Shown here: positions 1 through 64,000 of the stretch, piece after piece
Position numbering within the stretch: the stretch's first letter is position 1
Layout of the letters: the number at the start of each line of letters is the position of its first letter
Virus record (IMG/VR): IMGVR_UViG_3300037418_002116
Length of the DNA stretch: 64,000 nt
Origin: a virus
Lineage: Duplodnaviria; Caudoviricetes
Reading direction: 5' to 3' (one strand)
Position numbers and translations under genes: made by a program
The notes under the pieces: generated by a model
The model's input: only the letters and a program-made list of their open reading frames with translations
The model's database searches: none
Told to the model about the DNA's origin: nothing

Positions 1-201
1 CAAGCTCGCTGAATCTTTGGCGGCTTGCGCTTCAAGAACCTTGATTTTTCGGCTGGACTCTGCTTCGGCAAATTTCGCCTCGCCTTCCATCCGTTGCTGA
101 TACACGTTGTATTGCGGTGCGTAATAGGTGCAACCACCGATACCGGCGACCACGACAATGCCGATGGCCAAGCCGAATCCAAATCCAAATCCAGATGACA
201 T
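1..201 (-). CDS. Membrane-anchored phage protein (partial, runs off window)
   Basis: ATG at 201; MSSGFGFGFGLAIGIVVVAGIGGCTYY (N-terminal TM) followed by an Ala/Glu/Lys-rich coiled-coil-like segment; frame open to position 1. Confidence 0.7.
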   Translation of the reverse strand, partial: MSSGFGFGFGLAIGIVVVAGIGGCTYYAPQYNVYQQRMEGEAKFAEAESSRKIKVLEAQAAKDSASL

Positions 202-272
202 AAAAAACTTCCCAAAGAGTTGATAATTTCTTACCATTACTCTTTGGGAAGTGTGATTGTCAAGCTGTATTT

Positions 273-728
273 TTAGTCTATCCTGCTTTCCATGTAGCAA
301 TTGATACCAGCTTCACGGATCACGGCGGCGAACGCACGAGCATAAATTTCCTTCTTCTGCATCGACTGATTATAGTCGCTCACGCCGATGTAGTGGGAAC
401 GATTGTACTCGGAATAACGACCGATGTTGTTCTTCTTACACCACGCTGCGAACCCACCGGTTGAGGGACGAATGTGGATGTAGGCGAAACCGCACACACC
501 ATCCGGCTCAAAATACGTCTTTTTCGAATAGTCGATTTCGTTGGAAAACAGCGACTTGGCTTCTCCAACAATCATCGGCTGAATCATGTTCGCCCGCATG
601 GCGGCATCGACGGCGGCCTTACCAGCCGCTACGGCCTTGAGGTAAAGCGCCTTGGCGGCGGTATCAGTGATCTTGACTGACTTCTCACGAGTCTTCTTCA
701 CCTTGCCGAACTGATTCATATCGATCAT
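273..728 (-). CDS. Hypothetical phage protein
   Basis: 151-aa ORF with GGAGG RBS, directly downstream of a sigma70-type promoter. Confidence 0.8.
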   Translation of the reverse strand: MIDMNQFGKVKKTREKSVKITDTAAKALYLKAVAAGKAAVDAAMRANMIQPMIVGEAKSLFSNEIDYSKKTYFEPDGVCGFAYIHIRPSTGGFAAWCKKNNIGRYSEYNRSHYIGVSDYNQSMQKKEIYARAFAAVIREAGINCYMESRID

Positions 729-761
729 GCGGAATTCCTCCGTTTGGTTTCTACAATCACG

Positions 762-789
762 AATATAATCCGAAATTAGAAACTGTCAA
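762..789 (-). promoter_or_regulatory. Early sigma70-type promoter
   Basis: TTGACA (784-789), 16-nt spacer, TATATT (762-767) on the minus strand. Confidence 0.7.
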
Positions 790-807
790 CGGGAAATTTT
801 CATTATA

Positions 808-1233
808 TCAATTTTTTTCGGGTTTCCGGGTTTCCATAAGGTCGATCATCACCGCAATGCAGCCGTCATAAACTTCATCGGACGTTTTCTGGAATTTGTT
901 GCACATGTATTGCAGAAATTCGCCTCGATTGAAATTCGGCTTGTCGTGTTTCCAATGCTCATATTCGATGAAGCATTTGAGCGGGAAAGGATCATTGGAA
1001 AAATATGTGAAATTCTTCGATGTGTACTTGATTCGAACATAGTCAAAAAACAGAAACCATTTCCAGTAGACAGTCATATTTTGAATGATGCGCCCGTCCA
1101 AATCGTATGTCTTGCGCTTCTTTTTGCGCCAGCCAAACATTGGCATACGCAGATACTTCAATTTACGAAAAATTCGCCAACTAAAAATGAATTCCAGATA
1201 TGAATTTCTTATCGTAAATGAAATGCTCTTCAT
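808..1233 (-). CDS. Hypothetical protein
   Basis: 141-aa ORF, ATGA overlap with the upstream gene. Confidence 0.7.
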   Translation of the reverse strand: MKSISFTIRNSYLEFIFSWRIFRKLKYLRMPMFGWRKKKRKTYDLDGRIIQNMTVYWKWFLFFDYVRIKYTSKNFTYFSNDPFPLKCFIEYEHWKHDKPNFNRGEFLQYMCNKFQKTSDEVYDGCIAVMIDLMETRKPEKN

Positions 1234-1532
1234 GTTATCTTTTGGTATCGTTTATTAAACCGTTCATCGGTCATCAGTTTCAGACCATCATCTGTATATA
1301 GCAGCCATCCACCGGGTTGAACGATACCAAGCAATTCAGATTCTTCATAAATGAAAAGATTTCCTCCAAACCAGAAAACTTCCTTACCTTTGACCTTGTT
1401 TGTCAGCCATTCGGGGAATTTGGTCGTATTGAAAATAGGCTTTTCATTCTCGGAACCAATGAATTGGATGGCTTCGACGGTTTGCGGTTTCTCTTCATAA
1501 ATCATGAACTTGTCGCTTTCCCTGTGAACCAT
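1230..1532 (-). CDS. Hypothetical phage protein
   Basis: 100-aa ORF in a coupled minus-strand run; VEAIQF...PGGW pattern seen in small phage proteins. Confidence 0.7.
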   Translation of the reverse strand: MVHRESDKFMIYEEKPQTVEAIQFIGSENEKPIFNTTKFPEWLTNKVKGKEVFWFGGNLFIYEESELLGIVQPGGWLLYTDDGLKLMTDERFNKRYQKIT

Positions 1533-1822
1533 GGGCGAGTGATGTTGCGTTCATCCTCGATATCGGTAAGCCCATGCACAATCAGAACACCTTGGATGAA
1601 ACCAAGCCATCTGGACTTTTTGTCTATCGAGTGGTGAGCCTGTGCCGGATGCATCTGATATTGCGCCATCCACCGGCAATGCGCTATCTGTTGCGCCTTG
1701 GTGAGCTTCGAAAATTCCTTGTCACTGAAATTTTCTGGTGCGATGCCTTTGGCATCGATCATCATGTTGTAGCGGGCGAAAGCGGCCTGTGTGGCTTGGT
1801 CAATTGTTAGGTGTGTTGTCAT
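1502..1822 (-). CDS. Hypothetical phage protein
   Basis: ORF from ATG at 1822 (alternative TTG at 1840), overlapping its neighbours. Confidence 0.65.
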   Translation of the reverse strand: MTTHLTIDQATQAAFARYNMMIDAKGIAPENFSDKEFSKLTKAQQIAHCRWMAQYQMHPAQAHHSIDKKSRWLGFIQGVLIVHGLTDIEDERNITRPWFTGKATSS

Positions 1823-2225
1823 TGCCAATTGAATTAACAATTTCCTTTGTCCCGTCTGTATAGGTGACGGTTATTGGTAAATCATCCCTGTACAGTCTCG
1901 GATTATATTTGATCCGATCAAGAATTGTATTCTTTCGTTCGGTTATCTTGTTGTTCAGATATTCGACCATCTCGAATGGACCGGGCTTTTCAGCCGAAAT
2001 CATCTCAAATGAGACAATCTCACATTCAGGATATTTGCGGAATTCCGAACGGACTCCAATATTCTTTGGATTCCAATAATTATCAGTGGCAAAATTGAGA
2101 TGGTTTTTCAGAGCGCCAAGCGAATTCCAAACCTTGCCTTTGGTGGTAAAGGTCGGGCTCATGCCACCGGTAGAAAAATGACCAGTTGGCTTGTGTCGGA
2201 TCATGTAAACAATTTTGGTTTTCAC
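1800..2225 (-). CDS. Hypothetical phage protein
   Basis: 141-aa ORF, ATGA overlap with the upstream gene. Confidence 0.75.
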   Translation of the reverse strand: MKTKIVYMIRHKPTGHFSTGGMSPTFTTKGKVWNSLGALKNHLNFATDNYWNPKNIGVRSEFRKYPECEIVSFEMISAEKPGPFEMVEYLNNKITERKNTILDRIKYNPRLYRDDLPITVTYTDGTKEIVNSIGNDNTPNN

Positions 2226-2572
2226 AGATCGTCAATTCCTACGATCTTGGGTTCGATGGTCGGTTCAACAACCGACTTCGTTTCAATCTCTGCATCGGTG
2301 GCCCATTTCCATGGGTCGATTGTTTCGACTCCTATGATCGAGTCCTTTCGGAATGAGCGCCAAGCGTTCTTTTCCAGATCAAAGGCCCGGATCACGTCAT
2401 CAGCGACATATTCTTTGTATGGTTGTGGGTTAGGCAGCTTGTCGGCAGGAATCAGTAAATGATTTGTGGTGCATGTCATCCGACGTTCTGTGCCGTCTGC
2501 CTTTATAAAAATCACGGTAAGAGGCGTCGTGTTGTGCAGATGCAACGACACGTAATCTGATAGAGTTGTCAA
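2222..2572 (-). CDS. WYL_2/DUF2693-like SH3-fold phage protein
   Basis: FIKADGTERRM...FDLEKNAWRSF motif; TTG start with AGGA RBS. Confidence 0.75.
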   Translation of the reverse strand: MTTLSDYVSLHLHNTTPLTVIFIKADGTERRMTCTTNHLLIPADKLPNPQPYKEYVADDVIRAFDLEKNAWRSFRKDSIIGVETIDPWKWATDAEIETKSVVEPTIEPKIVGIDDL

Positions 2573-2581
2573 ATGAATTTC

Positions 2582-2656
2582 CTAGAGGGAATAAATGAGA
2601 TAAGCTATAAAGACGATGGAAAGCAGAAACACGACAACGGGGAAAACCCTAGTCAT
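2582..2656 (-). CDS. 24-aa single-pass membrane peptide
   Basis: AGGAGA RBS; MTRVFPVVVFLLSIVFIAYLIYSL*. Confidence 0.65.
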   Translation of the reverse strand: MTRVFPVVVFLLSIVFIAYLIYSL

Positions 2657-2683
2657 GGAATCTCCTGTTTTTGAGAAAATTTT

Positions 2684-2760
2684 TGGTCTGGATGGTTCGA
2701 TTTGAACGAACGGCCCCCGCATTCCAAGTGCGGTACTCTACCAGACTGAGCTACACCCAG
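2684..2760 (-). tRNA. tRNA-Pro(TGG), A37 variant
   Basis: Cloverleaf: acceptor CTGGGTG/CATCCAG, anticodon arm CCGCA-CTTGGAA-TGCGG, TTCAAAT T-loop, encoded CCA. Confidence 0.93.
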
Positions 2761-2776
2761 ATAGACCAAAAATAAG

Positions 2777-2854
2777 TGGTCGGAACGGCAAGATTCGAAC
2801 TTGCGACACTCCTGTACCCAAAACAGGCGGGATACCAGACTTCCCTACGCTCCG
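2777..2854 (-). tRNA. tRNA-Pro(TGG), G37 variant
   Basis: Cloverleaf: acceptor CGGAGCG/CGTTCCG, anticodon arm CCTGT-TTTGGGT-ACAGG, TTCGAAT T-loop, encoded CCA. Confidence 0.93.
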
Positions 2855-2860
2855 ATCCAC

Positions 2861-2891
2861 TATTTATACACAGTATCTATTACTTTGTCAA
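2861..2891 (-). promoter_or_regulatory. Composite sigma70 / T4-late promoter for the tRNA-Pro pair
   Basis: TTGACA (2886-2891), 17-nt spacer, TATAAATA (2861-2868, the T4 late consensus). Confidence 0.75.
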
Positions 2892-3418
2892 CCCTGTTCC
2901 CAAAATTCTTTGGGCTTCCGATTGACAAATTCATTACGCAAGGTCCGATACACGAACTGCCACCTAGCGCCGTGGTACTGTTTTTGTATTTCATATTGCG
3001 CCTCTATCAAATCCACAGACCACGTACAGTACATTTCCGGTATCGTGTGACCATGAACCTTATAGTTTTCGTGCATCATGTCGATAGAGTGCGCCATTTC
3101 GTGACAAATGACAAGGGCAACGGTGTGTCGCCAAGAGCAAGGCTTAGGAATAGAGCCTATTTCCTTGTCATTGCATATATGCGTGTACTCTATAAACCCT
3201 GTGAGGGTATAGTCCGTAATATATGGAGTGCTTATTTCCATATAGGGCACGACGACACCGCTAATCGTCTTTATGCCACCTTGACAACCCGTCAATTCAC
3301 GGTGAATCCTGATTTTTGTGGTAGGAAAATCACGATAGATTGACGTTTCGTGTATGTAGCCTCTCATTCCTTTCACAAGTTGGGTTATGTATGTTGCCAA
3401 GACTGAGTCATCGAACAT
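2888..3418 (-). CDS. SprT-like zinc metalloprotease-motif protein
   Basis: HEMAH (HExxH) plus distal HGARWQ, the SprT-type HG..W pattern. Confidence 0.6.
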   Translation of the reverse strand: MFDDSVLATYITQLVKGMRGYIHETSIYRDFPTTKIRIHRELTGCQGGIKTISGVVVPYMEISTPYITDYTLTGFIEYTHICNDKEIGSIPKPCSWRHTVALVICHEMAHSIDMMHENYKVHGHTIPEMYCTWSVDLIEAQYEIQKQYHGARWQFVYRTLRNEFVNRKPKEFWEQG

Positions 3419-3654
3419 TCTTTCCTCGAAAGTACTCTTTCTTATTCGCCATCCGGTTTATGCCAAGTCCCCAGAGGTCACTTTCGCTTGTAGCGCCGGA
3501 AATGGTCTTGTCAAATCGATTTTGGTCCTACCAAGACGAATTTATTACAGTGTTGTAAGGAAATTTCTCTTGACACGATTTTCCGGGTATTTGAGTGATT
3601 CCGTATACATTAGGGGAGACTAATTAACAAATGATGTCATGAGACATTTATGGG

Positions 3655-4770
3655 CTAAATGCTTCTTTTTCCTTCATATAAGTGCTTAACCACGCCAAAT
3701 CTCGGAATGCCGTCTGGCGTGTAATTCTGGAACCGGCAGGCGGCATCGCCGCCGATATAGCGGGTCTTTTCAGCCAATCGTTCACGATTTTTATCCATCG
3801 AACCGTCGATGCCGGACTTGAACGTTCGGCCATCGGGGAGCTTCAAAACGACCTTTTTGGCGATTCCATCCCAATTGCCGATACCTGATTCGATATCCAC
3901 CACTTCAAATTCCTCTGTCTGGAAATTTTTGTGCTTGAAAAGGAATTTCGAGCGCTTATGCTCATACTCGCCATCCGGATTGCGGCCCATGATGCCTTCA
4001 TAGCCATCAACGATGTACTCGCCGTGCTTGTCTTCCAATTCTGCCAAAGAGGCGATCTTAGGCGTTGGGACCAATCTGATGTTGTCGCCATCGAAAGTGC
4101 CTTTGGCAGCGAGTTCAAGAATGAGCGCACGGCGTTCAGAGAACTTCAACTTGGGCTGGTCCGGAACAAACACGTCATAGACGTGATATTGAACCTTTTC
4201 ACGAATTTCCGCCTTGTCGGCTTCCGAAAGCTCGTCATATTTCTGTTGCCGGATCATCGATACCAGCTTGTCGAAATCGTCTTTCAAATCGTGGTTGTAA
4301 AGCTCACCATCGAAAATGATGGTATCGGATGACAGTTGCGCATGGATGTGCGCAATCGTAAAGAATGGCTTTCCCTCTCGGGAAAACCCGCCTTCCGGCT
4401 TCAAGATGCAGCGAACGCCGTCTAGCTTGGGCTGAACGTAATAGTCCCGGTCTTTGGTCTGGCCGGGCTTGTAAGTTGCCGCCAGCATGGGTTGAAAAAT
4501 GTTTGACCGCTTAGCCTCTTCGATTTTATCGGAATATTTCCGGGCAAGCTTCTTTTCGTATTGGGATTCGACTTCCGAGATGGCTTGCTGTTCAGGCGTC
4601 GTTTCATTGGCCTTGCCTATGTTCTTGCCTTCGACGGTCGTCCATTCGGACGTGACCAATTGGCCGTCTAGGATGCCAGAGATTGTGCGGTACTGATTTC
4701 CTTCGGATTCCATGTACCAGACACGAGTCTTACCCTTGGAATCGATATTGTAGAGTTGTTTATGTAGCAA
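3655..4770 (-). CDS. lig: ATP-dependent DNA ligase (T4 gp30-like)
   Basis: QPKLDGVRC adenylation motif, FDGELY, YHVYDV, EGIM, C-terminal OB domain (GIPRF); TTG start. Confidence 0.95.
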   Translation of the reverse strand: MLHKQLYNIDSKGKTRVWYMESEGNQYRTISGILDGQLVTSEWTTVEGKNIGKANETTPEQQAISEVESQYEKKLARKYSDKIEEAKRSNIFQPMLAATYKPGQTKDRDYYVQPKLDGVRCILKPEGGFSREGKPFFTIAHIHAQLSSDTIIFDGELYNHDLKDDFDKLVSMIRQQKYDELSEADKAEIREKVQYHVYDVFVPDQPKLKFSERRALILELAAKGTFDGDNIRLVPTPKIASLAELEDKHGEYIVDGYEGIMGRNPDGEYEHKRSKFLFKHKNFQTEEFEVVDIESGIGNWDGIAKKVVLKLPDGRTFKSGIDGSMDKNRERLAEKTRYIGGDAACRFQNYTPDGIPRFGVVKHLYEGKRSI

Positions 4771-4779
4771 AAATTGATC

Positions 4780-4932
4780 CTAACAAAGACCGCCGCATGG
4801 AACGCCAGCCATTTCAGCGGTGAAAAATAACAGAAAATAAAATGAAAATGGTAAAGTGATAACAAAAACTAGAAGAGCTAAGAAGATTGTCCAACATAGA
4901 CATACAAGAGCAATGTGGAATACATTCTTCAT
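4780..4932 (-). CDS. Small hydrophobic membrane protein (50 aa)
   Basis: MKNVFHIALVCLCWTIFLALLVFVITLPFSFYFLLFFTAEMAGVPCGGLC*; TGATG overlap with the upstream stop. Confidence 0.55.
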   Translation of the reverse strand: MKNVFHIALVCLCWTIFLALLVFVITLPFSFYFLLFFTAEMAGVPCGGLC

Positions 4933-5636
4933 CAACATTCACCACATATTGTTTCTATGCAAATCATGTTCGATGGATTGGAAATCTTCGATTCAACGCC
5001 ATTCTTGTTGACGACAATCGTAAAAATTTCTGTCTTGCGGGAATCGACTACGGCCTTAAATTCTTTGATCGTGCCGTGTTCAAGCTCCATGCCGGAACCG
5101 TATCGAGCATTGATGTACAGAACCTTGTCGCCAACATCCAAACGGTTGCCGTCAATATCGTATTGATTCGGTGCTTTTAGAGCTTCGGCCTTGGCGGCTT
5201 TGTGATCAAAGAGAGCCCACACGGTCGGGCCGGTATAATTCGGTAGGAAAACTACATCTCTGTCAGGAAGATTGACCTGAACTTGGTTCTTACGTTTGAT
5301 ATCGGCCCAAGTGGCAATCGTATAGAAACGATCATTTTGGATAAAATATGGTGCGTCTCTATTCCAGCCATTGTAACGACGAATAACTCTCGCCTTTTCG
5401 GCAGCATTGTCACCAAATGTCTTACGATTTGGAATAACTTTGGCGATTGCGTCCTTTCGATCACCATCAATCCATTTGATGTATAGAGTATCTTCTAGCA
5501 ACTTGTCGATTAATGTATGTTGTGCTAGAATATATTCTACTACCTTTGGATCATTTTCATCGGCAAACCCATTATAATATGGTGATTTTAGTTGAAATTC
5601 ATCTGGTAGTTGCAGTTTTACGCTCATATTGTTCAC
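4932..5636 (-). CDS. Hypothetical protein
   Basis: 234-aa ORF in the operon. Confidence 0.75.
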   Translation of the reverse strand: MNNMSVKLQLPDEFQLKSPYYNGFADENDPKVVEYILAQHTLIDKLLEDTLYIKWIDGDRKDAIAKVIPNRKTFGDNAAEKARVIRRYNGWNRDAPYFIQNDRFYTIATWADIKRKNQVQVNLPDRDVVFLPNYTGPTVWALFDHKAAKAEALKAPNQYDIDGNRLDVGDKVLYINARYGSGMELEHGTIKEFKAVVDSRKTEIFTIVVNKNGVESKISNPSNMICIETICGEC

Positions 5637-5802
5637 TGTAAAAAGGCGTTACCTCAAAAAGAGTAATACCGCCACGTTTGTCAAACCAATTATTGGTCTT
5701 GACATATTCGATTGCTTCTTCTCTTGTTTTAAGAGTATCTGGTAGTGAAATATCGGAAGACCAAGTTTTCACCATAAATTTGTGACGCTGATCAAGACTC
5801 AT
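5599..5802 (-). CDS. Hypothetical protein
   Basis: ATG at 5802 overlaps the upstream TGA (ATGA). Confidence 0.65.
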   Translation of the reverse strand: MSLDQRHKFMVKTWSSDISLPDTLKTREEAIEYVKTNNWFDKRGGITLFEVTPFYSEQYERKTATTR

Positions 5803-6005
5803 TTGCAATTCTTTGCTGCAAGATCATTATTTAAATCGGAGTATGATCGTGTTACGACCACAGAATTTCCATCATAAAAAATATGTGAACTAGAGCCTCC
5901 ATGCACAGGATAAATGGCGTTAATGGAGTTTGTATTGATGGTGACTTGTGTATCGTTGTTTGTAGTCAGAATCAAAAATTGTGGTGCAAAAATTTGTGCA
6001 GCCAT
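5799..6005 (-). CDS. Hypothetical protein
   Basis: 68-aa ORF right after the tRNA-like RNA. Confidence 0.65.
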   Translation of the reverse strand: MAAQIFAPQFLILTTNNDTQVTINTNSINAIYPVHGGSSSHIFYDGNSVVVTRSYSDLNNDLAAKNCK

Positions 6006-6026
6006 TTAAAATCTTTCAAAAAGGAT

Positions 6027-6158
6027 TGGTGATAGAGGCGGGAATCGAACACCGCTTGGGAGCTTTCCTAGACTTTATCCGGAATATTGCGCTAGTACTT
6101 ACTTGATCCGCCGTCACCCCATTATCTTAGGGCCGCTGTACCAATCAGCTACTCTATC
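6027..6158 (-). ncRNA. 132-nt tRNA-like RNA with about 61-nt expanded variable region
   Basis: Acceptor GATAGAG/CTCTATC + A + CCA; D-arm GCTG-ATTGGTA-CAGC; T-arm GCGG(T)G-TTCGATT-CCCGC; imperfect arm GCCCT-AAGATAA-TGGGG; long insertion before the T-arm. Confidence 0.8.
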
Positions 6159-6170
6159 ATTTTAGAAAAT

Positions 6171-6247
6171 TGGCTCTAGCCGCAGGGATCGAACCTGCCA
6201 TGTACAAGTTAACAGCTTGTCCCGTCCACCCTGTTCGGCTGGCTAGA
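6171..6247 (-). tRNA. tRNA-Asn(GTT)
   Basis: Acceptor TCTAGCC/GGCTAGA, anticodon arm ACAAG-CTGTTAA-CTTGT, encoded CCA. Confidence 0.93.
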
Positions 6248-6307
6248 AAAACAGGAAGAAGGCGTTAGCGAACCCGGTTCGGCAACTTCCTGTGGGTAAT
6301 AATACTG

Positions 6308-6336
6308 AATGTATGTTATTTAGACACGAATGTCAA
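6308..6336 (-). promoter_or_regulatory. sigma70-type promoter with embedded late-like CTAAATA
   Basis: TTGACA (6331-6336), 17-nt spacer, TACATT (6308-6313); CTAAATA at 6317-6323. Confidence 0.7.
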
Positions 6337-6352
6337 GAAAGGTTTATAAAAA

Positions 6353-6466
6353 AGAGGCGAATATTTCAGCATCGGACGCTATGCCTAGCTTATTTCATCG
6401 CCTCTAGGTGAAAGTGAGACAACATCGTGTCAGCATCGGCACTTTGCCTAGCTATCCCGTCGTCTC
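6353..6466 (-). ncRNA. Tandem duplicated structured RNA motif ending in a terminator-like U-tract
   Basis: Two hairpins (6353-6405, 6416-6466) share identical cores AGCTAGGCA and CCGATGCTGA but have different, each complementary, outer stems; U-run follows the distal copy. Confidence 0.65.
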
Positions 6467-6571
6467 TTTCTGGCCATCGCCACGAAGCTTCTTTCAAGCA
6501 CTCCCGTTTTATTCCGGGGAAGAGATTACATCCTAGATATAGGTGTTCTTTTCAGAACTTCAAGGGCCTTC

Positions 6572-6838
6572 TTACAATTCCCGAACCTGAATCGATTTGC
6601 TAGGCTGGAAATGCACACGACTGAACTTTTTGTTCGGGTCAAAATCGTCATAATATGGCGAAACATGCATGTTCTTTGGAACATATGGACAATAGAACAT
6701 ACCGGCGTCATGCAACTGCTTACCCTTGTAAGGCATAAGCAGAGGATTGGACGGCTCATTCGGCCTTACAAACGCCTTGGCGGCACTCGGAAAGGCTAAA
6801 ATGGACGCCAGACCAGCAAGAAAGTCACGCCGTTTCAT
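6572..6838 (-). CDS. Tat-signal protein carrying a major-capsid (gp23) C-terminal fragment
   Basis: MKRRDFLAG...AAKA signal; YKGKQLHDAGMFYCPYVP matches gp23 YKG...DAG.(F/Y)Y.PYV. Confidence 0.8.
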   Translation of the reverse strand: MKRRDFLAGLASILAFPSAAKAFVRPNEPSNPLLMPYKGKQLHDAGMFYCPYVPKNMHVSPYYDDFDPNKKFSRVHFQPSKSIQVREL

Positions 6839-7244
6839 GTTCGATCACCTTGGTTCGATCCTTAACCAGCTTATAGCTCTTGTCCGGCATTATCACAGAC
6901 ACCTTATCGGCAATGTAAGTTGCCGGATAATATTTGGTTTCCGTGATTCTGACGGCCATATCTCGCATATCGACATACATATGAAGGTTTTTACCTTCGA
7001 GTCGTGATTGTTCCCAATGCCGTTCCAAAACTGACTTCATAGCCCTTGCACGGGCAGTGATATCAGGATTCGGATACGACGCATTGTAAGTTTCCCACAA
7101 CAAATCAGAATAGCGGACGTTGTAGTCCTCTTTCTCGACCGATTTCAGGATTTCCGCAAGAGTTGTATCGGCCATCGCCGGAAATGACAGAGTAGCCGCT
7201 ACAGCCGTGGCAACGGCACCTACAAGGAATTCACGCCGTTTCAT
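6825..7244 (-). CDS. Tat-signal protein of unknown function
   Basis: True start at ATG 7244 (AAAGGA RBS); MKRREFLVG...PAMA signal. Confidence 0.8.
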   Translation of the reverse strand: MKRREFLVGAVATAVAATLSFPAMADTTLAEILKSVEKEDYNVRYSDLLWETYNASYPNPDITARARAMKSVLERHWEQSRLEGKNLHMYVDMRDMAVRITETKYYPATYIADKVSVIMPDKSYKLVKDRTKVIEHETA

Positions 7245-7644
7245 TATAGAATCCTTTCGTCGGATTGTCGGGATCATATCCATAATCAATCATGCGTTGC
7301 CGAACATTTTCGGATGCTTTCGGATGCTTTCGGGAAATCAAATGCATTTCCCGATGATCCTTACCATAACAGATTGAGAGAGCTTTGATTCGCTCTATGT
7401 CCGAATCTGTCATCTTGACCACTCGGGCAAACGATTTGGTTTCTGTAGGGAATTTGGCTTCTTTGAAATCCAATCGCCAGACCAAATAATCGTTTTTATC
7501 CGGAAGAATGCGGGCGGTAGATGTCCCATTGGTCCAGTTCACGAACAAGACCCAATGTTTCTTCTCTTCGGCCTTAGCCAAAGCAGGAAGCATTGCAGTA
7601 GCGGCGGCAATTCCTACACCAGCAAGGAATTCACGCCTCTGCAT
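7231..7644 (-). CDS. Tat-signal protein of unknown function
   Basis: True start at ATG 7644 (TAATG overlap); MQRREFLAG...LAKA signal. Confidence 0.8.
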   Translation of the reverse strand: MQRREFLAGVGIAAATAMLPALAKAEEKKHWVLFVNWTNGTSTARILPDKNDYLVWRLDFKEAKFPTETKSFARVVKMTDSDIERIKALSICYGKDHREMHLISRKHPKASENVRQRMIDYGYDPDNPTKGFYNETA

Positions 7645-8237
7645 TAGGTGTTCACCTTCAATGGAACATACGGATAATTTGCGTTGGCAAATCTCGTCTT
7701 GAATCCAAATGTTGCCGGACCAGCTATGGTCGGACCAGAGATTTTCATTGGCAAAACGGGTATATAGAATGCTTGGTGCATCCATTCCCGTTCATCCTGA
7801 AATTGGGATAACTCGGCGGCAATTTCCGTCGTATAGATGTGCACCAATTCTGTTTCGGCATCCAAACCACAAACAAGCATCAAATCATTTCGAATTTCGC
7901 ATGTGTATTGTGAGCGCAGCGCTCGGGACATGGCGACTATCGAATATTTGTCCCTCCCATAGTCACGCAATTCCGTGACGTTGAACATCGGCTGATGTTT
8001 GAACAAATAAGGATGTTTATCGACCAGATTGGCGTTAACATCCGTCACCATCTTGGAAAATTGCTTGTCGAAGCCTTCCAAATAGTGTGGCAATTGCTTT
8101 TCCAGAAGGTAGCTTTTCCAGTTCTGCAAATCGAACTTCGGCTTCGACGGCATAAGCGCCGGAAGCGCCAGTGCTGGCTTGGCGATGGCAACAGCGGTCG
8201 CCGCTACCGAACCAACAAGAAAATCACGCCTTTTCAT
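7644..8237 (-). CDS. Tat-signal protein with condensed major-capsid (gp23)-derived domain
   Basis: MKRRDFLVG...PALA signal (ATG 8237, GGAG RBS); NWKSYLLEKQLP, HQPM, AMSRALRSQYTCEIRNDLMLVCGLDAETELVHIYTTEIAAEL and FGFKTRF correspond to successive gp23 motifs. Confidence 0.8.
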   Translation of the reverse strand: MKRRDFLVGSVAATAVAIAKPALALPALMPSKPKFDLQNWKSYLLEKQLPHYLEGFDKQFSKMVTDVNANLVDKHPYLFKHQPMFNVTELRDYGRDKYSIVAMSRALRSQYTCEIRNDLMLVCGLDAETELVHIYTTEIAAELSQFQDEREWMHQAFYIPVLPMKISGPTIAGPATFGFKTRFANANYPYVPLKVNT

Positions 8238-8415
8238 TATCATGCTCCGGTCTGTTCCATTCGATAGTCATGGTATCGAGTGTCGTTTGAATGTGCTTGA
8301 TCTTACCGATTCGGAGGCGGCAAACACCATCAACATTGACCCATAATTTTCCGAATTGGTCAAGAGTCACTTCAACCACTTCGGCGTCCAACATATCTAC
8401 CATTTTATCGGTCAC
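8224..8415 (-). CDS. Hypothetical protein
   Basis: 63-aa ORF; GTGA overlap upstream; its stop lies inside the Tat module of the next gene. Confidence 0.7.
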   Translation of the reverse strand: MTDKMVDMLDAEVVEVTLDQFGKLWVNVDGVCRLRIGKIKHIQTTLDTMTIEWNRPEHDNEKA

Positions 8416-9212
8416 AGACGACTCCCGTGTTCATTGAAGGCTGATTCTAATTCGAATACTAATTTTTGCACATCAGCCGCATAAAATCCAGAGGAATTTA
8501 TAGTGTTGATTTCGACAATTTTGATACCGTCTGGCGTTTCGCAAACGTCCATCACATATGCTTCGGCGGGTTGCCATCCACTTTCTAGCAAAGAGGAAAC
8601 GAACCAATGGAAGCGGTAATCCACATCGTTGGAATACATCACTGTATCGCCCATCTTGTATCGAGAGGCAGTGACAATGCGACGTTGAACAATCCAGAAC
8701 CGGTATTCGGACCAGATTTCTTTGACAGGCGAGACTTGGACCAGCGTATCTGGCGATAGACTGATAGCTGACATTCCGGCGCTGGCAATGCATACCTTCC
8801 GTTGCCAATCGTCAAAATATTCAGCTTCGAAAACGCCACCGGAAAAAAATTTGGAATCATCAACCGGGCGGATGAAGGTTGGTTTCGAAATCTCGACTTG
8901 CTGGAATTCCATTACTTCGGAATCAGCGTTCAGCATTAGATCGCCCCAATTCGATTTCTGAATGGTGAAATCCATAGGTCCGACATCGAACACACCCGGT
9001 TTCCAGCCATACAGTTTGGCAGCGTGGCGCATTGAGTAGGAACCGAAACAAATGACGTTATCGTGGCCTATCTTTGGTTCAGGCGATAACGTACCGATGA
9101 ATGGAGTGACCTTATGCTTAGAATGTGGCACTCCAAATGTGCCAAGCGTGGTCAAAAGTGTATCCCAACCACGCTCACTGAAATCTGTATCCTGTAGAAT
9201 CCAATGCATCAA
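8412..9212 (-). CDS. ATP-grasp protein (R2K/DUF4343-like)
   Basis: FIRP...KFF.G, EYRFW, AYVMDVC...KIVEIN.INSSGFY pattern. Confidence 0.8.
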   Translation of the reverse strand: MMHWILQDTDFSERGWDTLLTTLGTFGVPHSKHKVTPFIGTLSPEPKIGHDNVICFGSYSMRHAAKLYGWKPGVFDVGPMDFTIQKSNWGDLMLNADSEVMEFQQVEISKPTFIRPVDDSKFFSGGVFEAEYFDDWQRKVCIASAGMSAISLSPDTLVQVSPVKEIWSEYRFWIVQRRIVTASRYKMGDTVMYSNDVDYRFHWFVSSLLESGWQPAEAYVMDVCETPDGIKIVEINTINSSGFYAADVQKLVFELESAFNEHGSRL

Positions 9213-9333
9213 ATAGGAACAATCATCATAGCATGATGCGACGGTTCAAATATAGAACAAACAATTGCCGCATGAATAACGAAAAATTTTGCAGTAAAAA
9301 CTAATATCATTTTGTTTCCATAATAAAAATCTT

Positions 9334-9409
9334 TGGCAGGGGCAGCAAGGATCGAACTCGCAACCTTTGGTTTTGGAGACCAACGCTCTACCAATTGAGC
9401 TATACCCCC
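9334..9409 (-). tRNA. tRNA-Trp(CCA)
   Basis: GGGGGTA/TGCCCCT acceptor, TTGGT-CTCCAAA-ACCAA anticodon arm, encoded CCA. Confidence 0.93.
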
Positions 9410-9418
9410 TATGAAATT

Positions 9419-9640
9419 CTATTTAGCAGATTTCTTTTTCTTGTCCAGTTCACGTGCCTGCATAACACGTAAAAATTCTTCGAATGCATCCGGATCATCG
9501 TCCAGATATTCAATGACCAGCCTACAAATATATGGTCCGGTGCCGCCGATGATACCAGAATTGATTTCTTGGTTCGCATATGACTGAATATGCGCCTTCA
9601 CTTCATCCGGCGTGATTGGATATTGCGCAATGTTACGCAT
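9419..9640 (-). CDS. Hypothetical protein
   Basis: 73-aa ORF in a coupled run. Confidence 0.7.
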   Translation of the reverse strand: MRNIAQYPITPDEVKAHIQSYANQEINSGIIGGTGPYICRLVIEYLDDDPDAFEEFLRVMQARELDKKKKSAK

Positions 9641-9845
9641 GGAATATTTCCATCTTTTCGTCTTCCCATGTCATGAAGACTTCTTCATAGACAATTCCCA
9701 AACGGCCCTTGGTATCCGGCCAATCGGTCTTGACTCGAATTGCGTCTGCATCAAAGGCGACTGTCAATTCTCCGTCCAAACCGGAACCGTCTGCATCCTC
9801 GAATTCGATAGTGACTTCCTCGCCCGGCTTCAACACTACTTTCAT
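9633..9845 (-). CDS. Hypothetical acidic protein
   Basis: 70-aa ORF, ATGA overlap, AGAAGG RBS. Confidence 0.7.
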   Translation of the reverse strand: MKVVLKPGEEVTIEFEDADGSGLDGELTVAFDADAIRVKTDWPDTKGRLGIVYEEVFMTWEDEKMEIFHA

Positions 9846-10033
9846 GGCGTCACCTTCTTTATGTCTCTGTAGCTCTTGAATGCTTGCTTAACCCGTTGTT
9901 TCAGCTTTTCCGGATCACTTGATAGATCAAAATAGCTGACCTGTGAGCTTACCGAACGGACTTTATAGATGGTTCGATCCTTCTGCACAGACCCATCGAA
10001 ACATCGGCTTATTTTCCAACCTTCTAGAAACAA
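9842..10033 (-). CDS. Hypothetical protein
   Basis: 63-aa ORF, TTG start with GAAGGA RBS. Confidence 0.6.
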   Translation of the reverse strand: MFLEGWKISRCFDGSVQKDRTIYKVRSVSSQVSYFDLSSDPEKLKQRVKQAFKSYRDIKKVTP

Positions 10034-10052
10034 TTTGGTTCCTTCAAAAATA

Positions 10053-10090
10053 AATGGGAGCGGAACGCTTGACCTGTTTCCGCTCCCATT
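10053..10090 (-). terminator. Intrinsic terminator after the Mot-like operon
   Basis: 13-bp stem AATGGGAGCGGAA/TTCCGCTCCCATT followed by TATTTTT on the minus strand. Confidence 0.7.
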
Positions 10091-10177
10091 GGGGCTGGCC
10101 TAAAGCCTTGCCTCCACCACCAGTTTTTTAAAGAAGCTGGAAACTTGTGATCAATGTATTCCAGATTCGCATATTTG

Positions 10178-10657
10178 TCAAGGCACCTGAATGTCGGAAT
10201 GTGGTTTTTCTGTCATTCCATCGTCAACTTGTAATGGGAAAGTTTGTGGTGTACCCGGATGGAACACACCTTTAGCGCCGCCTTCAAGCTCCATTCCAAG
10301 CTGCATTTTATTGTTCTTAGCTTCCTGCAAATCATTGGCCGTTTTGTCAGACCAAGGAAGTGAGCAAACCCGTGAACCGAAAATGGGTTCGGAAAAGAAG
10401 ATATCGATCTTTTTTTCAGGATAAGCGGCGAAACCCAAAACCGTAAATTTATCACGTGGTGCATTGATTCCCGGTACGCACTGCATAGAGGCACCAGAAC
10501 CGACAAACAGAACGGCTAGGCTGAGTGCAGAGCCTATAAAGAAGCCGATTACCGACAAGGCCCGTGGTTTGTGTGATCCGGTTCTAGCCCAAATTGCGAT
10601 ATGGGCTATGATACCAAAAATCAGGGATAGAAAAATCCAAGAGGCTGTAAAAATCAT
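10178..10657 (-). CDS. Membrane protein (2 N-terminal TMs + soluble domain), third gene of the Mot-like operon
   Basis: Two hydrophobic segments, two Cys in the soluble part; TAATG coupling. Confidence 0.75.
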   Translation of the reverse strand: MIFTASWIFLSLIFGIIAHIAIWARTGSHKPRALSVIGFFIGSALSLAVLFVGSGASMQCVPGINAPRDKFTVLGFAAYPEKKIDIFFSEPIFGSRVCSLPWSDKTANDLQEAKNNKMQLGMELEGGAKGVFHPGTPQTFPLQVDDGMTEKPHSDIQVP

Positions 10658-11214
10658 TATTCGTTTCCATAGACCAGAGGATGATAGAGTTTCAGGATTG
10701 AGCCCGGAACCACGTTACCCTTGTCGTCCAGTTTGAAGGTCACTGCCGTGATTTCCTCTTTCGGACGGGATAGCGTCACGGGGCCTTCAAAAATTTTGGT
10801 TACGACACCATTCTTACCGTTCAAACGAACTTCCACCTTGACTTCTTTGGGAAATCCAGTCGTGATGTTGAAGGCAAAAACATTGACAACATATTCGCCG
10901 GGCGGTGTGCCTCTCGAAAAGGCATTTTCATAATTTATGCCTACATCGTCGGCGGCGGTTCCTAGATCGTCTCGCAAGAGATTCCAATTTTCGCCGTCTT
11001 TGTGAAGAAAGCCGATTGGCTTATTTTCGTTCGGTCCCATAAGCCAAAGGTCAACGTCATCTTGTCCGTTTGGCCATGTGATTGTGACAATAAGATTGCC
11101 TGCCGGTTTCATATTGTCTTGAATTACCGGAGGATTTTGGTTAGAAATGATGACCAAACTAATCAGCATGATAAGGATAGTCAGCATCAAATCTCTGAAT
11201 ACCCAATTTATCAT
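10657..11214 (-). CDS. MotB/ExbD/TolR-like single-TM protein with YfaP/DUF2135-like periplasmic domain
   Basis: WVFRDLMLTILIMLISLVII: TM with the conserved Asp; TITW...DDVDLW and ENAF...PGEYVVNV resemble YfaP-type domains. Confidence 0.6.
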   Translation of the reverse strand: MINWVFRDLMLTILIMLISLVIISNQNPPVIQDNMKPAGNLIVTITWPNGQDDVDLWLMGPNENKPIGFLHKDGENWNLLRDDLGTAADDVGINYENAFSRGTPPGEYVVNVFAFNITTGFPKEVKVEVRLNGKNGVVTKIFEGPVTLSRPKEEITAVTFKLDDKGNVVPGSILKLYHPLVYGNE

Positions 11215-11789
11215 GCTTGGTTCGTCACATCCTCGATATTATAGTGCAACAACCAAGCTTTGTGCTTTACATCTTCAATGTACAGGCTTGTAGCTGTTTC
11301 GATGATGTGGAAGTTTACCCATAGCCACAATCCAGCCAGCGCCCCAACCAAGGTAGAGCCGAAGGCAGTACCCAGACCGGCCAAAATTTGGTGAGAAAGT
11401 GCCGCTGAATCAGCCGAATCGCCAAATTTCAGCATGACATACATTCCTATCAGATTGCCCACCAGTCCAAGCAGAGCAAGCCATTCCGACATGACGAACA
11501 CGATCTTATTCAAGATCGGCAATTTGAATGCCTTTAGACGGGCATCAGGAAGCGTTGTGGGAATAATATTTCCGAGATTGTGAATGCCGTCGCTGATTTC
11601 TCCAATGCGGCGGTAGCAGATGTACAAACCGCTTGCAAAAACGGCTAACAAAACATAGGTGAAATGGGCCGGATCACGATGGAAAACTTCGGCGGCGTAT
11701 CCGAGAAAATATAGCCCAAGGAAAATTACAAATCCGATTCCATTGGCCAAGAGAAATCGGTACAGCAATAGATTATGTAGTTTATTCAA
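11211..11789 (-). CDS. MotA/TolQ/ExbB proton-channel family protein
   Basis: Several TMs; LALLGLVGNLIGM and ILAGLGTAFGSTLVG match the family signature; TTG start. Confidence 0.75.
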   Translation of the reverse strand: MNKLHNLLLYRFLLANGIGFVIFLGLYFLGYAAEVFHRDPAHFTYVLLAVFASGLYICYRRIGEISDGIHNLGNIIPTTLPDARLKAFKLPILNKIVFVMSEWLALLGLVGNLIGMYVMLKFGDSADSAALSHQILAGLGTAFGSTLVGALAGLWLWVNFHIIETATSLYIEDVKHKAWLLHYNIEDVTNQA

Positions 11790-11819
11790 TGATGGTTCTT
11801 TCGGGGTTAGATAAGCAAA

Positions 11820-11863
11820 AGGCCCAGAAACGCCAAGGATAGAGTCCTTGCATTTCTGGACCT
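11820..11863 (-). terminator. Long hairpin between tRNA-Met and the Mot-like operon (terminator or processing site)
   Basis: AGGTCCAGAAATG-CAAGGA/TCCTTG-G-CGTTTCTGGGCCT followed by TTTG. Confidence 0.55.
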
Positions 11864-11897
11864 GTGAGAGCCAGCATTAGCGCTGTAGGTAAAAATT

Positions 11898-11975
11898 TGG
11901 TTGCGGGGGTCGGATTTGAACCGACGATCTCTACGTTATGAGCGTAGCGAGATGACCAGACTTCTCCACCCCGCA
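11898..11975 (-). tRNA. tRNA-Met(CAT), initiator-like body without the three G-C anticodon-stem pairs
   Basis: TGCGGGG/CCCCGCA acceptor (U1-A72), A11-U24, GTCGG-TTCAAAT-CCGAC T-arm; anticodon stem CTACG/CGTAG. Confidence 0.9.
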
Positions 11976-11985
11976 ACAAACATGG

Positions 11986-12102
11986 TCAATACCATGTTAT
12001 TCCCCAAAGCCTCTCAAAGTAGTCATCCGACGTGTGGTTGAAGATTGCATTCTTCTTTGTGTCGGGCTTCTTTGTGGGCTTCGGCTTCTGTGTGTTCTTC
12101 AT
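11986..12102 (-). CDS. 38-aa basic peptide, probably leaderless
   Basis: MKNTQKPKPTKKPDTKKNAIFNHTSDDYFERLWGITWY*; ATG 7 nt after the -10 box. Confidence 0.5.
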   Translation of the reverse strand: MKNTQKPKPTKKPDTKKNAIFNHTSDDYFERLWGITWY

Positions 12103-12109
12103 ACTTTCT

Positions 12110-12138
12110 GTTATAGCTGACTTTATTTAGCCTGTCAA
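12110..12138 (-). promoter_or_regulatory. sigma70-type promoter with embedded CTAAATA
   Basis: TTGACA (12133-12138), 17-nt spacer, TATAAC (12110-12115). Confidence 0.75.
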
Positions 12139-12170
12139 GCTGAACTTTCAGAAAAAAATCTGAACTTTTG

Positions 12171-12830
12171 TCAGGGAACACCGATAGATTCCAACCATTG
12201 GTGCCGGGCAGTGTACTCTTTGGCAATGCCGATGGCATTTTCGCCAGACTGCACGGTATATGGATTGCCGGTAAAATAAGCGAGGGCAAAAATGTTGGCG
12301 TCCAATTCCTGTGGCGACATACAATAGGCGAGATTGGATGCAAATTCCATTGGACTACACCGGATAGGACGGCCCTTCCAAAAGGTTTGGAAAGGAGCAG
12401 TATTATGAGTAAGCCAACCACGCTGAACTTGTTGAATGTGGCGAAGCTCATGTAGAATCACGAACTGGATTGTATTGAAATCCAGCGAAACGTCGATATT
12501 CAAAACTTGACGGCCATCTTCCATGAAGCCAGCCGAAGATCGAACTCTGTTGAACCGCAAGACGACATTCCGCATATTCATGCCAAGTTCTTTGATGGTG
12601 GCATACAGGAAATTTTCGATCTTTTCGTCAGCACTGTTTATGACCGTGTGGAAGATCGATGCCAGCTTGGTCGATTTTGCTGTAGGATTGGAATTGGCGG
12701 TGAAAATATCGGCCAATTCCCGAAGGAAATCCGTCAAATTGACGGCATCGGTAAGGGTTATAACGTCATCAAAACCCGAAGTTCTTGGTAGGCTTTCTGC
12801 ACTTAGCTTGCCAGTCTGCATTTGTTCCAT
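12171..12830 (-). CDS. HExxH metallopeptidase-like protein
   Basis: ILHELRHIQQ plus distal PQELDAN. Confidence 0.6.
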   Translation of the reverse strand: MEQMQTGKLSAESLPRTSGFDDVITLTDAVNLTDFLRELADIFTANSNPTAKSTKLASIFHTVINSADEKIENFLYATIKELGMNMRNVVLRFNRVRSSAGFMEDGRQVLNIDVSLDFNTIQFVILHELRHIQQVQRGWLTHNTAPFQTFWKGRPIRCSPMEFASNLAYCMSPQELDANIFALAYFTGNPYTVQSGENAIGIAKEYTARHQWLESIGVP

Positions 12831-13332
12831 CCTTATAACAGAATTTCAGCCGGGCGTTCGGATTCTTGAAAACGAGTCCTTCGTCCAGAGGATCATCGAG
12901 GGAGTCAAAAATTTGCAGAAACTTTTTTGTATAAGTTTTTGCAAACGTTATACCTTTAGATTTAGGAAGTTCATAGAGCATTGTCAAGCGCTCTTTGAGC
13001 TTTGTACCAACCAAATCATTTCCTTTAAAGATCAGGATATCGAAAAGGTACAAGGTATCCTTTACCGATGGACCCTTGTTATGGAGCAATTCACCCACAA
13101 AAACGGATTCCGGAAACTGCTTGAAATACTCCACAATGTGGTTTGGTGCAGTCCAAGCCTTGTGCAATTCGTTGTGGCGATTCCAGAAAGTCGGAACACC
13201 ATCCTTGTCAACGTCAATGACGGTGCATGTTCCATTTTTCTTAAGTTGAGCGATGGAACCGTTCTTTTCATAGAACGGGATTAGGTCACGAGGAATCGCC
13301 TTTTCCGGGCGTGGTGGCCATAGGAAGGGCAT
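12769..13332 (-). CDS. Minimal ATP-dependent ligase/nucleotidyltransferase (adenylation domain only)
   Basis: QLKKNG, FVGELL, LFDIL, DEGLVFK, WQAKCR correspond to ligase motifs I-V; no OB domain. Confidence 0.7.
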   Translation of the reverse strand: MPFLWPPRPEKAIPRDLIPFYEKNGSIAQLKKNGTCTVIDVDKDGVPTFWNRHNELHKAWTAPNHIVEYFKQFPESVFVGELLHNKGPSVKDTLYLFDILIFKGNDLVGTKLKERLTMLYELPKSKGITFAKTYTKKFLQIFDSLDDPLDEGLVFKNPNARLKFCYKDGTNADWQAKCRKPTKNFGF

Positions 13333-13541
13333 TAATCATTCTCCACCGACTTGCGACCGTTTTCGAAAGCAAGTTTGATGATTTGCGACAACCAAAGAAC
13401 ATCGATGGAGCGCAATTTTCCTTCTTTTTCGAGCTTTTCTGTCCACTCGAAAATTTTGGTTTCATCAAAGCCTTGACCGGATTGAAAGGCTGGAAGCTCA
13501 TACAGTTCCAGCCAATCGTTTTCGTTCCGAGCCCGTGGCAT
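13332..13541 (-). CDS. Hypothetical protein
   Basis: 69-aa ORF coupled on both sides. Confidence 0.7.
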   Translation of the reverse strand: MPRARNENDWLELYELPAFQSGQGFDETKIFEWTEKLEKEGKLRSIDVLWLSQIIKLAFENGRKSVEND

Positions 13542-14224
13542 CAGCCCTTGGCCTTCTTCGCCTTCTTTTCGGCTTCCGCATCGACCAGACCGGCAAGCGA
13601 CTTGGCGGCTTCAAGAGCCTCCACCAGCGTTCCCGTATAGGTCGGCTTGATCGCCGGAACCGTGACAATCGGCAGAAGCAGTTCGGAAAGGCCCTTTTCG
13701 AAGACCTTGCTAACCGTTTCGTCGGTCACGACCTTCTTTTCTTCCTTTTCCTGAACAAGGATGAAGTCAGCCGGAAGACCGGCAACCTTTTCGAGCGCCT
13801 TCGAAACCTTTTCGAGCAAGGCCGAGTCGTTGAAGTAGGTCGGATTGATGATGTATGCCGCTTCCTTGGTCACGATGGAACCCACCGGGATTTCATTCTT
13901 GGACAGAAGCTCGACTTCTTCGGGCGAGAGCGGCGAAGATGAAGCACGGTTCCGCAATTCGCAGGAAGCCGACGCCTTGCCGTCGATACCCCGGAAATTG
14001 TCCGGGCGGGCCTTAAGCTGCTTGCCGATGCCGACGAAGATCGAATTCATGTCGCCCTTGACGCTTTCGCCAACGGTTTCCATGATGGCCTTAAAGCCCT
14101 TCAAAACCGTGTCGATGGCGGCATAGTTTTCAAGGCCGGTCAAAGCGATCTTGGCCTTGTCATCCTTCTTCGCAGAAGTCTTTGGCTGGCTTTCGATCTT
14201 TTTGGCATTGGAAAAAATGGACAT
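13541..14224 (-). CDS. Early hypothetical protein
   Basis: Start ATG 14224 with AAAGGAAAG RBS, below an early promoter; strongly biased codon use. Confidence 0.85.
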   Translation of the reverse strand: MSIFSNAKKIESQPKTSAKKDDKAKIALTGLENYAAIDTVLKGFKAIMETVGESVKGDMNSIFVGIGKQLKARPDNFRGIDGKASASCELRNRASSSPLSPEEVELLSKNEIPVGSIVTKEAAYIINPTYFNDSALLEKVSKALEKVAGLPADFILVQEKEEKKVVTDETVSKVFEKGLSELLLPIVTVPAIKPTYTGTLVEALEAAKSLAGLVDAEAEKKAKKAKG

Positions 14225-14252
14225 ACCGCTTTCCTTTCTCGTTACATTCATC

Positions 14253-14280
14253 AATATAATGAGAATGTAGAGGAAGTCAA
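14253..14280 (-). promoter_or_regulatory. Early sigma70-type promoter
   Basis: TTGACT, 16-nt spacer, TATATT; shares a 20-bp identical block with the promoter at 28172. Confidence 0.75.
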
Positions 14281-14484
14281 GCGGTATTTTCAAACCATCG
14301 TGGTTAGAAGCCCAAAACAGACCGGACATTGGGCGGAAAGCCAGTCACCTTCCCTTTGATCGGCATGGTAACGTGCCTCTTTCCGCTTAAATTTGATGAC
14401 GGAAGAACAAGATCGGCACGTTACCCGATATTCCTTTTCGGCGGGCAATTCGCCTCTTTTTTCGATTTCTATGACTTTATTCCT

Positions 14485-15618
14485 TTAAAATTTCATAAGT
14501 TGTTCAAGGTCATGGCGCTTGAACGATTGAACTTCGATAACGCATTGAGCTTCGGCATTTTTGAAGAACAATTTGCCATCGTGGACCTGATAAAGATCGG
14601 CTGGCCCAAATTTCAGATACACATTCTTCTGCTTGCCGTCTGATGTCGTTCCGGTTTCGTCCGGATCATAGTATGCATCATCATCCTCAAGCTCTTCGAT
14701 TTTCTGGCCTTCCTTGAACTCATAGACCGTGAAATTGAAGCTGTCGGTATATGGATTGATTCGCTGGCCATATGACACGTCGCTAACCAAACCGGGCTTG
14801 AATGTGGGGTTGGTGAGCTTGTATTTGACGACACGATAAACGTTTCGATTGTCCATCGGGGAAGCGTTCAGATACTTCACCGCTTCCAAAAGCGGTTCCT
14901 TATACCGATTCATTTCCTCGACAATGGCTTTCAAAATGTCAAAATTGAAGCTCTTGAAAGAGGCGGCGAACGCCACAATGGCGTTGATTTGATCTTTATC
15001 TTCAAGAACATCCTCGCAATAGTCTCGAATAAAATTTTCTTCCAAGCCATCATAAATGAAGTTGTAGAAAAAACGACCGGGACGGTTCTTCATGAAGTCT
15101 GAAACCGTTATCCAATCATTACACGTGACGACAAAGAGTTTCTTCGATGAAATCGAACCATCGAAGAGCGTCAACATTGCGTTTTGATCTTTGGTATCAG
15201 GGAAAACTTTTTCGAATTCGTCAAAAAACACCATGCAAGGAACCTTGATTGCCTGCAAAAGTGAATTGAAACCATCGCCCTTGTGGTTCTGATTGACCAG
15301 AATCACAGGCATATCAAGCTTAAGGGCACGTTCCGCCAAAACCTTGGCAAATAAGGTCTTTCCAGCGCCCTTGTCACCTTGTAATAGGACGCCGGTATTA
15401 GCGGGCCGGGAATTGAACGTGTTTATAACTCTGGTGGCTCGTTTTGCCACATCGCCATAAAGTTTTGTGCCGACATGCATTGTCTCTGACTTTTGAAAGA
15501 ACAGAGCGCCAAATGCGTCCCTCATGACCGTGTAGGTTCCGGCAGGCAATCTTTCGAGAACTTCGGCATGAGTGGACGGGTAAAAATTATCACCCGTCTT
15601 CAAAAAATGTTCAGACAT
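14485..15618 (-). CDS. AAA+ ATPase
   Basis: Walker A GDKGAGKT, Walker B VFFDEFEK, NRPGRF sensor/Arg region. Confidence 0.9.
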   Translation of the reverse strand: MSEHFLKTGDNFYPSTHAEVLERLPAGTYTVMRDAFGALFFQKSETMHVGTKLYGDVAKRATRVINTFNSRPANTGVLLQGDKGAGKTLFAKVLAERALKLDMPVILVNQNHKGDGFNSLLQAIKVPCMVFFDEFEKVFPDTKDQNAMLTLFDGSISSKKLFVVTCNDWITVSDFMKNRPGRFFYNFIYDGLEENFIRDYCEDVLEDKDQINAIVAFAASFKSFNFDILKAIVEEMNRYKEPLLEAVKYLNASPMDNRNVYRVVKYKLTNPTFKPGLVSDVSYGQRINPYTDSFNFTVYEFKEGQKIEELEDDDAYYDPDETGTTSDGKQKNVYLKFGPADLYQVHDGKLFFKNAEAQCVIEVQSFKRHDLEQLMKF

Positions 15619-15681
15619 AAATTTCCATTCATCATTTAAATATTTAAATTTTCACCAACATACTGAAATTAAATCGATTTG

Positions 15682-16233
15682 TCAAGCCTCATTGGTCGAA
15701 ATTGGACCAGTAGCAGACAACTTAATTGGTCGAACATTTGCAGGCTGTTGAGTGTAGAGCGGGCGTCTAGCCTCATAGAGGCGGCTTTTGGCAATTCTTG
15801 TGATATTCACCGAATCCGACTGATTTCCACCAAGGCAATGATAATTTGCAGCATCTTCACCGATGTACATTGTCACGTGACCGCCACCATTTCTTTTAAA
15901 AGTGAGAATATCACCCAAAGAAACGTTACGGGGATCGACTTTTGTTCCTACCTTGGCCCAATTCAATGCCCAAAGCATGTTTTCTGGCTTCAAAGAGGAA
16001 GGCAGTTCCTTACCAGCACGTGTGTAGATTGTCAACATGAACAAGCCGCACCAAGCGATAGAATCGTGAGAATAGACACGGTTCAGGCCCAATTCCTTAG
16101 CCCATCCGAGAATGACCGGGGAATCACGATCATTCGGCATTTCGATGGTCCCATAGAGCTTCAAAGCCTCTACAAGCATCTTGGGACCGGGCTCTTGCGC
16201 TAGAAATTGGTACTGTTTTGGTAAGTCAACCAT
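15682..16233 (-). CDS. TIGR02594-like (NlpC/P60/CHAP-type) peptidoglycan hydrolase, probable endolysin
   Basis: IAWCGLF, GGGHVTMY, LGGNQSDSV motifs; late promoter upstream. Confidence 0.85.
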   Translation of the reverse strand: MVDLPKQYQFLAQEPGPKMLVEALKLYGTIEMPNDRDSPVILGWAKELGLNRVYSHDSIAWCGLFMLTIYTRAGKELPSSLKPENMLWALNWAKVGTKVDPRNVSLGDILTFKRNGGGHVTMYIGEDAANYHCLGGNQSDSVNITRIAKSRLYEARRPLYTQQPANVRPIKLSATGPISTNEA

Positions 16234-16259
16234 TTGTATCTCCTATGTTTTTGTATTTT

Positions 16260-16266
16260 TATTTAG
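16260..16266 (-). promoter_or_regulatory. T4-type late promoter (CTAAATA)
   Basis: Variant of TATAAATA about 27 nt upstream of the endolysin start. Confidence 0.55.
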
Positions 16267-16284
16267 GCGATACGATTTTTGGCG

Positions 16285-16312
16285 TTGACACTCCCAAAAT
16301 TTTGATTATATT
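16285..16312 (+). promoter_or_regulatory. Early sigma70-type promoter
   Basis: TTGACA, 16-nt spacer, TATATT. Confidence 0.75.
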
Positions 16313-16331
16313 AATGACTGTAACGCACGTG

Positions 16332-16426
16332 CCCCAAGTTGGAGTGGGATTCTCCAACCGCTACCATGGGAGCGAAGAGCCCATGGCCCGAGTGGAAGCG
16401 GGGTTCTTCCACAACTAATTCAGGGG
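16332..16426 (+). ncRNA. Structured leader / candidate sRNA with three perfect 7-bp hairpins
   Basis: GTTGGAG/CTCCAAC, CCATGGG/CCCATGG, GTGGAAG/CTTCCAC; flanking CCCC and GGGG (the latter is the RBS) can close a cloverleaf. Confidence 0.6.
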
Positions 16427-16432
16427 AACGAA

Positions 16433-16696
16433 ATGTTTGATTCAGTTCGTGATTTCATCCAATTCTTCGATAATCGAAAGAGTATGGAACACGATTCATA
16501 TGATCGTTCCCGCACCGTCGAAATGGCCTATGACCGTTGGGTTCGTGGCGGGAACGAAAAGTTCTATCTGACAGAAGTTCAGAAGCGTGGTCGTTTCGAT
16601 ATTTTCGAGCGTTTCCGCCTTCTGTTCAAGAACGATGTCATGGACAAGTACGACTTCGATAAGGTCGCCATGCGAACCGTCGAAGGGATATGTTAA
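16433..16696 (+). CDS. Hypothetical protein
   Basis: 87-aa ORF with AGGGGA RBS after the structured leader. Confidence 0.75.
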   Translation: MFDSVRDFIQFFDNRKSMEHDSYDRSRTVEMAYDRWVRGGNEKFYLTEVQKRGRFDIFERFRLLFKNDVMDKYDFDKVAMRTVEGIC

Positions 16697-17289
16697 TCCG
16701 GTCTGTGTGAATACCGGACAAGCGGTTTATAAGACAACCGTCTGTCGAACGGCCCCCATGTGTACCACGCATAGTTGTGCCTTGGGGAGCCTGTAGAATC
16801 TGCGATCCAACGTGGACGCCAAAGAAGAATGCGCTTTTCTCGGAAGAGCGGATTTCCACCAAAGAATTTATTCCGGCCCTTGGCACAATCAAGCTCGTTT
16901 CGAGCAAGAATCGATGCATAGCACTTATGATCCTGAACGAAATACAACATTCGTTCAATGAATTTATCGGCTTCCTCACCATATGGCGGATTGGTGATAA
17001 TCCAATCGATTTTTTCTTTTGGCTCTTCCGTATAGAAATTTGCCTTATGGGCATTTTCCATTAGCGGAACGATATCCGAATTGATGACTTTCTTAAATCG
17101 GGTTGCCAGCACATTCGACATGGCACCATCGCCACATGCGGGTTCCCAAACAGTCATATTTTCAGGTTCAATTTCTAATTCGGTAGCAGTATCGAAAATT
17201 ATTTTTGTGGCATCTTCCGGCGTTGGATAGAAGTCACGTTCACGTCTCTCATGTTCCGACACCCCCAACATAGAGGGATCGTTTTTCAT
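16693..17289 (-). CDS. DNA amino-methyltransferase (N6A/N4C type)
   Basis: RDFYPTP, VWEPACGDG (SAM-binding), IITNPPY (catalytic). Confidence 0.9.
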   Translation of the reverse strand: MKNDPSMLGVSEHERRERDFYPTPEDATKIIFDTATELEIEPENMTVWEPACGDGAMSNVLATRFKKVINSDIVPLMENAHKANFYTEEPKEKIDWIITNPPYGEEADKFIERMLYFVQDHKCYASILARNELDCAKGRNKFFGGNPLFREKRILLWRPRWIADSTGSPRHNYAWYTWGPFDRRLSYKPLVRYSHRPD

Positions 17290-17531
17290 TTACGGATGTA
17301 TTTCTTTCTCTTGGCCTTTTTGACTTGTGCAAGATCGGCTGGTTTCAGGTTCGCATAGCGTCCAGCCTCGATATCACGCTTGATTTGAGCGAGCCTCCAA
17401 AGCTCGTCATCACACACTTGCATCCGAATGTTTCCGAAATTTTCTGTGTGGATTGTTCTGACTTCCGGAGATTGGGAATTTCCAATATCGTATTTTGGAT
17501 TAATTGATTTTATTGAACTATTAGGTTTCAT
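17286..17531 (-). CDS. Hypothetical basic protein
   Basis: ATG 17531 overlapping the upstream stop region. Confidence 0.6.
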   Translation of the reverse strand: MKPNSSIKSINPKYDIGNSQSPEVRTIHTENFGNIRMQVCDDELWRLAQIKRDIEAGRYANLKPADLAQVKKAKRKKYIRK

Positions 17532-17835
17532 TATGCTCTTGATTGCCACGCTGATGATGCGTGTATCGGTGTACTTTGTAATGTTTCTTAGAGGCGAAAT
17601 CGTTGATATCTATTATCGACAAATCCGCACAATCGTCCATGATTTCCATGATGCATGTCAAATCGCCAAGTTCTCTTTCGAGATGTTCCCGATTGTCGGG
17701 ACCACCGTCCGGATGATGCGATTCATAACCATGGCGCAGAATTTTTCCAACAATTTGGATGACTTCGCTGCACTCTTCGGCAAGCATCGCCAACCGTTCT
17801 GCTTCGGCTGGCGATAGTTTATTTGAAAATGTCAT
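17521..17835 (-). CDS. MazG-like NTP pyrophosphohydrolase
   Basis: LAEECSEVIQ...LERELGDL (EExxE / ExxD). Confidence 0.8.
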   Translation of the reverse strand: MTFSNKLSPAEAERLAMLAEECSEVIQIVGKILRHGYESHHPDGGPDNREHLERELGDLTCIMEIMDDCADLSIIDINDFASKKHYKVHRYTHHQRGNQEHNET

Positions 17836-18623
17836 TTATTTTCCTGTGTTTTTATAGCTGTATACCCTTTGTATTTTCCTTTTCCCAAAGAGGCAGAATC
17901 TCCACGACTGTTCATACCATTATCTCTACAAAATTTAGCTAAGTTAAAAACCTCTATTTCTGTACCATCTGGTGTTGTAACCAACCAATGTTTAGACCAC
18001 CGCAAATGATTACTCATAGCATTTCCGGGATGTTTTCTTCCAATATTAAAAAGACGAAGTTTTTCTTTCTGTTCTTCTGGCATTTTGCGACCAGATCGAA
18101 ATCCCGGATTTTTTTTACTAAAAGCTTTCAACCCTTGGCTTATTTTTTCCCTATGCTCTTTGGAGAAATTCTTACCGAACATAGGATTATCTTTACCCGT
18201 TCTTTTTCCAAGATTAGCAATACGAAGTTTTTCTTTTTGTTCATCGCTTAGAGGCTTTTTGTAATTCCAGTGGTTTTCACCAGTTATAGCGTCTCTATGA
18301 TAATGCCTATGTTTGGCGTATAGATTCGATGTATATCTCTCTTGGTATGATCTTTTTGCGCCCATTTTAGAAAATGCAAAATACATTTTTCGTTTTGCCA
18401 TGCCTTCTGTCATTTTAAGTAATAGAAGATGACAAATATAGTGTTCCTTAGCAGTTAAAAGAACTTTATTCCATTTTTCTTTATCTAATTCTGGCCATAA
18501 AGACCTTGGATATATGTGATGAGACTCATAATAAGCCCCATCAGTTTTTGTTCTACTCTCAGTTTTCGCTTTGTAAATAATTCCATAATATTTTTGAGTG
18601 TATTTGTTACTCAAAAATATCAA
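17832..18623 (-). mobile_element. Free-standing HNH homing endonuclease with NUMOD3-type repeats
   Basis: ESHHIYPRS...LTAKEHYICHLLL; repeated (S)xE(H/Q)KEK(L/I) and NPMFGK motifs; markedly AT-rich versus neighbours. Confidence 0.85.
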
Positions 18624-18626
18624 ATG

Positions 18627-18875
18627 TTATTTTCCAATGAGAGATTTAACTAGATCGTCATGACCGCCGATGTGCTGGTGAAACCCATCACCTTCATTCA
18701 AAAAGATTTGCGGGACGGTTCGTGCGCCCGGTACAAGAGCCTGTAGCTCTTCGTAAATTGCCTTGTCCTTGTCGATGTACTTGACATCGTAATCCTTGCC
18801 TTGCTGCGTCAAAAGGTTCTGTGCAGCGGTGCACCATGAACACGTCCCTGTAGCGTAAATAGTATATGTACTCAT
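18627..18875 (-). CDS. Glutaredoxin
   Basis: CSWC active site, RTVPQIF, IGGHDDL. Confidence 0.92.
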   Translation of the reverse strand: MSTYTIYATGTCSWCTAAQNLLTQQGKDYDVKYIDKDKAIYEELQALVPGARTVPQIFLNEGDGFHQHIGGHDDLVKSLIGK

Positions 18876-19087
18876 TAAAATCCTCTTCTTATTCTTCTTG
18901 TTCTTGCTCTATCTTCCATAATTGTAGACCATAATAAAATCGCAACATAAAAACCAAATATCACCAAAAAGATTGCAAAACCAATCCATAGTGGTGAAAG
19001 TACCCAAAACCATGACCAAGTAATAATACCGGCAAGTTTCAATCCAATAAAAAGTATTGCCAGTAGTGTTGGAAAACCAATTCTCAT
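18875..19087 (-). CDS. Small membrane protein
   Basis: LFIGLKLAGIITWSWFWVLSPLW hydrophobic pattern. Confidence 0.8.
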   Translation of the reverse strand: MRIGFPTLLAILFIGLKLAGIITWSWFWVLSPLWIGFAIFLVIFGFYVAILLWSTIMEDRARTRRIRRGF

Positions 19088-19266
19088 TCGTCGCCTGTCT
19101 CTATTACAAATTGTGTGTCATTCTTGCCAGAATCTGTAAACATGATGGCATCCTCACCATAATTTGCAATGAGTGCTTCAATGTCTTCTTTCCATGCCCA
19201 AAGCCGGGCATGGTTATTTGTCATTCTTTCAAGAGTCTTGTCTTTATCGAACCGGACTTGCGTCAT
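19084..19266 (-). CDS. Hypothetical protein
   Basis: 60-aa ORF, ATGA overlaps on both sides. Confidence 0.7.
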   Translation of the reverse strand: MTQVRFDKDKTLERMTNNHARLWAWKEDIEALIANYGEDAIMFTDSGKNDTQFVIETGDE

Positions 19267-19487
19267 CTTGCGGCAATCTCCAAAGCTTCAATCTGCTTGC
19301 GAATATAGCGCATGAACAACAGAGCCTTGTCTTTGGCAAGGAACGTGGCATCACCGATATCCGAGACAGGAACCGGGAATTCCAAACCGTTTTCGCACTT
19401 GTACCAAAGCTCATTCGCCTTGTAGCGAACGAATTCGACTTGCTGATTGTTGTTCACGCACTCTTTGACAGTTGGGATATTAGTCAT
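19263..19487 (-). CDS. Hypothetical phage protein
   Basis: 74-aa ORF, coupled. Confidence 0.75.
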   Translation of the reverse strand: MTNIPTVKECVNNNQQVEFVRYKANELWYKCENGLEFPVPVSDIGDATFLAKDKALLFMRYIRKQIEALEIAAR

Positions 19488-20476
19488 ATTCCGAGTTTCC
19501 TGTGTAGAATATTGGTGAATTGTTTATAATCTTGTGTGTCCAATGTATGATCATTCAGAAAATCATACAAAAATGAGGCATACTCTAACACATCAGGAAG
19601 CTTTTTGTCAAGCGTTTTATTGAAGTTCACTACATTCTGATATTCACTTCTGCCAAAGGTGAAAATAGGTTTACTATGTAGCATTGCTTCGAAGCCGACA
19701 CCGGAGTTAACCATTGAAACAATATCGCAAATTTTGATCGCTTCATGGATAGAAATGTCTTCTGTCCACTTTGCATTAGAATACTTTTTCGTGATCTTTT
19801 TCAGAGGTTCCATTGAAGCCGGATTGATCGGATGTCCCTTTACAAGCACTGTCCAACCTTTGCTTTTTGCATCTTCCAATGTAAGCGTGAGAGCAAGTTC
19901 AACAGAAATATCAGAATGATATTTGATGGTTTCATCATGTGGCAACTGACATACGAAAAGAACATCATAATGTTCCTTTGGATGTATCCGGCCTTGATTG
20001 GGTTGATCGAATTTCGATACGTTAGTTTCGATACGTTCTTGCATTTGGCGATAAAATGCCAATTGTTCTTCTGTGCATTCCGTGATCGGCATGGGCAGGA
20101 AGCTCATGTTCGCTCCCCAACCTTGGCGATCTAGCGTGAATCGTTCAGGAAAGACCGTCTGCATGAAGAAAACCATGCGGTCTGTAATGTTCGATCCTAG
20201 ATGCTCGAATTGAATTTTCTGGCGATGTGGAACGAAAACAAGATCGTAGTGTTCAGCATGGGTCTGAAAAAAATCATCGTTCAATTCCCACATCGGCACG
20301 ACGGCTTCGTCAAGCTCAATGTCGCTTGACAGACCGTCCCGCATACATTCGTAGAATCGTGCCCAATGTGTGCGGATAGCAGGGAGATTGGAATAGTCGG
20401 CTTGTGTCGGGACATGCCCGCCAAAGTTCTTAAAAGGAATATCAAGTCTGCCGTGGCACAGAAGGGCTTTTGTCAT
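19484..20476 (-). CDS. Capsule-biosynthesis (KpsS/KpsC, PF05159-like) glycosyltransferase
   Basis: VCQLPHDETI, VKGHP, VNSGVGFEAML..KPIFTFGRSEY motifs. Confidence 0.75.
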   Translation of the reverse strand: MTKALLCHGRLDIPFKNFGGHVPTQADYSNLPAIRTHWARFYECMRDGLSSDIELDEAVVPMWELNDDFFQTHAEHYDLVFVPHRQKIQFEHLGSNITDRMVFFMQTVFPERFTLDRQGWGANMSFLPMPITECTEEQLAFYRQMQERIETNVSKFDQPNQGRIHPKEHYDVLFVCQLPHDETIKYHSDISVELALTLTLEDAKSKGWTVLVKGHPINPASMEPLKKITKKYSNAKWTEDISIHEAIKICDIVSMVNSGVGFEAMLHSKPIFTFGRSEYQNVVNFNKTLDKKLPDVLEYASFLYDFLNDHTLDTQDYKQFTNILHRKLGI

Positions 20477-20678
20477 TCAATAGTCTTTCTTGGGCTTCCT
20501 GTTTCTCTCGCTTGGCTTGTTCATCCATTTGGGCTTGAATAAGCTCCACCAATTCGTCATAGTCGGTGGTCGGAACAGGATAGTTATTTTTTAGAAGGAA
20601 ATCCGCCTTATCTTCTGCGGTGACAACCTCACCCGTTATTCGGGTTGTCGTCTTGGGATGTAAGTAGACTTCTGCCAT
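20442..20678 (-). CDS. Hypothetical protein
   Basis: 78-aa ORF. Confidence 0.65.
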   Translation of the reverse strand: MAEVYLHPKTTTRITGEVVTAEDKADFLLKNNYPVPTTDYDELVELIQAQMDEQAKREKQEAQERLLNDKSPSVPRQT

Positions 20679-21297
20679 TAGGTAATGTCCAGTGTTGATT
20701 GCTTCTGGCTTCGTATTTATCGAATGCGCCTAGTTCTACAGAGTCGCCAGACTGTGAAACTTTGTAGGTTTTGGATGCCGGAAGACCGGACACAAAACAA
20801 TTCGCTTTCAGTTTATGCACTGCATCAGCCATGGCACAAAGCTTTCCCGTCACTTCAAACGGATTACCCTGCCAATCCATATCCAGACCGGAACAGAACA
20901 CATCGATTTTTTTGTGCAGCAAATATTGAATGCTTCGAACGATATCGCCGTAAAAATACGGTTCAGTGAAAAATTGAATTTCATCGAACACGGCAAGATC
21001 GACGTAATTTTCTATCTTGCCTTCAACACCAAAAGCCTTGGCGACAAATTCATCCATAGGATCGACGCTAACAATACATTTTTTACCAACGTCAATATCA
21101 TTGGTTACAGCATGTGCAGAAGTTTTCAGGCCATCATGTGAGACAATCTCTATTTCCGAGTACCTGTTATCGAATGATGGCTTGAATACAACGACGTTTT
21201 TATTGAATAGACTTCTCGAAATCAGAACTTTTTTCAAACTTTCGGTGGTCTTACCCGAGAACATAGGACCACAAGCTACCTCTAGTGTACCGTACAA
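20629..21297 (-). CDS. tk: Thymidine kinase
   Basis: GPMFSGKT, FDEIQF, GLDMDWQGNPF, YEARS; TTG start. Confidence 0.93.
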   Translation of the reverse strand: MYGTLEVACGPMFSGKTTESLKKVLISRSLFNKNVVVFKPSFDNRYSEIEIVSHDGLKTSAHAVTNDIDVGKKCIVSVDPMDEFVAKAFGVEGKIENYVDLAVFDEIQFFTEPYFYGDIVRSIQYLLHKKIDVFCSGLDMDWQGNPFEVTGKLCAMADAVHKLKANCFVSGLPASKTYKVSQSGDSVELGAFDKYEARSNQHWTLPNGRSLLTSQDDNPNNG

Positions 21298-21308
21298 AAT
21301 ATTCCTGT

Positions 21309-21992
21309 TTAAATGTCTAGATTAGAATAATATTCCACAAGCGATCTATATTCCGCCCAATTTTTTCTTTCACCCTTGGCAGTCAGGATCAAACTGTGTT
21401 TCAGATTGTCCTCGCTGAAATCCCAATTCATAAAATGTTCATCGTCTGCAAAATTGTGAACATTGATCGCCAGTTCAAATTCATCCATGGTTTCAGCCAA
21501 AGCAACTTGATCGACAAACCAATATTGAGGAAGCGTTCTAATCTTGTTCTCGACACGCTTGGCGAACAACCATGCCGTGGAATCGTACATCACAGCACCA
21601 GCGGCGACACGTGTTCCTCTCAATTCCCATTCATTGCCACCGAAGGGCTCACGAATGAACAGACCAACCGCTGCATCCGGTAATTTAACCTTACCCATGA
21701 TGACACAATCGATATCGAGTATGAGCATCTTGAAATCCTCCCCTTGGCTGTTCAGAAGGATTTCCGGGGCTACCAAGAATCGATTGATAGCGTAATATTC
21801 CCGTGTCGTCGGGGCATTCTCTTCAAAGCTATAGGTCACCATTGGATGCTCAATCCGCTGTAGACCAAGCTCGGGATTGATGATGTGAACGTGAACGAAA
21901 TTACCGTGATGGATAGCCGACTTCACGAACGCCTTTGCGTATTTGTTGAAATACTGAACATCACAAGAGGCGAAAAGTACTGTTTTATCCAT
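21309..21992 (-). CDS. GT-A fold glycosyltransferase-like protein
   Basis: LILDID (DxD), WFVDQVAL, TAKG.RK. Confidence 0.6.
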   Translation of the reverse strand: MDKTVLFASCDVQYFNKYAKAFVKSAIHHGNFVHVHIINPELGLQRIEHPMVTYSFEENAPTTREYYAINRFLVAPEILLNSQGEDFKMLILDIDCVIMGKVKLPDAAVGLFIREPFGGNEWELRGTRVAAGAVMYDSTAWLFAKRVENKIRTLPQYWFVDQVALAETMDEFELAINVHNFADDEHFMNWDFSEDNLKHSLILTAKGERKNWAEYRSLVEYYSNLDI

Positions 21993-22815
21993 GAAATTCC
22001 TTGTATGCGAACTCTGACACTCTGTTGACTACAATGTTCTTGTCAAGCGCATACAGTCCGGCACAGGCGAATGAATTCAATTCGATGATCTTCGGACCTT
22101 GCTCTGTCAAAGCAACATCACATGTATATATCGAATCTGGTTGCCAAGAATGCGCCGACATTCGTTGTGCCAGCTTAAAACAATCGGCGTCGTAGTCATG
22201 GCGAATATCTAAAACGTTATCCCAACGATACTCGGAACCATCCACCACATCACCATCGACAACTAGAAAGCGGAATTCCGCTTTCAGCGGCTTAGCCTCT
22301 GCCACCATACAGATTGTCTCTGGAATTACAGAAGTCAGTTGTTGGCTGGCGCTCAATTCGTGCCGATAGTTTTCATAAGTCAACACCATTCCGGTGAACG
22401 TCTTGAATCCGGAATTTGGGCGAACAAACACTTTGTCGTCATCGAAAAGGTTCAAGATCGCTTCAAAATTGCGCTTGATATGCTCGAAAGGGAGCATAAT
22501 GAATTGACCGTTCAACATCCACTCTTCCGGAATATAGGAATAGTAGACGTTACACATCATATTGTTGTTTAGGCCATAGGCACCCGGATTGAACGGGCGC
22601 TTGCACTTCCGGAGATATCCGTGAGAACCATACAAGATTGTAGGTTCATCATCCCACTCTTTGGGACCGTAATCTTGTTCATCAGAACTGGCAAAAGGTA
22701 TGTATTTTGCCAGATTGAGATTGTGTCCGGCGTCTCGAATAGCCTGTGCTAGATCGCCAACTGTCGAACGTGAATCCAAAATGTTCCCGTCTACAGCCCA
22801 ATTTACTTTAGTCAT
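21985..22815 (-). CDS. ATP-grasp protein (R2K/DUF4343-like), second paralog
   Basis: FVRPNSGFKTFTG, EFRF, YTCDVA...KIIELNSFACAGLY. Confidence 0.8.
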   Translation of the reverse strand: MTKVNWAVDGNILDSRSTVGDLAQAIRDAGHNLNLAKYIPFASSDEQDYGPKEWDDEPTILYGSHGYLRKCKRPFNPGAYGLNNNMMCNVYYSYIPEEWMLNGQFIMLPFEHIKRNFEAILNLFDDDKVFVRPNSGFKTFTGMVLTYENYRHELSASQQLTSVIPETICMVAEAKPLKAEFRFLVVDGDVVDGSEYRWDNVLDIRHDYDADCFKLAQRMSAHSWQPDSIYTCDVALTEQGPKIIELNSFACAGLYALDKNIVVNRVSEFAYKEFHG

Positions 22816-23274
22816 TTATTCCTTGTAGAATGAATGCCTCCCGATGCGCTTGACGAATTCCAGCTTCCGAAAGAATCTGGTGATTGGTCCAGCATGATAG
22901 TATGTGATTTCGGGATCGATTTTAATATGTAGATTGCCACTATAATACAATTCTACAAGTTTGTCAATCTGAAACCAAGCCTTTCTATCCCTAATTTCGT
23001 TATCTATAATCTTGTCAGCCGTCCAAGAAAATTGGGCGACTGGCTTCTGTTGCCAGACAACATCACAGATTGAGCGTGGAAATTCTGGGCTCATGGTTCG
23101 GGCAAGCGTCACTTTCATGACTTCGATCATCCCTCGCATCTTTTCGCCTCGGCTTTCATGATACATGTTCAGTTTCAAACATGTTTTGTCATCCATGAGC
23201 GCCGCAATCGGATCAATTTCGAACGCATGGGCCGAACTAGTGAAGAGCATAAAGAACACAAACAGATAACGCAT
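22816..23274 (-). CDS. SleB-like cell-wall hydrolase (Hydrolase_2) with signal peptide
   Basis: CLKLNMYHESRGE, ICDVVWQ..QFSW, IGRHSFY. Confidence 0.88.
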   Translation of the reverse strand: MRYLFVFFMLFTSSAHAFEIDPIAALMDDKTCLKLNMYHESRGEKMRGMIEVMKVTLARTMSPEFPRSICDVVWQQKPVAQFSWTADKIIDNEIRDRKAWFQIDKLVELYYSGNLHIKIDPEITYYHAGPITRFFRKLEFVKRIGRHSFYKE

Positions 23275-23322
23275 GGCTACATTCCTTTCTATGATGGGAG
23301 TGTAGCCGGAAAGTGTTAAATT

Positions 23323-23592
23323 TTACTTAAAGGGTAGCGAATTTGCGTTGGCATATTTTTCGATCACGTCGCCGTGGCAGGCAAGGGGAGCGCACCAGCA
23401 CACCAAATCCTTACCTTTGAGTCCTTTGACGGCTTCCATCAGTTCAGCATTCGTGCACAGATATTGCTCGAATTTTTGAATGACTTCGCCTCGGGTTCCA
23501 TCTTTTCCGATAATGAAAGGATTGCCGAATTTGGTCGTGCGATCTATCAGAACGGCACCAGCCGGATAGCCGGTTCTTTTGTTATAGATCAT
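23323..23592 (-). CDS. DUF4326-like protein
   Basis: IDRTTKFGNPF, LKGKDLVCWCAPLACHGDV. Confidence 0.85.
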   Translation of the reverse strand: MIYNKRTGYPAGAVLIDRTTKFGNPFIIGKDGTRGEVIQKFEQYLCTNAELMEAVKGLKGKDLVCWCAPLACHGDVIEKYANANSLPFK

Positions 23593-24395
23593 TCACCCTG
23601 TGATACGTCGTAACCGTTGTTAGACGAATATTCTTTCTGCGATTGTTTCTTGTATTCAATGCGGCGATTTGGGATGTAATCCGCAACCGAATAGCCAGCG
23701 GCTATGGCCTCGTCATAGTACTGCTTGAAAATGTCCACACAATCGGGCCTGCGATGGCGTACAAGCGGTCCATCGTACCAATGCTTAGCTTGACCGCCCA
23801 AACGTTCGACGGCCATGTGAACGCCCGGATTCGAGCGCATATCAGTGAAGTGTAGCAGCCCCATATCTTCGATCTTCATGTTCTCGCCGTCATAGCAATT
23901 CCAGCGATCATCAACGATTGTGGTCTTTGGGAAGGTCTGTTGCTTCATCCATTCCGTGAAGAATGGCTTGGTGATCACGTCTCGAATCGATGCATTGCCT
24001 TGCTGGATATCCGCTCCAAACTTGGCGCAATCGATCACCGACACACAATGGCGAATTTCGAAGTTCGGGAGCTTCTTCCCGGTCATCACATCCTTATCGG
24101 CTATCGTGCTGTTCAGAAGCTTGACCGGATCATCCAACCACAATTGATCATCGTCGCAATAAATTGCTCGACCTTCGAAATTGCAATATTCGGCAATTCC
24201 ATAACGAAAACCCGAGAATGGAGTAGACCAAGTTTCCGTGTTCCAACCAAACCAGAACGACTCCGGATCATCTGAAATCTTCATCCATTCGATATCAACG
24301 GGTTCAGACGAATGCTTTCGCACCGAATATTCAAATACCATCTGACATTCGGCACAGCCGCCATTAGCATCAGTTCCTACGAATATTTTTACCAT
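23589..24395 (-). CDS. Glycosyltransferase (GT8-like)
   Basis: WSTPFSGFRY, RAIYCDDDQL, WNCYD, LLHFTDM. Confidence 0.8.
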   Translation of the reverse strand: MVKIFVGTDANGGCAECQMVFEYSVRKHSSEPVDIEWMKISDDPESFWFGWNTETWSTPFSGFRYGIAEYCNFEGRAIYCDDDQLWLDDPVKLLNSTIADKDVMTGKKLPNFEIRHCVSVIDCAKFGADIQQGNASIRDVITKPFFTEWMKQQTFPKTTIVDDRWNCYDGENMKIEDMGLLHFTDMRSNPGVHMAVERLGGQAKHWYDGPLVRHRRPDCVDIFKQYYDEAIAAGYSVADYIPNRRIEYKKQSQKEYSSNNGYDVSQGE

Positions 24396-24529
24396 TTACT
24401 CTTGTTACCCAAAGTTGATCTTCGACACATGTTGATACAGTGTTACTAAAATACTTGTCCATTTCTTCTAGAGTCATAGCTCTTCCGAAGTATTCCACAA
24501 ACTCTATTTCATCTTTTATTTGGATGATT

Positions 24530-25123
24530 TCAGTGTTTGCCATTTATGAACATCTTTCCGGTTCGTTTGATGAAACCTTTCCTCATAGTGGAAGCGGCAC
24601 GTATTTTATCGGTTCCCGCTTTGGAATACGTGAAACCGTATTTCGAAAACATCTCAACCCAATACTCTTCCGTCTGTAGATTGACATGGTGATGACCCCA
24701 CGTTTCACCCGGTAAACCGTGTGTGCAGATAACGATCTTGCATCTCTGGAATGTATCCATGATGTTTGGAATGTATTTTTCTTCGACGTGTTCTAGGAAT
24801 TCTGTCGAAAGCCCTACCTCGAATCGAGTGAGGTTTAAATCCCACCGGTCATGATCGCCGTCATCCCAACTCATCTGCGGGGGAAGCCTGCCCTTGGTGT
24901 AGTCGTGTGGGGCAATGAGAGGCATATTAGGAGCATTCAAACGCAATAACTCGGGATCACCATCGATGCCTATAGCCTCCATCCCAAGCTCACGGGCAAG
25001 CTTCACGTTGCCTGCCGGGCCGCAACCCACATCGATAAGGGTCTTATACCCACAAAATTGCAGAAGCTTCAAAAGCCCTTCATCGATATGCGTAATCCAT
25101 TGATGCCCGCCAAGATGGTTCAT
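24530..25123 (-). CDS. Class I SAM-dependent methyltransferase
   Basis: LIDVGCGPAG, STEFLEHVEE, HHVNLQTEEYW. Confidence 0.85.
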   Translation of the reverse strand: MNHLGGHQWITHIDEGLLKLLQFCGYKTLIDVGCGPAGNVKLARELGMEAIGIDGDPELLRLNAPNMPLIAPHDYTKGRLPPQMSWDDGDHDRWDLNLTRFEVGLSTEFLEHVEEKYIPNIMDTFQRCKIVICTHGLPGETWGHHHVNLQTEEYWVEMFSKYGFTYSKAGTDKIRAASTMRKGFIKRTGKMFINGKH

Positions 25124-25801
25124 TTATTTCGATTTTCCGAGAACATCAATAAGATTGTTGATATCAGATGGAGCCGTTGTCTTGGCCTTCGTTATGTTGG
25201 GGAATTCCTCGAATTGGATATGACCAATGATGTTTTCGAACAACTTACCATCCACAAAGACCTGAACAGAGTAAGCACCATTTTCCTTAAGGGAAGTTTG
25301 TAGGTCAAACCATGGACAATCTTCAAAATCTTTGAAGAACGAATCAATTTCGGTCAAATTCACATTGGCTTCCATCTGCGTTCGCCAACGCATACCAGCC
25401 GATATTTTGCGGAAGTCTCCCATCGCCTTTGGGAATTTATTTCGCAAATCTTCGGTGATAGATGTGCTCGTTTTCTTCGGTTCCTTTTTCTTAAGCTCAC
25501 CATTAATGAATTCGAATGCCGTCTTAGGGCCATTACGAATTTTTTCCTGTTTGGCGTGTTCTGCAATTGCGGCAACTGCCGAAGAAATTACAGACTTATC
25601 TAGTTCAAGCTTTTCAACATCATTGGCAAACTTCAACCAAAGTTGAATGTAGTCACCAATACGATTGAGCGTGGCAGTCGGAAATTCTTTGGAAGAATTG
25701 TATTGTTTTTCACGAAAATGTGTGAGAACAGTTTGACCATAGAGATTTGCCAATGCTTCTGCTTGATCTCTAAGGTCTTTCGATGTGGGTAGTTTAGTCA
25801 A
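25124..25801 (-). CDS. Hypothetical protein
   Basis: 225-aa ORF in the operon. Confidence 0.75.
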   Translation of the reverse strand: MTKLPTSKDLRDQAEALANLYGQTVLTHFREKQYNSSKEFPTATLNRIGDYIQLWLKFANDVEKLELDKSVISSAVAAIAEHAKQEKIRNGPKTAFEFINGELKKKEPKKTSTSITEDLRNKFPKAMGDFRKISAGMRWRTQMEANVNLTEIDSFFKDFEDCPWFDLQTSLKENGAYSVQVFVDGKLFENIIGHIQFEEFPNITKAKTTAPSDINNLIDVLGKSK

Positions 25802-26513
25802 TATCTATTATTCCTATCTTATATTCTAATGGGTCTTTGTAAATCTCTCCGGGATATGCCAAAGGGTTACATACCACTTTCGTGTTACCTATGGTGTATT
25901 CATGCTTGTGGTGAACGTGCCCGCATATCCAAAGCTTAATGCTCGATTTCGCAATCTCGTTACCAAGTTCTGGAATGAATATCTTGTTCGATATCTCTTC
26001 CCCTTGAAATTTTGGTCCTACAGAAAGCCATGACGGCGGGTTGTGCGTCATCACTACATCATAGATTCCGTCGAAGATCAGCCTTTTGTGATTTTGGAAA
26101 ACTTCCTTGATACCGGCAACCGAAATGTTTCGGACGGCTCGTGCATCAGACATGTAGCTTTTGAACGCATATTCGGCTCGGGAATCATTATGGAAATCGG
26201 TCCAGAGAGTCCCACAAAAGACGTTTAGATGTTTCCCCATTAGATTGTTGACGGAATGATGCTCGTCAAAGAATTCTTCATAATAGAAATCGTGGTTACC
26301 CAGAGTTTCCATGTACCGAATTCCCGGTAGGTTCTTGAACGCTTGCCGGGCTTCGTATCCAGCGATACGAAAAAGACTGTTGCACATATCGCCAGCAAAC
26401 ATCAGCAACTCCACGCCTTCACTTGTGGCTTGGTCGCAAATGTTCTGAACTATTTGGGTTGCTTGTCTCGGATAGAAGTCAAGATGAAGGTCTGAAAAAT
26501 AGCCTATACGCAA
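25794..26513 (-). CDS. Calcineurin-like metallophosphoesterase
   Basis: SDLH, AGD, GNHD, THNPP, GHVH motifs; TTG start. Confidence 0.92.
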   Translation of the reverse strand: MRIGYFSDLHLDFYPRQATQIVQNICDQATSEGVELLMFAGDMCNSLFRIAGYEARQAFKNLPGIRYMETLGNHDFYYEEFFDEHHSVNNLMGKHLNVFCGTLWTDFHNDSRAEYAFKSYMSDARAVRNISVAGIKEVFQNHKRLIFDGIYDVVMTHNPPSWLSVGPKFQGEEISNKIFIPELGNEIAKSSIKLWICGHVHHKHEYTIGNTKVVCNPLAYPGEIYKDPLEYKIGIIDID

Positions 26514-26515
26514 AA

Positions 26516-26779
26516 TTAACCATTCAATAGAGAAAGCTCCAATTCCTTATCGGCATCACTCTTGTTGCGCCACTTGGTATAAAGGTCCAAGTAGAGAGCG
26601 TATAAATCTTCGATTTTGGAGCTATTAGATTCATAGAAGAATATACAGAATGTTGGACCAAAAGTCAAGTAAATTGATAGTTGACCGATGCTTTTTTCAA
26701 AACGGATGTAGGCTACATCTGAAAGATTAAGAGTTACACACTGACCACCATACTCTACTTTGATAATATTCGAAGCCAT
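26516..26779 (-). CDS. Hypothetical protein
   Basis: 87-aa ORF with AAGGA RBS. Confidence 0.65.
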   Translation of the reverse strand: MASNIIKVEYGGQCVTLNLSDVAYIRFEKSIGQLSIYLTFGPTFCIFFYESNSSKIEDLYALYLDLYTKWRNKSDADKELELSLLNG

Positions 26780-26845
26780 TTCAGTCCTTTAAGTTGTATA
26801 TTTCTATATATAGCAAGATAGTTTGTACTAAACATAAGGATACAC

Positions 26846-27019
26846 ATGACAATTTCACACAAAGGGGCTTGTCCCTGTGATGATTTCGAATTCACTTTGA
26901 GATACACCAGCCCATCCGAAGAAGCTGTAACGCTCTTCTGTCCATTCTGTGGTGTGGAAATCGAACAAGAGGAACCGGATACAGAGGACGAAGAAGCCAG
27001 CATTTATGACGACGAATAA
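26846..27019 (+). CDS. Small Zn-ribbon protein with acidic tail (57 aa)
   Basis: AAGGA RBS; MTISHKGACPC...FCPFCG...EEPDTEDEEASIYDDE*. Confidence 0.75.
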   Translation: MTISHKGACPCDDFEFTLRYTSPSEEAVTLFCPFCGVEIEQEEPDTEDEEASIYDDE

Positions 27020-27461
27020 TGTCTGGGAATTCGAAGGGCAAGAATTTGATGGTGACGTGAGCGCCTATGTCGGCTTCATCTATCGGCTGACAAATCTCGA
27101 TACCGGAAAAAAATATATTGGGAAAAAAACTTTCTGGACTCCGAAAGTTTCCCAAAAAAAGAATAAGAAGACCGGGAAGGTCAAGAAAACCCGTACCAAG
27201 GTTCCATCCGACTGGAAAGAGTACGTATCGTCTAACGATGAAATCAAAGCACTAGCAGCATCCGGCGTTCAGTTCAAAAAGGAAATTCTTCACTTCTGCA
27301 AATCCAAGGCAGAAATGACCTATTATGAATCGAAAATCCAATTCGAATTGGATGTTCTGCTACGGGACGATTATTATAACGGATGGATTATGTGTCGAGT
27401 GAGAAAGGCTCATTTGAAGAGCCTTCAAGCTTCATCCTCGATTGGTTCATCAGCCCAATAA
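27006..27461 (+). CDS. GIY-YIG (Seg-like) endonuclease
   Basis: GFIYRLTN...KKYIGKK, YYES, YYNGWI; likely start ATG 27006. Confidence 0.85.
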   Translation: MTTNNVWEFEGQEFDGDVSAYVGFIYRLTNLDTGKKYIGKKTFWTPKVSQKKNKKTGKVKKTRTKVPSDWKEYVSSNDEIKALAASGVQFKKEILHFCKSKAEMTYYESKIQFELDVLLRDDYYNGWIMCRVRKAHLKSLQASSSIGSSAQ

Positions 27462-27604
27462 TTCGGATTGGTGAGAACGTCCGGACGGTATTTCGAGAGT
27501 TTTTCTTTCTCGCAATCCTCACAGACACGGGCAAGCTCAATGCCACGGGCATCCTTTGCCCACCAGCTAGGCTTGCCCGAACCACATGAACATGGCTTAG
27601 TCAT
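27425..27604 (-). CDS. Small Cys-motif (Zn-binding) protein
   Basis: MTKPCSCG...VCEDC; ATG 27604 overlapping the upstream stop. Confidence 0.7.
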   Translation of the reverse strand: MTKPCSCGSGKPSWWAKDARGIELARVCEDCEKEKLSKYRPDVLTNPNYWADEPIEDEA

Positions 27605-28148
27605 AATCGTTTTCCTCACCAACCTTGAACACCGCAACAAAGGCATTGGCGCAACCGGACAGACCGGTTGACTTGCGACCGCCCGTGGTGATCTTGGCGA
27701 TGGCCGGGAACCACCGGCTTTCCTCATGCAGACCCATTTGCTTCTGAATTCTCGACTTGCCCGAGTATCCAGCGACCGGAATCCACTTCCGCCCATACTT
27801 GGCGGCATCTTCGTCGGAAAGCTTCCACTTCCGAACCATCGGCGCATTCCACTGGTCGGGACGGAACTTGTCCGCAAACCGGTAAATCTTGGAAGCGAGA
27901 ACCTTCCCTTCGGCATCACACAGGACCGGGAACTGACTGTATCCGCCCGTCTTAAGAAGGTTTGCCTTCTCACGATTCAAGTCGGCGGTAATGCCACTCG
28001 CCCACTGCGAAAGGAAGCCATCCGTATCACAACGCTGGAAAGACTCTTCCTTCATTTCGAGAGCCCGCTTGCCTTCGGCAGTCAAAGCCTCAATCTGGGC
28101 AATCTGTTCAGCGGTCGGGGCGGGAGCTTCGGTCAAGAACATCGTCAT
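27597..28148 (-). CDS. Early hypothetical protein
   Basis: 183-aa ORF with AGAGGA RBS directly under an early promoter. Confidence 0.85.
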   Translation of the reverse strand: MTMFLTEAPAPTAEQIAQIEALTAEGKRALEMKEESFQRCDTDGFLSQWASGITADLNREKANLLKTGGYSQFPVLCDAEGKVLASKIYRFADKFRPDQWNAPMVRKWKLSDEDAAKYGRKWIPVAGYSGKSRIQKQMGLHEESRWFPAIAKITTGGRKSTGLSGCANAFVAVFKVGEENDYD

Positions 28149-28171
28149 TCCTCTTTCTCTCTACATTCATC

Positions 28172-28199
28172 AATATAATGAAAATTTAGAGAGTGTCAA
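28172..28199 (-). promoter_or_regulatory. Early sigma70-type promoter
   Basis: TTGACA, 16-nt spacer, TATATT. Confidence 0.78.
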
Positions 28200-28208
28200 C
28201 ACCTTTTT

Positions 28209-28463
28209 TCAACCGGGATAATGTTGGTCGATCAAAGAATGATCAATTATGCAGACAAATTCGTCACCCGGCTTATGAGCGGCGTTCCAATATTCTAAAC
28301 AGGAATGGCCGTCGTCATTCACCAGTGAAATAATATCGGATTGCGGACATTTGAGCCCCTGTGCACATTGGCGCACAGACGGCCATTCGGTCATGCCAGA
28401 CCGAATCCAGAACTTACAGGCGTATTCCTGTAGACGTTCAATCGTCAAATAGCTCGTCTTCAT
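28209..28463 (-). CDS. Hypothetical protein
   Basis: Likely start ATG 28463 (MKTSYLT). Confidence 0.6.
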   Translation of the reverse strand: MKTSYLTIERLQEYACKFWIRSGMTEWPSVRQCAQGLKCPQSDIISLVNDDGHSCLEYWNAAHKPGDEFVCIIDHSLIDQHYPG

Positions 28464-28605
28464 CGATTTCACGGAGTCCCTTCTCGATATCATCGGCTTC
28501 GTCCCGACGATTGTAGGGTTCGAAATACGGGTTGCCCACGCCCTTCTCACGGAAGAGCTTGCTTTCAAACATTGCCTTGGCAATGGGATTTCTGGAACCA
28601 CGCAT
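28438..28605 (-). CDS. Small hypothetical protein
   Basis: AGGAGGG RBS, ATG 28605 (MRGSRNP), acidic C-terminus. Confidence 0.65.
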   Translation of the reverse strand: MRGSRNPIAKAMFESKLFREKGVGNPYFEPYNRRDEADDIEKGLREIDEDELFDD

Positions 28606-28633
28606 TTTTATCCCCTCCTTCAATTCTCCCTTT

Positions 28634-28662
28634 TATATAATCAGAATATTTATCAATGTCAA
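28634..28662 (-). promoter_or_regulatory. sigma70-type promoter with embedded GATAAATA
   Basis: TTGACA, 17-nt spacer, TATATA. Confidence 0.65.
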
Positions 28663-28726
28663 CAATACAAACGGAAAAAGGCGACATTGCTGCCGCCTTT
28701 CACCTACCGAAGTGCGCTTGGGAGGA

Positions 28727-29392
28727 TTACGCTTCGATGGTGATTTCCGTCTTGGCATCACGGATCAGGTTCGCAACGCCGGTCTGGCCATTTTCTTCCA
28801 AGATGGTCAGGGCGAGAGCGAGCTTGTCGTTGGCCCGGTCGATGTTGGCACGTGGCGGCATCGATGCAGCAAGCTGCATTGTCTCACGTGGTTCCTGCAC
28901 GACCGGCGCTGGCGGTGCCGGCTGTTCCGTCACCGGAGCTTGCTTGGCCTTGCGGTTGTAGACACGCACGTCCACATGATAGCCGAACACTTCGGCAATC
29001 TTGTTGCGAAGCTGGTAGCCGAACGTCTTCATGTTCTTGTCGGCATCGGCATCCACATTGCGGTAGATGTTCTGTGCGATGTCGAACATGGTCTTGGCTT
29101 CCTTGTCGGTGACCGAAATTTCCGGTCCCCATTCACGTCCACCAGCCTTGGTGATGCCAGCCTTGTTGAGCTTGGCCTGAATGCCCTTGGGGAACTTTTC
29201 AAGGAACTTCTTGTCCTTGAAAATTGCCAAGGGAAAACGGACCAACTTCGTTTCCGGCAGTGTGGCATTGCTGTTGTCGGCCTTCGCCTTCGGCGTTGCC
29301 TTCGGGGCCGGAGCCGACTTTTCCGATACATTTCCCTGTGCCGCATTGATAGCGGCTTCGGATGTACCAGCTTCGTGGTTCAAGTTTTCCAT
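28727..29392 (-). CDS. Hypothetical Ala/Lys/Pro-rich protein
   Basis: 221-aa ORF, AGGAAGG RBS, GC-rich third positions suggesting high expression. Confidence 0.85.
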   Translation of the reverse strand: MENLNHEAGTSEAAINAAQGNVSEKSAPAPKATPKAKADNSNATLPETKLVRFPLAIFKDKKFLEKFPKGIQAKLNKAGITKAGGREWGPEISVTDKEAKTMFDIAQNIYRNVDADADKNMKTFGYQLRNKIAEVFGYHVDVRVYNRKAKQAPVTEQPAPPAPVVQEPRETMQLAASMPPRANIDRANDKLALALTILEENGQTGVANLIRDAKTEITIEA

Positions 29393-29586
29393 TGTTGCAC
29401 CTTCCTACTCATTACAAACTTTGCTTTTTCAGAGCAATTTTGGTTCCCCGAACGATTTCGGTTAAGGGGTGATATAGATCGACCACTGAACTTTTGCAAG
29501 AGAAAAATTAGAAAAAACAAGGCGATTCCATCGAAGCTTTTGAAAACTCCAATGGAATCAACAGGTTAGCAGATGCAAATTTTTGG

Positions 29587-31530
29587 TTATTTCGCCACCA
29601 AATCCACGATTTCGCAGTTTCCAGCCACACAAGAAAGCTCTTGGCTACCGGTAGTTTTATCTTCCGTCTCATATTCGGACAGTTTTGACCAGTCAACATC
29701 AGTCGGCATTTTGGCCAAAAGGGCTTCATAGTCTTCTCTAGAGCATTCCTGATACGGAGCTTGCTGATACGTATGATCAGAATGCGGCAGGAACGATACA
29801 CCACCAACATGGTCGAAGTTGTCATAGACCCAAGCACCAACTTGGAACCACTCGTCTTCCTTGACCGTTATGGTGATCGACGGATTATGTTCCGTCCAGA
29901 AAGTTCGGTAGGTTTTCCAAATTTCCAAATGCTGTATGGCAGAAAGCGAGTCTCTGAAAATTGCATGATCCGGCGATTTGATGGGGAACGAAAACACATA
30001 ATTATGGTTTGGGTTCATCACATCATCTTCGAAAACAAAGCCCATGTCAACCATCATTTGCGCCAATGGGTCTTTTTTATCCGCTCTTACGGTACGAATA
30101 TAATATGGAGAGTGGCGGGTATGGATTCCGGAGCTTGCGTCCGTCAATTGGGAGATTGTACCCGATGGCTTGACGGTTGTAATCGCAGCGGATGCCGGAA
30201 TTCCGAGAAATTCTGCAAATTCCTTGTTGACACGGATGGTTTCATTTTTTAATTCCGTCAACCACTGTTCCAACACGGCCAAACCGTTGGAACCATTCAT
30301 GGTTGCATTATCCATAATGCCGGTTAGCGAGACGCCAAGCAAACGCTCTTCGTCACAGTTCTGTTTCCACTTACGATTAATATATTTGAAATCTGTAAGC
30401 GTTGATTGAAATGTTCCGAGAATGGTTGCCAGACGAACTTTGCGTTTCAGGCTTTCTAAATCGTCTGTCGCACGGACAACGACTTCCGATAGATTGCAGA
30501 ATTCATATGGACGGAGGATAATTTCGCCACAAGGGTTAACACCCCAATCCTTTCCGACTTCACGGCGACCAATCTTTTCAACCTGTTTGTCGGCTGCTAC
30601 TCGATTGAAGATGCCACGTTCACCGGACTTGGAACGATAGAGCGCAAGCCACTCTTCCATAAAAATGCCAATTTCTGGCTTTTCTGTATAGGCAGCGGAA
30701 TTGTTCGCAATGGAGCGTTGTGGGTTGACTTCCCACCACTGTCCCGACTTCGCATTGCGCATACGGTCATCAGACAGATTGGAAAGCGAGATAAGGGCCG
30801 AGCGGCGAACACCGCCGACAACCACGATTTGAGCGATCTTACACACCAAGTCGTGACATTCGACGGAAGTCAGCTTGCGTCCCGCTGCATTGCGGAATAG
30901 GCGCACGGCGAAACGGAAAAGGTCTTCCAATGGTCCCGGCCCGGAAGAGCGACCACCGAAGGTCTTAAGGCGGGCACCAGCCGGACGGAGCTTGGACGTG
31001 TCCCACTTTGGAATCTGTCCACCATATAGAAGGTGGATAAGCTCTTTCAGTGCCTTGGCCCAACCAAGCTTGGAATCCGAAACGACAATCGTTGTGTCGG
31101 TTGGGAAAAAATCGTCCGCAATCTCGGGAAGCTTGGAAACAAATTGGCGTTCAACAGAAAAGCCGACGCCAGTACCATTCATAAGAATGTAGAGAATTTC
31201 GTCAAATGCCGTAGTTCTATCAATAGGCAGGAAGGAACAGTTATAACCGGCGATGTTATCACGCTCTAGAGCCGGACCAGCGGTCATGAGCGCTCGCATG
31301 GAAGGCATGACTTCCAAATTCAAAATTGCTTCTTCAAGCTCATTACGGATTTCGCTGATATCGTAGTTATGCAGCTTGCTCAAATGGCCAGAAAAGAAAT
31401 CAAAGTAACGATCTACAGTTTCAGACCAGCTTTCACGTCTATTCTCTGTTTCAAGCCATCTTGAATAGCGTGAAAGGAAAATAAATTGCTGATAAACGTC
31501 CATTCCGTAGTTATTTTTAGTACTAAGCAT
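29587..31530 (-). CDS. nrdJ: Class II (adenosylcobalamin-dependent) ribonucleotide reductase
   Basis: SRYSRW, MPSMRAL, YNCSF, GVGFSVE, NPCGEI, FCNLSE, TTVKPSGT motifs. Confidence 0.93.
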   Translation of the reverse strand: MLSTKNNYGMDVYQQFIFLSRYSRWLETENRRESWSETVDRYFDFFSGHLSKLHNYDISEIRNELEEAILNLEVMPSMRALMTAGPALERDNIAGYNCSFLPIDRTTAFDEILYILMNGTGVGFSVERQFVSKLPEIADDFFPTDTTIVVSDSKLGWAKALKELIHLLYGGQIPKWDTSKLRPAGARLKTFGGRSSGPGPLEDLFRFAVRLFRNAAGRKLTSVECHDLVCKIAQIVVVGGVRRSALISLSNLSDDRMRNAKSGQWWEVNPQRSIANNSAAYTEKPEIGIFMEEWLALYRSKSGERGIFNRVAADKQVEKIGRREVGKDWGVNPCGEIILRPYEFCNLSEVVVRATDDLESLKRKVRLATILGTFQSTLTDFKYINRKWKQNCDEERLLGVSLTGIMDNATMNGSNGLAVLEQWLTELKNETIRVNKEFAEFLGIPASAAITTVKPSGTISQLTDASSGIHTRHSPYYIRTVRADKKDPLAQMMVDMGFVFEDDVMNPNHNYVFSFPIKSPDHAIFRDSLSAIQHLEIWKTYRTFWTEHNPSITITVKEDEWFQVGAWVYDNFDHVGGVSFLPHSDHTYQQAPYQECSREDYEALLAKMPTDVDWSKLSEYETEDKTTGSQELSCVAGNCEIVDLVAK

Positions 31531-31623
31531 ACAAAATCCTTCTTCTTATTATTGTTCATAGGGAGTCTATGTAGCCAACCGGAAATCGGCTACTCTAGAT
31601 TCCAATTCTTTATTGTTAGGTGA

Positions 31624-32559
31624 TTAAGAAATATTTTCCCAAGAATCTGGGATATAATTGCCAGAAATCATCTTTCTGTGCTGTATCCAGCCAAGAAAAT
31701 TCCCATGCTTTTCCGGCGATTCCCACGATTTTCTACCGAAGTGGACATTGCCACCAACGACAATTCGCTTGTCTGGCGTGGCTTGGTGTTCGGCGGGAGA
31801 GGCATGAACTGGCGTCGATCCGACAAGATCGTGGTAACGTTGAAATTCCTTTTCATGGGATGCGTTGCCATCGAACGGTGTATAAGATACACGGGCGGAA
31901 CGGGCGACGGAAAGTTTGATAAGACGTGAGACTCCCTTGGGGACTGATGCTTGTGGCCCTAGGGGAGCTTCCACCAACGTTTCCCATTCATCACGCTCTT
32001 CCTGTGAGACATAAGGAAGATGCCATTCGCCCGGCTTCAACAGCTTTGGTGTCGAATCGGCACGGGCTTCGATGATCTTCTTTGCCAATAGCTCGATTTC
32101 GGGTTGGGCATCCTCATGATCCCGCAATCCGTCGAAATTGGCCCAATGTGTGGAGGAAAGAAGAGCGTCAACATACATGAACGGTTCAATAATGCGACCG
32201 GCCCATTGCTTGTGGAGTCCAAGCTCGAAAAGCTTCGCTGCATAAAGAGCGGCGGATTTAGAAGCCGCTAACCAAAGATTCAAAGCTTCGGCGGCATCTT
32301 CGTCGGTCATAGGTTCCGACGACTGCATTCCCGGCTTATTCTTCTGCCATTTAAGCGGCACAACCGGATTATCGAGAACTTCCTGAATCAGTTTTTTGGT
32401 AGGAACAGCCCGAGTGGAGCGGGCATTTCGTGAAAATTGTCTATGAGTATTGAATTCCGCCAAAATGAAGCGGGGAAATCTTAATTGAAGAGTGGTAAGT
32501 CGAATGCCTTCGTCTGAAATGCTATCTTCGATGACTTGTGCTGAAATTTCCGTTTGCAA
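31624..32559 (-). CDS. thyX: Flavin-dependent thymidylate synthase (ThyX/Thy1-like)
   Basis: FNTHRQFSRNARSTRAVP, HKQWAGR.IEPF, AQPEI, HASPAEHQA; TTG start. Confidence 0.8.
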   Translation of the reverse strand: MQTEISAQVIEDSISDEGIRLTTLQLRFPRFILAEFNTHRQFSRNARSTRAVPTKKLIQEVLDNPVVPLKWQKNKPGMQSSEPMTDEDAAEALNLWLAASKSAALYAAKLFELGLHKQWAGRIIEPFMYVDALLSSTHWANFDGLRDHEDAQPEIELLAKKIIEARADSTPKLLKPGEWHLPYVSQEERDEWETLVEAPLGPQASVPKGVSRLIKLSVARSARVSYTPFDGNASHEKEFQRYHDLVGSTPVHASPAEHQATPDKRIVVGGNVHFGRKSWESPEKHGNFLGWIQHRKMISGNYIPDSWENIS

Positions 32560-33589
32560 CTTCTAATTTTTTCCAGTCTGTAAGTTTTAATTTTAGGGTC
32601 ATGCCACGGAAAGTATTATCATCAATAAATTTCTTCACCTTTTCAGGGGCAATTATACCATCTTGAATGTTCGCATTGAAGTCTTTCTTCAAAGCTCTAT
32701 TCGACGGCCAAACGAACATCGGAAAACCAGCATCAGCGGTTTTATCGATGCGTTTTATCAGTTCTTTATTTCGGGGCTGATTATCAAAAATGATAACAGT
32801 CTGTTCCTTCGGTATGATTTGACTCACTTTGGAGAAATCGGCACCGGAAACCGCAATTGCATTGTCCATAAACATGGAATCGATTGCGCCTTCGAACGTA
32901 TAGACTGTCTGTCCCACGTTAATGCGTTCAAGATTGAAAATCAGCGGTTCATCGTCTGATTTTCGAAGCATAATATAACGGAGAGGGGAAGGCTTGATTG
33001 CACGTGCAGTGACGCCAACCAATTCCTTCTGCCTATTGTATATAGGAATTACGATTCTTGGTTCATTACCAAATTTCGTATCATCATACCGGCCCGGAAA
33101 CAGGCTCGCTATGGATTTCATGTCTTCTGTATAGAAGAGACGATCAAACCAGATAAATGGTATCTTACGAGATTTCAGATACCGATAAGCCTCATGACGC
33201 TCGTCAAGCCTCGAAACCTTCGTTGCCAGACGATCTATGGCGTTGGTTTGCAGAGAAAAGAAGGCTTCTTTGGCCTCCACTTCCTCTGCCACCGCTATGT
33301 CCTGTGCCTCTTGTTCCTGTCTATCACGGAACCGCTCGAAACGGTATTCTCGATACAGAATCGGGTTCACATGTTCCAAAAACGTGCCAAAATGCATACC
33401 AGCGCCGCAATTATGGCAGGCATACTTGTATTTTTGGCCTCTTAGGTAGATATATCCTCTAGCACGGCGTCTATTGGTTGTGGAATCACCGCATATGGGA
33501 CAACTCATCTCCCATACATTATTTTGTTTTTTCTTGAAATTTCTTACGGATGAAGAAAGTAGAGCGATATATTTTTGTTCAATCCACAT
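32522..33589 (-). CDS. 61: DNA primase (T4 gp61-like)
   Basis: CPICGDS...ACHNCG zinc finger, TFEGAIDSMF, FDNQPRN, KKDFN TOPRIM motifs. Confidence 0.95.
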   Translation of the reverse strand: MWIEQKYIALLSSSVRNFKKKQNNVWEMSCPICGDSTTNRRRARGYIYLRGQKYKYACHNCGAGMHFGTFLEHVNPILYREYRFERFRDRQEQEAQDIAVAEEVEAKEAFFSLQTNAIDRLATKVSRLDERHEAYRYLKSRKIPFIWFDRLFYTEDMKSIASLFPGRYDDTKFGNEPRIVIPIYNRQKELVGVTARAIKPSPLRYIMLRKSDDEPLIFNLERINVGQTVYTFEGAIDSMFMDNAIAVSGADFSKVSQIIPKEQTVIIFDNQPRNKELIKRIDKTADAGFPMFVWPSNRALKKDFNANIQDGIIAPEKVKKFIDDNTFRGMTLKLKLTDWKKLEVANGNFSTSHRR

Positions 33590-33598
33590 TATCAGTAG

Positions 33599-33627
33599 AT
33601 AGTACCAACTCTATATCAAAATGTCAA
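33599..33627 (-). promoter_or_regulatory. sigma70-type promoter for primase
   Basis: TTGACA, 17-nt spacer, TACTAT. Confidence 0.7.
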
Positions 33628-33634
33628 CCAAAAA

Positions 33635-34840
33635 TCAAACCGGTTCGTAAATTTTTATCCAATCGAGAATCATATCGCATGGGAAAACTGTATTCGTTGT
33701 AGGTGAACCCGGCCATGAGCCGCCCATAGCAATATTCAATAGAATATACCAAGACTGTCCCGGCGATCTATTTTCCATAACGGCAGTTTTAACACCATCG
33801 AAATCAAAAATTATTTCTTCGTCCGTTACGGTAATTCCATATACGTGGAAATTGGTCAAATCTGTAACATTTGGAATACCTAGCAAACGAATATCCAAAG
33901 GATAGCCAAGAGCTTGATTTGCACCCGTGGTCGAAGTCCAATGTTGTGTCGAATAATATGTCCAAGCATTGGCGTTCGAATTTATCGGCCATTCCATCAT
34001 ATCGATTTCAGGTGGCCACGCACCATTAGTCGGCATTAGCCAAAACGCTGGCCACGCACCACGCTTCCCAAGCACTGGCATAGCCAAACGGCATTCGACA
34101 CGATCACCGGGCGAGATGTTGCGAAGCTTCTTTGTCGTGATCATGGAAGCCGTATAGTTCCATGAACGATTGTCGTATGTAATTGGCGTCGTCAATTTTT
34201 CCGAGCGCAACACACGCTTTCCATCAACAATAGGGAATGGATTCGTGCCGGGATAAAGAACCGGATCGGCATATAGACCCAATTCCTTGTTGCCGTCTTG
34301 TGTGCGCCCATGGGCCGGTCTGGATTGCCAACATGGGGTTCCATCTGGCAGCAAACCCGAGTCGCTGAATTGAAACCCGTTGATGAAATCGCTTTGGAAA
34401 ACCAGCTTGTAACCGCTTGCCACGGTCTGTTGTGGGTCTTGGCTGAAATTAATCCATCCGCTCGACTTGGCTATGATAGCGCCAGTAACCGCTTTCAGAT
34501 AGATTTCAATTGTATTACCTACAATATTGTTACCTCTAAGTTGGATAACAATTTCTTTTTCGGTTTTATCGCCCGGTTGGAAAACATAGGTGCCGGATGC
34601 AGCAATGTAATTTGTGCCTTGATTTGTACCGGTGCCATTTCTTGTTTGAAATGAGCCTATTACTGTATCACGGGGTTCGCCAGAAAGACTTAGTTTAAGT
34701 CTAGCTTCCGTTGCGTTTGGAAGCACAGTAACATCGGACAGGATAATTTGGATTGGAGCGACCGATTTGGTCAGAAAGTCCATCAATCTTGGATTAATAT
34801 CTATTAGTTTACGAGCGTCTGTGGTTGCGAGACGTGTCAT
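33635..34840 (-). CDS. Calx-beta-like domain + glycoside hydrolase family 16 (ExsH/laminarinase-like)
   Basis: YIAASGTYVFQPGDKTEK (Calx-beta); GAWPAFWL and WPPEIDMME (ExDxxE catalytic motif), FHVYG, DWIKIY. Confidence 0.88.
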   Translation of the reverse strand: MTRLATTDARKLIDINPRLMDFLTKSVAPIQIILSDVTVLPNATEARLKLSLSGEPRDTVIGSFQTRNGTGTNQGTNYIAASGTYVFQPGDKTEKEIVIQLRGNNIVGNTIEIYLKAVTGAIIAKSSGWINFSQDPQQTVASGYKLVFQSDFINGFQFSDSGLLPDGTPCWQSRPAHGRTQDGNKELGLYADPVLYPGTNPFPIVDGKRVLRSEKLTTPITYDNRSWNYTASMITTKKLRNISPGDRVECRLAMPVLGKRGAWPAFWLMPTNGAWPPEIDMMEWPINSNANAWTYYSTQHWTSTTGANQALGYPLDIRLLGIPNVTDLTNFHVYGITVTDEEIIFDFDGVKTAVMENRSPGQSWYILLNIAMGGSWPGSPTTNTVFPCDMILDWIKIYEPV

Positions 34841-34870
34841 ATAGAAATCCTTCTGATGGTGGCTATCCGA

Positions 34871-34878
34871 TATTTATC
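34871..34878 (-). promoter_or_regulatory. T4-type late promoter (GATAAATA)
   Basis: About 30 nt upstream of the GH16 start. Confidence 0.5.
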
Positions 34879-34900
34879 ATCTAGGATATTTCAGAAGATT

Positions 34901-34976
34901 TGGTGGAGCCAGTCGGAATCGAACCGACAACCTTTACCTTGCAAGGGTACTGCTCTCCCAATTGAGCTATGGCCCC
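34901..34976 (-). tRNA. tRNA-Ala(TGC)
   Basis: GGGGCCA/TGGCTCC acceptor with G3-U70, CTTGCAA loop, encoded CCA. Confidence 0.93.
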
Positions 34977-34982
34977 AAATCA

Positions 34983-35019
34983 TTGACAGTTGGTAACACA
35001 TATTTATACCAACTGTCAA
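34983..35019. repeat. Perfect 13-bp inverted repeat overlapping a late promoter
   Basis: TTGACAGTTGGTA, 11-nt spacer, TACCAACTGTCAA; TATAAATA on the minus strand at 35001-35008. Confidence 0.8.
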
Positions 35020-35026
35020 GCGGAAA

Positions 35027-35164
35027 TCAATTTTCCGAATTAATAACCACTTCTTCGATGACCACTACCTTGTGTGCAGCAATATAATTAGAAATATTGT
35101 ACAACCCAATCGCTAGAAGAATACCAGCGATAGCGACATACACCGGTTTTGCGATGATCTTCAT
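35027..35164 (-). CDS. Small membrane protein (45 aa)
   Basis: MKIIAKPVYVAIAGILLAIGLY... Confidence 0.55.
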   Translation of the reverse strand: MKIIAKPVYVAIAGILLAIGLYNISNYIAAHKVVVIEEVVINSEN

Positions 35165-35167
35165 GTT

Positions 35168-35383
35168 TTATTTCATCAACCCTTGAAAGAATAGTTTGAT
35201 AGAATCCCAAAACACGAATAGGGAAATGAACCCGCCAATAGCAACCAAGATAACATTACGGAAATATTGGCCAAGCCATCCAAGAGCTTCCTGTTTTCTA
35301 ATCATGTCACGCATGATTTCATAGTCTTTTCGAGGAAGTTTTACATCAATAATTTCATCATCTTTGTTAAGATCGTCTGCCAT
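35168..35383 (-). CDS. Small protein with C-terminal TM (lysis-associated?)
   Basis: 71 aa, AGGGGG RBS, one hydrophobic segment. Confidence 0.7.
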   Translation of the reverse strand: MADDLNKDDEIIDVKLPRKDYEIMRDMIRKQEALGWLGQYFRNVILVAIGGFISLFVFWDSIKLFFQGLMK

Positions 35384-35395
35384 TTAATGCCCCCT

Positions 35396-35731
35396 TTATT
35401 TCTTTTTTAGTTCTTGTGGTGTTGGTGGTTTTATTCCTTCTAACTGTTGATCACGGAACCGTATAGCGTCTCCCAAAAATCCATGTCTCTTTGCACAGAT
35501 AAGAAGGCTTTCCCTGTCAACACTCCAATAATATTCCACTTCCGCCCTTGTCAAAATTCTTTCGGGTATCTTAACTGGCAAATTGCATTTAGCGAGAAGA
35601 GACGAATCGATCCCATTAAGGATTGGATGTCCCGGTCTTAGATCGACCGGACCTTGTGGCCCGGAACAATCAGTAGCGCCCATGCAGGCGAGCGCTGAAA
35701 TTGCTATTCCGAATACTGTTGCTATTTTCAT
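35396..35731 (-). CDS. o-spanin (Rz1-like lipoprotein)
   Basis: Lipobox-like signal (ALAC / GATDC), Pro-rich, LLAKC...LLICAKRH; follows the i-spanin. Confidence 0.7.
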   Translation of the reverse strand: MKIATVFGIAISALACMGATDCSGPQGPVDLRPGHPILNGIDSSLLAKCNLPVKIPERILTRAEVEYYWSVDRESLLICAKRHGFLGDAIRFRDQQLEGIKPPTPQELKKK

Positions 35732-36084
35732 TATCGTATTCCGTTTAGTCTTTTTGCAGCATCAGCGGACAAGCCCGGTTCGTTTGCATCCGGAGCCGCC
35801 AAGGCCAACAATCTGTTACGTTCTCTCAATTCAGCAATTTGCTTTTCGGCTTGATCAAGCTGGTCGGCAAATTGTTTCTGTTGTTCTTCCGCCGCTCTAT
35901 TAGCAGCAATTTGGCGGTTCATTTCTTCCGTGGCTTTCTTTTCGAGACTCAATGTCAATTCAGAAATCTTCAAATCAGCACGGGTATTTGCATAATCGTA
36001 ACCAACACTATATGATTTTACGATTGCAAGACCGAAGATTACGGCACCGGCTACGGGTGCAACCCAACTTGGTAATCCAAACAT
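35731..36084 (-). CDS. i-spanin (Rz-like)
   Basis: N-terminal TM, coiled coil, C-terminal GLSADAAKRLN; likely start ATG 36084. Confidence 0.7.
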   Translation of the reverse strand: MFGLPSWVAPVAGAVIFGLAIVKSYSVGYDYANTRADLKISELTLSLEKKATEEMNRQIAANRAAEEQQKQFADQLDQAEKQIAELRERNRLLALAAPDANEPGLSADAAKRLNGIR

Positions 36085-36085
36085 T

Positions 36086-36475
36086 TTATTCTGTATCCCC
36101 TTTACTATTCGCTCTACCATCCGGAATTTGACTTGTTGAACCATCTTCACTTGTGGAGTCCGTTACGGACGTTTCTTCCAAGCTTGATTCCGAGCCCAAA
36201 GTTTCATTCTGCCGGTTCAAAGCCGACATGTAATTCTTATCATCCCATGCCGCACCAAATACGTATTGACCAAGCAAAGCCACACCGCCTGCTATGAGAG
36301 CGATAGATACTTGTTGGTACAAGACAGTATCTTTATTCAGAAATATAATCCAAGATACCCAAACGAGAATAGCGATTAAGGCCAAATCTAGCCTTAATCG
36401 CCTCTTAGCCCAAGGTCTTGGGGTAATTTTCTCTAAAGAGGCTCTTTTGTTCTTATTTTTTTGATTTAGAGCCAT
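36086..36475 (-). CDS. Holin-like membrane protein
   Basis: Basic N-terminus, two TMs, hydrophilic C-tail; first gene of the spanin cassette, CTAAATA late promoter upstream. Confidence 0.55.
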   Translation of the reverse strand: MALNQKNKNKRASLEKITPRPWAKRRLRLDLALIAILVWVSWIIFLNKDTVLYQQVSIALIAGGVALLGQYVFGAAWDDKNYMSALNRQNETLGSESSLEETSVTDSTSEDGSTSQIPDGRANSKGDTE

Positions 36476-36532
36476 AATACCAATTCCTATTACTACTTTA
36501 TGTAGTATTTAGAAAATTGGTGTATTTAAGTG

Positions 36533-36931
36533 TTATCTCACTACAAGAGCGGGATCAGGAGACATGAAATTCTTTTTACGCATAACAGTCTTGGCTACAA
36601 TTTCCATCATTCTTTTTACTGGATTCCATTTGAATACAATTGGAGAATTCACGTCTGTAGACATATCTTTCAACACAGCTTCCGAGCTTGGTTTCATGAA
36701 CTTCATCTTTTGACCAAATTTTTCAAAAGAAAGTTTGAAAAGACGGTTCAATTCAGCAAGAGTAATCTGTGTTTTGTTGCGAGCATCGTTCACACGTTCC
36801 CAAAAATGTTTGGTGAAACTCACGTCCATATTCAGCGTGTTGAAGAACTTATCAAGATAATGTTCCAACGATTTCAAGGCATCCCATGAAATTGGCGCTG
36901 CTTGTTCTGTCAAATATTGTTTGAAACTCAT
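36533..36931 (-). CDS. Putative internal head protein (capsid-targeting N-terminus)
   Basis: MSFKQYLTE; contains FTKHFWERVND. Confidence 0.7.
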   Translation of the reverse strand: MSFKQYLTEQAAPISWDALKSLEHYLDKFFNTLNMDVSFTKHFWERVNDARNKTQITLAELNRLFKLSFEKFGQKMKFMKPSSEAVLKDMSTDVNSPIVFKWNPVKRMMEIVAKTVMRKKNFMSPDPALVVR

Positions 36932-36933
36932 TT

Positions 36934-37320
36934 TTAATACCCGTGTCTCTGTCTGCCTTTTTCATCGGTCCAATGGATGTTTGCGGCTGGCCTTGGTCTG
37001 TTCTGCATCGCTTCATGTTCTTCCGGACGCATACGCTTTGGCATACCACGGCGAAGTACTTCACTTTCCAATTCATCACGACGTTTGCGTGTGTCATCGG
37101 TATGGTGATGTTCTGGAATGTTGTTGTGCTTTTGATATTCGGATTTCAACAAATCTCTGGCCATGGTGCGAACCGGACCATGTTTGTCCCGAGACGTGAA
37201 ACCATGTCTGACGAAATCCGTCTTAGGGGCGGTTGGTTTTGCCGGTTCAGGAGCGGGCGCTGGTGCGGGCTTGCGCTTGAACGGGTTCCATTCTGCTAGA
37301 TATTCCTTGAATGATTCCAT
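36934..37320 (-). CDS. Putative internal head protein (capsid-targeting N-terminus)
   Basis: MESFKEYLAE; Pro/Ala linker, basic. Confidence 0.7.
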   Translation of the reverse strand: MESFKEYLAEWNPFKRKPAPAPAPEPAKPTAPKTDFVRHGFTSRDKHGPVRTMARDLLKSEYQKHNNIPEHHHTDDTRKRRDELESEVLRRGMPKRMRPEEHEAMQNRPRPAANIHWTDEKGRQRHGY

Positions 37321-37821
37321 CTATATGATCCTTTGTGTCATTGCGCTCATCGACATGCGACGACGCAACATGTTCTTTTTTACCTTCTTCGGATTTGCAG
37401 GCGGATTGTCATCCAACCCGGCCATTGCCGATGCATCACCAACTGAATTCGTAGGAGCGTCTTCCGTCAACATAGCTTGCGCTTCCTCGAAATAGGTCTG
37501 CATTTTTTCCCACAAAATATCGTCATCGTCTGGGTCTAGCTCTTCCCCTTCACGCAAAAGCATGATAGCGGCGGCATAGGAGGCGATACGGGACTTTCCG
37601 CCCGGAACCTTCCCCAATAGTTTCTTCAAATTCAAAAGCAGAAGATCATACATTTTAAATGATCGATTCTGCACTTCCGTTCTTTGTTTCTTCGGAACAA
37701 TAATGTCGCCATTGGCGTTTATAACGCCAGTTTTGAAAGCATTCCACTTTTTGAAAGGCGTGACTAAACGTCTAATGAAAGAATACAATAGAACAGAGTC
37801 GAAAACGCCAAGCGATGCCAT
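37321..37821 (-). CDS. Conserved T4-like late hypothetical protein
   Basis: FIRRLVTPFKKWNAFKTGVI...SYAAAIMLLRE pattern recalled from T4-like phages. Confidence 0.75.
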   Translation of the reverse strand: MASLGVFDSVLLYSFIRRLVTPFKKWNAFKTGVINANGDIIVPKKQRTEVQNRSFKMYDLLLLNLKKLLGKVPGGKSRIASYAAAIMLLREGEELDPDDDDILWEKMQTYFEEAQAMLTEDAPTNSVGDASAMAGLDDNPPANPKKVKKNMLRRRMSMSAMTQRII

Positions 37822-38015
37822 TATTTTGGTTTCCTTTTAGAAACAACAAATTTCTTATTTGGTTCATCTTTATGAAATATAGCCAACCATTGTTCTTTAG
37901 TTTCTGGTGTTACTTCCCTTTCCACTTTCCACAAACCAGAAATTGGGTTCAAACTCCAAATATATTGTTTGTCGCCAACTTGTTCTAACAACGCTCTTAT
38001 CTTTGTGTCTTTCAT
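37821..38015 (-). CDS. Hypothetical protein
   Basis: 64-aa ORF, coupled. Confidence 0.7.
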   Translation of the reverse strand: MKDTKIRALLEQVGDKQYIWSLNPISGLWKVEREVTPETKEQWLAIFHKDEPNKKFVVSKRKPK

Positions 38016-38407
38016 TTCAATCTTTCCTCTTCCATTCTTCTAAGTGCTTTGACCACGCCATGATTAATCACAATTTCCTTTGTCTCAATAATTATTTCAT
38101 TGATAAAGACCATCTCTGGCAAATAACCAAGATACATCAGAAATGGCGCTAAGCAATCATGATATTCTGCTAGTTTATAGAATAAAAGTCTGGTACAAGC
38201 CTTTGGTTCAAAGACATTGTAGAGAACGACAAGATGATTGATTATCAATCGTTCTCTTAGTACACCTTTGTTCTTGTATGCATAAAACAGCTTTTTCAAA
38301 TACTTTATTCTATTCAAATCTTCCAAAAATTCCTCTGGCGAGAGACAGTTTGGATTGTCATAAAATTTGGCCGCATAAAATGCGAAATTAGGTTCGTTCA
38401 AAATCAT
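38012..38407 (-). CDS. Conserved T4-like late hypothetical protein
   Basis: YAAKFYDNPNC...EFLEDLNRIKYLKKL...RLIINHLVVLYNVF pattern recalled from T4-like phages. Confidence 0.8.
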   Translation of the reverse strand: MILNEPNFAFYAAKFYDNPNCLSPEEFLEDLNRIKYLKKLFYAYKNKGVLRERLIINHLVVLYNVFEPKACTRLLFYKLAEYHDCLAPFLMYLGYLPEMVFINEIIIETKEIVINHGVVKALRRMEEERLK

Positions 38408-39130
38408 TTACTTGTTGCGCTCATTCCCGATTGCGTCACCATAGGCAGTCAAGAGTTTCAGCACAGTTTTCAGTGGCAAATCGATAACCAATGTGGACAT
38501 CTGGATATTTGGGTCGGCTAGGACCGCAAAAAGCCATCTATGGTGTCCGTCAATGATAAAATCATCAGAACTGGATATCATGAAACTATTTTCCACCAGA
38601 TTCTTGAACTGTTCTGGTGTATAACGAAGTCCGAATGATATCGCCTTGTCGAGATAGATTTGCTTCTGAATTGGCTTTAGGCGTCCGGCTGCTTTGCGTT
38701 CAGCGTAAACCTTCACCACGTCATCGGAAACTTTTCCATCACGAAAACCATTTGTCAAAAATCTTTGCGCTTGCGCTCCGGATAATCCTTGCGGAAAAGG
38801 ATTCTCTGGATTGGTTCCCTTTGCGAAAGGTGCCTTAACGTCCAAAGCGCCTCGTGTGAGGCGCTGTTGAAGCATGTAGGCATCGACACGGCGGATAACC
38901 GGCATGTCCTTTCGTTGGGTCGATCCGAGCTTAGCCATGTTCTGTGCGAACTTGAAATTTCTGGTGAAGTTCGGAAGCGCCATTTTTGGTGACTTTGTGT
39001 GATCATGATGATAAATGTGGTTCAACAGTTGCACGGCTTGTGGCAGTGGAGTTGACACTATCTCAAACTGGCCCGCTTCCTCTCCGGGCATTTTCTTTGT
39101 ATATTCCAATAGAAACTGCTTGAAACTCAA
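38408..39130 (-). CDS. ParB/Srx-like domain protein with capsid-targeting N-terminus
   Basis: MSFKQFLLE; LKPIQKQIY and IIDGHHRW; TTG start. Confidence 0.75.
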   Translation of the reverse strand: MSFKQFLLEYTKKMPGEEAGQFEIVSTPLPQAVQLLNHIYHHDHTKSPKMALPNFTRNFKFAQNMAKLGSTQRKDMPVIRRVDAYMLQQRLTRGALDVKAPFAKGTNPENPFPQGLSGAQAQRFLTNGFRDGKVSDDVVKVYAERKAAGRLKPIQKQIYLDKAISFGLRYTPEQFKNLVENSFMISSSDDFIIDGHHRWLFAVLADPNIQMSTLVIDLPLKTVLKLLTAYGDAIGNERNK

Positions 39131-39140
39131 AGTAAATTCC

Positions 39141-39554
39141 TTAAAACGAAGCGAGTGCTACTCTCTTGATACTATTAGTTGTGTTGTTTGATACTCTTAT
39201 ATATAAGTAATTGTCATCATAGAACAATTTACCAGCAACGATACTTGTTACAGAAGAGTTAGAAGGTGTCAGTTGTTGTTGAATAACAATACCATTTGAT
39301 GAAATTGTTGTCGAACCTAGAGTCGATGGTCCTGAAACTGTCAACTTCTGTGCTGATGTGTTTGCAAGATTCGTCTGACCAGTAACCGTCAACACCTGTG
39401 AAATATTGGTGTTGCATGGAACACTGCCAAACAGAGTGTTCAAAGACATCTGTTTGCCAGTCGGCGTTCCTGTGGTATCAACGATAACGTAAATTACATT
39501 AAGGCCATATGCAGTCGTAGCTGTTTCTAGTTCTGTTACTTTCTTGCTTGGCAT
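39141..39554 (-). CDS. Virion structural protein (Ser/Thr-rich, fibre-like)
   Basis: KKVTELETA N-terminus, GKLFYDDNYLYI...KRVAL C-terminus. Confidence 0.6.
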   Translation of the reverse strand: MPSKKVTELETATTAYGLNVIYVIVDTTGTPTGKQMSLNTLFGSVPCNTNISQVLTVTGQTNLANTSAQKLTVSGPSTLGSTTISSNGIVIQQQLTPSNSSVTSIVAGKLFYDDNYLYIRVSNNTTNSIKRVALASF

Positions 39555-41441
39555 TTAGCATTCCTTCTTCTTCATCATAGCTCTAGCCAAAGCTAAACCT
39601 CTTTCACGCTTTCCAATGGTCTTGGTTGCATTCTTTCTGGCCTTGTCATCGTCAAGATAATCTGCACCACCACGATCAATGTGTGCATTTGCCTTTGAGC
39701 GCCAAGCTCTATCACCGTACTTTGTCAATGTATCGGCTGACAATTCATCAAGACGTTCTTCTTTCAGTCTATCCTTTTTATTCAAAGCTCTTTCCGCAGC
39801 ATCCATACCATTATTTCTATTTTTAAACTTGCGTTCCAATCTAGCGGTTTTGTCAGAAGGAATACCCCAATCTCTATCAACTTGTCTTGACTTGTTCAAA
39901 TCAGGTTCAATTGAGTGAGTTTCTTTTTGAGATTTTCTAATGTAACGGCCAAGTGTAGACGCATTCAGTTCATCAATCTGTTCTACTTCCTCTTTCATTC
40001 CCAAATGCTTCTTAAGACCTTTCCAAATAGTAGATTTTGGTTTTTCATTCACTCCATCTGTAACAGGTTCACCAAATTGTAGATTAGCGTCTTTATCCAA
40101 ACCGACAGTATAAACTTTCTTGACATGAAAATTTCTACCCTTATCTACAGCTTGATAGTGTTCTCTTGCGGCCTTTGCGGCTGCGACGTGATCGGCTTTA
40201 CCATTAATTTCAATGATTTGCTTCTTACGTTCACCCTTGGCATTATCGTATTCAAGATGAACGTTATGACGATTGCGACTTACATCTTCATTCAAAGATT
40301 CACGCAAACCGCCACGTTCCCAACCGTCGTTGTACTTGTTCCAACGTTCCAAATGACGATCTAGCTGGCCTTTCGTATCGCCATGACCGGGAGCCAAGAT
40401 GCCATTCGTCTGCTTGTGGCGAGAATGATAGGTATCGGCAGCACCCTTCTGTTGCCAGACATGAACCTTGCCACCAGTCTTTGGATGTTCATAGTTGTGC
40501 GAAGGGAAATCATGATCACGACCACCAAGGCTCTTTTCTGTGTGTGAGCCCTTGTACACGTACCCGTGCTTTGCAAGAACCTTATTGAACTTGTGCTTTG
40601 GTTCGGTTTCTTCGTTCAAATGTTCCACTTCTTCTTTGTGAAGAATCTTCTGTAGAACGGCACCAGCCACACGCTTTCCAGCGGCCTTGGAACCATATTC
40701 CTTGGCAGCTTTCGCAGCGACTTTCTTGAAGTTCAGACCGGGTTTGCCGATATCTTCACCCTTTTTGAATTCGTCAAGCTGTTCAACAGATTCAGCGAGC
40801 TTCGAAACGATGGAAGCTACTTTCTTGTGTGGAACGACATGACCACGATAGTTTTCCATTGCAGCACGAACACCGTTTGTCACCAAACGATACTTTTTGC
40901 CGCCATGGGAAATCACATGTTCAGACCATCCATCACGACGCTTGTTGGTAGCACCGGCATGAATTTTCTTTAGGTATTCGTGCGAACCTTCCTCGAAAAG
41001 AGATAGTTCACTTTCAAGGCGTTCTACCTTTTCTTCCAAAGATTCCTTACGGGCTGGACGCCATAGGCGCTTGCCTTGGTTTGTGAGAACACCAGCAATC
41101 GAGTCGGTTGACTCGTTGATGATCAAAGGCTTTTCTTCGACCTTGTTCAGGCGAACGGTTGAAGCGATTTCCTTTAGCGTCTTCTGTGGAGCCTTCGATT
41201 CAACAATCACCGGAGCGACTGGTTTCTTCTCTTCAACGATTTCCCATGGCTGTCTTTTTGGTGTCAAAGCAGACGCCACACCAGAAATATCCTTGACGGT
41301 TTCGTTCGATGGTTCCTGATAGGCAGCAAGGCGAGCGGCAAGATTTTCGCTAATCACCGGATCATCCTTCTTAGGACGTGCAGTTTCCAAAAGCCCTTTC
41401 TTAAGGGCTTCTGCCAATTTATCTTTGCCTCTATAATTCAT
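39555..41441 (-). CDS. Large internal head (poly)protein with repeated prohead-protease-type sites
   Basis: Repeated EQLDE, EEVEHLNEE, SLNE, EEVEQIDEL, EERLDEL separating basic segments. Confidence 0.65.
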   Translation of the reverse strand: MNYRGKDKLAEALKKGLLETARPKKDDPVISENLAARLAAYQEPSNETVKDISGVASALTPKRQPWEIVEEKKPVAPVIVESKAPQKTLKEIASTVRLNKVEEKPLIINESTDSIAGVLTNQGKRLWRPARKESLEEKVERLESELSLFEEGSHEYLKKIHAGATNKRRDGWSEHVISHGGKKYRLVTNGVRAAMENYRGHVVPHKKVASIVSKLAESVEQLDEFKKGEDIGKPGLNFKKVAAKAAKEYGSKAAGKRVAGAVLQKILHKEEVEHLNEETEPKHKFNKVLAKHGYVYKGSHTEKSLGGRDHDFPSHNYEHPKTGGKVHVWQQKGAADTYHSRHKQTNGILAPGHGDTKGQLDRHLERWNKYNDGWERGGLRESLNEDVSRNRHNVHLEYDNAKGERKKQIIEINGKADHVAAAKAAREHYQAVDKGRNFHVKKVYTVGLDKDANLQFGEPVTDGVNEKPKSTIWKGLKKHLGMKEEVEQIDELNASTLGRYIRKSQKETHSIEPDLNKSRQVDRDWGIPSDKTARLERKFKNRNNGMDAAERALNKKDRLKEERLDELSADTLTKYGDRAWRSKANAHIDRGGADYLDDDKARKNATKTIGKRERGLALARAMMKKKEC

Positions 41442-41453
41442 TTGATGCCTTCC

Positions 41454-42032
41454 TTAGACGATTGTAAACGTCGAAAGTGTGTTAGAAACTGTGGCTGAAA
41501 TGTTTGTGTTAACGGTTTCGGTTGTTCCCGAGAACGTACTATAAACTTTTGCCTGTGCAGTGTTTGAAAGATTCTGTGCCTGAATTTTATATGTACCGGC
41601 TGTTGCCACCTTGAACTTGAATACCAATGTGTTGTTTGCATTGGTGATCGAAGCCTTGTTGGTGTTCGATGTAGCAACCACGTTGTTACCGCCAGCGGTG
41701 TTGGCCACTGTCAAACGGAGTGGTGATGCCGAAGAAGCGATAGAAAGTTCTTCTGTGTAAACAACGTAAACAAAGTTAACCTGATTTCGCTTAAGTGCTG
41801 TACCACCAGTGTTGTTCGCAACATATACCTGTGCGACACGTGGCTTACCCATCGTCACTTCACTTGGAAGATTTCCAAGAGCAATGAGCGGTTCGTACTT
41901 ATTTCTAACGTTACCGTGAACGTCTGTGTATGTGATTCTGCGAGTCCAACCGTATTTGGTTGCGACGATATTTCTCTTTTGGTCCTGTGCAACATAAAGT
42001 GGCACCTTACCTGATTTATTCCAAAGTGACAT
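41454..42032 (-). CDS. Virion structural protein
   Basis: MSLWNK start (ATG 42032), Thr/Asn/Ser-rich beta protein, TATAAATA upstream. Confidence 0.7.
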   Translation of the reverse strand: MSLWNKSGKVPLYVAQDQKRNIVATKYGWTRRITYTDVHGNVRNKYEPLIALGNLPSEVTMGKPRVAQVYVANNTGGTALKRNQVNFVYVVYTEELSIASSASPLRLTVANTAGGNNVVATSNTNKASITNANNTLVFKFKVATAGTYKIQAQNLSNTAQAKVYSTFSGTTETVNTNISATVSNTLSTFTIV

Positions 42033-42085
42033 GTAATTGATTCCCTTTTCGTTTTTGAAACTACTCGACATGATATAGACCCCAA

Positions 42086-42093
42086 TATTTATA
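42086..42093 (-). promoter_or_regulatory. T4-type late promoter TATAAATA
   Basis: Exact consensus heading the late virion-protein run. Confidence 0.75.
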
Positions 42094-42104
42094 AAATTCG
42101 GGTA

Positions 42105-42133
42105 TTGACACGAGACAGGGAAACGACCATATT
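42105..42133 (+). promoter_or_regulatory. sigma70-type promoter, divergent from the late promoter
   Basis: TTGACA, 17-nt spacer, CATATT. Confidence 0.65.
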
Positions 42134-42156
42134 AGAATAAATGAGAGATTATATGA

Positions 42157-42846
42157 ATGAAGTTGTATCACGGGACGAATGAGACGGTTGCCAGAAAGGC
42201 AATGATCGAAGGGCTCAAGCCCCGTTCGATGACCAAAACTTCAAACTGGAATCATACGGTCATGTCCAACAAAGACATGATCTATCTCACCGACACATAT
42301 CCGCTCTATTTCGCTCTATGCGCAATTCAGGGGAAAGAGCGGGCGGCGGTGATCGAAATTGATACGGATTTGCTTCTTCCGTGGAATTTCATGCCGGATG
42401 AAGATTTTCTAGAGCAAGCGACTCGGCATGTTCCCGATGATCCTAAGACAGATTGGGACATGAAAAAGCGCAATCGCTGGTATCGTGCAAGAATGCAACA
42501 GTACGCCACATATTGGCAGGACTCGCTATCGAAGCTTGGAACGTGCGCATATCACGGTATAATCCCGGCACATGCAATCACTCGGGTAGCTTTTATCGAC
42601 TCAAAGAAACAATTGGCGCTGGCCATGCGGGGAATGGACCCTTCCATTTCTCTTATCAATTTCGGCTTTTGCGCAAAGGATTACCAATCTCTCATTCCAT
42701 GGGTGTTCGACGGCACGTATGCGCCGACTGAACGTGATGGAATGTTGATGCAACTTGGCGTACCTTCCACCAAGGATGTTTTAGAAAAGGAAGGGAGAGA
42801 GGGGATTTCAATCGAAACTCCCAATTTACAAAAGGAAAAAGTATGA
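42157..42846 (+). CDS. Putative ADP-ribosyltransferase-fold protein
   Basis: MKLYHGT...GLKP...IYLTD strand pattern typical of HYE-clade ART/Tpt1-like folds. Confidence 0.5.
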   Translation: MKLYHGTNETVARKAMIEGLKPRSMTKTSNWNHTVMSNKDMIYLTDTYPLYFALCAIQGKERAAVIEIDTDLLLPWNFMPDEDFLEQATRHVPDDPKTDWDMKKRNRWYRARMQQYATYWQDSLSKLGTCAYHGIIPAHAITRVAFIDSKKQLALAMRGMDPSISLINFGFCAKDYQSLIPWVFDGTYAPTERDGMLMQLGVPSTKDVLEKEGREGISIETPNLQKEKV

Positions 42847-43562
42847 GCATGAGAAATTTTGGATTGGCCATGGCAGCAATGGCGCTGCTATCGGCGGGAC
42901 ACGCATATGCGGCTGATGCCGTAGTCGAACAGCCGGTCGTGGCCACGACCTATGATTGGTCTGGCTTCTATGTGTTGGGCGAAGGTGGCTATGGTTGGGG
43001 CAACTCGGATCATGAACACCTGAACGTGAACACGTTCGGCGGGCCGGGCGGAACTTATTCCAATGATGGAAATGGTTTCGTCGGCGGTGTGGCTGTCGGC
43101 TACAACGTGGCGTTCACCAACGGTTTCGTCGTCGGCATCGAAGCCGCTCTTCGTTCCGGTCAAAAGCTGGACGACGGCGGGGAATTCGAGATTTACAATA
43201 ACTCGACCACGACCAAATCGAAGTATGTCGCTTCGGTCGCCGGGCGGGCTGGTTACGCATTCGGCAGCTTCCTCCCTTATGTCAAGGCGGGATGGGCTGG
43301 TGCGGACGTGGAGTCGACTCAGAATTATCATCCGGGCGGCACCCCCACAACGTGGAGCGACTCGAAGTTCATGAATGGCTATGTGGTCGGCGCTGGCCTC
43401 GATTATGCTGTCACCGACAACATCTTCGTTGGCGTCGAATACGCCTATATGAATTTTGGCAAGAAAACGTTCAACGGCCTCGACTCCAATGGAACCTTGA
43501 CCCAGATTTCCGGTAATTTGCGGGAACAAAGCGTCATGGCCCGCATTGGTATGAAGTTCTAG
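42843..43562 (+). CDS. Omp25/RopB-like outer-membrane beta-barrel protein
   Basis: Signal peptide (HAYA|AD), YDWSGFY, alternating beta strands, GAGLDYAVTDNIFVGVEY.Y, C-terminal Phe. Confidence 0.9.
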   Translation: MSMRNFGLAMAAMALLSAGHAYAADAVVEQPVVATTYDWSGFYVLGEGGYGWGNSDHEHLNVNTFGGPGGTYSNDGNGFVGGVAVGYNVAFTNGFVVGIEAALRSGQKLDDGGEFEIYNNSTTTKSKYVASVAGRAGYAFGSFLPYVKAGWAGADVESTQNYHPGGTPTTWSDSKFMNGYVVGAGLDYAVTDNIFVGVEYAYMNFGKKTFNGLDSNGTLTQISGNLREQSVMARIGMKF

Positions 43563-43589
43563 GGTTCAGGCAACGCCTTGGAACGAATG

Positions 43590-43641
43590 ACCGTCCGGTG
43601 ATATAATGGGCCTCCCTCCCCCCCTATAATCACCGGACGGT
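43590..43641 (+). ncRNA. Hairpin with C-rich anti-Shine-Dalgarno-like loop (cuckoo-like)
   Basis: Stem ACCGTCCGGTGAT/ATCACCGGACGGT; loop CCTCCCTCCCC. Confidence 0.55.
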
Positions 43642-43644
43642 TAT

Positions 43645-43675
43645 AAAAGAAAAGGGGCTCTAGAGCCCCTTTTTT
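43645..43675. terminator. Bidirectional intrinsic terminator
   Basis: A-tract, GGGGCTC-TA-GAGCCCC, T-tract between convergent genes. Confidence 0.85.
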
Positions 43676-43842
43676 CGTATCGTCATAACCTTTTCAACCA
43701 AGTCTTTGACAGACGGATGGATGACCACCGTGTCGGGTTTGGTTTGAACCAAATCCTGTTTGTCTTCCTTGGAAAAGTCTTTGAACGATTGTTCCTTGTC
43801 TGACTTTTCCTTTGCTGGCTGGTATGGCTTGTTTCCGAACAT
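43660..43842 (-). CDS. Small late hypothetical protein
   Basis: 60 aa; AGGGA RBS; CTAAATA upstream at about 43867. Confidence 0.65.
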   Translation of the reverse strand: MFGNKPYQPAKEKSDKEQSFKDFSKEDKQDLVQTKPDTVVIHPSVKDLVEKVMTIRKKGL

Positions 43843-43869
43843 TCCGAATTCCCTTACTGTTTCATATAT

Positions 43870-45075
43870 TTAGTGAAACAGCTTGTTCATCGATTCTTCG
43901 TCCGGTGCCGGAAGCTTCTGGCCATTGGAAAGCGTCACGTTCGTAAAGCGAGTCGGGTATTGGAAGAACGGCGTTCCAAGGTGAGAAACCTTGTAGATCG
44001 TCTGACTGTACACCGTGAAGCGAGCGCCATCCTTGAAGGTCACCAGCAATTCGTTTTCCAGATGACCACCATTCAGACGATTATAGACGATCTTGATATC
44101 ATCCATATTCTGCTTTTTGTCCACAATCGCACCAAGCTTAGCGGTGTTCTTGGTGACGAAGCCTTCAAGAATTAGATTAACCGTGCGAACGGCATCGGCA
44201 TGACAAATTTCCTTCCAATTCGCCTTCATCTTGGCGTGTGGAACTGGCGAGTTGAAATCAACGCAATCCTGAACAAGTTGTCCCGAACCATTGGGAGCCG
44301 CCATCCACCATGCCTGCCCATGAGACTTAGTTCGACTCTTGGCAGAGGCGGTAGCAGAAGCGATGATCGCAGATTCATCTTCATGCATCCTGCGGAAGCG
44401 CTTGCGGCTTTCCACTTCCTTATCGATCATGTTCTTTTCCATGATCGCAGTGAGCTTGTCAACGTTGTCAAATGCCCACGTCACTTGCTTGATGTTGCGT
44501 TCTTCGAAAAGCTTCTCATATGTCGGGCGAACTTGCTCCACCAGCTTGCGGAGAATGTCAGCCATGCGCTTGGCAGCGCCATGGGAAACCATGGCCTGAA
44601 ACTGTGCCTTGGCAGCTTCCTTCTTTTCATCCGGCTTGCGGCCCGATTTGATATAGCCCTTAAGCTCTTTCTGCATGTCAGGGAATCCCTGCATACCGGC
44701 CAGAATGGCATATCCCTCGGGGAACACATTCTTGTATGGCGCAATTTCCTTGAAGGTCTTTTTGATGCCTACCGGACTTTTGTTGGCATAATAGATATCG
44801 TTGTATTTCTGACGCTCTTCGCTTCCGTGCGGAAAAGCGAGATAGACATCATTGATCGTCTTCTTCAACGCTTCTTCCAGCCCACGGGATAAACCGTAGG
44901 AGTAATGATCCTTGTATTCAGCGTTGTAAATTTCCTTGTTTTCAATGCCCTTCTGAAAAGCATCGATAGCGGCAAGGTAACGATCCCTGCTACGGCCTTC
45001 AAGATATTCGGCTGGTTTGCGGAACGCATTCCAGTCATATCCGGCTTGTTCGACTAGGAAAGATTTGAAACTCAT
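43870..45075 (-). CDS. Putative internal head protein (capsid-targeting N-terminus), unknown function
   Basis: MSFKSFLVE; 401 aa. Confidence 0.75.
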   Translation of the reverse strand: MSFKSFLVEQAGYDWNAFRKPAEYLEGRSRDRYLAAIDAFQKGIENKEIYNAEYKDHYSYGLSRGLEEALKKTINDVYLAFPHGSEERQKYNDIYYANKSPVGIKKTFKEIAPYKNVFPEGYAILAGMQGFPDMQKELKGYIKSGRKPDEKKEAAKAQFQAMVSHGAAKRMADILRKLVEQVRPTYEKLFEERNIKQVTWAFDNVDKLTAIMEKNMIDKEVESRKRFRRMHEDESAIIASATASAKSRTKSHGQAWWMAAPNGSGQLVQDCVDFNSPVPHAKMKANWKEICHADAVRTVNLILEGFVTKNTAKLGAIVDKKQNMDDIKIVYNRLNGGHLENELLVTFKDGARFTVYSQTIYKVSHLGTPFFQYPTRFTNVTLSNGQKLPAPDEESMNKLFH

Positions 45076-45077
45076 TT

Positions 45078-45566
45078 TTACCCCTTTTGATTCTTGACCA
45101 CAATGGTATCGACCGTCACCTTGAAATCAGGAAGGCTCACTTTGCTAAGCACGGGCTTTCCCTTGTAGCTGTAGCTCACTGAAAGATGCGGTTTCCATTC
45201 CGGCCATGAGTCCTTAAGGCCCGTTGTCTCGTATATCTTCCTTATATTAACAAGTTCGTTGGTTTTGTCAATGAGAATTGTCGGCACATTCTTTTCTTGG
45301 CCCAAAAGTTCGAACCGCTGGAATTTCAGTTCGATAGGGTCAATAGGGAACGTGCCGTTAGCTACGTATTTTTTGTTATCTGAATAGAATACTGTGATGT
45401 GAAAATCGAATTCGTCAGGATCAATTTCTTCCCCTGCAAATGATGTGGTAATATTAAATCCGGAAGCAATACACCATTCTCTCATTTTCTTTTGAGAGTC
45501 TTCCGAAAGTATCAAGGAAACGTATTTTTTATTATAGTTGTCTAGGAAATGTTTAAAAGATAACAA
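45078..45566 (-). CDS. 2H phosphoesterase, T4 gp57B/Acb1-like
   Basis: YVSLILSE, FHITVFYS and KPHLSVSY (two HxT/S motifs) parallel T4 Acb1 YVAAKFSE, IHSTICYS, TPHITLSY. Confidence 0.75.
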   Translation of the reverse strand: MLSFKHFLDNYNKKYVSLILSEDSQKKMREWCIASGFNITTSFAGEEIDPDEFDFHITVFYSDNKKYVANGTFPIDPIELKFQRFELLGQEKNVPTILIDKTNELVNIRKIYETTGLKDSWPEWKPHLSVSYSYKGKPVLSKVSLPDFKVTVDTIVVKNQKG

Positions 45567-45570
45567 AAAA

Positions 45571-45936
45571 TTATGTTGCTTTCTCGGAGTCTACCATCTT
45601 GACGTGAGGGAAACCGCCGTGTTGTTTGCCAAGCTTGATCGCTTCTCCCTTATCGTCATGTGATCCGAGAACCTTACCGGTTCCACAATGCACAATGCGA
45701 TAGCGGTTCAACATAGTTTCGTCACGTTCCATAACAAGTTCCTCTTTGAAGAGTTTACCTAGAGCTTGCTCTTTCTTTCGCTCTTGGTGGGTGTCAAGAT
45801 TGGTTTGAAGGAAATCCATGTGATTTTTCAAACCTTTAATCTGTCGCTTCAATGATTCAATTTTTGGATCATTCGAACCGACTGCCTTGTTTTCTGACAA
45901 GACTTTCTGCACAACTTTCGTGAAATCGAATGCCAT
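45571..45936 (-). CDS. Late hypothetical (probable head) protein
   Basis: ATG 45936, AGGA RBS, CTAAATA at 45958-45964; LSE and EELVME motifs. Confidence 0.7.
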   Translation of the reverse strand: MAFDFTKVVQKVLSENKAVGSNDPKIESLKRQIKGLKNHMDFLQTNLDTHQERKKEQALGKLFKEELVMERDETMLNRYRIVHCGTGKVLGSHDDKGEAIKLGKQHGGFPHVKMVDSEKAT

Positions 45937-45955
45937 TTTAGAGTCCTTTTTGACT

Positions 45956-46495
45956 CTATTTAGCAAATTTCAGATTGTTGAATAGATATTCGTGAGTATC
46001 GTCTGATATCGTAATGGGTAGACCAGCCCTGAACATTTCTTCATTGTCTTCTTTGGCCCATTTTCGCATCATGGTTGAGGACAGAGTTTCAATGAATTCA
46101 CCATCCTGCTTTCGAGCGCCACCGGATATCACGGAAAGTTTGAGCGGCAAGGGTGATTCAGCCGCATAGATCGGGAGCATCCTTTGGAAATCCGCCAATC
46201 GATCTTCACCGATGACCATCACCGCAGACTCATACTCGGAATCGATGATGAAACTGATTACATCACAGAAGCGTCGAAAGATGAATGTCATCTCCCCGAA
46301 TGCCTCTCTAAGCACCTTTAATTTTTCGTCGGTCGGCAGCGGATACCCCTTCGATTCCGAAGAGAACACATATCCGTCACAGTCATTCTCGATAGCCAAC
46401 TGATGAACCAAATCGACAATTTTCTGATGACCCCTGTGTGGAGGTTGAAATTTTCCCCACGTGAAAAAGAGCTTAGACAAAATCGGGAACCTCAA
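45956..46495 (-). CDS. HIGH-superfamily nucleotidyltransferase (cytidylyltransferase-like)
   Basis: FTWGKFQPPHRGH, MVIGEDR, SGGAR...LSSTMMR. Confidence 0.85.
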   Translation of the reverse strand: MRFPILSKLFFTWGKFQPPHRGHQKIVDLVHQLAIENDCDGYVFSSESKGYPLPTDEKLKVLREAFGEMTFIFRRFCDVISFIIDSEYESAVMVIGEDRLADFQRMLPIYAAESPLPLKLSVISGGARKQDGEFIETLSSTMMRKWAKEDNEEMFRAGLPITISDDTHEYLFNNLKFAK

Positions 46496-47252
46496 TCCAA
46501 TATTTGATTTCCATCGGGATATCGAGCTTGGCCGAAGTCAATGTTTCCGTTGTCTCTTTGAGGATTGCCAAATACGTTTTTCGATCATCCTTTTCCCTAT
46601 AGAAGTGACGGAAAATTTCCTCATGAAGCGTCTCGAATGAATCGAGCTTGGCCATTGTCACATTCGGAAGAAACTGTTTGACGATTTCAAGGAAATTAAA
46701 AGACAAGGGAAGACGGTCGATTGTCGTGTACCGTTGTGCGGTCTTGGTCTTTTTTTGGACCAGATACACAAGCCCTTCGAACAAATCCAAATGCTTGCGT
46801 GTCCGGATATATCGGTCATTGCCAAGATTAAATTCCTTGGCCGTCAAAGTTTTGATCATCGACATGATCAAAATATTGCGATGGGCACTCTTATATTTCG
46901 AAGTCTTCGAAGAATGATAAACATCGACTGAATAAGTAATGTCCTTCGATTGCATGAAATCGACTTGGTGCCAATTGTCTGTGTATGGTGAGTATACACA
47001 GACTGAATAGCACTGGCTTGTGATCTTTTTAGTCACAAACATATCTGTCAAAAAGCGAACAAAAGCCGCCCATTGCATATTGTCTGCTTCGAAAACAAAA
47101 TCAAGATCGTTGTATTCTTCTTTTACAAGATTAGAAGAACCGACGACACGCATCTTGATCAAATCTGGAATATGTTTAGAAAGTTCTGTATAAAAATCCT
47201 GAATATGTTCGGATTTCAGAGGAACAGTTTCCTCAAAGACGTTGCCGCCCAT
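46473..47252 (-). CDS. Pol-beta-superfamily nucleotidyltransferase
   Basis: VVGSS...YNDLDFV (GS..DxD) and HQVDFM. Confidence 0.7.
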   Translation of the reverse strand: MGGNVFEETVPLKSEHIQDFYTELSKHIPDLIKMRVVGSSNLVKEEYNDLDFVFEADNMQWAAFVRFLTDMFVTKKITSQCYSVCVYSPYTDNWHQVDFMQSKDITYSVDVYHSSKTSKYKSAHRNILIMSMIKTLTAKEFNLGNDRYIRTRKHLDLFEGLVYLVQKKTKTAQRYTTIDRLPLSFNFLEIVKQFLPNVTMAKLDSFETLHEEIFRHFYREKDDRKTYLAILKETTETLTSAKLDIPMEIKYWIEVPDFV

Positions 47253-48157
47253 TAGCGTTCTCTATTGAAGTTTCTTGCGGAAAATTTAATTCTGTTGACC
47301 AACTTAACCAATCTATCACCCGTGTCAACAACGATTCCTTCATCCGTTTCATTTTTTTCTGGTACAATATCGGAAGAGTAGGTTATAGAATCCAACAAAT
47401 CATCCTTAAAACGAGCTATCTGTTTGTAAAAGCTGATTACTCTTTCCCACTCATTCATATAAGTGGAAATATGGCGCTGAATTTTCTCATTTGGCGCAGC
47501 GTCATAGAAATCTGCCACGTTCAGATTGAAATGACCGGCCCGCACACAGGAATTCGCATATTTCTTGAATGCATCCTTTTGGGCGCTGGTGAGCCCGTCC
47601 GTGTTGTCCACTTCCGGAGGGACGGCAGACCGATAACTGACGTTCGGATTGGTATCGAACATGACCATGTGGAAGGTATTTTCCAACCAACTGTCTCGAT
47701 AATTATGTGGTTTGCCGTCCAGCGTATGCATGGCCACGCCGAGTGTCACATCCTCACGACCACCTTTGTAGGCATAGCGAACCGTATTCGGTTGGAATGT
47801 CATGTTGGTTCGGTCAATATCGGCACAGAACATAAGATCGCCACCAAGAATTTGACCTTTCATGAGTGGTTCGCAATCATGAAATACCAAAAGCAGGAGC
47901 GCCATCTTGGTTGCCAAGGATCGATCCGTGATCTTGTCATAGACTTCCTGTGGCGAGTGGTAAAGCTCTTGATTTTTCTTTAGGAACCCATTTTTGAATG
48001 CAATCCATGACCCTTGGCTATCTCTTCCGAGAACAAAGGATGGGTTTCCATCATATTTCAGAGAAATCGGGTATGTCTTGCGAACGATACCATTTAGAAT
48101 CGCATTCACATTAACGCCATTCTCAAAAATCAAATCTTCAAGGTGACAGATTCTCAT
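47252..48157 (-). CDS. Ligase-like nucleotidyltransferase (DUF6267-like)
   Basis: HLEDL, SLKYDGNPS, GGDLMF, FQPNTVRY, DEGIVV, VKLVNR. Confidence 0.7.
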   Translation of the reverse strand: MRICHLEDLIFENGVNVNAILNGIVRKTYPISLKYDGNPSFVLGRDSQGSWIAFKNGFLKKNQELYHSPQEVYDKITDRSLATKMALLLLVFHDCEPLMKGQILGGDLMFCADIDRTNMTFQPNTVRYAYKGGREDVTLGVAMHTLDGKPHNYRDSWLENTFHMVMFDTNPNVSYRSAVPPEVDNTDGLTSAQKDAFKKYANSCVRAGHFNLNVADFYDAAPNEKIQRHISTYMNEWERVISFYKQIARFKDDLLDSITYSSDIVPEKNETDEGIVVDTGDRLVKLVNRIKFSARNFNRER

Positions 48158-48330
48158 ACCCTACCACACGTGCAGAACAAACCGGGAGTTGAACAACCGT
48201 GTTCGTAACCATTATTGTATGCGGCTTCCCATGCTTTTTCAGCCACTTCCTTGAAGGCGAGACGAAGTGCGCCGCCGACATTAGAGAAAGCAGCTTCATA
48301 ATGTTCTTGCCACCATTCTTCAAATGTCAT
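48154..48330 (-). CDS. Small hypothetical protein
   Basis: MTFEEWW...; ATG 48330, ATGA overlap downstream. Confidence 0.6.
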   Translation of the reverse strand: MTFEEWWQEHYEAAFSNVGGALRLAFKEVAEKAWEAAYNNGYEHGCSTPGLFCTCGRV

Positions 48331-48952
48331 CTTCACCATCCATATAATGAGAAATTTTGGGCAAATCCGTATTGTATGATGAATCGTTTGCAGATTTCTG
48401 AAAAAATTCATGTAGATAGGGATCGGAAGCCAACACCTTTTCCATTTTGTTCGTGACAATCTCATGGATTGCAGGAAGGCTTAGCGTAGCTTCCGTTTCC
48501 CACGGGAGCATGGCGTACAATTCATACTGCTTGTCTTTGTGCAATCTAACCAATGAAGACAAAGGCATGTAGAAGTGATCTTCCCAATAAACGGCATTCG
48601 CCGCTCTGTCGATTCGGAAACCATCTTCCAAGTATTGCTTGACGTGCACAAGTTCATGGGAAAGGGTAGAAACCATTGTCTTCAAATCGCTGGAATATAT
48701 CACGATATTGAAGCGACCTTTCATATATTGGTCAGTGAACCCATTGGTTTCCTTGTACAAGGCATCCGTTTTGCTTTTCAAAAAGATGTGGACAATTACA
48801 TTTTCGTGTTTGTCCTGCAAAATGGTTTCAAGAAACAATCGAGTGTAACAAATCAATCCGTCTTGCTGTAGTGGAGTACAAGATTCGGGATCACATAAAT
48901 CTGTAACTGTTATCAAGCAGTCAATTCCAGTAGAACGAAAGCTGGTGTCCAT
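48320..48952 (-). CDS. HExxH metallopeptidase-like protein
   Basis: TLSHELVHVKQY plus distal LPWETEA. Confidence 0.7.
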   Translation of the reverse strand: MDTSFRSTGIDCLITVTDLCDPESCTPLQQDGLICYTRLFLETILQDKHENVIVHIFLKSKTDALYKETNGFTDQYMKGRFNIVIYSSDLKTMVSTLSHELVHVKQYLEDGFRIDRAANAVYWEDHFYMPLSSLVRLHKDKQYELYAMLPWETEATLSLPAIHEIVTNKMEKVLASDPYLHEFFQKSANDSSYNTDLPKISHYMDGEDDI

Positions 48953-49090
48953 CCCTCAAATCCAATCCCGTCTTTCAAACGACGGTAAAAACTATTTGCT
49001 TCGTCATGAGTTTTGAAAGACTTCATCAAATTACCGGAAGCAATTTCGATAACATCAAAGGTATTTTTCTGTTTTTGAAGCTTGTACATT

Positions 49091-49363
49091 TCAATCCTTT
49101 GTCATGTAAGTTGGTATCATTTCATGCTTGGTGCAGTTTTTGCCGCAAGAATGTTCCCAAGATGTCGTCACTGTTCTGTCTGAACATCGGACAAAATAAA
49201 CACGTTCGCCGCCATCTTTGAAACGATAGACAGAGCAACCATCGATAACAGCGATCATGCCGCCTTCGATTTCGACGTTGCCCGTGTCCTTCCTTTCGAT
49301 GAAATCCGCACCGCAGCCGGTTAACAGAAGAATTGAAAATGCAATGAGTAGTTTCTTGATCAT
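49091..49363 (-). CDS. Small lipoprotein
   Basis: MIKKLLIAFSILLLTGC lipobox; GCSVYRFKDG. Confidence 0.75.
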   Translation of the reverse strand: MIKKLLIAFSILLLTGCGADFIERKDTGNVEIEGGMIAVIDGCSVYRFKDGGERVYFVRCSDRTVTTSWEHSCGKNCTKHEMIPTYMTKD

Positions 49364-49536
49364 ATGGTTTCTTCCCAACTTACGATGGCAGAGTATTTTC
49401 GATCTTCCGGTATCATAGTCATGTGGGCTTTCTTCACTCTTAGAAGTTCATACTTGACATTGTTCATAGAGAGGGTTCGAAGAAGTTCAGTCAAATTAGG
49501 GTCGTTCGGTTTGAAAATTCGTGTGCAGTACATATC

Positions 49537-50937
49537 TTACTTAAAGTTTAGGTTACTGAATTTTTGTAATGTTTGGCCGGGCTTTTGTGGAGCCGCTGTA
49601 TTGGCCACTTTGGAGGTTGGCGGCGATATCGCCTCTTGGATTCCCTGTAGGGGATCATCCAAATCATAATATCGCATCTTTGGAATATCGACGCCAACGA
49701 AGAACATTGGAATATTGTTCTTATGATCATAGCGAGATTTCAATTGCTTGATTAGCAAAAGATTCTGCTTGGCTAAATCTTCTGTCGAGATAAGCGCAGC
49801 CACAAAGTCAGCCGTAAAATTGATGCCAAAAGCTTCGGATGTATCATCGATATCCGGATTCGAATTTGCGTGACCGCCACGGTTAAACTGTGATGCCGAC
49901 ACAATCGGCACGTTCATTTCAACACCAAGGCCCCGCAATTCTTCGGAAATGGCCTTGTAATAGGTGTTGGTGTTCGATATCTGTCCTGCTTTGAAACGAG
50001 TAGATATCAAAATGTTCAGATAGTCAACATAAATTATGTCCGGAACGAAATGTTTTTTCAGGAGAAGTTCATTCAACAAACTTCTAATATGCGTTACGGA
50101 AGCCGACGACGTTGGATATTCCTTGATAACAAGGCGTCCGTGTGTTTTCTTTTTGGCACGGGCGATTCTATCGTCAAAGTAGCTCTTTGAAATCGTTTGA
50201 AGATTCTTGATTTCAATATCGAGGACGTTAGCGTCGATACGCTTGGCGATTTCCTCTTCCTTCATTTCGGCAGTAATATAAAGAACATTCTTGCCGTCTA
50301 TGAGATTGTTCGCAGCCATGTTGCACATGGCCAGCGACTTACCGACGTTCGTTCCCGCCAAAAGCAGATTGAGCGTCTTTTTCGAGAAACCGCCGTTGGT
50401 CACCTTGTCGAGGTAGGCGATGCCGGTAGAGATTTTTTCCTCTTTTCGGTTATAATATTCGTATCGGTCGTCGGCATTCTCGAAATAGTCGTGACCAATG
50501 GTCGTGTCGAAGCCAACCGCCAAGGCTGATGACAGGATATCGGGAATCGCACCCTTGGCCTTATCCTTACTCTTCCCTTCATAGATCGAAATTGCCTCAT
50601 GCAGAGCAATTTCTAGAGCCCGGTCCTTACAAAATTTTTCGGTTGTGGTTAGAAGCCATTCGATTTCCGGAGCCTTGATTTCCTCTTTGACCGTGTTCAT
50701 CACCGTGTCGATATCGGAAAATGTGTCCTCCACAATCGTATTGTCATTCGACATTTCGATCATGAGAGCTTCGACGGTCGGCGGATTGTTGTAATTTTCG
50801 ACGTAGTTTTTGATATGGTGAAAGATCGTTTGTTCACCTTTTGAGACGAAGTATTCCGTTTTCAGGAATGGGGTTACTCGTCTCATGTAATCATCATTAT
50901 CAATCAGACTTTTGATGATGATTTCTGATACTTGCAA
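49537..50937 (-). CDS. 41: Replicative DNA helicase (T4 gp41-like)
   Basis: LAGTNVGKS, IKEYPT, VDYLNI, SASQFNR, DTSEAFG, QLKSRY; TTG start. Confidence 0.95.
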   Translation of the reverse strand: MQVSEIIIKSLIDNDDYMRRVTPFLKTEYFVSKGEQTIFHHIKNYVENYNNPPTVEALMIEMSNDNTIVEDTFSDIDTVMNTVKEEIKAPEIEWLLTTTEKFCKDRALEIALHEAISIYEGKSKDKAKGAIPDILSSALAVGFDTTIGHDYFENADDRYEYYNRKEEKISTGIAYLDKVTNGGFSKKTLNLLLAGTNVGKSLAMCNMAANNLIDGKNVLYITAEMKEEEIAKRIDANVLDIEIKNLQTISKSYFDDRIARAKKKTHGRLVIKEYPTSSASVTHIRSLLNELLLKKHFVPDIIYVDYLNILISTRFKAGQISNTNTYYKAISEELRGLGVEMNVPIVSASQFNRGGHANSNPDIDDTSEAFGINFTADFVAALISTEDLAKQNLLLIKQLKSRYDHKNNIPMFFVGVDIPKMRYYDLDDPLQGIQEAISPPTSKVANTAAPQKPGQTLQKFSNLNFK

Positions 50938-50976
50938 ATTGTTACCTTCTTTTTATTATTTTTAGACAAATAGAAT

Positions 50977-50998
50977 CCCTACCGGTTGCCCGGTAGGG
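50977..50998 (-). terminator. Hairpin terminator between uvsX and gene 41
   Basis: CCCTACCGG/CCGGTAGGG stem followed by ATTCTATTT. Confidence 0.6.
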
Positions 50999-51030
50999 TT
51001 AAAACATTTAAATGTTTGGGAAAACGCAGC

Positions 51031-52119
51031 TTATTCGGCTGAATTGTTTTCCAATGTATCATCTTCTTCGGATGCTGTCAAGTCCATTTCTTGTGAAGAT
51101 GAACCAAGACTAAAGTAAGCTTTAGCAGCTACTTCAAGCTTTTCAAGAATATCCTGTGTGAAATACTTAGCAGGGTCTTCATTGATATGCTTTTCAAAAT
51201 GCTTTGAACCATCCGGCATTTGATATTGTGTGGAAACTTTCTTGATAATACCGGAAGATGCCGCCAATGGCAGCAAACCGTAATAGCGATCCACACCCTT
51301 TTGGAAGTGGAGCTTGATTGCGATCTTGCGGCCTTCACGGGAGAATCGGGACTTCTGCACGTTCACATGGATGATATTGCCATCATGAACGGTCACGTCC
51401 TTACCACCGATCTTGACCTTTTCGGTATCCTTTTCCTTGGTCAAACCAAGGATGGTCGATGCAGCGTATTCCAGACCGCCACCACCAGCCATTTTCTGTG
51501 GTGCACCATAGCTCATAATGTCGGTATATGAGTGAGCGCATACGAACATTGGGATGTTCAGCTTACCAAGCTTCTGTGTCGCCGTGCGGAACAGTGAGCG
51601 AACGCCTTGCTGCTTGGTCATGTCACGCACATCTTTGCCGTTCAGGCCATCCGTGTCTTCCTTGATCGATGGCAACATGCCAAGCGAATCGAGAACCATG
51701 ATCACACGCTGGCGTTTGTCTTCCGGCAGAGTGCCATAGGCATCCAAAAATTTGAGCGCCTTGGTCTTGAATTCTTCGATGGTTGCCGGTTGCTGAATGA
51801 ACACACGGTCGGGATCGATATCACGACGGAGCAAGAAATCTTCGTCAATGGCAAATTCGGTATCGAAAAAGAGAGCCTGTGCAATCGGATCACTCTGCAA
51901 AAGAGCTTTGACGGCTGACATGGCCAAGTAGGTCTTGCCTACACCCGCCTTTGAGTGGACGGCGGTAATTCTGTTGTTTGGAATGCCGCCCCATATGGAT
52001 GTTGAAACAGCGGCGTTTAGGATGTATGAACCGGTATCGAGAAATCCGGTAGTGACGACTGGACCAGAATATTCGGGGTCAGCCTCTTGAATAAGCTTAA
52101 GAAAGGACTTGTCCTTCAA
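51031..52119 (-). CDS. uvsX: UvsX RecA-like recombinase
   Basis: DTGSYILNAAVS..IWGG, GVGKT, FFDTE, LDSLGML, MAGGGG..YAAS; TTG start. Confidence 0.95.
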   Translation of the reverse strand: MKDKSFLKLIQEADPEYSGPVVTTGFLDTGSYILNAAVSTSIWGGIPNNRITAVHSKAGVGKTYLAMSAVKALLQSDPIAQALFFDTEFAIDEDFLLRRDIDPDRVFIQQPATIEEFKTKALKFLDAYGTLPEDKRQRVIMVLDSLGMLPSIKEDTDGLNGKDVRDMTKQQGVRSLFRTATQKLGKLNIPMFVCAHSYTDIMSYGAPQKMAGGGGLEYAASTILGLTKEKDTEKVKIGGKDVTVHDGNIIHVNVQKSRFSREGRKIAIKLHFQKGVDRYYGLLPLAASSGIIKKVSTQYQMPDGSKHFEKHINEDPAKYFTQDILEKLEVAAKAYFSLGSSSQEMDLTASEEDDTLENNSAE

Positions 52120-52239
52120 ATGTATTACCTCTTAGTTGTATCGTGTGGTGAAATGTCGTTAATTTTACGTCGCCCATTTCTGTGAAGCGACATAAGTATT
52201 TAGACACTACGACCAACTAAGAGGTTTAGTCAGAATCCT

Positions 52240-52602
52240 TTATTTACTTAGTAGTTCTTTCTCTTTCTCTAAGAGTTCTAACCATAGTTCTTTCAGAGCG
52301 AAATAAGCGTTCAACTCACATTCATATCGAACGACGTTATACAGTTCTTCTTCGATAGGAATTCCATACAATTCTTTGATTCGTTCTTCTGGTGGACGCA
52401 GAGACTCTATAGCCATAGAACGTGCCACATAGGCTCTATATCCAGCTTCTAAATCTTTTCTTGGGTTATCCAATTCATTTACGATTCCACCATCATACAT
52501 GTAATTTTCGAGTAGATTCTTATCAGAATTCATCTCTTCTATAGGTCTATCTTTGTATGCGGTAATATCGGCAAAAAGCCTATCGTAATCCCATCTGTTC
52601 AC
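52240..52602 (-). CDS. Hypothetical protein
   Basis: Likely GTG start at 52602 (GTGA overlap); a longer TTG start at 52662 is possible. Confidence 0.6.
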   Translation of the reverse strand: MNRWDYDRLFADITAYKDRPIEEMNSDKNLLENYMYDGGIVNELDNPRKDLEAGYRAYVARSMAIESLRPPEERIKELYGIPIEEELYNVVRYECELNAYFALKELWLELLEKEKELLSK

Positions 52603-52862
52603 CTTGTCAGTGCCAGAAATTCCTTGATCTTCTTTTCCAATGTCTCTGTTCTGTTCGGCCAATAGATATAGTCATCCTTCCCGGTTGAATGAAGATTGGC
52701 GAGCAAAGGCATCACCAATTCTTCAATCTTTTTTAAACGATCTTTGTATTCTTCAATAGTCACTGTTTGTTCCTCCACCACACTCTTTTGCGTGGTGGAG
52801 AAACCGAAATCGTTCTGTGTAGAGTAATCTTTGATTATGGAATTGATATCCGAAACAGCCAT
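52599..52862 (-). CDS. Conserved T4-like hypothetical protein
   Basis: DFGFST...LLANL...YIYWPNR; TAATG coupling to the polymerase. Confidence 0.8.
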   Translation of the reverse strand: MAVSDINSIIKDYSTQNDFGFSTTQKSVVEEQTVTIEEYKDRLKKIEELVMPLLANLHSTGKDDYIYWPNRTETLEKKIKEFLALTR

Positions 52863-55393
52863 TAAACCCAGAGTCCTTCCAATGTACTAATCTCTTCCTC
52901 TCGCCAGCCAATGACCTTGTTCATTGTTTGCACCGGACCCAAGAAAGTCTTTTCAAATTGTACGTCATAATCTATATATTCGTCCAAACCCAATTCCGGA
53001 GGAAGAGAGCGTGGCGCACAGATGACGTTTTCACCAATTGGGTTCGGTAGTTTCAAATAGCACTGCTTGATCTTTTCGCCTTCGAAGATAGGTTCGACTT
53101 CCAAAAGACCGTGCTTGGCCACGTAATGATTGTACAGAAGCGCACCACGCACGTGCATGGGCACCGCAACACCCTTTGTTCGGTTGTAAATGAAGGTTCT
53201 ATCACCATACTTATCCAAGCCCTTACAACCCTTGGGAGCCGCAACCTCTTCAAAAGGCAGAGTGTAGAATTCTTCCCTAACTTTTTTGACGAAATCACGC
53301 ATGGTGGCTTCGTCTTTTTTCAGAACAATCTCATAGTATGCTTTGAGCTTGTTTCTACAAAATTCCGGAGTGGTTGTCTTGACGCCTTCCAATCCGGTGA
53401 TTTCAATAGAAGGCTTGTCGTATTTGATCTTTTCGTTAGCCAGAACGTGATAAAGATATCTCTTCTTCGCCTGAATAACCATCGTATCGCAGATTTTCTC
53501 TTGCTTCATGAAGAGCTTATCTTGATACGAATTCATCATTTTGCCGACTTCCTTGAAGGCGACATCCAACGCAATCTTTTGGATTTTTTCTTCTGCAAAT
53601 TTGATAAGGAAATCTACAATTTTATCCTTATCGGTTAAGCCAAGCTTTTGGATGAACGGATCAAAATTCACAATGCAAGAGTCGGTATCGGAAGCGATAA
53701 CCCAATCCAGATCGAAACCCGTGATTTTGTTCATGTAACCATTAATCGCTCTTTCAGCGGCCTTAATGATCATTTGACCAAATTTGGTGATCGACTCCGC
53801 AATGCGAAGGTCATAGAAGCGGAACCCCTTGTTTCCGGACGCTCCATACAAAGCATTGATCGAAATTTTCTTGTTCTGTTGAAACACGTCGTATTTCAGA
53901 ACTTCACTTTCAAGCTTGGCAATCAGCGCCTTGTCTTTTACAGCCTTGGCGTGTTGTAGATCGTCCTTTGCCTTGTTCATGAGCTTCTTATATTTTTGAC
54001 GATCATCAAAGAAGCTTTGGACGATTTCAACCATGAAGGACGTGAAATTTCTGGTGAATGTCACACCAGATGCCGACATGGAGAGATTGTTCTGTTTTAA
54101 ATACTCTTCGTAGCCATGCGATTGTCCTAGAAGCAGAGCGTCGAGCGACACGTCCAGTGTGTCACGGATGGTATCCGGGCCGATGTTCGCTTGTAGGTAG
54201 ATCGATGGATACAGGGACGTGATATCGAAGCCCATGACCCATTTGTGGCGCTTGGGTTCGGGTTCCTTGACCAGAGCGCCCATGAACTGGCCTTCGTCGC
54301 CAGTCTCTTCAATTTTGGTAATCGGAACGATAATGTCACGATCTTTGAGATATCCATAGATGATGGAATCCCAAAGCTTCGTCGGCATGAAACATTCAGA
54401 CATATTGATCTTGGCAGAATATGCCATATTGTAGATCAATCGCAAAATGTTCAACTTACTTTCCATTCGTTGAACAAGATTGGCGTCTTTGATGTTGTAC
54501 TCATAGAAAAGTTGTGGATTCTGTTCATACAGTCCGGCGAGCGAACCATATGCCTTGTAATCCACCTTCTTTTCACCAAGAACGACATGCGCAACGGTAT
54601 CGAGCTTGTTATCGTCTGGATTTAGGTGTGGAGGACGGAACTTTTTGAAGGAAAGCAGATAATCAAGATCGATGATACCATAGATATCAAAAATTTCGAT
54701 TTCCTTGCCACGATAGGATTTGATGTTTCGTGGTTTGATGATTCCCCATGGCGACAAACGCTTCGCCCAACTCCAACCAAGCACCGCTGTTATGCGTCGA
54801 ATCATGTAGGGCAAGTCGAAGGCGGTCGTATTCCAGCCGGACACGGCGTCCAAGGCGAGCTTTTCCCACACCTTGACGAAGTGCCGAAGCATCTCGTATT
54901 CATTCTCAAACCAGAAAAACGTCGTGCCATCCGGAGCCTTGAAATCCTTCATGCCCCAGAGATACGTTTTGTCGCCAACCACCAGACCGATTGCGGTCAC
55001 TTCCTTGGTCGCTTGGCCTTCTTCCGAGTGCCCGCCTCTCGAATCGGTTTCGATATCGATAAAGCCGGTCTTAATCAGACTGTCGTCATAATCGATTTCA
55101 TCGGGAAACTCTTCATGGATGAAGGCATTAACCCAATTCTGTTGTCCATAAACTTGGAAATTTGCAGCGGCTTCGAAATTTTTCAGGAAATCTCGGGCCT
55201 TGCCAATCGATGCAAATTTGATTGGAGCAAGGGATACACCATGGTATGATTTCCGAATGGCGTTTTCTGCTTTGGAAGGCGTATAGAGAGTTGGCTGATA
55301 TTTCAGGCGCTTCTTAAATGGTTTGCCGTCTCTATAGCCACGAACAAGAATGTCATCGAACTGCTGTTCGACTTTCGTATAGAACGTTGAAAT
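52862..55393 (-). CDS. 43: Family B DNA polymerase (T4 gp43-like), ATT start
   Basis: DIET exonuclease motif, FDITSLYPS, KISINALYG, ASDTDS, KKRY; frame open 131 codons upstream of the tracked start with no ATG/GTG/TTG; GGAG, 7 nt, then ATT gives MSTFYTKV...VRGY..G...KY.PTLY. Confidence 0.93.
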   Translation of the reverse strand: MSTFYTKVEQQFDDILVRGYRDGKPFKKRLKYQPTLYTPSKAENAIRKSYHGVSLAPIKFASIGKARDFLKNFEAAANFQVYGQQNWVNAFIHEEFPDEIDYDDSLIKTGFIDIETDSRGGHSEEGQATKEVTAIGLVVGDKTYLWGMKDFKAPDGTTFFWFENEYEMLRHFVKVWEKLALDAVSGWNTTAFDLPYMIRRITAVLGWSWAKRLSPWGIIKPRNIKSYRGKEIEIFDIYGIIDLDYLLSFKKFRPPHLNPDDNKLDTVAHVVLGEKKVDYKAYGSLAGLYEQNPQLFYEYNIKDANLVQRMESKLNILRLIYNMAYSAKINMSECFMPTKLWDSIIYGYLKDRDIIVPITKIEETGDEGQFMGALVKEPEPKRHKWVMGFDITSLYPSIYLQANIGPDTIRDTLDVSLDALLLGQSHGYEEYLKQNNLSMSASGVTFTRNFTSFMVEIVQSFFDDRQKYKKLMNKAKDDLQHAKAVKDKALIAKLESEVLKYDVFQQNKKISINALYGASGNKGFRFYDLRIAESITKFGQMIIKAAERAINGYMNKITGFDLDWVIASDTDSCIVNFDPFIQKLGLTDKDKIVDFLIKFAEEKIQKIALDVAFKEVGKMMNSYQDKLFMKQEKICDTMVIQAKKRYLYHVLANEKIKYDKPSIEITGLEGVKTTTPEFCRNKLKAYYEIVLKKDEATMRDFVKKVREEFYTLPFEEVAAPKGCKGLDKYGDRTFIYNRTKGVAVPMHVRGALLYNHYVAKHGLLEVEPIFEGEKIKQCYLKLPNPIGENVICAPRSLPPELGLDEYIDYDVQFEKTFLGPVQTMNKVIGWREEEISTLEGLWV

Positions 55394-55417
55394 ATGGGGA
55401 CTCCGAATGAATGGTCT

Positions 55418-55487
55418 ATTATATAGAATCTCGCTCTTCGAGTCAAGCGAAACAATCTATTGACTTCTGTATGATTTTGATTATATT
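55418..55487. promoter_or_regulatory. Divergent sigma70-type promoter pair
   Basis: Minus: TTGACT (55441-55446), 17 nt, TATAAT (55418-55423); plus: TTGACT (55460-55465), 16 nt, TATATT (55482-55487). Confidence 0.8.
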
Positions 55488-55510
55488 AATTATGAATATG
55501 GAGAGAGAAC

Positions 55511-55711
55511 ATGGATGTAATGTTGATGGATGATGCAAGGCGCATAGCTCTTGCTGCCGTGGAAGTGAAGTCGGCCAAAGCCTTTCGACAAGCATTGATC
55601 ATGCTTGGCAAGGAAGGCGGCGAACCGGCCATGGCCCAACTTGCCGCAATCAAACTGGCCTTGAAGGAAAAGGACTATTCCTTGGCCGAATCAATCGGAA
55701 ATCGATCATGA
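55511..55711 (+). CDS. Early hypothetical protein
   Basis: GGAGAG RBS, first gene after the plus-strand promoter. Confidence 0.75.
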   Translation: MDVMLMDDARRIALAAVEVKSAKAFRQALIMLGKEGGEPAMAQLAAIKLALKEKDYSLAESIGNRS

Positions 55712-56109
55712 AACGCAATGATGTGGTAATGATCGCCAAGCCAGATTTATACCGACTCTATGGGCGCATCGTGCGCATCATTGACGATAAGGCTTTGTGG
55801 ATATGTTGCGGTTTACACATCCATCTCACACCAATTTCAATGCTCGAAAAGGTCGATTATGTCGGCACGTGGGAGTGGTGCCACAGTGATGAAGTGGTCA
55901 ACTATTATCACAAAGATAAGGATGGTTACCCCACGTCATGGGTTCCCCGTTGGTCACGTCCACCGCATTTCCAGTACATGCCTACTTTGCGCAAGCTGAA
56001 ACAGATGGCTTCCCGCTATCACAAACGCAATGTCTGGAAAACACCACTCGATTATGAATTTCTAACGAAAGAGGATCAGGATGAAAACAGTGACGGAGAG
56101 GCAGATTGA
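55708..56109 (+). CDS. Hypothetical protein
   Basis: 133 aa, ATGA overlap. Confidence 0.75.
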   Translation: MKRNDVVMIAKPDLYRLYGRIVRIIDDKALWICCGLHIHLTPISMLEKVDYVGTWEWCHSDEVVNYYHKDKDGYPTSWVPRWSRPPHFQYMPTLRKLKQMASRYHKRNVWKTPLDYEFLTKEDQDENSDGEAD

Positions 56110-56248
56110 AAAGGCACTCGAATGGATGAAGAATCATCCGGAAAAGGGTTCATCCGTCTCTGAACGGGCACAACAAGCCTCTTGGCGCTTTCATGTCGAT
56201 CAAATAGACCTATTGGAAGCATGGAGAATTAAGAACGGGGGCAGTTAG
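56081..56248 (+). CDS. Small hypothetical protein (55 aa)
   Basis: GAGG RBS; MKTVTERQIEKALEWMKNHPE... Confidence 0.6.
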   Translation: MKTVTERQIEKALEWMKNHPEKGSSVSERAQQASWRFHVDQIDLLEAWRIKNGGS

Positions 56249-56262
56249 CCCCCGTCTTTTTT
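56235..56262 (+). terminator. Intrinsic terminator
   Basis: ACGGGGGC/GCCCCCGT stem followed by CTTTTTT. Confidence 0.8.
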
Positions 56263-56264
56263 CG

Positions 56265-56360
56265 TCACTGTGTGTCGGTCGGTGTCGTGTCGACATACTT
56301 TTTGTAGGCCCAATAGCCCACGGCGACAACGGCGACAAGGATTACGATATCCCAAAGCAT
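56265..56360 (-). CDS. 31-aa single-pass membrane peptide
   Basis: GAAGGA RBS; MLWDIVILVAVVAVGYWAYKKYVDTTPTDTQ*. Confidence 0.7.
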   Translation of the reverse strand: MLWDIVILVAVVAVGYWAYKKYVDTTPTDTQ

Positions 56361-56377
56361 ATTTGCATTTCCTTCGT

Positions 56378-56791
56378 TTAGAGGTTAAGTACTTTCTTGA
56401 CATCAGCCGGTCGGTATAGGTCCGACTTCATGACTTTGCCAAACTCGTTATAAACGGGCTTGCCATCTTTATCGAGTTTGGACATGTTGGAAGAATGAAC
56501 TTCCTCAAATACCTTGTCGATATCGATTCCAAAATCAACAGCCATTCCATAGCAGACATATAATAGGTCTGCAAGCTCTTTCGCAAGGGCAGAAATGTTA
56601 ATTTCTTCTGCATCTAATGTGTTGAGATATGGGTCGATTTCAGCCATCAATTCTTTGTATTCTTCCGCTATCAGCCTCTTTCGAAGCACTACAGACGAGT
56701 ATGCAGGAATTGTGGGCGTATCATTTTTTAGAAGGTTGAAAACTTCATGGAACTGCCTAACTTGTTCGAAATTGGTCAAGCGGCTTCCCAA
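56378..56791 (-). CDS. MazG/PRA-PH-like NTP pyrophosphohydrolase
   Basis: VRQFHEVF, LIAEEYKE, KELADLLYVCYG, EVHSSNMSKL, GKVMK. Confidence 0.9.
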   Translation of the reverse strand: MGSRLTNFEQVRQFHEVFNLLKNDTPTIPAYSSVVLRKRLIAEEYKELMAEIDPYLNTLDAEEINISALAKELADLLYVCYGMAVDFGIDIDKVFEEVHSSNMSKLDKDGKPVYNEFGKVMKSDLYRPADVKKVLNL

Positions 56792-56976
56792 TACAATTCT
56801 TCGTCTTCCTGAATTGCTTCAAGCGGCGAATAATCTTCGTTATAGTAATCATCCCAATGTTCGGGAGCGCCATAACGAGCGATGGTTTCTGCCGAAAGGC
56901 CATAGACAGCTTCCATAATTTCATGGAGTTCAGTCAGCCAATTGGCGAAATCGTTTGTGTGGAGGGTCGTGGTCAT
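56776..56976 (-). CDS. Small acidic hypothetical protein
   Basis: 66 aa, ATGA overlap with regA. Confidence 0.7.
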   Translation of the reverse strand: MTTTLHTNDFANWLTELHEIMEAVYGLSAETIARYGAPEHWDDYYNEDYSPLEAIQEDEELYWEAA

Positions 56977-57425
56977 TGTGTAGTCACCTGTTTTGATTTT
57001 CCGATTGTATATTTTGCCGTCAAGGTCCAGTCCTTCTTTTCTTTGTAGGAAATAACCTTGATCTTCCCAAGCGGGCAGACCGGCTCTTTTGTCTTTTCGG
57101 GCTCAACGATCTTGATCAATCCCCATTGTGCCAAGAGGTTGGCAATCGCATTGCGACGGGCTAGATCGTCTTCCGAGAAATTCGTTGGCTTTCCATCCAA
57201 CAAGAACATTTCCTTGAAATGAACCAAGGCGTATTTTCCCTGCTTATGCAGGATGTGGCAGGATTGAAACAACTCTTTCTTGGTAGAGGAAGCGGAAGCT
57301 ACGCCGATTCTGGTAAGAGTTTCTTTTACTTTCAAAAAGTTATCCGGTTCCGGAAGTTCAATCCACACAAAATTTTCAGTTACATTACTGTAATCTTTTT
57401 GTTCTGGTACATTCTCTGTAGTCAA
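56973..57425 (-). CDS. regA: RegA translational repressor
   Basis: PDNFLKVKETLTRIG, LFQSCHILHKQGKY..VHFKE, RRNAIA.LL.QWGL, KYTIG; TTG start. Confidence 0.96.
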   Translation of the reverse strand: MTTENVPEQKDYSNVTENFVWIELPEPDNFLKVKETLTRIGVASASSTKKELFQSCHILHKQGKYALVHFKEMFLLDGKPTNFSEDDLARRNAIANLLAQWGLIKIVEPEKTKEPVCPLGKIKVISYKEKKDWTLTAKYTIGKSKQVTTQ

Positions 57426-57435
57426 TAGTATTTCC

Positions 57436-57810
57436 TTATTTCGCTCCCCCTTGGTCGAGGGAATCCATTAAATTTTTCAATTCAGTTTCAGTCAATATAT
57501 CCATAATTTCCACCGCCCTATCATAGCGAATGCCAAGCTTTTGTGCCAAAAGGACGGTATCAGCGTCTCTTTGCGGCTTGACCCACTTACTAAACCGACG
57601 TTTCTTAGACGTGGCATAATAAAGGAATTCATAATGTTGTTTTGCAGAAATTTCCGGGCACATGTTCAACTCGTTAGCGAGGAATATCGTGTCGGGAAAA
57701 AATGAGAAAGCCTTGTTGATAATGTACTCTGAATAATCCTTTTTGTCAATATCTTCGTTGAAGGAATATTCCTTGTCGTTGATGCTCTTGACGAAATCCC
57801 AAGGGTTCAT
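57436..57810 (-). CDS. 62: Clamp loader small subunit (gp62-like)
   Basis: Y..YIINKAFS...DTI..ANELN, QHYEFL...KKRRFSKW.K; TAATG overlap with gene 44. Confidence 0.9.
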   Translation of the reverse strand: MNPWDFVKSINDKEYSFNEDIDKKDYSEYIINKAFSFFPDTIFLANELNMCPEISAKQHYEFLYYATSKKRRFSKWVKPQRDADTVLLAQKLGIRYDRAVEIMDILTETELKNLMDSLDQGGAK

Positions 57811-58742
57811 TATGCGTAGCAATCCGCCATTATTTCTGTCAGCATCGCAGCCGTGTTGATTTCACGGTTCGATACGAACGCATTCTGGTAATCATACTTT
57901 GAAAGAATGAGAATCAGATATGGGATTTTTTCCGGTTGGATGGAAGCTGGAATCTGATTGTACAAGTCTTGGATGAACAATGAGAAATCCAGATCGGCAT
58001 TTTCCGCTACCCATGTGCGCATATCCTGAAACTTCTGTGATTTCAGAATCTTGATCACGTCGGCGGCACTCGACTTTTGCGAGAGGATACCGGCATCAAT
58101 AGGTCCAGTCTTGGCATATTTTTGAAGCTGATTGATCGTCTTGCGAAGATCAGGGAAGTTTTTGTTGACAAGGCCAGCGACCGCCTTGATATCGTGCTGA
58201 ACGTTTTCCGCCACCAGAATGTCACGAATGCGACGAACAGCGCCTTTCAGAAGCTCGGGCTTTTCATCAGCCGGAAAGACGAAATCCACCGTAGCGCAAC
58301 GGCTCTTCAACGGATCGATGATCCGATTTGAAAAGTTGCAAGTCAGAATGAAACCACAATTCACGGAATATTCTTCCATGAAGTTTCGCAGCGCCGGTTG
58401 GAACGAATTCGGGTTCAAATAATCCGCTTCGTCAAGGATCACGACCTTGCGGGAGTCACCGAAAACCGAAATGGTGGAGGCGAACTGCAAAATGTCGTTT
58501 CGCAGTGTGTCGATGCCGTTCGACATAGAGCCGTTGATAACGGTATAGTCGATACCCATTTCTTGGCACATCGCCTTGGCAACCGTCGTCTTGCCTGTAC
58601 CGGATGGGCCGGTAAGCAGCAAATCCAACATTTCTCCCGAGGCAACGATTCCGGCAAATTCTTTTTTGATATGAGTAGGCAACACGCAATCTTCAATGCG
58701 TGTTGGACGGTACTTTTCCGTCCACTTTACTTGATTAAGCAA
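57810..58742 (-). CDS. 44: Clamp loader large subunit (gp44-like)
   Basis: WTEKYRP, GPSGTGKT, ILDEAD, SRC; TTG start. Confidence 0.96.
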   Translation of the reverse strand: MLNQVKWTEKYRPTRIEDCVLPTHIKKEFAGIVASGEMLDLLLTGPSGTGKTTVAKAMCQEMGIDYTVINGSMSNGIDTLRNDILQFASTISVFGDSRKVVILDEADYLNPNSFQPALRNFMEEYSVNCGFILTCNFSNRIIDPLKSRCATVDFVFPADEKPELLKGAVRRIRDILVAENVQHDIKAVAGLVNKNFPDLRKTINQLQKYAKTGPIDAGILSQKSSAADVIKILKSQKFQDMRTWVAENADLDFSLFIQDLYNQIPASIQPEKIPYLILILSKYDYQNAFVSNREINTAAMLTEIMADCYA

Positions 58743-59429
58743 TTATATTTCTCCGGAATTATTCGCTTCACATGGAATGATGTATGTCAAATCCATATTC
58801 TTGGACTTGAACGTCAATAGTTTGTTTTTGGAGATAGCCACATCGTATGAGTGCATCAAAATTTTTAAATTTTCGACCTTCACCACATACCGAAATTTTT
58901 GATCGGACTCGCCAATCTTATAGCTCATGCCATCCTGTAGCCCGGCCTTTGCCGCCGCACCTTCCTTCATGTTCACGGTCTTGACATAGATTGACTCGCC
59001 ATCAGCTTCGATGGAAAGCTCTTCATGCGAGTAAAGGCTTACCGCCTTCATGATCGTTTTGAGATTTTCAGCCGTGAATTCGAACGAATAGATCGTCTCT
59101 AGGACGTTTAGATTTTTATCCTTTGGTGGCCAGACAAAGAGGGAAGGATTGCAGTAGCGATACGTCGCTTTGTGCGAACCTTCCTCGATTGTCACTTTGG
59201 TATCGTCAAATGATAGATCAGGGTCTTTGAAAAGAGATAGAATGCCAAGGAACATGGGCAAATTATAAACGCCGCAGTCCTTTGGGAATTCCTCTTTCAC
59301 ATTCGCTTCCGCATACACCACGTTCAATGGCGTGATGATGCGTTGGCGATGACCGGCAAGAAACATGATGGATTGGTTGATAGTCGAAAAATTCTGTAGA
59401 ATTTCCACAGTTTCTTTAGATATTTTCAA
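58743..59429 (-). CDS. 45: Sliding clamp (gp45-like)
   Basis: MKISKETVEILQNFSTINQSI, GVYNLPMFLG.LSLF..P; TTG start. Confidence 0.93.
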   Translation of the reverse strand: MKISKETVEILQNFSTINQSIMFLAGHRQRIITPLNVVYAEANVKEEFPKDCGVYNLPMFLGILSLFKDPDLSFDDTKVTIEEGSHKATYRYCNPSLFVWPPKDKNLNVLETIYSFEFTAENLKTIMKAVSLYSHEELSIEADGESIYVKTVNMKEGAAAKAGLQDGMSYKIGESDQKFRYVVKVENLKILMHSYDVAISKNKLLTFKSKNMDLTYIIPCEANNSGEI

Positions 59430-59432
59430 TAC

Positions 59433-59936
59433 TTACTTCTTTTCCAATGAAAAATGATATAGAATGACCAGATAATGGATGGCCTTTAAAATGTCTTTTG
59501 GATTATGACCTTCCTTTTTACCATATCTTGCGGTATATTTCAAGACATTTCCTTTGAGGAAATCATATGAATCCGAATTTGCCATGATGAAATCGAGCGC
59601 CTGAATGCCGTCTTTCTCGGAATAGTGTCCAGCATACGTCGAATCGATATATGCTTTTGCCTTTTCAAGGATTGCAGATTCATTGAACTTGTAACGAACC
59701 GCTGGAATACTCATTTGGGTAATGGAAATTGTTCCATCCATCGGAATGCCACCGAAAGTCGCATTAGGAGCGCCAGAGGTCGTTGGTGCATATGGATAAC
59801 TTGCGGTAGGTGGCAAATTCGGATAGATACCAGTTCCCAACGGAGCGCCAGCGGTTGTAGCATGGGTAGAGAACGACGACAGGGTGTTTGAATTGCCCGG
59901 AACAGTTTCTAGTTCGGTTATTTTACTTTCTGCCAT
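59433..59936 (-). CDS. DUF3310-like protein with low-complexity N-terminus
   Basis: YIDSTYAGHY, FLKGNVLKY.ARYGKKEG...DILKAIHY. Confidence 0.75.
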   Translation of the reverse strand: MAESKITELETVPGNSNTLSSFSTHATTAGAPLGTGIYPNLPPTASYPYAPTTSGAPNATFGGIPMDGTISITQMSIPAVRYKFNESAILEKAKAYIDSTYAGHYSEKDGIQALDFIMANSDSYDFLKGNVLKYTARYGKKEGHNPKDILKAIHYLVILYHFSLEKK

Positions 59937-60781
59937 TACTTCAACCCCTTCACTTCGTTCTTGTCGGCGGTTGGGCTCATGCCCGTGGCCGCAACGGCAG
60001 GAAGGTTACCAACGAATTTGGTTGTTCCGATGTGATGAACTTGCATCCATGGGCAAAGCGTGACGTTGATACCCATGGCACGGGATTCCTGACAGAAGAA
60101 ATAATCTTCCGAAAGATGCCGTTCATTGATGATAGGGTCTTGGAAATAAGCCATGATCCTACGGTCACCGTCAAAGTTCTTCGAACGGACATGATCCGGC
60201 TTGTAGAGATATTGCGGACGCTGGTCATTCCACACTTCAAAGATGGAGCGATTAATCAGCATGAAGCCAGTTCCGATTTCCAACACGTCAATCGGTTCAT
60301 CGATCTTGTATTCGCCATCCTTGGCAGGATTGAACACAAAGTCGCCAGCATAGTTTTCTAGGACAAATGGGTTCTTTTCGGCATAGCCGAGTTCAACAGC
60401 CCGCTTGACCTTTTCCCAAGCAATAGATTTCTTTGGATAAGCAGCGCCTATGATACCCTTCGAAGGGTCGTTCTGGGTGATTTGGAGCATCCCAAAAACG
60501 TCCATAGGGCTGAATTCAATGTCCGAATCGATGAACAGCAAATCCGTAAAGCCAGATCGCATGAATTCATCAGCGCTATAATTTCTCGCTCTTGTAATGA
60601 GCGATTCATTGAATAGTGCGAAAAAGGTATTCTTGATACCATATTGGGTAAGCATACCCGTCAAATCGAGGACGGATTTCATATAGAAACCCGAATTGTT
60701 TCCGCCATACATTGGCGTGGCGATAAAGACGGAACGTTCTTTTGATAGTGTTTCTACATCTATATTAATTTTAGTATTCAT
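59936..60781 (-). CDS. Glycosyltransferase-like protein (GT-A)
   Basis: FIATPMYGG, NESLITRARN, LFIDSDI, IGTGFMLI, LSEDYFFC. Confidence 0.8.
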   Translation of the reverse strand: MNTKINIDVETLSKERSVFIATPMYGGNNSGFYMKSVLDLTGMLTQYGIKNTFFALFNESLITRARNYSADEFMRSGFTDLLFIDSDIEFSPMDVFGMLQITQNDPSKGIIGAAYPKKSIAWEKVKRAVELGYAEKNPFVLENYAGDFVFNPAKDGEYKIDEPIDVLEIGTGFMLINRSIFEVWNDQRPQYLYKPDHVRSKNFDGDRRIMAYFQDPIINERHLSEDYFFCQESRAMGINVTLCPWMQVHHIGTTKFVGNLPAVAATGMSPTADKNEVKGLK

Positions 60782-60793
60782 TAATTCCCTTGG

Positions 60794-61684
60794 TTACCAT
60801 GCGTTCCATGAACCTAGTACATCTTTTCCATCCTCACTTTTTCCATCATCTATAGTTCCTTCGATTGCATCAAATCTTATTTTGAATGTATCTAAGAAAC
60901 CGTCTCGGGTGCCTGCATCAAAGCGGCTAAAGCAAATGCTTACTGCCTTATCGATATCTTTCCAGATACCGACTGCTTTGATAATCTGTACAAGTCGTCT
61001 TGTTGAAATCGTATGCTCTATCATCCCATTTTCATAGGATTTGCGGGCGTCACCGGCAAATTCGACAAGAGCTTTGATTAGATTGGCTGTATTCTCGATA
61101 TTATAATGTTTTGCAACATTTGTCAATATCTTTTTTTCGGTTTCTTTGTCCGGATACGAACATTCGAATGTGGAAGGGAAGCGCTCTAGGAAAGCTTCAT
61201 TCAGAACTTGTGTTCCGACGAATGAGCCCGAGGCATCACCGGTTCCTTTCGTATTGGCAGTCGCAAAAATCTGAAAACCGGGCTTGGGCACAACCCATTC
61301 GCCGGTCTTCTTCATAAGGTATCCCTCGCCTTCAAGGATGCTCTGTAGACACATAATCAGCATCGGGGATGCCAAGTCCACTTCGTCAAGCAGAAGCACT
61401 CCACCAGCCTCCATTGCCGCCAGAACCGGCCCTTTCTCGACAACGGTGTTACCGTCTTTCAAGCGCATACCGCCGATCATATCGTCTTCATTGGTTTCGA
61501 AGGTGATATTCAACCGGTAATATTCTCGCTTGGCGGTAGCACATATGTGCTTGATCATTTCCGTTTTGCCGCAACCGGACAGTCCTGTCAGCATACAGGG
61601 ATAGAAGTAGCCAGATTTCAGAAGTGTGGCCACATCGTCATAAACCCCAAATGGAATGAAAAGAGGATCGACTTTAGGTATCAA
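60794..61684 (-). CDS. cobS: MoxR-type AAA+ ATPase (phage CobS-like)
   Basis: GLSGCGKT, LLLDEVD, TANTKGTG, NEAFLERF, ISTRRLV; TTG start. Confidence 0.9.
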   Translation of the reverse strand: MIPKVDPLFIPFGVYDDVATLLKSGYFYPCMLTGLSGCGKTEMIKHICATAKREYYRLNITFETNEDDMIGGMRLKDGNTVVEKGPVLAAMEAGGVLLLDEVDLASPMLIMCLQSILEGEGYLMKKTGEWVVPKPGFQIFATANTKGTGDASGSFVGTQVLNEAFLERFPSTFECSYPDKETEKKILTNVAKHYNIENTANLIKALVEFAGDARKSYENGMIEHTISTRRLVQIIKAVGIWKDIDKAVSICFSRFDAGTRDGFLDTFKIRFDAIEGTIDDGKSEDGKDVLGSWNAW

Positions 61685-63360
61685 ATTGAACCACCAAAAA
61701 CAGACATTTTTTCTGTAATGTCATCAATAAAAATCTTAGGATTATTCTTCATTAAGTCTCTGCCAATGAAGAATGCACCAGTGCACGTATCGGTTTTCCT
61801 ATACTCATATTCGCCGCCATTTCCAATATGATAAACCCACACATTGGAACCGGTTCGATGGCGAAGAATTTTCATAAGCGGTCCTACAGAATTTCTATAA
61901 CCAAGATAATTTTCGCACATGTCAACCATGAAATTCGATTTTTTGTCGGTGTAATTGTCGGCATAAATCGTGTCTGTGCAACCTCCGTCCGTGATGAAGA
62001 TCGTATTCATGATATCGATCCGGTTCCTCTCCATAAAATCCAGAACCATTGTTTTGGCATAGTGGATTGTGGAGCTTAGTGGAGTTGATGATTCCGGCGT
62101 CCTGTTTTTCAGTCGCAATGCCCTCGAAAGAATTTTCGAAGCGGGATCAGCCGACGAAAGCAAAGGAACCAAACCAAAATCGCATTCAATAAGTTCACAT
62201 GTATGCGGTGAATCCTGAAATCCGTAAGCTTCGAATGGCATCGACAACTGCTTACAGAACATCGTCAAAAGGTACAGATGTTCCACAACATTCTCCCATA
62301 CTCCCTTCATGGAGCCGGACATATCCACATAGATGACAAATCCGTGATTTTTCTGTCGATCTACAATCGTGCGGCGAAGCATCACATCATCGTTGTATCG
62401 GTAAGTATGCAGCTTTAATGGGTCCAGCATACCAGTATCAGCCATCAAATTTCTGGCATACAGCCGGGCATTCTTTTTCCTCTGAAATACCGAAACCATC
62501 CGATTAATAAGTTGTTTGGCTGGCATGACCGTATCTTCCGGAAGCTCTTCTTCAAACGAATAAGCCTTGGTCAACACACGGTTAAAATCAGAATCCGGAA
62601 CCACGACATGGCCACGATTATACCACTGGTTTTGTGGAGTACTTTCGATAACCGCTATCTTGATACCAAGTTTTTCAAGAGCTTGAAGGGTCTTGACTTG
62701 GCATTTCTTTCCTTCGCCTTCACCACCAAAAACACCGACTTGTAGAACAATCTCAACATCAGATGTTTTTTCTTCTTCCGGTAACTTCTTAAAGAAATCA
62801 TCGGCAATCTGTTTGATTTCGTCAAACGTCTTGGCAGCGTTTGTTCTATCTATCCATATTTGTTCATCTGATGTGAACCGCAATTCATATGGATTGCCAA
62901 TTGGCATTGTCTTGAAATACAGATTGAGCCGGTCAATGAGCGACATAGCTTGCGCCGCTACCAGATCACCTTGCAATCGCCAAAGATCAAGCTCATAGAT
63001 CAATTCATGAATGCCTTCCGCATACCATTTTTTCATGGCGACATAGCGTTGTGGCATCAACCGATCAATTCTCGCATCCTCGAAAACGTTCAGGATATCT
63101 CGATAGACGGCACGACTGTTTTTTGGACGACTACGAATCGCATTAAGCCATTCTTCGGCAGGCGTGAAGATCGCATGAGAAATCTCATGACAAAGAAGAA
63201 ACCGCTGCAATTGACGGGAGCCATCCCATGCCGGAAGGTATAGGACTCTGGCTTCAAGATCAAAGCAGGCGGTTTCTAGGGAGGCGTCTATCGAAACCCT
63301 AATGTTTTCCTTGGCAAGTATATTAGAGAAAACATTAGCATACTCAATAGAAAATTTCAT
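61681..63360 (-). CDS. Metallopeptidase-VWA protein (phage CobT-like partner of CobS)
   Basis: LCHEISH (HExxH), NVFEDARID, YVDMSGSM (MIDAS), STPL, FITDG. Confidence 0.85.
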   Translation of the reverse strand: MKFSIEYANVFSNILAKENIRVSIDASLETACFDLEARVLYLPAWDGSRQLQRFLLCHEISHAIFTPAEEWLNAIRSRPKNSRAVYRDILNVFEDARIDRLMPQRYVAMKKWYAEGIHELIYELDLWRLQGDLVAAQAMSLIDRLNLYFKTMPIGNPYELRFTSDEQIWIDRTNAAKTFDEIKQIADDFFKKLPEEEKTSDVEIVLQVGVFGGEGEGKKCQVKTLQALEKLGIKIAVIESTPQNQWYNRGHVVVPDSDFNRVLTKAYSFEEELPEDTVMPAKQLINRMVSVFQRKKNARLYARNLMADTGMLDPLKLHTYRYNDDVMLRRTIVDRQKNHGFVIYVDMSGSMKGVWENVVEHLYLLTMFCKQLSMPFEAYGFQDSPHTCELIECDFGLVPLLSSADPASKILSRALRLKNRTPESSTPLSSTIHYAKTMVLDFMERNRIDIMNTIFITDGGCTDTIYADNYTDKKSNFMVDMCENYLGYRNSVGPLMKILRHRTGSNVWVYHIGNGGEYEYRKTDTCTGAFFIGRDLMKNNPKIFIDDITEKMSVFGGSI

Positions 63361-63737
63361 ATGGCGTTTTTAAAGTCTTCCAAAAATGATTTCAATTTAA
63401 CAATGCGGGCGACACGTTCTTTGCGAGCAAGAAGCTCATTCTCTACTTTTAAAAGGGCTTCTTGACGTTCCATATCAAGTATGGCTGTCTGCATTACGAA
63501 ATCATGGAAATCTTGATCAAGTTTAATTCTATTTGAGTGGAAAGTCTTACCACCTGTCCCCAATCCGAGTTTGAAACAATGACTTCCTTCGGATACGGTA
63601 ACACTAATATCTTTTCCATAGTGTACCGTAGCATATCCACTATAGTAGTCAGTACTAGTCACATGATGACGAATACAAGTATTAACTAGCTCTTCATAGA
63701 TTTTCTGATGTTCAATATCAGCTTCTTCTCTGGTCAT
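63357..63737 (-). CDS. Hypothetical protein
   Basis: 126 aa, coupled. Confidence 0.7.
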   Translation of the reverse strand: MTREEADIEHQKIYEELVNTCIRHHVTSTDYYSGYATVHYGKDISVTVSEGSHCFKLGLGTGGKTFHSNRIKLDQDFHDFVMQTAILDMERQEALLKVENELLARKERVARIVKLKSFLEDFKNAI

Positions 63738-64000
63738 TTACGGAGTCCCATTAGTTTGTTTGTGGAATAGGTGATGCCAGTACGCTTAGCGCACTTCTTC
63801 ACCATCATGTCGATTTTCAGTTTGGAAAAACCAGCAAAGAATGGCTTGCCATCGATATGGCACATTTCGTGCTGGATAATGCGAGCGGTCAAACCGGAAA
63901 GTGTGGACTCTTTCTCGTCACCGTCAATGTTCTGATATTGTACCGTGATTGTCTTGTGTCGCTCCACCTTGGCGATAAGGCCGGGAAAGCTCAAACATCC
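63734..64000 (-). CDS. def: Peptide deformylase (partial, N-terminus outside window)
   Basis: GCLSFPG and QHEMCHIDG motifs. Confidence 0.88.
   Translation of the reverse strand, partial: GCLSFPGLIAKVERHKTITVQYQNIDGDEKESTLSGLTARIIQHEMCHIDGKPFFAGFSKLKIDMMVKKCAKRTGITYSTNKLMGLRK

What the first reader, a model, noticed from the sequence alone, without database searches (positions are those of the whole stretch)
6027..6158. 132-nt tRNA-like RNA with a giant variable region
Seen: a perfect 7-bp acceptor stem with A73 and encoded CCA, a normal D-arm, and a T-arm with a bulged U. The anticodon arm is degenerate (A32/A33, GAU, mismatched stem), and about 61 nt sit where about 5 are expected. It lies directly downstream of tRNA-Asn in the same transcript. 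Established: T4 encodes stable RNAs of unknown function (species 1/RnaC, species 2/RnaD) in its tRNA cluster. Inference: a processed, possibly aminoacylated tRNA mimic, for example a decoy for anticodon nucleases or tRNA-sensing defence, or a scaffold RNA.
Basis: partly seen in the sequence, partly recalled or inferred. Interest (0 to 1): 0.75.

Follow-up and report, generated by a model that had tools for sequence, protein, structure and literature searches.

The report
Five-armed tRNA-shaped phage RNA
An uncultured soil T4-like phage and five relatives carry, right after their asparagine tRNA gene, a conserved 132-base RNA gene that keeps the outer shape of a tRNA but cannot read codons and bears a 60-base folded extra arm; it is most likely a tRNA-processed carrier for a binding arm whose partner is unknown.

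Summary
Window 6158..6027 (minus strand) has a 7-bp acceptor stem, A73, encoded CCA, a normal D arm, a T arm with a bulged U, and 60 nt where a variable loop should be. ARAGORN and Rfam do not call it.

It is not chance and not a decaying gene. I found five homologues in related metagenomic phages, each directly after tRNA-Asn. On the six-sequence alignment, 96.6% of the proposed pairs hold and 8 pairs show compensatory double changes (0 of 500 shuffles reach this). The element is 90-95% identical where the flanking genes are 66-84% identical.

The 60 nt form a real extra arm:
- a 5-bp helix that is replaced wholesale between lineages yet stays paired;
- invariant flanks (GGAUCAAG, then AGUA opposite GAA);
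- an 18-nt apical loop with invariant GAUAAA.

The hairpin at the anticodon position has an A where U33 should be. Its 6-8-nt loop closes to 5-6 nt in five of the six members, so it does not decode.

It is not detectably homologous to T4 rnaC/rnaD, tmRNA or any Rfam family. My best reading is a tRNA-matured, non-decoding scaffold or decoy RNA.

The parts
6027..6158 (-). Whole five-armed tRNA-shaped RNA gene (132 nt)
   Evidence: Sequence read. Homologues in L004, L011, L036, L037 and L001 (alignment A4). Structure test.
6152..6158 (-). Acceptor stem, 5' strand (columns 1-7)
   Evidence: Seven perfect pairs with 6031-6037. Kept in 5 of 6 members. L001 keeps 6 pairs, shifted outward by one.
6135..6149 (-). 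D arm (4-bp stem, 7-nt loop with GG)
   Evidence: The inner pair occurs as G-C, A-U, U-A and G.U in different members, and all cells pair.
6116..6133 (-). Hairpin at the anticodon-arm position; loop AAGAUAAU here
   Evidence: The stem is 100% paired in six sequences. The loop is 8, 7 or 6 nt in different members and never has U33. A32-U38 can pair.
6056..6115 (-). 60-nt extra arm in the variable-region position
   Evidence: Internal structure supported.
6096..6109 (-). Nearly invariant 14-nt strand of the internal loop (GGAUCAAG..AGUA)
   Evidence: 12 of these 14 columns are invariant in six sequences. AGUA opposite GAA (6065-6067) fits the loop-E / bulged-G pattern; that is an inference from the sequence pattern only.
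6068..6095 (-). Helix 5 (6091-6095 pairs with 6068-6072) closing an 18-nt apical loop (6073-6090) with invariant AAUA and GAUAAA
   Evidence: 4 of the 5 pairs change on both sides and 96.7% of cells pair. RNAalifold recovers the helix de novo.
6061..6063 (-). Helix 4, 3' strand (GCU), pairs with 6110-6112 (GGC)
   Evidence: All 18 cells pair, with one double change and three one-sided changes. This is weaker than helix 5. An alternative pairing of 6108-6111 with the T-stem 3' strand is not excluded.
6038..6055 (-). T arm (5 pairs, one bulged U, loop UUCGAUU)
   Evidence: Two pairs change on both sides in L001 (C-G to U-A, G-C to U-A). The bulge is U in four members, C in L036 and absent in L001.
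6027..6037 (-). Acceptor stem 3' strand, A73, encoded CCA
   Evidence: ACCA is invariant in six sequences.
6171..6247 (-). tRNA-Asn(GUU), always directly upstream of the element
   Evidence: ARAGORN. A tRNA-Asn or its 3' end directly precedes all six elements.
6308..6336 (-). Promoter-like site TTGACA-17-TACATT upstream of the pair
   Evidence: Consensus scan, 10 of 12 matches. Not evidence of function. Relatives have TTGACA boxes at the same place.

Best explanation
The element is a functional, non-decoding, tRNA-derived RNA with five arms.

Shown:
- It keeps the parts of a tRNA that maturation and tRNA-binding enzymes read. These are the 7-bp acceptor stem with ACCA, the T arm, the D arm with GG, and a hairpin in the anticodon-arm position.
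- All of these are maintained by compensatory change.
- The anticodon-position loop varies in length, lacks U33 and can close to 5-6 nt in five of the six members.
- A 60-nt extra arm has a sequence-free but always-paired helix, with invariant loop sequences.

Inferred:
- The RNA is made as a dimeric precursor with tRNA-Asn from an early-type promoter.
- RNase P and 3' trimming cut it out like a tRNA, and its tRNA shape makes it stable.
- The working part is the extra arm: the AGUA/GAA internal loop, GGAUCAAG and the GAUAAA loop. It binds a protein or RNA partner.
- In this reading the tRNA body is a natural 'tRNA scaffold', and the RNA acts as a decoy or sponge rather than as an adaptor.

A weak hint is that the partner recognises tRNA-Ile. 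GAUA occurs in both loops, and A73, U12-A23 and C29-G41 are present.
For: Homologues
- Six members exist. Three of them were found independently by model R1, which was built from the other three: L011 by the model search at 129.9 bits, E 1.8e-33, and L036 and L037 by reading the sequence.
- There is one copy per genome and no other copy in the window.

Structure
- 29 pairs were tested, 96.6% of cells pair, and 8 pairs have double changes.
- 0 of 500 shuffles reach any measure. Controls with partners slid by 1-3 columns give 34-59% paired.
- Helix 5 is CUAG/CUAG in the window and L004, UUAG/CUAA in L001, AACGU/ACGUU in L011 and L037, and AACGG/CCGUU in L036.

Selection
- The window and L011 are identical outside columns 64-91 except for one loop base.
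- Over the same pair the neighbouring DUF7205 gene is 65.6% identical in DNA and the 200 nt downstream are 54.9% identical.

Not a decoder
- Loops are AAGAUAU (four members), AAGAUAAU (window) and ACAGAA (L001). The model-constrained fold closes the first five loops to 5-6 nt.
- The complete relative genome G001 has its own normal tRNA-Ile(GAU).

Other
- Ile identity elements are taken from PMC9976931.
- Irregular five-stem tRNA-like genes that are not used in translation are reported from soil metagenomes (PMC5389517).
Against: - There is no expression, end-mapping or charging data.
- The single-sequence fold is not unusually stable (z = 0). The tested model is 6-12 kcal/mol above the free MFE in the five members that fit the alignment register, and about 19 kcal/mol above it in L001.
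- No partner is identified.
- Three syntenic relatives (L006, L007, L008) lack the element, so it is dispensable for the wider lineage.
- The Ile link is weak. R1's best ordinary-tRNA hits are tRNA-Ile only in G003. Elsewhere they are tRNA-Trp, Thr or Ala. Pair 4:69 is A-U, not C-G.
- L001 has a shifted acceptor stem with a U.C mismatch.
- L037 changes A to G in the GAA strand, which does not fit a strict loop-E motif.
Confidence: 0.5

Rival explanations
1. It is a working isoleucine tRNA (anticodon GAU) that merely carries a giant variable arm, at least in the four members with a 7-nt loop.
For: - GAU sits at the right place in a 7-nt loop AAGAUAU in L004, L011, L036 and L037.
- A73, U12-A23 and C29-G41 match E. 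coli isoleucine identity elements (PMC9976931).
- CCA is encoded.
- R1's best ordinary-tRNA hits in G003 are two tRNA-Ile genes.
Against: - Position 33 is A in every member.
- A32 and U38 form a Watson-Crick pair that closes the loop to 5 nt.
- The loop is 8 nt in the window and 6 nt (ACAGAA, no GAU) in L001.
- G001 already has a canonical tRNA-Ile(GAU).
- RF00005 and ARAGORN reject the element.
Confidence: 0.08
2. It acts in cis. It is a tRNA-shaped processing and stability signal that lets RNase P and other tRNA nucleases cut the early transcript between tRNA-Asn and the downstream small ORFs. The released RNA itself has no job.
For: - It lies 12 nt after tRNA-Asn and 21 nt before the next start codon (6005) on one strand, behind a promoter-like site.
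- It is always paired with tRNA-Asn.
Against: - A plain tRNA, or tRNA-Asn itself, would do this job. L007 and L008 have the same operon with only tRNA-Asn.
- This reading does not explain the invariant loop sequences and the covarying helix of the 60-nt arm.
Confidence: 0.15
3. It is a decaying tRNA pseudogene disrupted by a 60-nt insertion.
For: - tRNA finders reject it, the anticodon loop is degenerate and the T stem has a bulge.
- It is absent from some relatives.
- The W-L001 identity of the element (76.9%) is no higher than that of the flanking gene (74.4%).
Against: - 8 compensatory pairs and 96.6% pairing across six sequences.
- 104 of the 132 positions are identical between the window and L011, although the flanks are 55-66% identical.
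Confidence: 0.04
4. The 60 nt are an intervening sequence that is spliced out to give a normal tRNA.
For: The insertion is discrete and structured.
Against: - No intron family is matched at E<=10.
- 60 nt is far below the size of known bacterial and phage self-splicing tRNA introns (group I; from my own knowledge).
- The site is the variable region, not the anticodon loop.
- The product would still have a non-decoding loop.
Confidence: 0.03
5. It is the counterpart (true homologue) of T4 species 1 / species 2 RNA (rnaC / rnaD).
For: - It has the same kind of place, directly after a tRNA in a T4-like phage.
- T4 rnaC ends in a T-arm-like hairpin inside a terminal stem and folds very stably (z = -4.6).
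- The functions of both T4 RNAs are unknown (PMC3014915, PMC9697503).
Against: - Model R1 matches four T4 tRNAs at E<=10 but neither rnaC nor rnaD.
- blastn gives no similarity.
- The long arm of rnaC sits at the 5' side, not in the variable region.
Confidence: 0.05

Closest known systems
T4 RNA C (species 1) and RNA D (species 2)
   Same: - Small non-coding RNA genes placed directly after a tRNA gene in a T4-type phage.
- rnaC has a terminal stem plus a T-arm-like hairpin.
- Function unknown.
   Different: - No detectable sequence or covariance-model similarity.
- rnaC has no D arm with GG in the tRNA position.
- Its long arm is not in the variable region.
Class II tRNAs, and the allo-tRNA-like 'irregular tRNAs' with possible five-stem junctions from soil metagenomes (Mukai et al., PMC5389517; review PMC7609411)
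   Same: - An extra arm emerges between the anticodon arm and the T arm.
- Soil origin.
- Some of those RNAs are inactive in translation and were proposed to be regulatory.
   Different: - The arm here is 60 nt with two helices and an 18-nt loop, against a single short hairpin.
- The acceptor/T layout is 7/5, not 8/4 or 9/3.
- The loop is not an anticodon loop.
- The gene is phage-borne and paired with tRNA-Asn.
tmRNA tRNA-like domain
   Same: An acceptor stem with ACCA and a T arm enclose a large non-tRNA insert. tmRNA is matured by tRNA enzymes.
   Different: - ARAGORN finds no tmRNA.
- Pair 3:70 is U-A, not G.U.
- A full D arm and an anticodon-position hairpin are present.
- There is no tag reading frame, and the element is only 132 nt.
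Engineered 'tRNA scaffold' for expressing structured RNAs (Ponchon and Dardel design; recalled from my own knowledge, not checked here)
   Same: A tRNA body is used to obtain correct processing and nuclease resistance for a foreign structured RNA.
   Different: It is man-made, and the cargo replaces the anticodon arm. Here the arm sits in the variable region and the anticodon-position hairpin is kept.
Phage tRNA-Ile(UAU) genes with an extra arm showing a GAU loop
   Same: The extra arm is in the variable region and its loop carries GAUAA. The body has isoleucine-like marks.
   Different: - Those RNAs are 93-102 nt, with a true UAU anticodon loop and a 7-nt second loop.
- Here no loop is anticodon-like, and the arm is three times longer.

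Membership tests
Canonical tRNA (Rfam RF00005 / ARAGORN) | 7-bp acceptor stem, discriminator, CCA end | tested here: met
   Conserved in 5 of 6 members; shifted by one pair in L001.
Canonical tRNA (Rfam RF00005 / ARAGORN) | D arm with G18 G19 and T arm with a UUCRAUU loop | tested here: met
   The T stem has a one-base bulge in 5 of 6 members.
Canonical tRNA (Rfam RF00005 / ARAGORN) | 5-bp anticodon stem with a 7-nt loop, U33 and an unpaired 32/38 | tested here: not met
   Loops are 8, 7 or 6 nt. Position 33 is A (C in L001), never U. A32-U38 pair in five of six members.
Canonical tRNA (Rfam RF00005 / ARAGORN) | Variable region of 4-5 nt, or a short single hairpin | tested here: not met
   60 nt with two helices.
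Canonical tRNA (Rfam RF00005 / ARAGORN) | Recognised by the family model | tested here: not met
   No RF00005 match at E<=10 or E<=1. Not among 27 RF00005 hits in G001. ARAGORN silent.
allo-tRNA (Mukai et al. 2017) | 12-bp acceptor branch in 8/4 or 9/3 layout with a long variable arm | tested here: not met
   The layout is 7/5. Definition taken from PMC5389517.
tmRNA | G3.U70, tag reading frame, detection by ARAGORN | tested here: not met
   Pair 3:70 is U-A. No tmRNA is called.
T4 rnaC / rnaD | Sequence and structure similarity to the T4 genes | tested here: not met
   R1 searched over the T4 tRNA region hits tRNAs only.
T4 rnaC / rnaD | Stable RNA accumulating in infection | not testable with these tools
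Intron-containing tRNA | Match to a self-splicing intron family, and a canonical tRNA after removal | tested here: not met
   No intron family at E<=10. The remaining loop is not an anticodon loop.
Phage tRNA-Ile(UAU) with GAU-displaying extra arm (scan notes) | UAU anticodon loop, plus a second hairpin with a 7-nt GAU loop | tested here: not met
   No UAU loop. The extra-arm loop is 18 nt. Only the GAUAA string is shared.

The most novel reading that the evidence does not exclude
This is a natural 'tRNA scaffold' used by a phage. A tRNA-Ile-derived body secures tRNA-type maturation and stability. The conserved extra arm (loop-E-like AGUA/GAA motif, GGAUCAAG, GAUAAA loop) captures a host factor that normally reads tRNA-Ile or tRNA shape. 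Candidates are IleRS, a position-34/37 modifier, or a tRNA-directed defence nuclease. That would make it a new class of RNA-based host-takeover or anti-defence agent.
Probability: 0.2. Interest if true: 0.85.

Novelty: new variant of a known kind. Interest (0 to 1): 0.62.

Why it matters
Phage tRNA clusters have long been known to hold stable RNAs of unknown role. T4 RNA C and RNA D have been unexplained for 50 years. Recent work shows that phage tRNAs can counter tRNA-cleaving defences.

This element is a clean, small and testable case.
- It has a tRNA body that is clearly under selection but cannot decode.
- It has a separate arm in which the stem is free to vary and the loops are frozen. 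That is the signature of a binding module.

If its partner were found, it would show what such tRNA look-alikes are for. It would also provide a natural design for tRNA-scaffolded RNAs.

The finding also shows that standard tRNA finders miss this class. The same group of phages holds at least two further oversized tRNA-like genes.

Tried and rejected
Homologue searches that found little or nothing
- blastn of the locus against 50,697 phage records matched only a tRNA-Asn in Sinorhizobium phage Phosso.
- Pattern scans:
  - the exact 24-mer in viral contigs gave 0 hits;
  - one scan failed because the machine was busy;
  - one scan was wasted by a wrong gap range that I set;
  - the corrected patterns found only the L001 contig in viral contigs;
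  - Metagenome contigs gave nothing, and genome contigs gave nothing.
- The 68-aa ORF downstream has no homologues in the protein search.
- The contigs carrying the window's own protein, and those of P0017 and P0007, could not be read because the files were too large.

Ideas tested and rejected
- Internal tandem duplication of the tRNA as the origin of the insert. The local self-alignment is no better than shuffles. The resemblance of columns 43-58 to a variable loop plus T-arm 5' half was seen by eye only.
- A repeated or mobile 60-nt element. There is no second copy in the window.
- Helices 44-46/86-88 and 49-52/76-79 from the three-sequence alifold. The L011, L036 and L037 sequences contradict them.
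- The alifold alternative that pairs the D-arm 5' side with GGAUCAAGU. It is contradicted by the D-stem covariation; pair 13:54 breaks in two members.
- Two R1 hits in G004 and G006 that looked like long tRNA-like genes. They are two adjacent tRNA-Gly genes and an ordinary class II tRNA-Tyr.
- A frameshifted capsid gene upstream as a sign of assembly error. The pieces are separate small genes, also present in relatives.

Full report
**What is in the sequence**

The feature lies on the minus strand. Read 5' to 3' from 6158 to 6027, it has these parts:
- a perfect 7-bp acceptor stem (GAUAGAG / CUCUAUC), then A73 and an encoded CCA;
- U8 and A9;
- a 4-bp D stem with the loop AUUGGUA;
- a hairpin where the anticodon arm should be;
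- 60 nt (6115..6056) where a 4-5-nt variable loop is expected;
- a T arm, GCGG(U)G-UUCGAUU-CCCGC, with one bulged U.

The 'mismatched' anticodon stem disappears if the stem is drawn one base further. It is then G.U, three C-G pairs and U.G, with an 8-nt loop, or 6 bp with a 6-nt loop.

ARAGORN calls six tRNAs in the window, including tRNA-Asn(GUU) at 6247..6171, 12 nt upstream on the same strand. It does not call this element. Rfam gives nothing here at gathering threshold, at E<=10 on the local region, or at E<=1 on the whole window. The single-sequence fold is no better than shuffled sequence (z = 0.0). By itself the sequence proves nothing.

**Context**

The window is part of an uncultured T4-like phage.
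- Pfam finds Gp23-type capsid domains, family B DNA polymerase, DnaB-type helicase, a RecA/UvsX-type protein, the gp44 clamp loader, ribonucleotide reductase, ThyX and an ATP-dependent DNA ligase.
- No whole genome is held. The protein index shows a contig of 261 kb.
- Genes run on the minus strand.
- Upstream of tRNA-Asn there is a TTGACA-17-TACATT promoter-like site (6336..6308) and a hairpin followed by a U run (6293..6247).
- The next ORF starts 21 nt after the CCA, at 6005.

Co-transcription of tRNA-Asn, the element and the small ORFs is a reasonable inference. It is not shown.

**Homologues**

Nucleotide searches in phage records and pattern scans were nearly empty. The neighbouring DUF7205 gene (5636..4932) has 74 protein relatives. 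Fetching their contigs gave five more copies of the element, each directly after a tRNA-Asn or its 3' end:
- L004/L005, 94.7% identical to the window;
- L001, from a complete 196-kb IMG/VR genome, 76.7% identical;
- L011, found by my covariance model at 129.9 bits, E 1.8e-33;
- L036 and L037.

Three other syntenic relatives (L006, L007, L008) keep tRNA-Asn but have no element. In L008 the small ORF follows the tRNA directly. In L006 a GIY-YIG endonuclease gene sits there. The model finds one copy per genome and no second copy in the window. It finds none in ten further related viral contigs.

**Structure test**

On the six-sequence alignment A4 I tested a named structure, given here in alignment columns:
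- acceptor 1-7 / 122-128;
- D stem 10-13 / 21-24;
- anticodon-position stem 26-30 / 39-43;
- helix 4, 47-49 / 96-98;
- helix 5, 64-68 / 87-91;
- T stem 104-107 and 109 / 117-121.

The results were:
- 96.6% of the 174 cells form standard pairs, and 8 of 29 pairs show changes on both sides;
- none of 500 column shuffles reaches any of the five measures;
- sliding the 3' partners by 1-3 columns drops pairing to 34-59%;
- the inner D-stem pair occurs as G-C, A-U, U-A and G.U;
- two T-stem pairs switch to U-A in L001.

Helix 5 is the clearest case. It is CUAG/CUAG in the window and L004, UUAG/CUAA in L001, AACGU/ACGUU in L011 and L037, and AACGG/CCGUU in L036. RNAalifold recovers helix 5, the T arm and the acceptor stem without guidance.

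The only irregular member is L001. Its acceptor helix is shifted outward by one pair and has a U.C mismatch.

**Selection**

Outside columns 64-91, the window and L011 differ by a single loop base. The comparison with flanking DNA is as follows.

| Pair | Element | DUF7205 gene | Ligase gene | 200 nt downstream |
|---|---|---|---|---|
| Window vs L011 | 90.3% | 65.6% | 84.0% | 54.9% |
| Window vs L004 | 94.7% | 75.3% | 76.3% | 58.9% |
| Window vs L001 | 76.9% | 74.4% | not compared | 51.9% |

For the window and L001 there is no excess conservation of the element over the flanking gene. Together with the compensatory changes, this rules out a decaying pseudogene. It also shows that the element's history is partly uncoupled from its flanks. 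The upstream tRNA-Asn itself has been swapped: it is 77 nt and class I in the window, and 86-92 nt with an extra arm in the relatives.

**Anatomy of the extra arm**

The arm reads as follows, from the anticodon-position hairpin to the T arm:
- three linker bases;
- helix 4 (3 bp; supported by one double and three one-sided changes, so tentative);
- a 14-nt strand, GGAUCAAG-NN-AGUA, with 12 invariant positions;
- helix 5;
- an 18-nt apical loop with invariant AAUA, C and GAUAAA;
- the other half of helix 5;
- G-R-A-A;
- the other half of helix 4;
- CCCAW.

AGUA immediately 5' of helix 5 and GAA immediately 3' of it match the loop-E / bulged-G (sarcin-ricin type) pattern. This is an inference from sequence only, and the A-to-G change in L037 does not fit it well.

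UAUU (columns 73-76) can pair with the apical GAUA. It can also pair with GAUA in the loop of the anticodon-position hairpin. Nothing varies at these positions, so neither pairing can be tested.

GGCGG (columns 47-51) could also pair with the 3' strand of the T stem (columns 118-122). I cannot exclude such an alternative state.

**Why it is not a decoder**

- The loop of the anticodon-position hairpin is AAGAUAU in four members, AAGAUAAU in the window and ACAGAA in L001.
- Position 33 is never U.
- In five members the first and last loop bases form an A-U pair, which closes the loop to 5-6 nt.
- The complete relative genome G001 carries a normal tRNA-Ile(GAU) among 27 tRNA hits, and RF00005 does not score the element there.

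The body has some isoleucine-like marks: GAU, A73, U12-A23 and C29-G41. The E. coli identity set is taken from PMC9976931. In one related phage (G003) the best ordinary-tRNA matches of my model are tRNA-Ile(UAU) and tRNA-Ile(GAU). In other genomes the best matches are Trp, Thr or Ala, and pair 4:69 is A-U. Isoleucine ancestry is therefore only a hint.

**Comparison with what is known**

- **T4 rnaC and rnaD.** They lie directly after tRNA-Arg. rnaC has a T-arm-like hairpin and a very stable fold, and both are still of unknown function. My model does not match them, although it matches T4 tRNAs in the same stretch. The relation is one of kind, not membership.
- **tmRNA.** Excluded: no ARAGORN call, U3-A70, and no tag frame.
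- **Allo-tRNAs.** Excluded by the 7/5 layout. Mukai et al. do describe irregular, possibly five-stem tRNA-like genes from soil that do not work in translation (PMC5389517; PMC7609411).
- **Earlier notes of this scan (unchecked AI notes).** They describe phage tRNA-shaped RNAs with swappable extra arms, and tRNA-Ile(UAU) genes whose extra arm shows a GAU loop. I tested the second idea here. The element shares only the GAUAA string, not the UAU loop or the 7-nt second loop. This scan has thus seen the general theme before on other DNA, but not this family.

**Verdict**

This is a real, selected, non-decoding tRNA-shaped RNA gene with a structured 60-nt arm. It forms a small family of six known members in soil T4-like phages.

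The mechanism I commit to, at about even odds, is this. The RNA is released from a tRNA-Asn-element precursor by tRNA-processing enzymes. The tRNA body gives it stability. It then acts in trans through the invariant loops of the extra arm as a binding scaffold or decoy. The partner, any aminoacylation and even expression are untested.

Noticed in passing
window 6171-6247 (-); L001:3358-3449, L004:3476-3567, L008:3578-3663, L011:2529-2614: The window's tRNA-Asn(GUU) is called by ARAGORN but gets no RF00005 match even at E<=10. At the same site the relatives carry an 86-92-nt tRNA-Asn(GUU) with G73 and a class-II-like extra hairpin ending in a GAAA loop. The tRNA-Asn has therefore been swapped between close relatives.
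   Followed up: partly
L001:3270-3357, L004:3395-3475, L011:2440-2528: A conserved structured leader of about 70 nt lies directly upstream of tRNA-Asn (GGUGAGGGAGUCCGUUUAAACCCUAA...CCCCUAAACCGGA). It has a compensatory helix, GAUCGC/GCGGUC in L001 against GAUGGC/GCCAUC in L004. L001:3100-3620 gave no Rfam match at E<=1 for this leader. It is absent from the window.
   Followed up: partly
L001:3195-3290, L006:3130-3215, L008:3478-3570: A second conserved leader module lies between a TTGACA promoter box and tRNA-Asn (AACUGGUAGAGCCUGAACGA...GCCGAGGUAACAAGCAUCGCCAGAGUCACA). There is no Rfam match at gathering threshold. It is absent from the window.
   Followed up: no
window 6247-6293 (-): An 8-bp stem (ACAGGAAG/CUUCCUGU) with an inner hairpin, followed by a U run, lies between the promoter-like site and tRNA-Asn. 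It looks like an attenuator or terminator placed before the tRNA pair.
   Followed up: no
window 6353-6466: Two adjacent hairpins of about 50 nt have identical inner strands and different but paired outer stems, downstream of the Tat-signal mini-capsid genes.
   Followed up: no
L062:1501-1607 (-) = G001:18240-18346: A second oversized tRNA-like gene (107 nt) in the complete relative genome. It has a perfect acceptor stem, A73, CCA and a class-II-type D arm. Its anticodon-position loop is CGGGAUG without U33, and its variable region is about 40 nt. RF00005 scores it at 39.8 bits, and ARAGORN does not call it.
   Followed up: partly
L034:1501-1627 (-) = G003:195753-195879: A 127-nt tRNA-like gene next to tRNA-Arg in a 350-kb phage. 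It has a normal acceptor stem, D arm and T arm and a hairpin with the loop CUCAUAA (CAU). About 45 extra nt sit between the D arm and that hairpin. ARAGORN does not call it.
   Followed up: partly
L006:3351-4004: A GIY-YIG homing-endonuclease-like gene occupies the place after tRNA-Asn where the element sits in other relatives. This spot appears to be an insertion hot spot.
   Followed up: no
window 2711-2833 (-): There is a weak YrlA (Y RNA-like) match of 30.5 bits (cut-off 69) across the two tandem tRNA-Pro genes. It is most likely an artefact of two adjacent tRNAs.
   Followed up: no

Follow-up and report, generated by a model that had tools for sequence, protein, structure and literature searches.

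The 64-kb stretch of DNA analysed here (the window) comes from a T4-like phage with a genome of 261 kb, whose DNA polymerase is ~39% identical to those of cyanomyoviruses. It carries genes for a ligase, a ribonucleotide reductase and several tRNAs, and nearly all of its genes are on the minus strand. Four open reading frames (ORFs) at 8243-6572 on the minus strand each start with a twin-arginine (Tat) signal-like peptide, and two of the four match Pfam Gp23. These two genes are cut-down copies of the major capsid protein, and the array as a whole is an early operon. Its last gene, one of the Pfam Gp23 matches (E 5e-08), is followed by a 3' trailer containing two adjacent hairpins, A and B, that lie within a 769-nt gene-free stretch. 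The gap between the stop codon and the next gene is 769 nt both in the window and in at least three independent Logan assemblies, so the hairpin region is not an assembly artefact. From the stop codon at 6574-6572, the order on the minus strand is two weak hairpins, hairpin A, hairpin B, a tract of six U (U6), a promoter, a leader hairpin, a tRNA-Asn gene and a tRNA-like gene. The main features are:

6572..6838, minus strand: last gene of the Tat-signal array, 88 amino acids, starting MKRRDFLAGL..., with a gp23-like C-terminal peptide (from the ORF list and translation)
6487..6518, minus strand: two weak hairpins with 4-bp stems, CCCG/CGGG at 6518-6503 and GCUU/AAGC at 6499-6487
6416..6466, minus strand: hairpin A, the proximal copy, 51 nt (fold compared with shuffles)
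6354..6404, minus strand: hairpin B, the distal copy, 51 nt (fold compared with shuffles)
6348..6353, minus strand: U6 tract directly 3' of hairpin B, continuing as UUUUUUAUAAA (read from the sequence)
6308..6336, minus strand: sigma-70-type promoter TTGACA-17-TACATT, near-consensus, with 10 of 12 consensus matches
6171..6247, minus strand: tRNA-Asn (GTT), first product of the downstream unit (ARAGORN)
6028-6158, minus strand: tRNA-like gene of about 131 nt, directly after tRNA-Asn

Hairpins A and B are repeated at a spacing of 64 nt. In hairpin A, the basal stem is 9 bp long and includes G-U pairs, the core strands occupy 6453-6445 and 6439-6430, and a 3-nt loop caps the apical GGCA/UGCC stem; the tail that follows, ACUUUCACC, has no U-tract. 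Hairpin B has a G+C-rich basal stem of 7-8 bp (AGAGGCGA/UCGCCUCU, counting 6405/6353) and core strands at 6390-6382 and 6375-6366. Folding of both copies returned the architecture described in the first-pass annotation of this DNA, in which inner AGC/GCU and GG/CC stems flank a UA/GAU internal loop. Compared with shuffles, hairpin A is stable at -19 to -20.5 kcal/mol (z about -3, or -3.1) and hairpin B at -16.3 to -18.4 kcal/mol (z about -2.4, or -2.3). RNA of the minus strand, the transcribed one, folds better than that of the plus strand (-20.5 versus -13.5 kcal/mol for A, -18.4 versus -16.3 for B) because hairpin A uses G-U pairs. The two small hairpins previously noted further upstream are present, but their stems are only 4 bp long and the region that holds them (6470-6572) differs from shuffles by a z of only -1.6. 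The alternative pairing suggested between a UCUCUU stretch and the proximal copy would amount to only 6 bp, and we found no support for it.

The inner strands AGCTAGGCA and CCGATGCTGA are exact in both hairpins. The window contains exactly two occurrences of the pattern AGCTAGGCA-N3-12-CCGATGCTGA, both on the minus strand (6430-6453 and 6366-6390), against none in 100 shuffles. Alignment of A with B over their full length gave 37 identical columns out of 53; as the alignment includes the basal 5' arm, the whole hairpin was duplicated. The first-pass annotation was thus right in placing a true duplication on the transcribed strand, 3' of the four-gene array, in the trailer of the operon. A repeat at the level of coding was ruled out, as a period of 64 nt is not divisible by 3 and therefore runs out of frame and yields no repeated peptide.

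Identity between the copies is unevenly distributed. All 19 core positions are identical, compared with 18 of the remaining 34, and the apical loop and 3' arm diverge. When the identity pattern was permuted, a pair of runs of ≥10 and ≥9 positions arose with P = 0.032; the binomial figure of 6e-6 for the core applies to a partition picked after seeing the data. Given that 37 of 53 columns are identical overall, these figures suggest a clustering that is modest and not compelling. The outer stems had been reported to differ and yet to stay paired. Pairing is indeed retained, and all 12 modelled pairs (100%) are kept in both copies despite about 30% divergence, but the stems are homologous and not independent sequences: their 5' arms are identical at 9 of 13 positions and, of the six basal pairs that can be aligned, four do not differ, one changed on one side (G-U to G-C) and one is compensatory (A-U to G-C). 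With n = 2 sequences and a single compensatory pair, the A/B comparison is a covariation test without statistical power.

The exact core, the divergence of apical loop and 3' arm, the compensatory pair and the better fold of the transcribed strand could all belong to a functional structured RNA, composed of two protein-binding hairpins with a loop-E-like UA/GAU loop that would act as a 3'-UTR-derived sRNA, decoy or sponge while hairpin B also terminates transcription. The internal loop itself invites this idea: CCGAU and UAGG face each other across it in a way that resembles one half of E. coli 5S rRNA loop E, and loop E of 5S rRNA is the binding site of ribosomal protein L25/Ctc. The likeness extends to one half of loop E only. 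Its far side is here a Watson-Crick GCU/AGC stem, that is, a regular helix with one extra U, and the 5S covariance model does not recognize the hairpins at E up to 10. We hold this reading to be unlikely, the more so as the core clustering reaches just P 0.03 in two sequences that have no covariation power, and as the database searches and relatives described below offer the element no kin.

Rfam was searched both at the gathering threshold and with E up to 10, and no relevant match was obtained, 5S rRNA included; the best scores, 14.1 bits for snoU83B and 12.7 bits for P9, are both far under threshold. Exact-core scans of about a terabase of public DNA matched one locus in IMG/VR, 28 in JGI metagenomes and 18 in GTDB genomes, the last scanned as one genome each of 185,579 species. 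These matches were rejected as homologues. They are mostly coding, none of them has two copies, and all are single and devoid of flanking stems, hence due to chance. Searches of GenBank phages by blastn with 1.5 kb and with the 231-nt trailer returned only a match to tRNA-Asn and chance matches of 22-31 nt. A covariance model (R1) built from copies A and B recovered only A and B in the window, 17 related loci and four related phage genomes, and a fuzzy regular expression and a mismatch-tolerant pattern run on the same sequences found just the two copies; in one relative (G001) the mismatch-tolerant pattern gave 3 matches versus 9 for a reversed control. Within the window, neither blastn-short nor the covariance model found a further copy of the hairpin. 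Two checks put forward in the first-pass annotation therefore returned nothing for a structured RNA: there is no Rfam family match, and there is no homologue in IMG/VR, JGI metagenomes, GTDB genomes or GenBank phages in which covariation could be sought. The lack of further copies and of database homologues fits a local, recent structural element and not an RNA family.

In order to compare the locus with its counterparts, five syntenic relatives were recovered via the flanking ATP-grasp protein, a DUF7205-like protein and the last Tat ORF: IMG/VR 3300037466_001997 (L002/L049), an ENA soil contig (L063, with fragments L064-L067), a JGI/Logan contig (L069/L070), and the loci L071 and L072. The order ATP-grasp, Tat-type ORFs, promoter is found in L002, L063, L069 and L072. 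A tRNA-Asn gene and the same promoter are present in all five relatives (L002, L063, L069, L071 and L072), and the promoter is the sole part of the intergenic region that the relatives conserve. Hairpins A and B are absent from all five, and likewise from four related whole phage genomes. The element is therefore, from its absence in relatives and databases, private to one phage lineage. The first-pass annotation had envisaged a conserved aptamer, sponge or sRNA linked to the Tat array, and had made this depend on conservation of the cores in relatives. The cores are not conserved, even though Tat-signal ORFs, the promoter and tRNA-Asn are all present in the five relatives, and the proposal in that form is not supported.

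What relatives have in place of the hairpins differs. In L002, L063, L069 and L072 the upstream ORF reaches or enters the promoter and no terminator is found there; as this holds for four of the five relatives, termination is dispensable at this junction. In L071 the last upstream gene is followed by a plain and strong terminator (-22.7 kcal/mol, z -6.1) ahead of the shared promoter, and the base and tail of this terminator have the form AGAGG...CCUCUUUUUAUA, as in hairpin B.

Hairpin B itself has the anatomy of an intrinsic (Rho-independent) terminator. Its stable G+C-rich stem is followed by a U-run on the transcribed strand, as had been noted for the distal copy; the U6 tract occupies 6353-6348 and the last pair of the stem abuts it. 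The position is equally suitable, with the stop codon at 6574-6572, the hairpins at 6466-6354 and the next promoter at 6336-6308. This promoter begins 11 nt past the U6 tract, and hairpin B ends 17 nt upstream of the -35 hexamer. Unlike typical intrinsic and tandem terminators, the hairpins are long (51 nt), contain a 7x7 internal loop and share a conserved apical domain, and the upstream copy ends in ACUUUCACC and not in a U-run. Hairpin B is accordingly not listed by a consensus terminator scan, which allows loops of 3-8 nt, whereas a looser scan for U-runs and hairpins places it among the few non-coding terminator candidates of the minus strand. The simplest conclusion from the U-tract, and the most likely one, is that the distal copy is the intrinsic terminator of the operon, set directly against the conserved promoter.

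Taken together, we lean towards a lineage-specific tandem duplication of an intrinsic-terminator hairpin that parts the Tat-signal array from the tRNA promoter. According to this model, a hairpin module of ~64 nt at the 3' end of the array has been duplicated in tandem in this phage lineage, and both copies would be transcribed as the trailer of the array. Hairpin B, with its G+C-rich basal stem and U6, would terminate transcription between the early operon and the tRNA-Asn promoter. Hairpin A, having no U-tract, may be a decaying duplicate, or may serve as an additional hairpin at the 3' end, causing polymerase to pause or stopping 3' exonucleases. If so, the element matters little by itself: it marks the border between the early Tat-signal operon and the conserved tRNA promoter, and the hairpin pair is a small example of the duplication of regulatory hairpins at variable junctions of T4-like genomes.

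One observation does not sit easily with a bare terminator, as the core identity (19/19 versus 18/34, P 0.032) hints at a sequence-specific constraint. Together with the half-loop-E likeness it makes a sequence-specific partner possible. The pair might then constitute lineage-specific binding sites for a phage or host protein, either on a released sRNA that acts as decoy or sponge or as a control of the stability of the Tat-array message. We regard this as quite unlikely; only if the core does bind a protein would the pair be of greater importance, as an RNA element newly born from a duplication.

The variability of the junction raises a different question, namely whether either copy is under selection. 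The junction differs in each relative examined, in the C-terminus of the last Tat ORF, in the leaders and in the types of tRNA-Asn. The whole junction around 6572-8243 is a rearrangement hot spot. Conservation of the last Tat-signal ORF stops at FYCPYVP, and its C-terminus is different in every homologue (P0001-P0005). In L063 the last Tat-signal ORF terminates within the promoter spacer, and in L071 tRNA-Asn and the next conserved gene are separated by a gene for a GIY-YIG (SegE-like) homing endonuclease. In such a hypervariable T4-like junction, where one relative carries a homing endonuclease gene, tandem duplication by slippage or recombination could have left a neutral relic that is private to one lineage and in which neither copy is selected. 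A relic of this kind would hardly be expected to retain 100% of 12 modelled pairs at about 30% divergence, to have a perfect U6 exactly at the foot of hairpin B, or to keep the same region length in at least three independent assemblies. A neutral origin is an unlikely explanation, if not a negligible one.

Finally, the repeats might act as DNA and not as RNA: as direct-repeat sites for a regulator or recombinase, as ends of a miniature mobile element (IS200/IS605-type or REP-like), or as a CRISPR-repeat-like unit. They are direct repeats at a regular spacing of 64 bp (about six helical turns) upstream of the tRNA promoter, their 24-25-nt repeat with a 39-nt interval recalls repeat-spacer geometry, and in relatives this locus is a mobile-DNA hot spot. 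Against this, the 8-9-bp flanking complementarity and the G-U pairs suit an RNA hairpin and not a duplex site, and relatives keep the promoter without the repeats. The repeats also differ in their middle 5-6 nt, unlike those of CRISPR arrays. Dispersed copies, as expected of a mobile palindromic element (REP or an IS200-IS605-type PATE), were found neither by the exact-core scans nor by the covariance model: the window, the relatives, the 185,579 species genomes, the metagenomes and IMG/VR contain no other copy, and this tells against a mobile family. We consider a role as DNA sites highly improbable.

Three further origins were tried and rejected. MAFFT juxtaposed the hairpins with the 5' half of tRNA-Asn, but local alignment of the two was not significant compared with shuffles. 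Leader RNAs of the relatives gave only matches of 10-19 nt (blastn E 0.24-0.93), and descent from them is unproven; the stretch 6503-6486 does resemble the first leader hairpin of L071 at 17 of 19 aligned positions (0 of 300 shuffles), with a blastn E of 0.93 for a 10-nt exact core. An independent sRNA gene was dismissed as well, as downstream of the stop codon there is only one candidate promoter, TTGAAG-N16-TATATC (6563-6536), a weak one that the promoter scan does not list.

The 15-mer ATTCGCCTCTTTTTT (6348-6362), which comprises the 3' foot of hairpin B and the U-tract, has one inverted recurrence in the window, at 14448-14462 on the plus strand. At this second site (blastn-short E 0.014), the 15-mer is the foot of a small terminator-like hairpin on the plus strand, within the intergenic gap 14330-14484.

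[quoted passage not shown] 2010, PMC2839356; Comeau et al. 2014, PMC4122927). PeSLs form a repeated family within a genome and, in RB49 and phi1, the stem-loop usually lies between or over the -35 and -10 boxes (PMC2839356, PMC4122927). The window resembles a PeSL in that a stem-loop or terminator and a sigma-70-like early promoter with an A/T-rich upstream stretch share one short intergenic region, at the edge of a gene block that varies among related T4-like phages; at the DNA level, the U6 tract corresponds to this A/T-rich stretch, immediately 5' of the -35 hexamer. Unlike in PeSLs, the hairpin lies upstream of the -35 box, and no other copy of it exists in the window. Judged by the 64-kb window, it is not a member of the repeated PeSL family. 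Clearer PeSL candidates in the window include the promoters at 28199, 14280 and 789, where an inverted repeat brackets the -10 box and has a sequence different from that of the hairpins. Early promoters at 28199, 14280 and 789 on the minus strand and at 16285 and 55460 on the plus strand share a word composed of TTGAC[A/T], ~13-15 nt, ATTATATT and [A/G]ATGA.TGTA, and at least three of them have an inverted repeat around the -10 box, e.g. CTCTCTA...TAGAGAG.

The promoter at 6336-6308 probably drives tRNA-Asn and the tRNA-like gene. Its spacer contains CTAAATA, and the orthologues in L071 and L072 have the full TATAAATA, which is the late-promoter word of the T4 type; early and late promoters may therefore overlap in the tRNA unit. 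Between the promoter and the start of tRNA-Asn, a leader hairpin at 6247-6294 on the minus strand (-14.8 kcal/mol, z -2.0) is followed by U5; given its terminator-like shape within the tRNA leader, it may serve in attenuation or as a signal for processing.

Two unrelated kinds of tRNA-Asn(GTT) occur at this locus, one of 75-77 nt in the window, L071 and L072 and one of 86-92 nt in L002, L063 and L069. In the window gene the D arm is odd, and the Rfam tRNA model does not detect this gene; the longer form has a long extra arm (L002 5358-5449, L063 2858-2943, L069 3476-3567). It would seem that one tRNA-Asn gene took the place of another at this locus and that the promoter was retained. The tRNA-like gene at 6028-6158 has a 7-bp acceptor stem, a discriminator A followed by CCA, a D arm and a TTCGATT T-loop, together with an abnormal "anticodon" arm with about 50 additional bases. 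ARAGORN calls it tRNA-Phe(aaa) with a 48-nt intron at a relaxed score only, and it has no Rfam match. It is conserved in three relatives (L063 2950-3092, L069 3583-3714, L002 5464-5592).

Between the shared promoter and tRNA-Asn, relatives also have leader RNAs that are conserved and apparently structured and that are missing from the window. Leader modules of L002, the only relative scanned for them, gave no Rfam match. The first module (L002 5176-5287, L071 3097-3212) is closed by a GUGACU/AGUCAC stem, and its first hairpin shows compensatory changes (GUCUC/GAGAC versus GCUUC/GAAGC). The second (L002 5284-5357, L063 2783-2857, L069 3401-3475) has a stem that covaries in the three phages, with GAUCGC, GACCGC and GAUGGC.

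What the first reader, a model, noticed from the sequence alone, without database searches (positions are those of the whole stretch)
7644..8237. Miniaturised gp23 (HK97-fold) behind a Tat signal
Seen, compared with T4 gp23 from memory: NWKSYLLEKQLP resembles NKWKPLLEGEGLP (N-terminal prodomain). HQPM resembles GVQPM (Gol region). AMSRALRSQYTCEIRNDLMLVCGLDAETELVHIYTTEIAAEL resembles AKSRQLKAAYSIELAQDLRAVHGMDADAELSGILATEIMLEI. AFYIPVLPM...FGFKTRF resembles IYYAPYVAL...MGFKTRY. The motifs are in the correct order, but about 520 aa are compressed into about 175 aa, with the insertion and axial regions apparently deleted. Inference: a deliberately reduced capsid-core domain rather than random debris.
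Basis: partly seen in the sequence, partly recalled or inferred. Interest (0 to 1): 0.8.

Follow-up and report, generated by a model that had tools for sequence, protein, structure and literature searches.

The report
Export-tagged mini capsid protein family
A large soil phage related to T4 carries a small, conserved gene that joins a bacterial export tag of the twin-arginine (Tat) type to a cut-down copy of the major head protein; no paper I searched describes such a family, and its job is unknown.

Summary
The gene is real. It lies on the minus strand at 8237..7644, encodes 197 aa and has its own ribosome-binding site.

- **Leader:** it starts with a canonical Tat-type leader: KRRDFL, a weakly hydrophobic core, a Lys before the cleavage site, and ALA.
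- **Homology to gp23:** two blocks are significant. The strand, short helix and spine helix match T4 gp23 255-304. The C-terminal strands match gp23 453-484. Scores: Pfam Gp23 E 1.5e-10; family profile vs T4 gp23 E 2e-21; vs an MCP profile E 1e-27.
- **What is missing:** the stretches of gp23 that hold the axial (A) and insertion (I) domains have no counterpart.
- **Fold:** an AlphaFold model (pLDDT 84, pTM 0.75) matches T4 gp24, encapsulins and other HK97-fold capsid proteins.
- **Family:** it is not debris. An exhaustive search found about 16 collinear small homologues at 22-42% identity. Twelve have an RR/KR leader. All come from uncultured phage contigs; the seven contexts I read lie among phage-type genes, five of them in the same early region.
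- **Array:** the gene heads a variable array of four genes with RR leaders. The fourth carries another gp23 piece fused to the N-terminus of a VrlC-type virion protein.

My best reading is a Tat-exported accessory protein derived from the capsid protein, with an untested role. Earlier notes from this scan report the same design in other phage genomes.

The parts
7644..8237 (-). Mini-gp23 gene (ORF1), 197 aa: RR leader plus a 173-aa mature domain derived from gp23
   Evidence: ORF; Pfam Gp23 E 1.5e-10; the identical protein was called on other contigs; AF2 pLDDT 83.8
8166..8237 (-). Twin-arginine-type leader (aa 1-24): KRRDFL, a weakly hydrophobic Ala/Val/Thr-rich core, Lys in the c-region, and ALA before the predicted cleavage site
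   Evidence: Sequence features; sub-threshold Tat HMM hits; the first 27 nt are 22-24/27 identical among the four leaders
7803..7952 (-). Block A: P-domain strand, short acidic helix and spine helix, homologous to T4 gp23 255-304
7665..7769 (-). Block B: the two long C-terminal P-domain strands (FYIPV...GFKTRF), homologous to T4 gp23 453-484
7231..7644 (-). ORF2: an RR-leader protein of 137 aa with no known family. Its start overlaps the ORF1 stop (TAATG)
   Evidence: RR-leader proteins with a similar mature N-terminus occupy the equivalent place in L003 and L013 (resemblance read by eye, not scored)
6825..7244 (-). ORF3: an RR-leader protein of 139 aa, family phrog_30635, function unknown
   Evidence: dN/dS 0.18 against L009; model pLDDT 66.6, no informative fold match
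6572..6838 (-). ORF4, 88 aa: RR leader, then a gp23 piece (aa 21-55, window 6674-6778), then the N-terminus of a VrlC/DUF4815-type virion protein (aa 56-88, window 6575-6673)
   Evidence: Pfam Gp23 E 5e-8 and phrog_358 E 8e-11; BLASTP against an MCP; tblastn; homologues P0122-P0125 keep the leader and the gp23 piece but differ in the tail
8224..8415 (-). Conserved 63-aa ORF just upstream. Its TGA stop lies inside the Arg-Asp codons of the ORF1 leader
   Evidence: 71% identical in L009, dN/dS 0.18
8412..9212 (-). R2K-clade ATP-grasp gene, found upstream of the array in the five related contigs that show that side of a mini-gp23 (adjacent or one small ORF away) and in L009 upstream of its ORF3/ORF4 array
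   Evidence: Pfam R2K_3 E 1.3e-19; synteny
10153..10181 (-). Promoter-like TTGACA-N17-TACATT, a candidate start of the transcription unit that holds the array
   Evidence: 4 copies on the minus strand; 0.43 expected
6308..6336 (-). A second copy of the same promoter-like motif, downstream of the array and upstream of tRNA-Asn

Best explanation
ORF1 is an intact, selected, accessory paralogue of the T4-type major capsid protein gp23.

Shown:
- It has been trimmed to the peripheral (P) domain core: the strand, the short acidic helix, the spine helix and the two long C-terminal strands. An N-terminal helical arm remains.
- The stretches of gp23 that hold the axial (A) domain and the insertion (I) domain have no counterpart.
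- It is fused to a twin-arginine leader.
- It belongs to a family confined to uncultured phage contigs; the contexts I read are T4-like.

Inferred:
- It sits between early/middle replication genes, behind a sigma-70-like promoter motif, so it is probably made before the late head genes.
- It folds in the cytoplasm. A gp23-derived fold would suit Tat rather than Sec, because Tat exports folded proteins.
- TatBC recognises it through KRRDFL, it is exported, and the leader is cut after ALA (aa 24).
- The 173-aa module then acts in the periplasm or at the inner membrane as a stable binding module. It is one of several interchangeable RR-leader proteins in a variable array.
- The array's patchy presence among close relatives fits a role in conflict, such as superinfection exclusion or envelope takeover, and not in virion assembly.
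For: - Homology: Pfam Gp23 41.5 bits (cut-off 24.4) and phrog_138. 1,033 phage records match, in every listed row under the annotated capsid or vertex gene. The family profile gives T4 gp23 E 2e-21 in two blocks and E 1e-27 against an MCP profile with one large gap.
- Fold: AF2 from a family-only alignment gives pLDDT 83.8 and pTM 0.75. The VIA-align wide search puts T4 gp24 on top (Z 7.8, rmsd 4.0, 136 aa), and almost all 50 listed rows are HK97-fold capsid proteins or encapsulins. The ESM Atlas gives TM 0.55 by query to a Gp23 cluster over residues 35-193.
- Selection: the exhaustive search found about 16 collinear small homologues at 22-42% identity, all with the same two blocks. They group together in a tree (82/90) among gp23-type MCPs. 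The neighbouring array genes ORF3 and ORF4 have dN/dS of about 0.18-0.19 at saturated dS.
- Leader: 12 of 16 members carry RR/KR-x-[FL][LF], a weakly hydrophobic core and AxA. Three others are N-terminally incomplete or ambiguous. All four array genes have the leader.
- Accessory status: array composition differs among syntenic relatives. L009 and L013 lack a mini-gp23.
- Position: the array lies between the R2K ATP-grasp gene and DNA ligase, in a block with DNA polymerase, UvsX, helicase, primase and RNR. No T4 late motif lies nearby.
Against: - Export is only predicted. Both Tat HMMs score below their cut-offs.
- One complete family member, P0016, has no leader, so a cytoplasmic activity is possible.
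- Nothing known in the periplasm binds capsid proteins, so the periplasmic role has no precedent.
- The retained motifs include the acidic short helix and the basic strands. In T4 these make inter-capsomer contacts (PMC9546572), which would suit action on capsid proteins in the cytoplasm.
- The phage's own gp23 lies outside the window and could not be compared.
- The grouping of the small proteins in the tree could be helped by long-branch attraction.
Confidence: 0.55

Rival explanations
1. A capsid mimic that acts in the cytoplasm or at the membrane face. The P-domain fragment, and the shorter gp23 peptide of ORF4, bind something that normally recognises head proteins. That could be a rival phage's or satellite's assembling capsid, or a host sensor that detects capsid protein. 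The fragment would block it, titrate it, or drag it to the Tat machinery as a 'hitchhiker'.
For: - The conserved residues are those shared with gp23, including the acidic short helix and the basic strands that make inter-capsomer contacts in T4 (PMC9546572).
- ORF4 keeps a roughly 32-aa gp23 segment at 85% identity while synonymous sites are saturated. That looks like a binding epitope and not a fold.
- A third virion-gene piece (VrlC N-terminus) sits behind the same leader.
- A leaderless member exists.
- Tat hitchhiking is a known mechanism (abstract of PMC4273604).
- Unchecked earlier notes of this scan report capsid and portal pieces behind RR leaders in other phages. These are a lead only.
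Against: - The leader is conserved in most members and has cleavage-site features, which argues that the passenger leaves the cytoplasm.
- A dominant-negative capsid fragment would also threaten the phage's own gp23.
- No partner has been identified.
Confidence: 0.25
2. A minor head or prohead component. On this reading the RR-type N-terminus is a head-targeting or membrane-tethering peptide removed by the prohead protease, as with T4 internal proteins.
For: - gp23 homology.
- From general knowledge: T4 internal proteins are small and variable, and their N-terminal targeting peptides are cleaved.
Against: - The leader matches the Tat consensus in every part.
- The gene is absent from close relatives.
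- It lies in the replication-gene region, with no late promoter motif nearby.
- The A domain, which forms the capsomer core (PMC9546572), is missing.
Confidence: 0.05
3. Non-functional debris: a decaying partial duplicate of gene 23 that happens to lie behind a signal-like sequence.
For: - Partial gene duplicates do occur in T4. The T4 record itself annotates alt.-1 and alt.-2 as an old duplication of the start of alt.
- ORF4's tail looks like a recombination join that includes the start Met of a VrlC-type gene.
Against: - The ORF is intact, with an SD sequence.
- About 16 diverged collinear homologues keep the same architecture.
- The compact fold is predicted with high confidence.
- The identical protein occurs in several soil and rhizosphere samples.
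Confidence: 0.03

Closest known systems
T4 gp23 major capsid protein and its vertex paralogue gp24 (Pfam PF07068; PDB 7VRT, 5VF3, 1YUE)
   Same: - Sequence homology in the P-domain strand, short helix, spine helix and C-terminal strands.
- The model superposes on gp24 (Z 7.8) and gp23* (Z 3.9-4.9, 30-31% identity over 110-115 residues).
- Like gp24, it is a diverged paralogue of gp23 within a T4-like genome.
   Different: - About 173 aa mature, against 456 aa for gp23*.
- No counterpart of the gp23 stretches that hold the A domain, the I domain and the C-terminal AP linker.
- N-terminal twin-arginine leader in place of the gp21-cleaved propeptide.
- Encoded among early replication genes and not in the head module.
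- Absent from close relatives, so not essential.
Encapsulins (cellular HK97-fold shell proteins)
   Same: An HK97-type fold used outside a virion. They are among the best structural matches (Z 5.3-7.0).
   Different: - Encapsulins keep the A domain and assemble into closed cytoplasmic shells that load cargo.
- This protein lacks the A domain, carries an export leader and is encoded by a phage.
Bacterial Tat substrates (twin-arginine signal peptides, PF10518 / TIGR01409)
   Same: An RR-x-F-L motif, a weakly hydrophobic h-region, a basic residue in the c-region and an AxA site.
   Different: - Both HMM scores are below their cut-offs.
- The passenger is a capsid-derived domain and not a cofactor enzyme.
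- Export is untested.
T4 periplasmic and membrane superinfection-exclusion proteins Imm and Sp (named from general knowledge)
   Same: Small, non-essential, early phage proteins that act in the envelope and lie in variable regions.
   Different: - No sequence or fold relation.
- Those proteins do not use Tat leaders.
- Any functional analogy is only an inference.

Membership tests
Pfam PF07068 Gp23 (T4-type major capsid protein) | HMM score above the curated gathering cut-off | tested here: met
   41.5 bits against 24.4, E 1.5e-10, but only profile positions 139-186 of 376 are matched
Pfam PF07068 Gp23 (T4-type major capsid protein) | Full-length architecture with the axial (A) domain that forms the capsomer core | tested here: not met
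   gp23 about 305-452 has no counterpart. One gap of about 135 residues separates the two blocks. Residues 381, 387 and 420 are in the A domain (PMC9546572)
Pfam PF07068 Gp23 (T4-type major capsid protein) | Insertion (I) domain and its long linkers | tested here: not met
   About 11 residues lie between HQPM and block A, against about 137 in gp23 (118-254)
Pfam PF07068 Gp23 (T4-type major capsid protein) | Encoded in the head-gene module (scaffold, protease, gp23, gp24) and essential | tested here: not met
   It lies between the R2K ATP-grasp gene and DNA ligase. It is absent from the syntenic relatives L009 and L013
Pfam PF07068 Gp23 (T4-type major capsid protein) | Assembles into capsomers and is present in virions | not testable with these tools
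   Needs virion proteomics or assembly assays
HK97 fold | Spine helix packed on a P-domain beta-sheet, with an N-terminal arm | tested here: met
   Model elements: strand 105-113, helices 115-124 and 129-151, strands 157-168 and 178-187. The hit lists are dominated by HK97-fold proteins. TM 0.55 to a Gp23 cluster
HK97 fold | A domain (central sheet plus helices) | tested here: not met
   No residues are available for it
Tat (twin-arginine) signal peptide | Consensus motif [ST]-R-R-x-F-L-K near the N-terminus | tested here: met
   K-R-R-D-F-L-V at aa 2-8 of the 197-aa protein. RR/KR occurs in 12 of 16 family members and in all 5 ORF4-family members
Tat (twin-arginine) signal peptide | Weakly hydrophobic h-region, basic residue in the c-region, AxA cleavage site | tested here: met
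   h-region mean Kyte-Doolittle 1.37; AKPALA
Tat (twin-arginine) signal peptide | HMM score above the curated cut-off (PF10518, TIGR01409) | tested here: not met
   17.8 against 22.7 bits, and 13.1 against 16.7 bits
Tat (twin-arginine) signal peptide | Export that depends on TatABC and on the RR pair | not testable with these tools
   Needs fractionation or a reporter assay in tat+ and tat- strains
Encapsulin | Complete HK97 fold in a cellular genome, beside cargo genes, forming closed shells | tested here: not met
   Phage context. A domain absent. No cellular fold cluster matched

The most novel reading that the evidence does not exclude
The locus is a cassette system. A portable twin-arginine leader module has repeatedly captured pieces of the phage's own virion genes. 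Its first 27 nt are near-identical among the four genes, and in three of the four junctions its Arg-Asp/Glu codons also supply the stop codon of the gene upstream. The captured pieces here are the gp23 P-domain, a short gp23 strand segment and a VrlC-type N-terminus. The resulting 'self-mimics' would be used for interference. They could be exported, or they could drag binding partners to the Tat machinery, against rival phages, satellites or capsid-sensing host defences. That would make them a new class of mimicry-based phage conflict proteins, widespread in uncultured phages.
Probability: 0.2. Interest if true: 0.9.

Novelty: new variant of a known kind. Interest (0 to 1): 0.72.

Why it matters
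Capsid proteins of the HK97 fold are known as shell builders in phages, herpesviruses and encapsulins. This is a case where a phage keeps, under selection, a capsid core without its A and I domains and with a bacterial export leader, beside other leader-tagged pieces of virion genes.

If export is confirmed, it would be a clear example of a capsid protein recruited to a non-structural role in the cell envelope. It would also give a minimal, independently folding P-domain module for studying HK97-fold folding.

If the mimicry reading is right, it would open a new type of phage-phage or phage-defence interference.

It also matters for annotation. Pfam labels these genes 'Gp23', so surveys that count g23 hits in soil metagenomes could mistake them for capsid genes.

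Tried and rejected
- Own genome: none is held, and the related JGI record could not be searched. The phage's own gp23 was therefore not compared. The window holds no full MCP. The top full-length MCP hit, P0018, is from another phage.
- Public phage collections: no near-identical DNA in the INPHARED phages. No match in IMG/VR to peptide patterns from the protein. No small homologue appeared among the isolate phage records listed; every listed match lies under an annotated capsid or vertex gene.
- Foldseek: against PDB it gave only a weak top hit to T4 gp23 (E 0.048). AFDB clusters gave nothing. The VIA-align and ESM Atlas shape searches were needed to see the fold.
- N-terminal resemblances (NWKSYLL..., HQPM): not significant.
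- Homotrimer prediction of the mature domain: the tool returned 'no answer'. This counts neither for nor against oligomerisation.
- Reads: contigs from four runs showed no variants, so no population pN/pS was possible. One 151-nt contig from a metatranscriptome covers only 8285-8435, upstream of ORF1. It does not show that ORF1 is transcribed.
- ORF2 and ORF3: no virion-protein similarity was detected. The ORF3 model is of moderate quality and its best fold match is Z 4.0.
- The PADLOC and NCBIfam scans were uninformative.
- Literature: four full-text searches found no paper on Tat-tagged capsid fragments.
- R2K ATP-grasp as a functional partner: only synteny within one phage clade supports it, and it is absent from L013. 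I left it as a lead.

Full report
**What is at the coordinates**

The minus strand holds an ORF from 8243 to 7644. The ATG at 8237 is the likely start. It has GGAG 7 nt upstream, and gene callers in other assemblies give the same 197-aa product.

The product begins MKRRDFLVGSVAATAVAIAKPALA. This has a twin-arginine motif, a weakly hydrophobic core rich in Ala, Val and Thr (mean Kyte-Doolittle 1.37), a Lys in the c-region and an ALA cleavage-type site. The two short Tat HMMs hit below their cut-offs: PF10518 at 17.8 against 22.7 bits, and TIGR01409 at 13.1 against 16.7 bits. The leader is therefore Tat-type by its features but not by curated score.

**Is the gp23 resemblance real?**

- Pfam Gp23 matches residues 98-145 at 41.5 bits (cut-off 24.4, E 1.5e-10), and phrog_138 'major head protein' matches the same stretch.
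- tblastn finds 1,033 phage records. In every listed row the match lies under the annotated capsid or vertex gene.
- Against the real T4 gp23 (L012), residues 98-157 align to gp23 255-312 (E 6e-10) and 160-192 to gp23 453-484 (E 0.021).
- A profile of the family hits T4 gp23 in PDB at E 2e-21 as two stretches, which correspond to gp23 247-306 and 446-480.
- Against a profile of 28 full-length MCPs, the family gives E 1e-27 in one alignment with a single gap of about 135 residues.

- NWKSYLLEKQLP against gp23 10-24 gives E 0.67.
- An HMM of the MCP N-terminus scores the real family no better than 3,400 shuffled copies.
- The alternative hhalign alignment that pairs HQPM with VQPM has E 0.017 and probability 2.7%.
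- Structure offers mild support for collinearity. Alignments to T4 gp23* start at model 76-79 against gp23 105-107, a few residues before VQPM.

**What has been removed**

Between HQPM and block A there are about 11 residues, where gp23 has about 137 (118-254). That gp23 stretch includes the I-domain linker at 132-160. Between blocks A and B there are about 10 residues, where gp23 has about 148 (305-452). That stretch includes residues 381, 387 and 420, which PMC9546572 places in the A domain. The AP linker (486-502) and the C-terminus are also absent.

**Fold**

AlphaFold2 was run on a family-only alignment of 17 sequences, with no capsid proteins in it. It gives mean pLDDT 83.8 and pTM 0.75, with most of the mature part above 90. 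The elements in order are:

- two N-terminal helices (39-54, 60-76);
- a hairpin (90-103);
- a strand (105-113);
- a short helix (115-124);
- a long helix (129-151);
- two long strands (157-168, 178-187).

The searches gave the following.

- Foldseek against PDB was weak, although its top hit was T4 gp23 (E 0.048).
- The aligner that does not depend on Foldseek put T4 gp24 first (Z 7.8, rmsd 4.0, 136 residues). Nearly all of its 50 listed rows are encapsulins and HK97-fold capsid proteins.
- The second-look run gave T4 gp23* Z 3.9-4.9 at 30-31% identity.
- The ESM Atlas shape search gave TM 0.55 by query over residues 35-193 to a cluster that is 100% Pfam Gp23.
- No cellular fold cluster matched.

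The individual Z values are middling, as the tool warns. What carries the weight is that the hit lists are almost entirely HK97-fold proteins, together with the sequence homology.

**Not debris: a conserved family**

The word-based search found only the window's own protein. The exhaustive phmmer search found about 16 small, collinear homologues of 134-264 aa at 22-42% identity. They are known only from metagenomes and carry no names.

- All of those checked have the same two gp23 blocks and the same gap.
- Twelve of the 16 carry an RR/KR leader.
- Three are N-terminally incomplete or ambiguous. For example, the P0025 ORF is open to the end of its contig and shows an AHA site.
- One complete member, P0016, lacks a leader.

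In a tree of the two shared blocks, the small proteins fall on one side of a branch (82/90, not starred). They sit among gp23-type MCPs and not with gp24, and their branches are long. This fits one origin followed by faster evolution, though long-branch attraction cannot be excluded.

I could not compute dN/dS for ORF1 itself, because no close homologue exists. The neighbouring array genes ORF3 and ORF4 give 0.18-0.19 against L009, with synonymous sites saturated. The flanking ATP-grasp and ligase genes give 0.06-0.08.

**Genomic setting**

The window is part of a T4-like jumbo phage, with a contig of up to 261 kb. It encodes gp43-type DNA polymerase, UvsX, gp41-type helicase, primase and RNR. 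The polymerase is about 39% identical to those of cyanomyoviruses. The stretch occurs in soil and rhizosphere metagenomes. Its DNA has no near match in INPHARED, and peptide patterns from the protein find nothing in IMG/VR.

ORF1 is the first of four tandem, translationally coupled genes that all start with the leader: ORF1 8237-7644, ORF2 7644-7231, ORF3 7244-6825 and ORF4 6838-6572. The first 27 nt of the four leaders are 22-24/27 identical, while the next 45 nt are only 10-19/45 identical. At three of the four junctions, the TGA stop of the upstream gene lies inside the leader's CGT-GAx codons.

ORF4 carries a second, different gp23 piece. Its residues 21-72 align to residues 343-394 of a cyanophage-family MCP (42% identity, Pfam Gp23 E 5e-8). 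This is followed by the first 33 or so residues of a VrlC/DUF4815-type virion protein (phrog_358, E 8e-11). Its homologues P0122-P0125 keep the leader and the gp23 segment, up to 85% identical. Their tails differ, and two retain an FKTRY-like or VTRY-like motif.

Related contigs keep the same neighbourhood from the R2K ATP-grasp gene to DNA ligase, but they shuffle the array:

- L009 has ORF3 and ORF4;
- L013 has an ORF2-like gene and ORF3, and lacks the ATP-grasp gene;
- L005 has ORF3 and ORF1;
- L003 has ORF1, an ORF2-like gene, a leaderless gene and a second, longer ORF1-like gene;
- L006 has ORF1 and another RR-leader protein.

The array lies between two copies of TTGACA-N17-TACATT. This motif occurs four times in the window, all on the coding strand, against 0.43 expected. 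There is no T4 late-promoter motif nearby.

**Mechanism**

Shown: a selected, accessory gp23 paralogue reduced to the P-domain core, with a Tat-type leader.

Inferred:
- early expression;
- folding in the cytoplasm;
- Tat export, with cleavage after ALA;
- a periplasmic or membrane-proximal role in a conflict-type function.

The main rival is that the point of the protein is mimicry of head proteins, acting before or instead of export. Several observations favour this rival:
- the retained acidic short helix and basic strands are those that PMC9546572 describes as inter-capsomer contacts;
- the gp23 peptide of ORF4 is extremely conserved;
- a third virion-gene piece sits behind the same leader;
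- one family member has no leader.

I cannot separate these readings with the tools available.

**Comparison and novelty**

The closest known proteins are T4 gp23 and gp24. The gene passes the Pfam score test but fails the architectural and contextual features of a capsid gene, so I do not file it as a capsid protein. Four full-text searches found no description of Tat-tagged capsid fragments.

Earlier notes from this scan report the same design in other phage genomes, with RR leaders fused to capsid and portal pieces. I treat them as unchecked leads. They raised the weight I give to the mimicry rival.

Noticed in passing
window 6572-6838 (-): ORF4 is a three-part chimera: an RR leader, a gp23 segment of about 32 aa that is 85% identical in a relative despite saturated dS, and the N-terminus of a VrlC/DUF4815-type virion protein. 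The last part begins at what looks like that gene's own start Met (aa 56). Homologues carry different tails.
   Followed up: partly
window 8224-8237, 7231-7244, 6825-6838 (-): At three of the four junctions, the upstream gene ends at a TGA formed by the leader's Arg-Asp/Glu codons (CGT GAx), giving a fixed 14-nt overlap. The first 27 nt of the four leaders are 22-24/27 identical, and the rest of each leader is not conserved. This suggests a portable leader module.
   Followed up: partly
window 6308-6336, 10153-10181, 51053-51081, 57721-57749 (-): TTGACA-N17-TACATT occurs four times, always on the coding strand, against 0.43 expected by shuffling. It is a candidate early promoter motif of this phage.
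   Followed up: partly
window 8412-9212 (-): An R2K-clade ATP-grasp gene (Pfam R2K_3, E 1.3e-19) lies upstream of the RR-leader array here and in L003, L004, L005, L006, L007 and L009 (in some with one small ORF between), but not in L013. R2K enzymes are predicted peptide ligases acting on proteins (PMC4431377). A link to the array is possible but untested.
   Followed up: partly
window 11211-11789 (-): A weak MotA/TolQ/ExbB hit (E 5e-4, below the cut-off) falls in a three-gene block upstream. The same weak hit recurs in the relatives L003, L005, L009 and L013, so the block is conserved.
   Followed up: no
window 12171-13332 (-): A DUF6782 putative metallopeptidase (E 1.3e-7) lies next to a short second ligase-like gene with DNA_ligase_A_M and RNA_ligase hits. 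These are additional to the full DNA ligase at 3655-4770.
   Followed up: no
window 6171-6247, 9334-9409, 11898-11975 (-): tRNA-Asn, tRNA-Trp and tRNA-Met genes are interspersed with the small early genes. tRNA-Trp lies inside the putative transcription unit of the array.
   Followed up: no
L003:11341-12048 (+): A second, longer (235 aa) RR-leader protein in a related phage keeps the family's N-terminal motif and the YIPV strand. Its C-terminal half is diverged and rich in Trp and His. It looks like a paralogue that is evolving away.
   Followed up: no
L006:8519-8878, L003:10630-11055, L013:5450-6004: Other RR-leader proteins in related arrays match PHROG families (phrog_11563, phrog_23456) only over the leader. 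Several phage protein families of unknown function therefore seem to share this leader.
   Followed up: partly
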